Below, one piece after another: positions 1 through 21,882 of a stretch of DNA of 21,882 nt. Where the stretch lies: assembly GCA_034717975.1 (NCBI GenBank), contig JAYEMF010000023.1, positions 1-21,882 on the forward strand. Direction: 5' to 3'. The notes under the pieces were generated by a model. It was not told where the DNA came from. It saw only the letters and a program-made list of their open reading frames with translations, and did not search any database. Origin of the DNA: Campylobacterota bacterium (GTDB taxonomy: Bacteria; Campylobacterota; Campylobacteria; Campylobacterales; Sulfurimonadaceae). Position numbers and translations under genes: made by a program. Positions within the stretch are counted from its first letter, which is position 1, and each line of letters opens with the position of its first letter.

Positions 1-215
1 TTCTGTTCAGATGAGAGATCTTTTGCAAGTTTATTTAGCATCATACTCTTTCCTGTACCCGGCTTACCGTATACAAGGATCATTTTGAGCGGTTTCTTTA
101 CAGAATCTTTCAGTGTCTGATAGATTGTTGAAGTGCGGTCAAGCTGGATGTAGTCTTTCGCATCGACAACATCCAAAAAAACCTCTTTTTGTTTCTCGAA
201 GAGTGTGTTATTCAT
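1..215 (-). CDS. ExeA/MshM/CtsP-like P-loop ATPase, 5' part only (runs off the window edge; missing from the ORF track)
   Basis: Manual translation from ATG at 215: MNNTLFEKQKEVFLDVVDAKDYIQLDRTSTIYQTLKDSVKKPLKMILVYGKPGTGKSMMLNKLAKDLSSEQ... It has a Walker A motif (GKPGTGKS) and overlaps the secretin gene by 8 nt, the position of mshM/ctsP. Confidence 0.85.
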   Translation of the reverse strand, partial: MNNTLFEKQKEVFLDVVDAKDYIQLDRTSTIYQTLKDSVKKPLKMILVYGKPGTGKSMMLNKLAKDLSSEQ

Positions 216-1830
216 TGCCCTCATCTATCTCTTTAGGGCGTTCTTCATCAATCTTTTCCATTGTTTTACGAATATCACCCATACTGAATGCATGCTCTTT
301 TAGGTTTGTTTCATTGATACCGGTATAGCCAAGTTCAGTCAGTGACACACCACTGCCAGCTTTGTCAATAATATGCGGTTCGATGACCATGACAAGTTCT
401 TGGACCTGGGTACTGGTCTCTTCATATTTAAAAGCCCAACCAAGGATAGGAATATCACCTAAAAGTGGTACTTTATGTTCATCTTGCATTTTCTTAGTGT
501 TGATAAGACCACCAAGGATAACTCGTTCACCATCTTGTACAGTGACGACTGAAGCAAGTTGACGTCTCTCCAAGTCTGGCGGCATGGTACGATCGGTATT
601 GTCTCCTGCAATATCTTGTGCAGTTTGCGTAATTGATGGATTGATTTTGAGGGTTATTGTGCCATCATGAGAAATTTCTGGGGTGATGTCCAGCAGGACT
701 CCGGCAAAAACTGAACTGACAACAGTATTTTGCACGGTTGTTGTGACACCGCCACCAGTACCTTGTAAATTTGATGATTGTTCAACACTGTAGAAGTACT
801 CTGTACCGACTGTAATGAGAGCCGGTTGATTGTTAAGTGTCAGGACTTTTGGATTTGAAATAGCTTTGACATCACCTTGTGATTTAAGAAATTTTATTAC
901 TTCATTCAAACTTGCGGCACCCTGAGCTTGAAACATTTTGGCGGTGCCCGCTGTTCCAGGAATCAAAACGTCTTCAATTGCTCCCTCTGTAAATGTTTCA
1001 ACATTAGTTACACTCATTAAGTCAGCAGTAAGATTAAAGTTTTGAAGTGCATAAAGCTGTCTCCAGTCAACACCGGTGGATGACCCGTCACTTAGTGTGA
1101 CAGCAAGTAGATTTACATCGATTAGCACTTGGTACTGAACTTTTTTCTGAAGCTCTTTCAAGTACTCTTCCAAACGATTTATCTGTTTTACAGTGGCAGA
1201 TACCGTAACCATACCGGCATTTTTATTGATAATCGGTGCTTCTGCCTGATAGAGATCTTCAGGACGATTGAGAACACGTTGAAGTTCTAAATCAAGTTCT
1301 TCCCAGAATATAACTTCATCTGATGTTTCGATTTTCATACCGGTCTCTGTTTCTCCACTACTCTGCGCGGCGCTGGTACCCGCATCTGTCCCACTGCCTT
1401 CTGTACCCGATTTGGAACTCAGAAGGATATCGGTACTGCTCAATCCTTTTCGCTGTGACAATATATAGTCAATATTAAAAGTTTTAGTTTGCAGATAAGA
1501 GACTTTTAAAATATTGTTTTCAAGGGTATAGGAGAGGTCGTTTTCTGTCAGTATGATATCTAGTACTTCATCAATTGTCAGATTTTTTAACTTCGTTTTA
1601 TTGAGCGCTTTTTTTAAGGTTTTCTCTGCTTCAATGTCTGCAATAATGACACTGAATGAACACTCATCGCTCAGCTGATCGATAAATTCACCGACGTTTG
1701 TACCTTTTTCAGAAGAGATAGTGAATAGTTGATATGTACAATCAGCACTTAACGCTGATGTCATAAGCAACGAAGCCGCTGTCACCGAAACGATACTCTT
1801 TTTCAATGTAGTAAATGGAGATGCCTTCAT
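208..1830 (-). CDS. mshL: Outer-membrane secretin, MshL/CtsD (PilQ/GspD family)
   Basis: 540 aa with a signal peptide, an STN-like N-domain and a Ser/Gly/Thr-rich insert typical of MshL. Secretin C-domain motifs are present: SNPKVLTLNNQPALITVG, GVLLDITP, VTVQDGERVILGGL, KVPLLGDIPILGWAF, ELVMVIEP. Confidence 0.9.
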   Translation of the reverse strand: MKASPFTTLKKSIVSVTAASLLMTSALSADCTYQLFTISSEKGTNVGEFIDQLSDECSFSVIIADIEAEKTLKKALNKTKLKNLTIDEVLDIILTENDLSYTLENNILKVSYLQTKTFNIDYILSQRKGLSSTDILLSSKSGTEGSGTDAGTSAAQSSGETETGMKIETSDEVIFWEELDLELQRVLNRPEDLYQAEAPIINKNAGMVTVSATVKQINRLEEYLKELQKKVQYQVLIDVNLLAVTLSDGSSTGVDWRQLYALQNFNLTADLMSVTNVETFTEGAIEDVLIPGTAGTAKMFQAQGAASLNEVIKFLKSQGDVKAISNPKVLTLNNQPALITVGTEYFYSVEQSSNLQGTGGGVTTTVQNTVVSSVFAGVLLDITPEISHDGTITLKINPSITQTAQDIAGDNTDRTMPPDLERRQLASVVTVQDGERVILGGLINTKKMQDEHKVPLLGDIPILGWAFKYEETSTQVQELVMVIEPHIIDKAGSGVSLTELGYTGINETNLKEHAFSMGDIRKTMEKIDEERPKEIDEGNE

Positions 1831-1839
1831 AACTCTTTC

Positions 1840-2313
1840 CTATTTGATTTGAATTTTAATTTTTGGATTCGTAGCAGTGAGGAATAGTGTCCTCTTTGCT
1901 TTTCCACGTTTTAAGATAACTGAGTCTTCAGCTATTTTAGCTACGCTGTAACCTTTGACTTTGTCATCTTTTTTACACCATTTGCCTGCAATTAACGCAC
2001 TGTCATTCAATATGGCAGTTAACTTTAACGGCTTGACAATAACTTTTTTAGTAGCTGTTTTACTTGTGGCCGTAGCAGAACTTTTTGATGTTGTGGCTTT
2101 TTGTTTGTAGGCAACCTTAAAAGGGTTTTTTACTCTGTGCACTGCTTTTGCACTGATCCCTTTTCTCGGCGGTTTGATGGCTGCAATTTGAGCATCAACC
2201 CAGCCTGTATTTGCATTGGAAGCTATTGCAGCAACTGCTGGACTTTTTTCTGTCTCAGCAGTAGCGGCAAAGAGGGTGCCTGTAATGATCAGGGTTAGTA
2301 GTAATGTTTTCAT
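1840..2313 (-). CDS. MshK/PilP-like periplasmic pilus assembly protein
   Basis: Likely start MKTLLL at 2313 (TAATG overlap with the upstream stop), 157 aa. It has a signal peptide, an NPF motif, a T/S/K-rich linker and a C-terminal beta domain (LKLTAIL...ALIAGKW...GYSVAKIAEDSVIL). It lies between a PilO-like gene and the secretin. Confidence 0.6.
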   Translation of the reverse strand: MKTLLLTLIITGTLFAATAETEKSPAVAAIASNANTGWVDAQIAAIKPPRKGISAKAVHRVKNPFKVAYKQKATTSKSSATATSKTATKKVIVKPLKLTAILNDSALIAGKWCKKDDKVKGYSVAKIAEDSVILKRGKAKRTLFLTATNPKIKIQIK

Positions 2314-2945
2314 TAGTATGTAATCCCCCAAACTGATATTTGAAGATCAGCATTTAAGCGCTCTTCAGTTGTTATGGCAAATTGATGGATATCAACAACC
2401 AGAAAACTTTGTTCCAGGGAGTTGATATACTTCACTAGATTGTGAAAAGAGCCATAAGATTTGACATTTATATCCAGGACATGTCCAAATGCCTCTTTAT
2501 TGGTAGCAAAAGCATTGCTGTACTCTACAATTTTAATTTTGTATTTTTTGGCATTTTCAGAAACAGAGTCGATGTACTCACCCCATGCCTGCTCATCATA
2601 ATACAATTCAGAGATCTGCTCGATTTGATACTTGATGTATGCATTGCTGTCCTGGAATTCCAGGAATTTAGCTTCAATGGCTTTTGTCTGATTCTCAATC
2701 TGCACGATCATAGACTCCGGGTGGGTGCGTAGATAATTCTGATCTGCAAGAATCTTTTTCTCAAGAGATTGACTCTCTTTAAGTGCCTGATCGTAACCCA
2801 GTTTAGCGCTGTCCCATAAAAAATAATAGGAGAGAAATACTAAACCGCCTGCAATGAGAACAAAGATCATATAAATCTCTTTATCCTCTTTTTCAGCAAA
2901 GGCCTGATCTAATTGATAGAGATAATCTTCGATATTTATTTTCAT
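2313..2945 (-). CDS. PilO/MshJ-like inner-membrane alignment protein
   Basis: 210 aa with one N-terminal TM helix, a coiled coil and a C-terminal motif (INVKSYGSFHNLVKYINSLE) resembling the PilO/GspM G.F..L..F+..LE signature. Confidence 0.75.
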   Translation of the reverse strand: MKINIEDYLYQLDQAFAEKEDKEIYMIFVLIAGGLVFLSYYFLWDSAKLGYDQALKESQSLEKKILADQNYLRTHPESMIVQIENQTKAIEAKFLEFQDSNAYIKYQIEQISELYYDEQAWGEYIDSVSENAKKYKIKIVEYSNAFATNKEAFGHVLDINVKSYGSFHNLVKYINSLEQSFLVVDIHQFAITTEERLNADLQISVWGITY

Positions 2946-4474
2946 CGCAGCACCGCCTTCAGCTCAGCATAGTATCTGAACTTTTCTGGATCGTATGTGA
3001 TCTTTTCCATCAGGAATTGATAATTTTTTGTTTTTGCCTGTGTAAGATACTCAAGTAAAGCTGTAATATCTTTGTCTTTACGAGCACTTAATGAGAAGGT
3101 AAAGGTTTTACTCTTCTCATCTTCATTATATGCAGCTTTTGTCAAATTGACTTTGTACCGGTTGAAGTCTCTTGTAAAAGCGGTCATAATCTTGGCTTTC
3201 ATCGGATAATTTACTTTAACATCGTGAATTTTCTCCAATGTCGCTCTTTTGGCATCAAACTCGGCTTTTTCGTTGTCAAGCAGTTTTTGTGCTCGATCTT
3301 TGTTGGCAAGCTTTAGCTTGATGGTGGCTTCGCGTGTTACTTTAAGGTTATGCACTTCATTGTACTCTTCAGTAAGAAGCTGTTTATGAACCTCTTCCGC
3401 ATAAGTCATTGTCCAGAACGTTACCGGATAAGCCATAGCTACAACAAGGGAGGCAGCTGTTAACGCGATGAGTTGACCACTTTTACGCTGTAAGAAAGGA
3501 GGTGGTCGGTGATAGGTTGTAAAGTTACACTCATAACGCTCTTCAGGCTGCATTTGTGTGTAGAGATGCATAAGTGAATGAATCTGATCAACATACCATG
3601 TCTCACTCTCAAAACCGTAGTCAAAATCAAATGCCATTGATGCAAGACCGAGATAGGTTTGTGAATACTCATCTAAACCGGAGATAGCACCGATTTGCGA
3701 TCCGATGTAGACCTGGTCAATACGTTCAATATCGAAGATACGTTTTGCATAGGTCAGGACATCATTGATATGCAAGAAGATCTCACCAAATAGTTTGATA
3801 AGATGTTTTTGATACTCAGTATTTGTAACACTTAACCCCTCTTCGGCAAGAAGCTGTATGAAGACTTCGTAGTTGATCTGCTCACCGAGAAGTTCACAAA
3901 AACGTTCATGCATCTGTTTGAATGAAAATTTCAGTGATTTGGTGTAAATGAACTCCTGTTCATTGTAGAGTGTGAAGAAAGCATCATTTTCCTGAAAATA
4001 GAGGAAGCTGTGGACACCGTTGTCATCAATGATCTCTTTTTGATAAAGTGATTTTAACAAGAGTGGAACAGGAACAATCTGATCAATGTATTTAAGTGCT
4101 TCTACACTTTCTGAAAACTCTTCTTCAAAATCTGTTGGATCAACAACAAAAACATGATAAAAGTTATTGTTCTCATCGGTATGTGCAGCTGAAATATAAT
4201 GAATCTGGTATTCGATGGCCATATCGAGTGCCAACTCTTCATAGATCTTATCTTCAAGTGCATCGTAAATATCTTCTTCAGGGATATTTTTACTGATGTC
4301 GATCATTGCAGTAATGAAACTTTTAGTATTTAAAAACGATATTGCATACTGCTCTTTTGAAAACTCCGGCTTCTCTACTTGTGTCAGACGATTCGACACA
4401 CCCTTATAATAACTAGCTTTATACGGATTGATAGAGATGACACTGGAAAATGTCTGATTTACTGTTTTGTCCAT
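2942..4474 (-). CDS. PilM-PilN fusion (MshI/GspL-like architecture)
   Basis: 510 aa: an acidic cytoplasmic ~330-aa domain, a TM helix (LIALTAASLVVAMAYPVTFW), a coiled coil and a PilN-like C-terminus. It is the first gene of the pilus cluster. Confidence 0.65.
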   Translation of the reverse strand: MDKTVNQTFSSVISINPYKASYYKGVSNRLTQVEKPEFSKEQYAISFLNTKSFITAMIDISKNIPEEDIYDALEDKIYEELALDMAIEYQIHYISAAHTDENNNFYHVFVVDPTDFEEEFSESVEALKYIDQIVPVPLLLKSLYQKEIIDDNGVHSFLYFQENDAFFTLYNEQEFIYTKSLKFSFKQMHERFCELLGEQINYEVFIQLLAEEGLSVTNTEYQKHLIKLFGEIFLHINDVLTYAKRIFDIERIDQVYIGSQIGAISGLDEYSQTYLGLASMAFDFDYGFESETWYVDQIHSLMHLYTQMQPEERYECNFTTYHRPPPFLQRKSGQLIALTAASLVVAMAYPVTFWTMTYAEEVHKQLLTEEYNEVHNLKVTREATIKLKLANKDRAQKLLDNEKAEFDAKRATLEKIHDVKVNYPMKAKIMTAFTRDFNRYKVNLTKAAYNEDEKSKTFTFSLSARKDKDITALLEYLTQAKTKNYQFLMEKITYDPEKFRYYAELKAVLR

Positions 4475-5787
4475 TGCCCTTCGTCCTTTTTGAATTTTAC
4501 GGTTATCATTCCACAGAAGCTGTTGTCGTCATAGAGTTCTATGCGATAACGGCGCTTGGCATTGTCGAGTGAAAACTTGCTGTTTAAGTCACTTAAAGCA
4601 ACCAAACATCCATTTTCATTCTTTTTGCCAGAATCTGTATACCCAATGATGTTAACCCGCAATCGATCACTCGCGTTAACCTTAAAATCGGCAGTTACAA
4701 ATGTTTCTGAAGCTATTGTAACATCTTTTTGATCTCCGTCAACCAAAATCGGCAGTTTGGAGATGCAATCTTTTGTTTTAAAATGTTCAGGTTTTAGATT
4801 TGTAATAATCTTGTTGCCAATATAAAGAACATAGTCACCTTTGACCTGTTTTACACTGCCCAAGGGGTGTGTAAAGCTAAAGGTACTCTCAAATAATGGT
4901 AGCGGAATAAAACTTAAATTATTTCTTATATCATTCAGATTCAGGGATATTTTGTTATTTATTACAATCTTTCCGTAGTTTTCCAGAAGATTTTTGACAC
5001 TCTTTTTACTTAAGGTGAAATGGCGATGATAACTGATTCCCATTATCTTCATGAAGGACTCAATGGCATTAAGCTGATAATAGACCTTTTCGGCCAGTGT
5101 GGAGAGGTTTTTACTTGTCTCAATTGCAAAAGCGGGTTTGTTGTGGGTAACTGCAAAATAGGTTAATGAGAGCTGCATCGCTTCGTCATCGAATTTTGTT
5201 TGAGTGTTTTTTACATTGAAGGTATGGTGCTCTTCAAGAAGGGTGCTGTTTAACTGTTTACTGACTTTCTTGGCGATCTCTTCAAGATTGCCGAATGGCT
5301 GATTGACGGAGAGATTGCACTGGTCGATTACACAGGTCTGTCCCCATGCATTTGGATTGAAGATAGTACTGGTGTAGTTCTGGCGGTAGAATCCGTGTCC
5401 GTCATGCAGGTTCAGGACCAGAGAGACTTGATCGTCGGTAATGGTTTTTTTGATGCTGCTGACAGCCGGAGCGTCCTGGTCGGATGGTGCAATAGCGGAA
5501 AATTTGCGATTCATATCGCCATGTACACCACGACTGTTAGCCTGAATACTTGGACGGTTAAGATCGGGAACGATCCAAAGGTTTCCTTTTGTGATCTCAT
5601 AATACTGCATCAGCATTGCCGTTGCGAAATAGCCACCCGGTTCATTTCCGTGAATACCGCCGATCACAAGAAGTGTCGGGTCGGAGGTGTTGTTCTCCTT
5701 TTTATCCAGTAAAAATGATGATCCGTGGAGATGGGCCAGTAACAAACTGCTTAAAACAAAAAGGCGTAAACTACTTTTCAGCAACAA
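4459..5787 (-). CDS. pgp1: M99/M14-like peptidoglycan DL-carboxypeptidase, Csd4/Pgp1 family
   Basis: Motifs GGIHGNEPGG, GDMNRKF, LNLHDGHGFYR, NPNAWGQTCVIDQ and AFAIETSK, plus a signal peptide. The TTG start is uncertain. Confidence 0.88.
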   Translation of the reverse strand: MLLKSSLRLFVLSSLLLAHLHGSSFLLDKKENNTSDPTLLVIGGIHGNEPGGYFATAMLMQYYEITKGNLWIVPDLNRPSIQANSRGVHGDMNRKFSAIAPSDQDAPAVSSIKKTITDDQVSLVLNLHDGHGFYRQNYTSTIFNPNAWGQTCVIDQCNLSVNQPFGNLEEIAKKVSKQLNSTLLEEHHTFNVKNTQTKFDDEAMQLSLTYFAVTHNKPAFAIETSKNLSTLAEKVYYQLNAIESFMKIMGISYHRHFTLSKKSVKNLLENYGKIVINNKISLNLNDIRNNLSFIPLPLFESTFSFTHPLGSVKQVKGDYVLYIGNKIITNLKPEHFKTKDCISKLPILVDGDQKDVTIASETFVTADFKVNASDRLRVNIIGYTDSGKKNENGCLVALSDLNSKFSLDNAKRRYRIELYDDNSFCGMITVKFKKDEGQWTKQ

Positions 5788-6730
5788 TTTTCATCTTTCC
5801 ATTATTTAAACGTACGATAAGACTTTTGTTCCCTTGAAAATTAACACGATTGGAAAGATAGGTCTCCTTAAACCAGATCAGAAAGAGATTTCTTTCGCTG
5901 GATGGATAAGGGATGATGTTAAGTGATCTGAAATCTATCTGTTTTTTATCGTTGTAAGCAAAAACCTGGCGCTTGTACGCTTTAAAACGTTTTTTATTCA
6001 TCCCGTCATAACGCTGAAAGTCATCGGCATAGAAATCTAGGTAGGCTGTTAGGTCATTATATAGCCATGTATATCGCCAGGAAAAGAGTTCAGCAAGTAA
6101 AGAAGCCATGGTGTCTAATGTGACAGGCGCTTCCTCTTTTGGTTCAATGATGACAATACTGTTTTCAAGGGATAGTTTTTCACTCATACAGGTGATGTCA
6201 CTGTTTTCAATGGCAATACACCCTCTCGTATAAGGTTCTCGCTCTGCATTGTCAGGCAGACCGTGGATCCAGATACCTGAACCGTTCTTGCCTTGTAAAC
6301 GATCATAAAAGTTTGGATAAGAGGTGACAAAGGCCAGCGGTCCGTAGAAAGGATCAAGCTGGTCGAGTTTTTCTGTCAGATGATAGACACCGACGGGTGT
6401 TTTCAGGTCGCCTTCACGCCGCTTGTCACCGTCAAGCTTGCCGGTATAGGCATTGAAGGTGTTTTGTAAAACAAACTCGCCTTCTGCATCACGCTTGAAA
6501 AATGAGAGTTTGGAACGCTCTTTATTGCACTGTAGAAGGGAGTTGACACTCTCAAAGTAGCCAAAGCGAAGGTCTTTCCCCGAGAGTTCATTTTCCCAGT
6601 AGGAAGTCTTAGCGAGTTCACGATCAAGTTTTTTGGTTATCTCTTCAATACCATGCATACGATAAAGTGTTGCAAGCTCTTGTGAGAAAAGAGAGGTTGA
6701 GAGCATGGCCAATAGCAGTAATCTTATCAT
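5771..6730 (-). CDS. pgp2: YkuD-family L,D-carboxypeptidase, Csd6/Pgp2 family, with C-terminal NTF2-like domain
   Basis: Motifs GDKRREGDLKTPVGVY, YGPLAFVTSYPN and catalytic GIWIHG...TRGCIA. The C-terminal W...W...DL.AYLDFY segment is NTF2-like. Confidence 0.88.
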   Translation of the reverse strand: MIRLLLLAMLSTSLFSQELATLYRMHGIEEITKKLDRELAKTSYWENELSGKDLRFGYFESVNSLLQCNKERSKLSFFKRDAEGEFVLQNTFNAYTGKLDGDKRREGDLKTPVGVYHLTEKLDQLDPFYGPLAFVTSYPNFYDRLQGKNGSGIWIHGLPDNAEREPYTRGCIAIENSDITCMSEKLSLENSIVIIEPKEEAPVTLDTMASLLAELFSWRYTWLYNDLTAYLDFYADDFQRYDGMNKKRFKAYKRQVFAYNDKKQIDFRSLNIIPYPSSERNLFLIWFKETYLSNRVNFQGNKSLIVRLNNGKMKIVAEK

Positions 6731-7602
6731 TCGTACCCCATATCGCGGAGGAGCTCTTTGTCACTAGTCCACCCTTTTTTAACCGAGACAAAAAGATCCA
6801 AAAAGACTTTTTTATCGATGAGGCGTTCGATTTTCGCTCTGGCATCTCTTCCGATGCGTTTAATCGCACTGCCGCCTTTACCGATAATGATCCCTTTCTG
6901 GCTCTCTTTTTCAATGATAATGGTCGCACGCACGCGCTCAAGGCCATCCTCCTCATCAATTTTATCGATAAGTACATCGGACTCATAGGGGATCTCGTCG
7001 CTGATATTCTCAAAGATCGCTTCACGGATAAACTCTTTGTAGATATCGCGCAGCATCTCCGTTGTCATATCATCGGGATCATATAGGTAAGGTGATTCCT
7101 CCAGATGTTTGACAATCGTGTCGAGCAGATCCTCTTTTCCCAGCTTTTTGGTGACTGAAAGGGGAATCAGTGCTTCAAACCGGTCAGAGAACTGGTTGTA
7201 TTGGCCGATACGTTTGAGCAGCTTCTCCTGAGAGACCTGATCGATTTTACTGAGTACAATAATATGTTTGCGACTGTTTTGATAGTGTTTTAAAAACTTC
7301 TCATAGTGTTCAATGGAGTCAGTGGCTGGTGCCAGGTAGACAACCAGGTCACAATCACCAATTGCTTTAAGGGCTTCTTCCATCATATACTGGTTAAGAA
7401 GTTTCTCTTTTTCATGCAGACCGGGAGTGTCTACAAAGATAATCTGGTCATGATGATGCATAACAATAGCATTCGAGCGTTTTCTTGTAGCATTGGCCTT
7501 CTGACTGACCAGCGCAATCTTTTCACCAAGTATCCAGTTCATCAGGGTGCTTTTCCCCGCATTTGGACGTCCGACCAGTGCTACGAAGCCTGCTTTTGTC
7601 AT
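6727..7602 (-). CDS. era: GTPase Era
   Basis: G1 GRPNAGKS, G3 DTPG, G4 SKID, KH domain IIGKGG. Confidence 0.97.
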   Translation of the reverse strand: MTKAGFVALVGRPNAGKSTLMNWILGEKIALVSQKANATRKRSNAIVMHHHDQIIFVDTPGLHEKEKLLNQYMMEEALKAIGDCDLVVYLAPATDSIEHYEKFLKHYQNSRKHIIVLSKIDQVSQEKLLKRIGQYNQFSDRFEALIPLSVTKKLGKEDLLDTIVKHLEESPYLYDPDDMTTEMLRDIYKEFIREAIFENISDEIPYESDVLIDKIDEEDGLERVRATIIIEKESQKGIIIGKGGSAIKRIGRDARAKIERLIDKKVFLDLFVSVKKGWTSDKELLRDMGYE

Positions 7603-7611
7603 CTTAAACCT

Positions 7612-8940
7612 TTAAAGTATGTAACGCGAGAGATCTTCATCTTCGATCACCTGATCCAGTTTCGCATGGACCAGTTCAGCGGTGATCGTAACTGTCTCAC
7701 CCTGTTTCTCATCGGCATCGAAACTGATCTCTTCCAGGATATTTTCCAAAACTGTGTGTAGGCGGCGTGCACCGATATCTTCTGTCTTTTCATTGGCACG
7801 ATGGGAGAGTTTGGCGATGGCCCGGATGGCGTCATCAGAAAACTTCAATTCAACTTCTTCAACCAAGAGAAGTGCTTCGTACTGGCGTAAAAGTGAGTTT
7901 TTTGTCTGTGTCAGGATCTGATAGAGTGCTTCTTCATCGAGGGATGACAGTTCGACTCTGAGCGGAAATCGTCCCTGCAGTTCAGGAATAAGATCGCTTG
8001 GTTTACTGACGTGGAAAGCGCCTGCAGCGATGAAAAGGATGTGATCGGTTTTGATCACACCGTATTTGGTAGTCACTGAGCTCCCCTCCACGATAGGCAA
8101 AAGGTCGCGCTGGACTCCCTCTTTGCTAGGGTCATTACGCCCCTCGCTTTTGGAACTGACGGCAATCTTGTCGATCTCATCGAGGAAAACGATACCGCCC
8201 TGTTCAGCACGTCTGATCGCTTTGGTCCGGATCGCTTCCATATCGAGCAGCTTGTCGCTTGCTTCGGCTTTGAGCATCTCTTTGGCCTCTTTGACACTCG
8301 CCTCTTTTTTGGCCTCTTCTTTATTGAAGCTGCTGAACATTTTGGAAAAAGATTCCTGAACTTTTGCCATCTCCGGAGGCATATTGGCGTCGTTAAACTC
8401 TACCTGAAGCTTTGGAAGATCGATCTCAATCGTTTTCTCATCCATATCTCCATTGATGACACGTTCATACATACGTGCTTTGGAGCTGGCATACTCCTCT
8501 TTTTTAGTGTCGCTGGCGAGTGAAGGCAGCGGTGGAAGCAGTTTTTCGACAATGGTATTGATAACATAACGTTCGATCGCCTCCTTATTCTTCTCCTGCT
8601 CTTCCGTTTTGACAATGGTGATAGAGGTCATAACAAGATCACGGATCATTGATTCGACATCCCGACCGACGAAACCGACTTCGGTGTACTTACTGGCTTC
8701 TACTTTGATGAATGGAAGACCCATCATTTTGGCCAGGCGGCGGGAGATCTCTGTTTTTCCGACACCGGTCGATCCGATCATCAGGATGTTTTTCGGCATG
8801 ATCTCATCCTGGAGTTCCTGACTCAGCTGCATACGGCGATGTCTGGTACGAAGTGCAAGTGCGATGGTGCGTTTGGCATCATTCTGGCCAATGATGTAGT
8901 TATCCAGGTAAGCTACGATCTCTTTGGGGGTAAGGTTCAC
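7612..8940 (-). CDS. hslU: ATP-dependent protease ATPase subunit HslU
   Basis: Motifs [44 protein letters not shown] and C-terminal DLSRYIL. GTG start overlaps the hslV stop. Confidence 0.98.
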
Positions 8941-9482
8941 GCCTTCTCCTCATCTAAAGTAAGTGTTTTGATCTCATGGTTGGTATAGATACAGAGGTCA
9001 GCTGCAATATGAAGACTCTCCTTCACCAGCTCCTCTTCATCCATCTTGGCATGTTTTTTAAGTGCACGTGCGGCTGATATGGCGAAGTTACCACCGCTTC
9101 CGATCGATGCGATACAGCCATCTTCAGGTTCGACAACATCTCCGGTACCGGTAAGGATGAAGATATGTTCTCGGTTCAGGACGATCATCATCGCTTCCAG
9201 GCGGCGAAGGATCTTATCTTTTCGCCATGCTTTGGAAAAGTCGATCACCGCTTTGACAAGATCACCTTTGCGGTTGGAGAGCTGCTCTTCAAACATATCG
9301 AAAAGATTGAAAGCATCGGCTGTTGAACCGGCAAAACCGGCAAGGATATTACCGTGGTAGAGAGTACGGATCTTTGTGGCGTTGTTTTTTAAGACACTGT
9401 TGCCAAAGGTTACCTGACCATCACCGCCGATGACGGCTTTTTTCTCGCCTTTGTAGGCAAGAATGGTAGTGGCATCAAACAT
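8937..9482 (-). CDS. hslV: ATP-dependent protease peptidase subunit HslV
   Basis: Motifs [31 protein letters not shown] and CIYTN. Confidence 0.98.
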
Positions 9483-9929
9483 TTACTCACCTACGACATT
9501 AACATGGAGTGTGGCATGAATGCCGTGTCCAAGTTTGAGATCAAGGTTATGCTCACCGGTCATCTTGATGGCCTCTTTGTGGTTAATATGTTTTTTGTCA
9601 ATCTCAATTTTATGCTGATCGTTCAGGGCGTGGGCAATCTCATCTTTGGTAACGGAACCAAACAGATGGCCTGTATCTCCCAGTTTTTTGCTGATATTGA
9701 TCTGGAGTTTGTCAAGTCTGGCTTTGAGGGCATTGAGATCTTCGATCTCCTGAGCTGCATTGGCCGCTTTTTTGCGCTCCTGTGAAGCATGCTGTTTGAC
9801 AACGTCATTGGTGGCGTGTTTGGCCATTCCTCTTCCGATCAGGAAGTTCTTGCCATATCCGTCTTTTACCTCTTTGATCTCACCGGCTTTGCCAAGCCCT
9901 TTAACATCTTTTGTAAGTAGTACTTTCAT
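9483..9929 (-). CDS. rplI: 50S ribosomal protein L9
   Basis: True start is [30 protein letters not shown] at 9929 (148 aa); GHLFGSVT motif present. Confidence 0.97.
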
Positions 9930-9963
9930 CTTTAGCCTTTGAATATCTTGTTTTGTTAAACGC

Positions 9964-10686
9964 CTAGCGTTCGATCTCGCCGCCATACGATACGATACCG
10001 TATGTCAGGTTCCCGACTTTTGGATAACCCATGTCGTTCAGGATGCGTTGAACATGCGCACTTCGGCTTCCGACATGACAGTAGACGATGATGTTTTCAT
10101 CTTTTCGTAGACCGGCCTCCTGGAAAGTGTCAAAGAAGCTGCTGGTTGGAATAAGCTTGTCAGCCCCTTTGATGCGACCCATCTGCCACTCCATATGTTC
10201 GCGAACATCAACCAGTTTGAAGTTTATCATACCCAGCTCTTTGGCTTCGACCAATGCATGGACTTCATCACCATCGAGCTGCTTTTTCTCAAGAAGGATC
10301 AGACACTCCTCGGTGGTCAGTCCACGTGAGTGTTGGTGAACTACCTCTTCGATCTCTTCCTCTTTGGCGTGACGCTCAGCAAACTCTGGAGTACAGTAGA
10401 TCTGGCAGTGACATACGCCATCTTCGGGGATCTCTTTTTCGATGGCCGGAGGACATGGACAGATACGGTCTTCCTCTTTGTTCCCGGTAATGAAGAAACA
10501 TGGGCAGTAGCGTTTACCGTGCATCATCTTGTTACGGGTAAGCCCAAGCTGGATACCTTCATTGATCTCTGCATCGGGATTGTAGGCCCAGCCGAACTGT
10601 TCAACAACTTTATCGGTAAATTTTACCGTCTTCTCAAGTTGTGCCTGAAACTCATCAGAGTTAATATCGATTTTGGTGATACTCAT
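9964..10686 (-). CDS. Ferredoxin-thioredoxin reductase catalytic (beta) domain fused to a rhodanese domain
   Basis: The N-half has GL..NK..HG.RYCPC-x12-CPC-x13-CHC, the FTR 4Fe-4S/active-disulfide signature. The C-half has LVDVRE..EW..G.I.GA and the rhodanese active loop YCHVGSRS. Confidence 0.85.
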
Positions 10687-10694
10687 AATAGTCC

Positions 10695-11912
10695 TTACTT
10701 TTTCTTGCGTGCTTTGCCTTCGATAATAAAACGAAGGGCATTGAGTTTGATAAAGCCTGCGGCATCTTTCTGGTCGTAGACTTCATCTTCTTCAAAAGTC
10801 GAGTACTCTTCACTAAACAGTGACATGTCTGAAGAACGGCCAACAACCATGATATTTCCTTTGTAAAGTTTCAGACGGACCATTCCGTTTACGAACTCCT
10901 GAGTCTTGTCGATTGCCGCCTGAAGCATTTCGCGCTCCGGTGCAAACCAGAAGCCGTTGTAGATCAGTTTTGCATAACGAGGCATCATCTCATCTTTAAG
11001 GTGAGCAGCTTCGCGGTCCAGTGTAATAGACTCTATGGCACGGTGAGCTTTTAACATGATAGTTCCACCCGGCGTTTCATAACAACCACGTGCTTTCATA
11101 CCGACAAAACGGTTTTCAACTATGTCAACGCGACCAATACCATGCTTTCCGCCGATTTCGTTTAGCGTTTTAAGCATTGTAGCCGGACTTAACGCTTCGC
11201 CATTTAGTGTAACAGGGTCGCCATTTTTATAACCGATTTCAATATACTCTGCTTCGTCCGGTGCATTTTCAGGTGAAGAAGACCATAACCACATGCTCTC
11301 TTCAGGCTCCGCATTTGGATCTTCCAGGATTCCGCCTTCATAAGAGATATGAAGCAGGTTGGCATCCATAGAATAAGGTGATTTCTTACCTTTCTTTTCA
11401 ATGCTTATACCATGTTCTGCTGCATAAGATAGAAGTTTTTCACGTGAGTTTAAGTCCCACTCTCTCCATGGAGCGATGATAGTCAGCGTTGAGTCCTGAC
11501 CTAAATAACCCATCTCAAAACGTACCTGGTCATTACCCTTGCCGGTTGCACCATGACTGACACCATCAGCACCGGTGAGTTTGGCTATTTCAGCTTGACG
11601 TTTAGCGATTAGCGGACGAGCTATAGAAGTTCCCAAAAGATATTCACCCTCATAGATGGCGTTTGCTCGAAACATTGGGTATACGAAATCTTTTACAAAC
11701 TCTTCTCTTAAGTCATCAATAAAAATGTTTTCAGGTTTGATTCCAAATTCTAGTGCTTTAACACGGGCCGGTTCTAGCTCTTCACCTTGACCAAGATCGG
11801 CAGTAAATGTGACTACTTCGCAGTTGTATTCGTCTTGGAGCCATTTTAGAATAACACTGGTGTCAAGACCGCCAGAGTAGGCGAGTACGACTTTTTTTAC
11901 ATCTCTTCTCAT
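10695..11912 (-). CDS. argG: Argininosuccinate synthase
   Basis: Motifs [38 protein letters not shown] and YETPGG. Confidence 0.98.
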
Positions 11913-11952
11913 ACAAAACCTTTTTAGGGAGTGCCCTATTTATAGTTCCGCG

Positions 11953-11958
11953 ATTTTA
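11953..11958 (-). promoter_or_regulatory. Putative sigma70 -10 box for the argG operon
   Basis: TAAAAT on the minus strand about 40 nt upstream of the argG ATG, followed by a small hairpin (TAGGG-N4-CCCTA, 11925-11938) before the RBS. Confidence 0.5.
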
Positions 11959-12001
11959 TCGAAAAAGAGTTTATAGTTTCATATCGGGGATTGAACGAGT
12001 G

Positions 12002-12055
12002 TTGATAAAGAGACCTCTTTTATCTTGGAAATTGGATAAGGAGAGGCATTATCAA
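12002..12055. other. Imperfect inverted repeat / stem-loop between fliS and argG (possible terminator or sRNA element)
   Basis: TTGATAA..CCTCTTTTATC-[TTGGAAATTG]-GATAAGGAGAGG..TTATCAA. Confidence 0.5.
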
Positions 12056-12094
12056 GCGAAGAAATATTATTTATTCATATAGGAGAGTTAAAGA

Positions 12095-12472
12095 TTATTG
12101 AGCGGGATCGGTTGTCTCTCTCCAGCCTTCGAGAAGTCCTTTGACGACATTGTTGATTTCATCGAGTTTGGACAGATCATTGTGCAGACCTGCTTCGACA
12201 AGCAGTTGAAGCTGATAGGTGTATAGGCCGTTTAGGTAGTGTGCAATATCACCCTGAGTAAAGTCAAGAGTGTTGATCAGTTCGGTAAAGATAGCAGATG
12301 AACGGTTGATCCAGTAGGTACGCTTTTCAATATTCTCATCATTGATGGCTTTTTTAGCCTGGGTATTGAAACGTAAAATCCCTTCATAGAGCATTTCGAT
12401 CAGTTTGTAAGGTGATTCTACCCCTGCATTGTTTTGTGCATACGTATTATAAGCTAAATTATTGTTATACAT
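12095..12472 (-). CDS. fliS: Flagellin export chaperone FliS
   Basis: Motifs AYNTYAQN, SPYKLIEMLYEGILRF, IFTELINTLD, YLNGLYTY and LLEGWRE. The likely start is ATG at 12472, after an AAGGA RBS. Confidence 0.93.
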   Translation of the reverse strand: MYNNNLAYNTYAQNNAGVESPYKLIEMLYEGILRFNTQAKKAINDENIEKRTYWINRSSAIFTELINTLDFTQGDIAHYLNGLYTYQLQLLVEAGLHNDLSKLDEINNVVKGLLEGWRETTDPAQ

Positions 12473-12550
12473 ATCTTCATCCTTTTTATCTTTGTCGGGC
12501 ACTTTCGACCCCTCTTCTGAAATTTATTACTTAATTAAAGTAAGTCTGAC

Positions 12551-12934
12551 TTACCCTTTTTGATCGAATAAAAATCCGCTCATATCTTGCATCTTTTGTG
12601 CCAGTGATACAGCTTGTTCAGCTGGAAAACGGCGGATAATACGGTTTGACGCTGTCTCAATTACTGAAACATAAAAATCCTCTGAGGTATTGTCAAAACC
12701 AAAGCGCAGTGATGTGTTGAATGGGTTAAGGGCAGTGTTCAGATCTTTAACGAGATCTTCCACCTCTTTTTCCGAATCAATTTTAGTGACTTCCTGTTCA
12801 TTTGATTTTTGCTCCTGAACCTGCTGCTGTTGCTGAATCTGCTCAACTTGTGATGTCTTTGGCTGGACGTTCTGCACAGGTGTAGGGTTCATTTGTGTCT
12901 GTTGTTGTTTCGCAACTTGATTCATGATTTCCAT
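12551..12934 (-). CDS. flaG: Flagellar protein FlaG
   Basis: Q-rich N-terminal linker, then LNTAL...TSLRFGFD...FYVSVIE...IIRRFPAE...GFLFDQKG. AAGGAG RBS. Confidence 0.92.
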   Translation of the reverse strand: MEIMNQVAKQQQTQMNPTPVQNVQPKTSQVEQIQQQQQVQEQKSNEQEVTKIDSEKEVEDLVKDLNTALNPFNTSLRFGFDNTSEDFYVSVIETASNRIIRRFPAEQAVSLAQKMQDMSGFLFDQKG

Positions 12935-12966
12935 AACTTACTCCTTTTCGAAATATCTTAAGCACA

Positions 12967-12993
12967 TTATCGGCTGAAAAAGTGATTACTTTA
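12967..12993 (-). promoter_or_regulatory. Sigma28 (FliA) promoter for flaG-fliS
   Basis: The minus strand reads TAAA-gtaatcactttttca (15 nt)-GCCGATAA, a perfect match to the consensus. Confidence 0.92.
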
Positions 12994-13012
12994 ATTCTCT
13001 TTGAAAAAATTT

Positions 13013-13021
13013 TGGTACGCT
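13013..13021 (+). promoter_or_regulatory. Putative extended -10 promoter of the MFS gene
   Basis: TGgTACGCT ends 7 nt before the ATG at 13029, with AT-rich tracts upstream. Confidence 0.5.
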
Positions 13022-13028
13022 TGCAAGA

Positions 13029-14243
13029 ATGAAAAATTATGTGACCCTTTTAAAAGCCGAACCGGTACTAAGACGACTCTCCTTGATCCAGCTGATCGCC
13101 TATTTTGGTGCATGGTTCAGTAATGTTGCTGTTTATACTCTGCTTCTGCAGATGGATGTCAATCCGGGTGTTGTTGCCTTGACGGCTGCACTGCATTTTC
13201 TTCCGGGGGTCATACAGGCACCTTTTAGCGGGCCACTAATCGACCGTTATGCGCCCAAACAGCTGATGATGGTGCTGATGGGAGTTGAGATTTTAGCTAC
13301 TTTGCCACTGATGTTTGTAGATGAGCCGTCTGAGTTGTGGCTTCTTTTTGTATTGGTCTTTATTCGGATGGGGGCGGCCAGCTTCTATTTTACCCTTGAG
13401 ATGTCACTGCTGCCGCGTATATTGGAACGTACAAAACTGAAACTTGCCAATGAGATCCACTCCATAATCTGGTCACTCTCTTATACATTGGGGATGGCAA
13501 TCAGCGGCTTCGTGGTCTATCTGGTTGGAGTTAAAATAGCTTTTTTACTGGACGCACTACTGTTCGTTACAGGATTGTTGCTATTGGTTCCGCTTCTGCT
13601 TCCGCAAAGAAAAGCTGTGAAACGGGAAAATATCATCTCTATGATGAGAGAGAGTCTCCTCTATCTGCGTCAGGAACCTTTACTTAAACATTTGATCCTA
13701 TTGCATGCTTTCGTTGGTTTTACGGCTTTTGATGCGTTGGTGGCACTGATAGTCGATACTTATTATGTTCCGGCTATTGCAACCGCACTGGCCATTGGTC
13801 TGCTGCACGCGTTTCGAGCCATTGGTTTAGTAGTTGGCCCGATGATGTTGGCTAAGTGGATCAATAACAGTAGATTAGCCTATCTTTTTTTATTTCAGGG
13901 GATAACCATTCTTATCTGGGCAGCTGTGGTAGAAAGTTTTACCCTCTCATTGATCGCCTCGGTTTTTGTAGGTCTAAGCACGACAACACTTTGGTCCTAT
14001 ACCTATACACTGCTGCAGTCGCATACGGATGAACATTACTATGGTAGAATCGTCTCCTATAATGACATGATATTTTTACTGACGGTAGCGCTGGTCTCTC
14101 TGCTTGTCGGGGCACTGGCTGAAGCGATGATCCCGCTGCCCATGATTACGGCTCTGTTGGGATGCAGTTTTTTTATGGGGATGTTCTACTATCTATGGAT
14201 ACGAAAAAATTACACAATCAAGGAGATCAATCATGATCTATGA
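13029..14243 (+). CDS. MFS transporter (resembles DHA3/H+ antiporter type), substrate unknown
   Basis: 404 aa with about 12 hydrophobic segments, motif A-like GPLIDRYAPK and a C-terminal YYGRIVS motif. Confidence 0.85.
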   Translation: MKNYVTLLKAEPVLRRLSLIQLIAYFGAWFSNVAVYTLLLQMDVNPGVVALTAALHFLPGVIQAPFSGPLIDRYAPKQLMMVLMGVEILATLPLMFVDEPSELWLLFVLVFIRMGAASFYFTLEMSLLPRILERTKLKLANEIHSIIWSLSYTLGMAISGFVVYLVGVKIAFLLDALLFVTGLLLLVPLLLPQRKAVKRENIISMMRESLLYLRQEPLLKHLILLHAFVGFTAFDALVALIVDTYYVPAIATALAIGLLHAFRAIGLVVGPMMLAKWINNSRLAYLFLFQGITILIWAAVVESFTLSLIASVFVGLSTTTLWSYTYTLLQSHTDEHYYGRIVSYNDMIFLLTVALVSLLVGALAEAMIPLPMITALLGCSFFMGMFYYLWIRKNYTIKEINHDL

Positions 14244-14499
14244 AGCTCAGGGCCACCGCATAGAGTTGTCGAAAATTACGCGTCTTTATCCGGCGGCTAC
14301 TGTTGAAGCCGGTGGTGAGACAGCCCAGGTCTCACTGGAGTGGGCAGAACTGAAGAAAGATGAAGTTCCTATTGGCTCTTATGTATTGGTCTTTGATATT
14401 GATCCTCTGGGCGAAATACCTGAAAACAGGATTGAACTGGTATATGAGACACAAGAGCAGCTCATAGAAGCGATGAAGGATGTTGCTCAATATCTATGA
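14233..14499 (+). CDS. Hypothetical small acidic protein (88 aa)
   Basis: Strong AAGGAG RBS, 11-nt overlap with the MFS gene end, protein-like composition, and it fills the gap before envC. Confidence 0.75.
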   Translation: MIYEAQGHRIELSKITRLYPAATVEAGGETAQVSLEWAELKKDEVPIGSYVLVFDIDPLGEIPENRIELVYETQEQLIEAMKDVAQYL

Positions 14500-14503
14500 T
14501 AGA

Positions 14504-15769
14504 TTATCGTATAAGCTGCATAGGGTTGATATGGTAGTTCTTTTGGGTGACTTCAAACATCAGCTCATTGCTGACCCGTCCGATGACGGAGCCTTTTTTC
14601 AGCTTTTTCCCTTTTTTGATTGTCGGCGCGATCTTATCCATATGTGCATAGATGGTGTGGATACCGTTGCTGTGTTCGATGATGACAACATTTTCCAGCA
14701 GAGCAGTGTTTTGAGCGAGTATCACTTTTCCATTTAAGACATTTTTGACTTTGGCATTATTGGTGGTAGGTTTTAGTGAAACGGATTCGTTGAAGATTTT
14801 CAGGTTATAGATAGGATCGGTGTAGGGACCGAATTTTTTAACCAGTTTATAGCCATCGAGTGGTGCGATAGTCTTTCGGCCGCGATACTTTTTGGTCTTG
14901 GTATTCGCATAACTACTGCCCACTTTTTTAACTTTTGGAAGATTTTTGGAGGCTACAACTGTTCGACCTTTTTTGGCTGCTTCAGCACGCTTGCGTGCTT
15001 CAGCTTTAGCCTTGGCTTCTGCTTTTTGACGGGCAATACGCTCTTTCTCTTTTTGGATCCGATCTTTTTTGATGATGTTAAGCTGTGAAAGGGTCTTTTG
15101 CAGCGCTCCTTGCTGAGAGAGCAGGGTGTCAACAGAGTGCTTGTAGCTTTTTTTGTTTTTTTTGAGCTTTTTCAGGGCCTTTTTATTGGCGTCTTGCGTA
15201 GTTAAAAGCTCTTTTTGTTTGCTCTCCATCTCGGTAATGGCATTCTTGAGCATGGCAGTACGCTCTTGAAGTTTGCCAATACGATCACTGTTGTCGGAAA
15301 ATTGGCTGTTGAGGCTGCTGATCTCTTTTTTGGAGGCTTCTGTCAGTTTTTTCAACACCTCTTCAGTGATCATCGCATCGGCATTGATAACACGTTCGTC
15401 ATCGAGCAGCATGGAGAGTGAGACATTTCGTGCCAGTGCAAATACAAGCTCCTGCTCAATTTTCTTCTGCTCTTCATCCAGCGTTTTCTGAGAGGATTTA
15501 AGTTGTACAAGCTCCTCTTTGTTCTGCTTGTAATCTTCCTCTTTGATGCTTAACTCCTGCATCAACTCCTGCAGAAACTTTTGCTGTTTGAGGATTGCAT
15601 TTTTCTCTTTTAGAATCGCTTTGGCATTTTTAGCCATCTTCTTATGAAGTGTACTGTGCTCTTTATCGAATGTGTTGATCTTTTTGGATGTCGTTGTGAT
15701 CTGCTGATCGATATCGGTTTTTCCAAAAAGAGAAACAGCCAGTAAAAGAGCGAGCGTAAACCGGATCAT
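14504..15769 (-). CDS. envC: Murein hydrolase activator EnvC (coiled coil plus degenerate M23/LytM domain)
   Basis: Signal peptide, long coiled coil and a C-terminal M23 fold (VVIIEHSNGIHTIYAHM, GSVIGRV, FEV, INPM) lacking the HxxxD and HxH zinc motifs. Lies downstream of ftsEX. Confidence 0.85.
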   Translation of the reverse strand: MIRFTLALLLAVSLFGKTDIDQQITTTSKKINTFDKEHSTLHKKMAKNAKAILKEKNAILKQQKFLQELMQELSIKEEDYKQNKEELVQLKSSQKTLDEEQKKIEQELVFALARNVSLSMLLDDERVINADAMITEEVLKKLTEASKKEISSLNSQFSDNSDRIGKLQERTAMLKNAITEMESKQKELLTTQDANKKALKKLKKNKKSYKHSVDTLLSQQGALQKTLSQLNIIKKDRIQKEKERIARQKAEAKAKAEARKRAEAAKKGRTVVASKNLPKVKKVGSSYANTKTKKYRGRKTIAPLDGYKLVKKFGPYTDPIYNLKIFNESVSLKPTTNNAKVKNVLNGKVILAQNTALLENVVIIEHSNGIHTIYAHMDKIAPTIKKGKKLKKGSVIGRVSNELMFEVTQKNYHINPMQLIR

Positions 15770-16578
15770 ACTTCCTCTTTATGTCCCATGATCACCAAAG
15801 TTGCCAGAAGCAAGGAGAGCGATAGGGCAATGGTCGTCAGTATCAGGCCGTCATTGAGCGGTGTATATATCTCAATGGAGATACCAATCGTATTAAGCTG
15901 CTGCTCGATCCATTGATACTGCAGAAGCAGGAAAAATGCGCCATTGATCAGAAGTGAAGCGATGATGGCATCAACGGTGGCCAATCGGTATAAAACAGCT
16001 GAACGGAGCCAGATCGGGGCACCAAAGAGGGCCATGATGCTCATTCGCTCGCTGTGTTGCAATTGCCAGATCTTGAGTTCCTTAAGGATTAGTAACGTCG
16101 TGACGGCGAAGATGACAAGTGCAAAAATAGTAGAGACTTTTTTATAGAGCAGCAGCAGTTTATAGACCAGGTCGTGGTTTTGTGCAAAATCTTCCACACG
16201 GGTGATCAAAGGGTGCTTGAGCAGGTTGGCATTGATCTTTGAAATCTCATCCGGTGTCGGGTAGTGATCGAGATGGACACGGTAAAACTTTGGAAGTGTC
16301 AGCTTGAGCAGCTCAATATTTTTAGCTTTCATCTGACCTTTAAGTGATTTTATAACGTGATCTGGCTGGATCTCTTCAGCTCTCTCTATCCGCTTGTCGA
16401 TCTCTTTAAAAAGGTCGGCTTTGAGCTCTTTTTTTGTCACGATGATAATCGAATAATCATTTTTCAGATTGGTCTCATAGGCTGTGATACTGCGGTCGAT
16501 GATCATATAGACCTGAATGGTGAAGAGGATCGTCGCCAGTGCGATGATCAGGGAGAGATGGTTTCTAATTGACTTCAT
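15766..16578 (-). CDS. ftsX: Cell division permease FtsX
   Basis: Four-TM topology with a periplasmic loop after TM1 and the motif ERMSIMALFGAP. Follows ftsE. Start MKSIRNH at 16578 is preferred (16590 is an alternative). Confidence 0.85.
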   Translation of the reverse strand: MKSIRNHLSLIIALATILFTIQVYMIIDRSITAYETNLKNDYSIIIVTKKELKADLFKEIDKRIERAEEIQPDHVIKSLKGQMKAKNIELLKLTLPKFYRVHLDHYPTPDEISKINANLLKHPLITRVEDFAQNHDLVYKLLLLYKKVSTIFALVIFAVTTLLILKELKIWQLQHSERMSIMALFGAPIWLRSAVLYRLATVDAIIASLLINGAFFLLLQYQWIEQQLNTIGISIEIYTPLNDGLILTTIALSLSLLLATLVIMGHKEEV

Positions 16579-17236
16579 AGATACTTCCATACTCGATATT
16601 AAAGTGTTTGTACTCTACACCCATATGTTCAGGGATATGGTGCGTAACGACGACAACGGTTGTCTTTAACTGTGTATTGGCACCTTCAAGAAGATTCCAG
16701 ATCACCTGGGCAGAGTAGTCATCCAGGTTACCTGTCGGTTCATCGGCCAAAATCAGGATAGGATTGTGTGCCAGGGCGCGGGCCATGGCAACGCGCTGCT
16801 GCTCGCCACCGCTCAGCTCAAGCGGGTATTTCCCCGCCTGATGATTGAGCTTCACATGGGTTAGCAGTTTTTCCACCTGTGTTTCGCTCACATCTTTGGT
16901 ATAACCGGTGATCATAAGCGGGAGCATCACATTCTTTTCGATGGTCCACTCTTTGACCAGTTTATAGTCCTGGAAAACGATGCCGATATGGCGACGCAAA
17001 AAGTTGAGGCGTTTGGATGAGATCTTATTCATCTCGACGCCGCCGGTGATCAGACTGCCGTAAGTTGGTGCAAGTGCACCGTAGATCGATTTCAACAGGG
17101 TCGATTTACCGCTTCCGCTGGCACCGGTGATAAAGACAAAGTCTCCTGAATTAATAGAGAAATTTGCTTTGTTGATGATGGTCTCATTCTCATTGTAAGC
17201 GAGGGTAAGATCTTTGGCGAGGATCACTTTATCCAT
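16565..17236 (-). CDS. ftsE: Cell division ATP-binding protein FtsE
   Basis: Motifs [33 protein letters not shown] and [10 protein letters not shown]. Confidence 0.93.
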
Positions 17237-18404
17237 GAAGCATCTCTTTTAGTTGGATATGGGCACTCAGGTTGGTGCGTGAACGTACCGGAGCAGACGG
17301 AAAATAGTTGACCTGATCCGGTTCGATGATGAGGTAGAGATGTTCCGGACGGTCATAACTGCCTAACGAGAGCCGGTACATAATCTTGGTGTCGTTGATG
17401 TCGTAAAGGCGTTCAAAGTGGATAAATCCGTCATCAAAGCGTTCTGTTTTGCCATTGAGGGCTTTGATCTTCTCCAGGTCATAGCCCTGGGTCTCAAAGC
17501 TGAAATCGCCGGTGAGGTCAAGCGGTTCACTCTCTTCATCGCAGATCATCGTGACATCATAGATGTTCTTTTCCATACGACGCCATCTGTCTTCATACTT
17601 GCTGGTGATGGCGATCTCCTGGTTTTTAAAGATCTCCAGTTTTACTTTGTTGAGCGCGGTAAAGGTCTCATAGGCATACTGGAAGTAGTTCTCACTGTCG
17701 GTGCGAAGTTCCAGCCTCCCACCATGTTTAAGGACACGAATCGCTTCATTGACAAAGGCTTCGCCAATAACACGTCGGTGCAGCTTTTTATCCCAAGGCA
17801 CCGGAAAATGGACATAAATACGACCGACGATATTGGAAGGGACAAACTCCATAAAGAGTCTGGCGTCATAATCGAGAAGGAGGATATTATCCAGTTGCTG
17901 GATATTGATCTGTTTGAGGACCTGCTCAATAGAGGCCTTGTGGATCTCAAGGCCGATAAAGAGGATATCCGGATTCTCCCTGGCCTGATGGAGAAGATGG
18001 CGTCCTGATCCAAAGCCGACTTCGATACGGACCTCTCTGTCTGTCGGAAAATTATCGATGAAGGTATCGATGCTTTTAAGGGCACTGTCGGATGCCAGGT
18101 GCACATTTTTGGCGTTGTCCGGTACATTGGAGTCAAGGACTTCACATTGACTGGCTTTAGCGTAGGTCAGTAATCCTTTATGGATGAAGTAGTTTGCTGA
18201 AGGACGAGTGATCTTGTCACTCTTTAGCAGACTGCTCTCTTGAGACTCCTTAACAAGCAGGAAGAAGGGTTTCTCTTCAATCTTTGCAGCGATGAGATGC
18301 TCATCGGAATGTTCCGTGTTGGTTGCAAGAAAATCAAAGCTTACCCCGTCTATTTCAGCGGGGAGATCGAGTCTTTCGAAGGAGCGGATATGGATATGCG
18401 GCAT
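17229..18404 (-). CDS. trmB: tRNA (guanine-N7)-methyltransferase, long Campylobacterota form
   Basis: Motifs IEVGFGSG, GLEI, HFPVPWDKK.HRR, LRTD and TSKYEDRW. Confidence 0.93.
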   Translation of the reverse strand: MPHIHIRSFERLDLPAEIDGVSFDFLATNTEHSDEHLIAAKIEEKPFFLLVKESQESSLLKSDKITRPSANYFIHKGLLTYAKASQCEVLDSNVPDNAKNVHLASDSALKSIDTFIDNFPTDREVRIEVGFGSGRHLLHQARENPDILFIGLEIHKASIEQVLKQINIQQLDNILLLDYDARLFMEFVPSNIVGRIYVHFPVPWDKKLHRRVIGEAFVNEAIRVLKHGGRLELRTDSENYFQYAYETFTALNKVKLEIFKNQEIAITSKYEDRWRRMEKNIYDVTMICDEESEPLDLTGDFSFETQGYDLEKIKALNGKTERFDDGFIHFERLYDINDTKIMYRLSLGSYDRPEHLYLIIEPDQVNYFPSAPVRSRTNLSAHIQLKEMLHG

Positions 18405-18410
18405 CGGTCT

Positions 18411-19667
18411 CTATTTCGCTTGAAATGAGAATGGTTTGGCTTCCGTCGGCTCAGAACGGATTCCGTGCTTGTCAACAGCGACGACCTGGTATTCGTAACT
18501 GGTGCCTGCAGCGATGTTTAGGTCGTTAAAGTGTGTTTCCCGGATATCAGTTATCTCTTCTATCTCTGAAGTGACCCAACTTGTTCTGATCGTTTTGATA
18601 ACAACATAAGAGACAGTTCTCTGATCACCTCTGCTCCAGCTCAGGCGATAGATGTTATCTTTAAAGCTGGCCTTGACCATATCCGGTTTTGTGAGTTTGA
18701 TCAGTGAAGAGCCCATTGTCGGAATATTGTCGAGGAGACTTTCAAGACCATCTTTATCGACAGCGGTGACTTTATAAAAATAGACCTGGCCATCTTCGCT
18801 GACCTTATCAATAAACTCTGTTTTTGTTAACTTGACATGGTAGTCATAGCTTCCATCTTCACTCTCTGAACGGTAGAGGCGATAGTGGTCAAAATCAGCT
18901 TCCTGACTTGCTTCCCAGCGGATGCTGATCTGTTTGGCCTGGTTTCTGGTTGCTCGTAGATCCTTAACAGTTGCCGGCAGAGGTTTGGTGATGACTTTAA
19001 CCTGGTCGGATGGGGTAGAAAGAACATCGTCAAAGGTGCGAACCCGTAAACGATAATAGTAGAGTGCGTTGTCATCGAGATCGGTGTCAATAAATTCAGC
19101 ATTCAGACGCCCTTGAAGCGTCTGTATCTCTTGCCATTCACCGTCGTTACCATCGCGGCGCTCTAGAACATAATATTTGACACTGAGATTGGTGTGGGGA
19201 CGCCAGATTAGTTTGGCACGTCTGGGGAGGTTTCCGATCGAGCGAAAAAAGCTGACAGAAGTCAATACCGGAAGCGTATTGACGGTATGCGTCTTGCTTC
19301 CTTTAGATTGGGTCAGTTCATCGCTGAATGTTGTAAAACGGTACTGGTAACGGGTATCTGGTTTAACTGTCTCATCGGAGTAGTGTGTCGAGAAGCGATT
19401 GTCAATAATAGCAATACGAGACAGTTTTGGATCTTCAGCAGCAGGTTCACCCCGGTAGATATAAATGCCATTGACCCTCTGGTCATCAATGCTTTTCCAC
19501 TCAAAAGCAATCGCATGCATATCGGCAATATTACCATTGATAGAGACAACTGGAAGGCTTGGATCAGTCTGCAGTTCCGCTGCAGGTTTCGGGTCTAACG
19601 TACTACAGCCGCTAAAGAAGCTGGCTGTTAAAGCTATGCTCAATATACTCGAAGTGAGTAGTTTCAT
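18411..19667 (-). CDS. flpA: Fibronectin type III repeat lipoprotein (FlpA-like)
   Basis: Lipobox FFSGC and about four FN3-like repeats (W...Y.+YR ... Y.Y.V.AVD..G.ES). Same rluD/trmB context as Campylobacter flpA. Confidence 0.8.
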   Translation of the reverse strand: MKLLTSSILSIALTASFFSGCSTLDPKPAAELQTDPSLPVVSINGNIADMHAIAFEWKSIDDQRVNGIYIYRGEPAAEDPKLSRIAIIDNRFSTHYSDETVKPDTRYQYRFTTFSDELTQSKGSKTHTVNTLPVLTSVSFFRSIGNLPRRAKLIWRPHTNLSVKYYVLERRDGNDGEWQEIQTLQGRLNAEFIDTDLDDNALYYYRLRVRTFDDVLSTPSDQVKVITKPLPATVKDLRATRNQAKQISIRWEASQEADFDHYRLYRSESEDGSYDYHVKLTKTEFIDKVSEDGQVYFYKVTAVDKDGLESLLDNIPTMGSSLIKLTKPDMVKASFKDNIYRLSWSRGDQRTVSYVVIKTIRTSWVTSEIEEITDIRETHFNDLNIAAGTSYEYQVVAVDKHGIRSEPTEAKPFSFQAK

Positions 19668-20583
19668 CTAAAATTTCCTTCTCATAATGCTTATCTAAAT
19701 AGGTCTGCATCTCTGCATCGATCGGTGCAGTGAAACGCATGGTTTTTTTTGTTGTCGGATGGGTGAAATACAATATATATGCATGAAGCAAAATACGTGC
19801 CATTGTACCTTTGCTGCTCTTAACACCATATAAATGATCGCCGATGATGTGACGGCTGATGGTTTCGAGGTGCACGCGGATCTGATGGGTGCGTCCTGTA
19901 AAGAGTTTACAGGCAATGAGCTCGTGCTTTTCATCTCTGCTCAACGCCAGTTTTTTAAAACTGGTTTTGGCACTTTTCCCTGTTTCAACATGTGCCATTT
20001 TCAGACGGTTTTGAGCGCTACGTCCAATGGGTTTGTCGATGGTCGTCAGATCCTCTTTCATTGGCGGCGTGATCACGGCAAGATAGTAGCGTCCCATGCT
20101 TTTGTCCTGAAGCTGTAAAGAGAGTGCCTCATGTGCTTCGTTGTTCTTGGCGATGACCATGACTCCGCTGGTCCCTTTGTCGAGGCGGTGAACGATACCG
20201 TGACGCTCTTCACCGCTGATCGTAGAGAGGCGGATGTTTTTCATTTTCAGCCAGTCTACGAGGGTGGCATCTTTGACGCTGGGTGCTGGGTGAACAGTAA
20301 TGCCGCTTGGTTTATTGATGACCATCAGGTCATCATCCTCATACAGGACCTCGACATCAAAGTTGACGTCCAGCGCCGGCGTACTTTTCGCTTCAGGAAA
20401 AATGATGGTCACAACCTGATCTGTTTTGAGTTTAAGCCCGGGTTTGATTACATTTTTTTTATCTACGCTGACAGCATCTTGTTTGATGAGCTGAACGATC
20501 TGATTCCGGGTGACATCGAGCATCTTGCTTAAAAAAGTGTCGAGTCGTTCAGGGTCGCTGACGGTAAAAGTACTGCTGTTCAT
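19612..20583 (-). CDS. rluD: RluA-family 23S rRNA pseudouridine synthase (RluD-like, with S4 domain)
   Basis: Motifs ERLDTFL (S4), VINKPSGITVHP, GIVHRLDKGTSG and TGRTHQIRVH. The likely start is ATG at 20583; the track start at 20721 would overlap rodA. Confidence 0.88.
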   Translation of the reverse strand: MNSSTFTVSDPERLDTFLSKMLDVTRNQIVQLIKQDAVSVDKKNVIKPGLKLKTDQVVTIIFPEAKSTPALDVNFDVEVLYEDDDLMVINKPSGITVHPAPSVKDATLVDWLKMKNIRLSTISGEERHGIVHRLDKGTSGVMVIAKNNEAHEALSLQLQDKSMGRYYLAVITPPMKEDLTTIDKPIGRSAQNRLKMAHVETGKSAKTSFKKLALSRDEKHELIACKLFTGRTHQIRVHLETISRHIIGDHLYGVKSSKGTMARILLHAYILYFTHPTTKKTMRFTAPIDAEMQTYLDKHYEKEILDETTHFEYIEHSFNSQLL

Positions 20584-20600
20584 TATTGTGAGGCCTTTTA

Positions 20601-20617
20601 TGATACAATCTGTATCA
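20601..20617. promoter_or_regulatory. Palindrome TGATACA-ATC-TGTATCA overlapping putative divergent -10 boxes for rodA and rluD
   Basis: Perfect 7-bp inverted repeat containing TGaTACAAT (+); TATCAT (-) overlaps its left arm. Confidence 0.5.
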
Positions 20618-20659
20618 AATTTTTTGGCTTTAAAAGCCTGATCTTGGGGAGTTGAACCG

Positions 20660-21769
20660 GTGTGGAAAATTGATCGCCGTATTTTAACACATTTTGATTT
20701 TCTCTCTATGCTTCTGATCATACCTTTGATCCTTATATCGGGTTGGCTGATCGGTGAGATCCATCCTGTATTGGCTCATAAACATACTGTCTATGTTCTG
20801 GTCGGTATTGCTGTCTTTATACTCTTTTTTCTTTTTCCTCTTCGCCGGTTCAGTTGGCTGATCCCACTCTTTTACTGGTTAAACATAGGTCTGCTGATCG
20901 CGGTTGAATTCTTTGGACAGAGCCGATTGGGTGCGAAACGGTGGCTTGAGATCCCTTTTATCAACTATACTTTGCAACCGTCAGAACTGATCAAACCCGC
21001 TTTTATTTTGATGCTTGCCTATCTCATCAGCCGTAATCCTCCTCCATACGGGGGATATAAACTTGTGGATTTTTTGAAGTTCTCTTTTTATATCCTGCTT
21101 CCTTTCATTCTCATTGCCAGAGAACCTGACCTTGGAACGGCAACGGTTTTACTGATAATCGGGATGGGCCTACTGTTTATTGTCGGAGTACACTGGAAGA
21201 TCTGGGCAACACTGGTTGTCGGCTTTGTAGTCTCCATGCCGCTGATCTATACCCAGCTGCATGATTATCAGAAAAAACGGATCAATGATTTTCTGGCCGA
21301 AAAACCGAGTTACCATGTTCAGCAGTCAATTATTGCCATTGGCTCCGGCGGTCTGACCGGACAGAGTAAAGAGGAGGCGACCCAGACTCAGATGAAATTC
21401 CTCCCTATCGCATCGAGTGACTTCATATTTGCCTATGTGGTAGAACGTTTTGGCTTTATTGGTGCACTCTTGCTTATTTCACTCTATGCCGCGATTATCA
21501 TGCATCTGCTGAGTCTGAGTATCTGGAATCAGGATTACTACATTAAAGTGGTCACGGCGGGGATATCACTGCTGATTTTTGTCTATATGAGTATCAATAT
21601 CGCCATGACGATTGGATTTGCCCCGGTAGTCGGTGTACCCCTGCCCATGTTCAGCTACGGGGGCAGCAGTTTTGTCAATTTTATGATCCTTTTTGCGATA
21701 ATGCAGAATCTGGTGACGTTTCGATTTCGGGATATGTACGATGCCCGTGGCAAAAAAAGCTTTGTCTAA
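20660..21769 (+). CDS. rodA: Rod shape-determining SEDS glycosyltransferase RodA
   Basis: Motifs GAKRWL, LQPSELIK, EPDLGT, QQSIIAIGSGG, SDFIFA and GVPLPMFSYGGSS. GTG start after a GGGAG RBS. Confidence 0.93.
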   Translation: MWKIDRRILTHFDFLSMLLIIPLILISGWLIGEIHPVLAHKHTVYVLVGIAVFILFFLFPLRRFSWLIPLFYWLNIGLLIAVEFFGQSRLGAKRWLEIPFINYTLQPSELIKPAFILMLAYLISRNPPPYGGYKLVDFLKFSFYILLPFILIAREPDLGTATVLLIIGMGLLFIVGVHWKIWATLVVGFVVSMPLIYTQLHDYQKKRINDFLAEKPSYHVQQSIIAIGSGGLTGQSKEEATQTQMKFLPIASSDFIFAYVVERFGFIGALLLISLYAAIIMHLLSLSIWNQDYYIKVVTAGISLLIFVYMSINIAMTIGFAPVVGVPLPMFSYGGSSFVNFMILFAIMQNLVTFRFRDMYDARGKKSFV

Positions 21770-21781
21770 AGATAATGAGCG

Positions 21782-21787
21782 TATAAT
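21782..21787 (+). promoter_or_regulatory. Sigma70 -10 box for the tRNA
   Basis: Perfect TATAAT, 18 nt upstream of the tRNA 5' end. Confidence 0.65.
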
Positions 21788-21805
21788 TTCGGTCTTTTTA
21801 AAAAA

Positions 21806-21882
21806 GGGTCTTTAGCTCAGTTGGTTAGAGCCCCCGGCTCATAACCGGGTGGTCGAGAGTTCGAGTCTCTCAGGACCCACCA
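21806..21882 (+). tRNA. tRNA with CAU anticodon, most likely tRNA-Ile2 (lysidine-modified); elongator Met is less likely
   Basis: 77 nt: acceptor stem GGGTCTT/AGGACCC, D arm GCTC/GAGC, anticodon arm CCCGG-CTCATAA-CCGGG, T loop TTCGAGT, encoded CCA. G1:C72 is paired, so it is not the initiator. The pattern resembles known bacterial Ile2 tRNAs. Confidence 0.9.

Follow-up and report, generated by a model that had tools for sequence, protein, structure and literature searches.

What does a domain of the ferredoxin:thioredoxin reductase (FTR) type do when it is covalently joined to a rhodanese? The question is raised by a single gene within the stretch of Campylobacterota DNA analysed here (21,882 nucleotides, referred to as the window). 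A first-pass annotation, made from the letters alone, had described a 240-aa ORF carrying a CPC-x12-CPC-x13-CHC cysteine set and one rhodanese domain with a CHVGSRS loop. This description was borne out, with both halves matching Pfam families far above the cut-offs of 22 bits for FeThRed_B (PF02943; the match covers profile positions 2–105 of 106) and 22.2 bits for Rhodanese (PF00581). The features of the gene and its surroundings are collected in Table 1. The reading that we favour, while giving it slightly less than an even chance, is that the fusion works in the cytoplasm, where it would draw electrons from ferredoxin for the reduction of sulfane sulfur that sits on Cys203, the cysteine of its own rhodanese domain.

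Table 1. Features of the fusion gene and adjoining genes (positions are those of the window).
Feature	Positions	Strand	Basis and remarks
Whole gene, 240-aa FTR-like/rhodanese fusion protein	9964..10686	minus	ATG start; ORF translation and both Pfam domains over cut-off
FTR-like (FeThRed_B) domain, residues 17–116	10339..10638	minus	Pfam 108.2 bits, E 2.7e-31; genome search gives the same span
Cysteine set C61-P-C63 / C76-P-C78 / C92-H93-C94 and C98	10393..10506	minus	Read from translation
Acidic helix and hinge between domains, residues 100–124	10315..10389	minus	AlphaFold2: helix 100–118; poorly conserved
Rhodanese domain, residues 148–234	9985..10245	minus	Pfam 56.7 bits, E 3.4e-15; genome search match 9985–10248
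Rhodanese active-site loop C203-H-V-G-S-R-S	10060..10080	minus	Read from sequence
Shine-Dalgarno-like AAGGA	10692..10696	minus	5 nt before the fusion ATG; overlaps the argG stop codon (10695–10697); read from sequence
argG, argininosuccinate synthase	10695..11912	minus	Immediately upstream of the fusion; Pfam Arginosuc_syn_C and Arginosuc_synth
rplI, ribosomal protein L9	9483..9929	minus	Immediately downstream of the fusion; Pfam Ribosomal_L9_N

The three cysteine motifs of the N-terminal domain presumably supply the ligands of a [4Fe-4S] cluster and a redox-active disulfide, roles that we assign from FTR; C128 is an additional cysteine. Across 48 aligned members of the family, which span 42–90% identity, C61, C63, C76, C78, C92 and C94 are invariant, and H93 and C98 are each kept in 47, the exception at H93 being an Arg in L029. 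Of the two spacings in the cysteine motif, the first varies within the family. The best 120 of more than 1300 homologues all share x13 as the second spacing, together with the His and the seventh Cys, whereas the first spacing is x12 in 71, x17 in 25, x11 in 22 and x18 in 2, and ranges from x11 to x19 across the family. AlphaFold2 predicts helices at residues 11–31, 39–56, 79–89 and 100–118 of this domain, with pLDDT mostly above 90. The NCBIfam model NF041072 (FtrB family double-selenoprotein) gives 75.5 bits, below its cut-off of 160, and the redox-active positions are encoded by Cys codons.

A profile search of the genome returned the fusion as its only FeThRed_B match. The absence of a thioredoxin or an FTR variable subunit from the window, as first described, was confirmed by a scan of its 21 ORFs of at least 100 aa, none of which contains a thioredoxin or FeThRed_A (PF02941) domain; moreover, FeThRed_A has no match anywhere in the 99.9%-complete assembly, while a Synechococcus control genome was matched. 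A canonical trxA–trxB pair is present on another contig, so that thioredoxin reduction does not depend on the fusion protein. Since the fusion is the sole FeThRed_B protein of the genome, any ferredoxin-to-thioredoxin route would also run through it.

The rhodanese domain is preceded by a conserved helical lead-in from about residue 125, and its fold is matched by Foldseek to solved single-domain rhodaneses with rmsd values of 1.8–2.3 over 105–109 columns. A six-residue active-site loop marks sulfurtransferases rather than phosphatases, and the C203-x4-R-S loop is, by its sequence, of this six-residue sulfurtransferase type. Loss of the rhodanese cysteine among homologues had been named at the outset as grounds for rejecting the proposed persulfide reductase; C203 and R208 are kept in 48/48 aligned members and G206 and S209 in 47/48, and 119 of the best 120 of more than 1300 homologues have the CHVGSRS loop unchanged. 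Judged from these alignments, both active sites of the protein are under strong purifying selection. The genome encodes about eight further rhodanese-domain proteins (11 domain matches); therefore, rhodanese function as such is not unique to the fusion gene.

How the two domains face each other is less clearly defined. The acidic linker of the first-pass annotation exists as an acidic 10-residue stretch at 107–116, but in the AlphaFold2 model it lies within the long helix 100–118 that closes the FTR-like domain. A hinge is predicted at about residues 111–124, where the lowest pLDDT blocks are found (70 for 111–120 and 86 for 121–130). The model has a mean pLDDT of 93.7 but a pTM of only 0.62; thus both domains are confident and their position relative to each other is not confidently predicted, and no computation brought Cys63 and Cys203 together. 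This tempers the original proposal of a ferredoxin-driven persulfide reductase with the rhodanese as partner, which the architecture, the conservation and the split genes described below otherwise support. No PDB chain among the Foldseek matches covers both domains of the model. A complex prediction of residues 1–118 with a 4Fe-4S cluster against residues 119–240, carried out without controls, gave a score of 0.00 against a mark of 0.32 and counts neither way.

The Methanosarcina FDR had been put forward as the characterised FTR-like fusion, which missed closer precedents: 7pwe on the side of the reductase and the CoADR-rhodanese persulfide reductases (3nt6, 4ocg, 6pfz and 3icr) on that of the rhodanese. 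FDRs are the closest solved relatives of the N-terminal domain (4tpu, E 1.1e-11 over residues 16–112; 7pwe, E 1.3e-8; same order with the family profile). Like the fusion, the Methanosarcina acetivorans enzyme (4tpu) is a single-subunit FTR-like protein with a second domain fused at its C-terminus; that domain is a rubredoxin serving electron input, whereas ours is a rhodanese. The second spacings are similar, x12 in the alignment against x13 in the fusion. Its substrates are reportedly Trx5 and methanoredoxin. The Desulfotalea psychrophila glutaredoxin/FDR fusion (7pwe), for which a literature search found no paper, comes nearest to a reductase with its substrate domain attached: its FTR-like module has a thiol-redox partner in the same chain, an N-terminal glutaredoxin instead of a C-terminal rhodanese. 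Both solved FDRs have a CYC active site with Tyr in the place of the His of the fusion's CHC.

This His is shared with the FTR catalytic subunits of cyanobacteria and chloroplasts (1dj7, 2pu9, 7c2b), which belong to the same FeThRed_B family and carry the same CPC...CPC...CHC set. These chains are recognised by sequence (E 4e-4 to 3e-3), by the family profile (E 2e-6 to 3e-5) and by fold, and their sequence similarity to the fusion is weaker than that of the FDR class. The canonical FTR spacing is CPC-x16-CPC-x8-CHC, in contrast to x12/x13 in the fusion, which also differs in its conserved Cys98, its C-terminal rhodanese and the lack of a FeThRed_A match in its genome.

The structural neighbours of the rhodanese domain include several that are fused to sulfur-handling redox enzymes: the NADH persulfide reductases 3nt6, 4ocg and 6pfz, the CoADR-RHD 3icr and the persulfide dioxygenase-rhodanese 5ve3. 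As described in PMC7969121, NADH persulfide reductase (Npsr) consists of CoADR and a C-terminal rhodanese; sulfane sulfur is taken up first by a Cys on the surface of this rhodanese, and the products are H2S and a thiol. A single C-terminal rhodanese with a conserved Cys is common to these enzymes and the fusion, and the rhodaneses match by sequence and fold. In the NAD(P)H enzymes, reduction falls to a pyridine-nucleotide disulfide oxidoreductase module that uses FAD and NAD(P)H and has CoA bound; this module is unrelated to the FTR fold and has NADH as donor. PDB matches to persulfide reductases and CoADR-RHD cover only their rhodanese ends, and the 240 residues of the fusion contain FeThRed_B and Rhodanese with no FAD/NAD(P)H-binding oxidoreductase domain. 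Burkholderia phytofirmans PRF (5ve3–5ve5) likewise joins a rhodanese, 34–35% identical over 79 aligned columns, to an enzyme that processes sulfane sulfur; it is an oxidative dioxygenase without an Fe-S disulfide reductase module, while the reaction proposed for the fusion is reductive. On the reading that we favour, the fusion would be an iron-sulfur counterpart of the flavoprotein NADH persulfide reductase, and the solved Grx-FDR and rubredoxin-FDR fusions would be its siblings.

The taxonomic spread of the FeThRed_B plus Rhodanese architecture, suggested early on as a check, shows that the fusion is a conserved protein of environmental Campylobacterota and not a one-off. An uninterrupted full-length fusion is present in 101 of 401 sampled Campylobacterota genomes; all of these carriers are among the 125 genomes outside families f2 and f3, and the 276 genomes within those two families have none. 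It is near-universal in non-host-associated Campylobacterales. Carriers include some members of the genus named Sulfurospirillum in the source records and all 35 genomes of the window's own family (G000 included), whose close relatives bear the names Sulfurimonas and Sulfuricurvum. The statement that no protein of this architecture had been characterised stands insofar as our literature search, which did not extend to the main FTR-evolution papers, found no functional study of an FTR-rhodanese fusion; NCBI and JGI annotation, however, already has a name for the architecture.

Some relatives encode the two halves separately. In L121, L123, L124 and L136 the FTR-like gene is directly followed by a separate rhodanese gene of the same subfamily that retains the active Cys; a similar pairing in G291 (locus L122) rests on adjacent matches. 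Extra copies of the same-subfamily rhodanese also adjoin the fusion in L023 and L039. The occurrence of the halves as adjacent genes argues that both modules work together, as they should if the FTR-like module has the rhodanese for its functional partner. Stand-alone FTR-like paralogues without a rhodanese occur in relatives as well. A tree built from FTR-like domains (64 rows, 93 columns) mixes fused with stand-alone forms, and its well-supported branches require at least two changes between them; part of the grouping reflects a shared insertion, and resolution is too poor to tell whether the fusion had a single origin.

The gene is located in a housekeeping operon (argG, rplI, hslVU, era), separated from argG by a gap of 8 nt. 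The order argG-fusion-rplI is kept in 11/11 loci of the same family, where hslVU is also a neighbour, and the neighbourhood is heterogeneous in other families. No sulfur-metabolism gene is a conserved neighbour in the 11 same-family and 20 distant loci, and a Pfam scan of 65 flanking ORFs from the 20 distant loci revealed no recurrent partner other than extra FTR-like or rhodanese genes and dsbD, which is the fusion's immediate neighbour in two loci (L022 and L023), both from one family. From its sequence the protein is soluble and has no signal peptide, and no membrane partner is found among its neighbours.

For the fusion, we infer cluster binding, electron donor, substrate and inter-domain thiol chemistry, which together would give the following cycle. 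Cys203 would be converted to Cys203-S-SH by sulfane sulfur that comes from thiosulfate, from polysulfide or from another persulfide, whether of a protein or of a low-molecular-weight compound. Reduced ferredoxin would deliver electrons in two successive one-electron transfers through the putative [4Fe-4S] cluster held by C61, C76, C78 and C92, and these would open the adjacent C63–C94 disulfide with H93 acting as acid/base, as in ferredoxin:thioredoxin reductase. The exposed Cys63 thiol could then attack the persulfide on the flexibly tethered rhodanese of the same or a partner chain, whereupon Cys94 would resolve the intermediate, releasing H2S and regenerating Cys203-SH and the C63–C94 disulfide. 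The net reaction would be R-S-SH + 2 Fd(red) + 2 H+ -> R-SH + H2S + 2 Fd(ox). Such persulfide chemistry is plausible given the flavoprotein analogue NADH persulfide reductase, as it is portrayed in PMC7969121.

The housekeeping operon and the near-universal presence in free-living Campylobacterales make sulfane-sulfur homeostasis or sulfide supply, not respiration, the likely role. It is quite possible, though we hold this with slightly less assurance than the assignment of the reductase itself, that the family represents the first persulfide reductase to use iron-sulfur chemistry and to do without flavin and NAD(P)H, in which the FTR mechanism is applied to sulfane sulfur on a built-in rhodanese Cys and the ferredoxin pool is directly linked to cytoplasmic sulfane-sulfur and sulfide levels in nearly all free-living Campylobacterales. 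If so, the cluster-plus-disulfide chemistry of FTR-like enzymes, known for thioredoxin-fold proteins, would be extended to sulfane sulfur on a rhodanese, and a ferredoxin-linked route would be added to a reactive-sulfur-species network so far described with NAD(P)H flavoenzymes. The gene is carried by the majority of the Campylobacterales that oxidise sulfur and hydrogen in vents, sediments, groundwater and brines. As the gene is single-copy, strongly conserved and widespread, its function bears on the management of intracellular sulfur and the ferredoxin pool in these abundant bacteria.

The protein could instead be a true ferredoxin:thioredoxin or ferredoxin:protein-disulfide reductase acting in trans on TrxA, on a Trx2-like protein or on DsbD from its cytoplasmic side. 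The rhodanese would then have an accessory part, taking the place of the missing variable subunit, serving in docking, or regulating the reductase by sensing sulfur or redox state. We regard this as rather unlikely, although it agrees with the retention of all catalytic residues, among them a His that is typical of plant-type FTR where the solved FDRs have Tyr, with the status of the fusion as the only FeThRed_B protein in a genome that encodes thioredoxins and yields no FeThRed_A match, and with the stand-alone paralogues, which imply that the module can work alone. The dsbD gene beside the fusion in 2/20 distant loci points the same way, but no thioredoxin gene adjoins it in any of the 31 loci examined, and thioredoxin is already served by the NADPH-dependent trxA–trxB pair. 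A purely structural or docking domain, moreover, would need neither a catalytic Cys nor its loop, yet Cys203 is kept throughout the 48 aligned members, and the split rhodanese partners retain their Cys too. Alternatively, the two electrons of the FTR-like module might serve to pass the rhodanese sulfur on in a biosynthetic relay instead of liberating free H2S for detoxification, with a thiocarboxylate carrier, tRNA thiolation, Fe-S or molybdenum cofactor assembly, or cysteine synthesis from thiosulfate as possible acceptors. Resemblance of the rhodanese domain to the rhodanese ends of MoeZ/MoeB adenylyltransferase-sulfurtransferases in NCBIfam (E 8.4e-13 and 5e-11, all below family cut-offs) and a Foldseek match to Uba4 (6yub) are in keeping with such a relay, as are the constitutive housekeeping operon and a single-copy, almost universal distribution in the clade, which would be expected of a biosynthetic function. 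We nevertheless consider it improbable: genes for sulfur carriers, ThiF/MoeB, tRNA thiolation and Fe-S assembly are absent as neighbours in the 31 loci, and families f2 and f3 would still need any universal step, so that the fusion would not be indispensable there.

Least probable by far is an energy-conserving, dissimilatory reductase of sulfur, polysulfide or thiosulfate, a reading of which the first-pass annotation gave a hint in its mention of a sulfur-cycling lifestyle. Related rhodanese fusions (Npsr and CoADR) have been proposed for sulfur respiration (PMC7969121), and the name Sulfurospirillum among the carriers fits the idea. The cytoplasmic, housekeeping-operon setting does not favour it, the protein having neither signal peptide nor membrane partner; no sampled genome of the window's own family lacks the gene, and low-potential ferredoxin spent on cytoplasmic sulfur reduction would conserve no energy by itself.

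Some smaller observations concern the gene family and the locus. Selenocysteine variants were considered among the paralogue matches and rejected, as the in-frame TGA and other stops found in some of them are ordinary gene ends or decayed spacers. A promoter and terminator scan of positions 6600–12600 gave sites no more numerous than in shuffled sequence. Four DNA runs, all from one study, contain the stretch; there is no RNA run among those listed, and they are silent on expression. Finally, the start of rplI is probably the Met of MKV... at 9929 rather than that at 9986, judging from the long ORF, in which the Ribosomal_L9_N domain starts only at residue 20, and from the L9 proteins of relatives, which begin with MKV.

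The open reading frame on the minus strand encodes a 240-aa protein whose Pfam domains, an FTR-like module (FeThRed_B) and a rhodanese, both score far above cut-off (see table). Its translation contains C61-P-C63, x12, C76-P-C78, x13 and C92-H93-C94, with further cysteines at C98, C128 and C203, the last heading the loop C203-HVGSRS. In NCBIfam, the top-ranking model, for FtrB double-selenoproteins, scored 75.5 bits vs a cut-off of 160, and the remaining matches, to the rhodanese ends of various enzymes, all fell below cut-off. The first-pass annotation had thus described the protein (CPC-x12-CPC-x13-CHC plus CHVGSRS) correctly.

Coordinates of the fusion, its domains and features of related loci (L, loci; G, genomes)
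Feature	Location	Strand	Remark
Fusion gene	window 9964-10686	minus	240 aa
FeThRed_B (Pfam)	fusion residues 17-116		108.2 bits, E 2.7e-31
Rhodanese (Pfam)	fusion residues 148-234		56.7 bits, E 3.4e-15
Longest rplI ORF	window 9483-9986	minus	overlaps fusion 3' end by 23 nt
Secretin gene cluster	window 208-4474		adjoins cell-shape genes
Cell-shape genes	window 4459-6730
trxB	G000:C144:17709-18626		341.6 bits, just below TIGR01292 cut-off of 343.45
Full-length DsbD	L022:4947-6938	as fusion	directly upstream of fusion
Full-length DsbD	L023:5297-7066	as fusion	one small DksA-type zinc-finger gene from fusion
DUF7897 protein	L026:5982-7751; L136:4721-6469		582-589 aa, E about 1e-199
Fusion with CRC	L029:4030-4776 (G065)		otherwise intact
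Stand-alone FTR-like paralogues	L125:3974-4369; L127:3979-4323
Decayed fusion	L140 (G043:C1:186800-189000)		stops in N-terminal part, first CPC lost
Decayed second fusion copies	G364:C1:495303-496070; G297:C1:1722866-1723618		4-5 internal stops, beside intact copy

The architecture and taxonomic spread were surveyed as the first-pass annotation had proposed. A word-indexed protein search yielded 1306 proteins at E <= 0.001 from 1501 candidates; the best 120 of these, 238-248 aa long and 69-100% identical, have both Pfam domains without exception. They come from Sulfurimonas, Sulfuricurvum, Helicobacteraceae or Campylobacterales, and those that are named appear as 'ferredoxin-thioredoxin reductase catalytic domain-containing protein', '...catalytic subunit/rhodanese-related sulfurtransferase' or 'sulfurtransferase'. 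Exhaustive search of 50%-identity representatives gave 2457 matches, of which only about five are full-length fusions (P0121, P0122, P0124, P0126 and P0127; 42-58% identity), two of them named as Sulfurospirillum and uncultured Sulfurovum. Eight ESM Atlas clusters have both domains, all Campylobacterota wherever the phylum is known. Counting the fusion as present where an uninterrupted match covered at least residues 5-237, we found it in 101 of 401 sampled Campylobacterota genomes (G000, the window's own, included): in 35/35 of the window's own family, in 101/125 outside families f2 and f3, and in none of the 276 genomes of those two, which gave weak rhodanese matches and one stand-alone FTR-like gene only. 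Of 599 candidate stretches in a scan of genome contigs, 547 were confirmed; the top 80 records are all Sulfurimonadaceae-type, the closest among them 88% identical. The family is real, strongly conserved and already annotated, and its function is predicted. P0127 (Sulfurovum, 308 aa) is publicly called 'Rubredoxin' and has FeThRed_B and a rhodanese, without rubredoxin; the name looks like carried-over annotation, since PDB entry 4tpu bears the same molecule name.

In a 48-row alignment, C61, C63, C76, C78, C92, C94 and R208 are kept throughout, as is C203 (48/48), the rhodanese cysteine whose conservation had been singled out as a test of the proposed function. H93 occurs in 47 rows and is Arg in L029, the only member seen with this replacement, and C98, G206 and S209 are likewise kept in 47, the exception being P0124, a singleton on a 1951-base contig; C128 is unconserved (21/36). 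Among the best 120 homologues the first cysteine spacing is x12 in 71, x17 in 25, x11 in 22 and x18 in two, and the second is x13 in all.

An AlphaFold2 model built on the 48-sequence alignment (mean pLDDT 93.7) consists of a helical N-terminal domain (helices 11-31, 39-56, 79-89 and 100-118) and a rhodanese alpha/beta domain starting at about residue 125. Its pTM is only 0.62, so the relative placement of the two domains is not confidently predicted, and confidence drops over 111-130. The acidic stretch previously noted as a linker is present, and is modelled as the end of helix 100-118. Foldseek matched the halves separately, with no PDB chain spanning both: the rhodanese half to 3tp9, 2kl3, 6mxv, 5ve3-5 (persulfide dioxygenase-rhodanese fusion), 3icr (CoADR-RHD) and 3nt6/4ocg (NADH persulfide reductase), and the FTR-like half to 7pwe (glutaredoxin/ferredoxin disulfide reductase fusion), 4tpu (Methanosarcina FDR) and 7c2b and 1dj7 (FTR). 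By sequence the N-domain is closer to the FDR class (4tpu, E 1.1e-11; 7pwe, E 1.3e-8) than to FTR catalytic chains (4e-4 to 3e-3), and the family profile ranks them likewise; however, the fusion retains the FTR-like His (CHC), whereas both solved FDRs have Tyr (CYC) in the alignments. The protein belongs among FTR-like Fe-S disulfide reductases with a fused partner domain, a known kind in which its nearest architectural precedents are 4tpu, with its fused rubredoxin, and 7pwe.

In several relatives, paralogues of the two modules are encoded by neighbouring genes, a separate rhodanese gene coming directly after the FTR-like one. The two lie in different frames in L123 and L136, whereas in L124 they share a frame and the spacer contains five stops; L121 has such a pair too, as does G291, judged from adjacent matches in the genome sample. 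The separate rhodaneses share 42-48% identity with the C-terminal half of the fusion, helical lead-in included, and retain the active Cys (e.g. CRTGSRS, CRSGNRT). The occurrence of two modules both fused and as a gene pair is a classical sign of joint action, which argues that the FTR-like and rhodanese modules act together.

The best-supported reading, and a plausible one, is that the fusion is a ferredoxin-dependent reductase of sulfane sulfur on Cys203: the rhodanese domain would carry the sulfur on this residue, and the FTR-like module would reduce it with ferredoxin electrons, so that H2S is set free. Each step would proceed as in the established FTR mechanism, onto whose roles we presume the fusion residues map. 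NADH persulfide reductase is the nearest functional analogue. The leading alternative, in which the FTR-like module would still act in trans on thioredoxin or some other protein, stays in play because the fusion is the only FTR-like protein of the genome (one FeThRed_B gene in a 2.52-Mb, 99.9%-complete assembly). That assembly encodes trxA, trxB about 500 nt after it, and a Trx2-like protein. About eight of its proteins contain rhodanese domains, with 11 domain matches in all. The lack of an FTR variable subunit noted for the window extends to the whole assembly, where no FeThRed_A match was found, and no thioredoxin gene adjoins the fusion in the 31 loci examined. The ferredoxin-driven persulfide reductase proposed in the first-pass annotation is partly supported, by architecture and active-site conservation. 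Cytoplasmic location, the housekeeping operon and presence in sulfur oxidisers lead us to argue for homeostasis or sulfide supply over respiration. The reductase role is readily testable.

A catalogue of variant FTR catalytic subunits by Balsera and colleagues (2013) may include forms with extra domains, so the architecture, though not the function, may already be in print. Our literature search returned no paper on the fusion; Balsera et al. 2013, 2014 and Prakash et al. 2018 lay outside its reach.

The fusion begins 8 nt past argG, with AAGGA overlapping the argG stop codon, and is followed on the same strand by rplI, hslV, hslU and era. A search of sequencing runs for this stretch returned no RNA data. 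The true rplI start is probably 9929, leaving a 34-nt gap, because the L9 N-domain begins at ORF residue 20 and relatives start at MKV. The order argG-fusion-rplI is found in 11/11 same-family loci and in one of another family (L032), and the downstream half, fusion-rplI-hslV-hslU, in L028; the remaining 18 distant loci have differing neighbours with no common theme. A second, stand-alone FTR-like gene lies directly upstream in L026, L027 and L034, and a separate rhodanese gene adjoins in L023 and L039. DsbD (DsbD_N, DsbD_TM and a thioredoxin-like domain) neighbours the fusion in L022 and L023, a hint from one family only that the reductase possibly feeds DsbD.

Many relatives have stand-alone FTR-like paralogues (about 112-131 aa) whose first spacing is longer, CPC-x17/18-CPC; besides the tabulated loci, they were seen in L129, L133 and L134. 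One adjoins an ATP-dependent PEP carboxykinase gene in two loci of one family, and in L123, L124 and L134 one is flanked by gatC on one side and a gene for an M20 (DapE-like) peptidase on the other. Upstream of the decayed fusion of L140, the stand-alone FTR-like gene is intact. The L026/L136 family has a conserved neighbourhood, with a divergent amt-glnB (P-II) pair upstream of the FTR-like and rhodanese genes and the DUF7897 gene downstream. The window's two cell-shape genes encode a carboxypeptidase of the Peptidase_M99 type ('controlling helical cell shape') and an L,D-transpeptidase (YkuD) that carries a Cds6 domain at its C-terminus.
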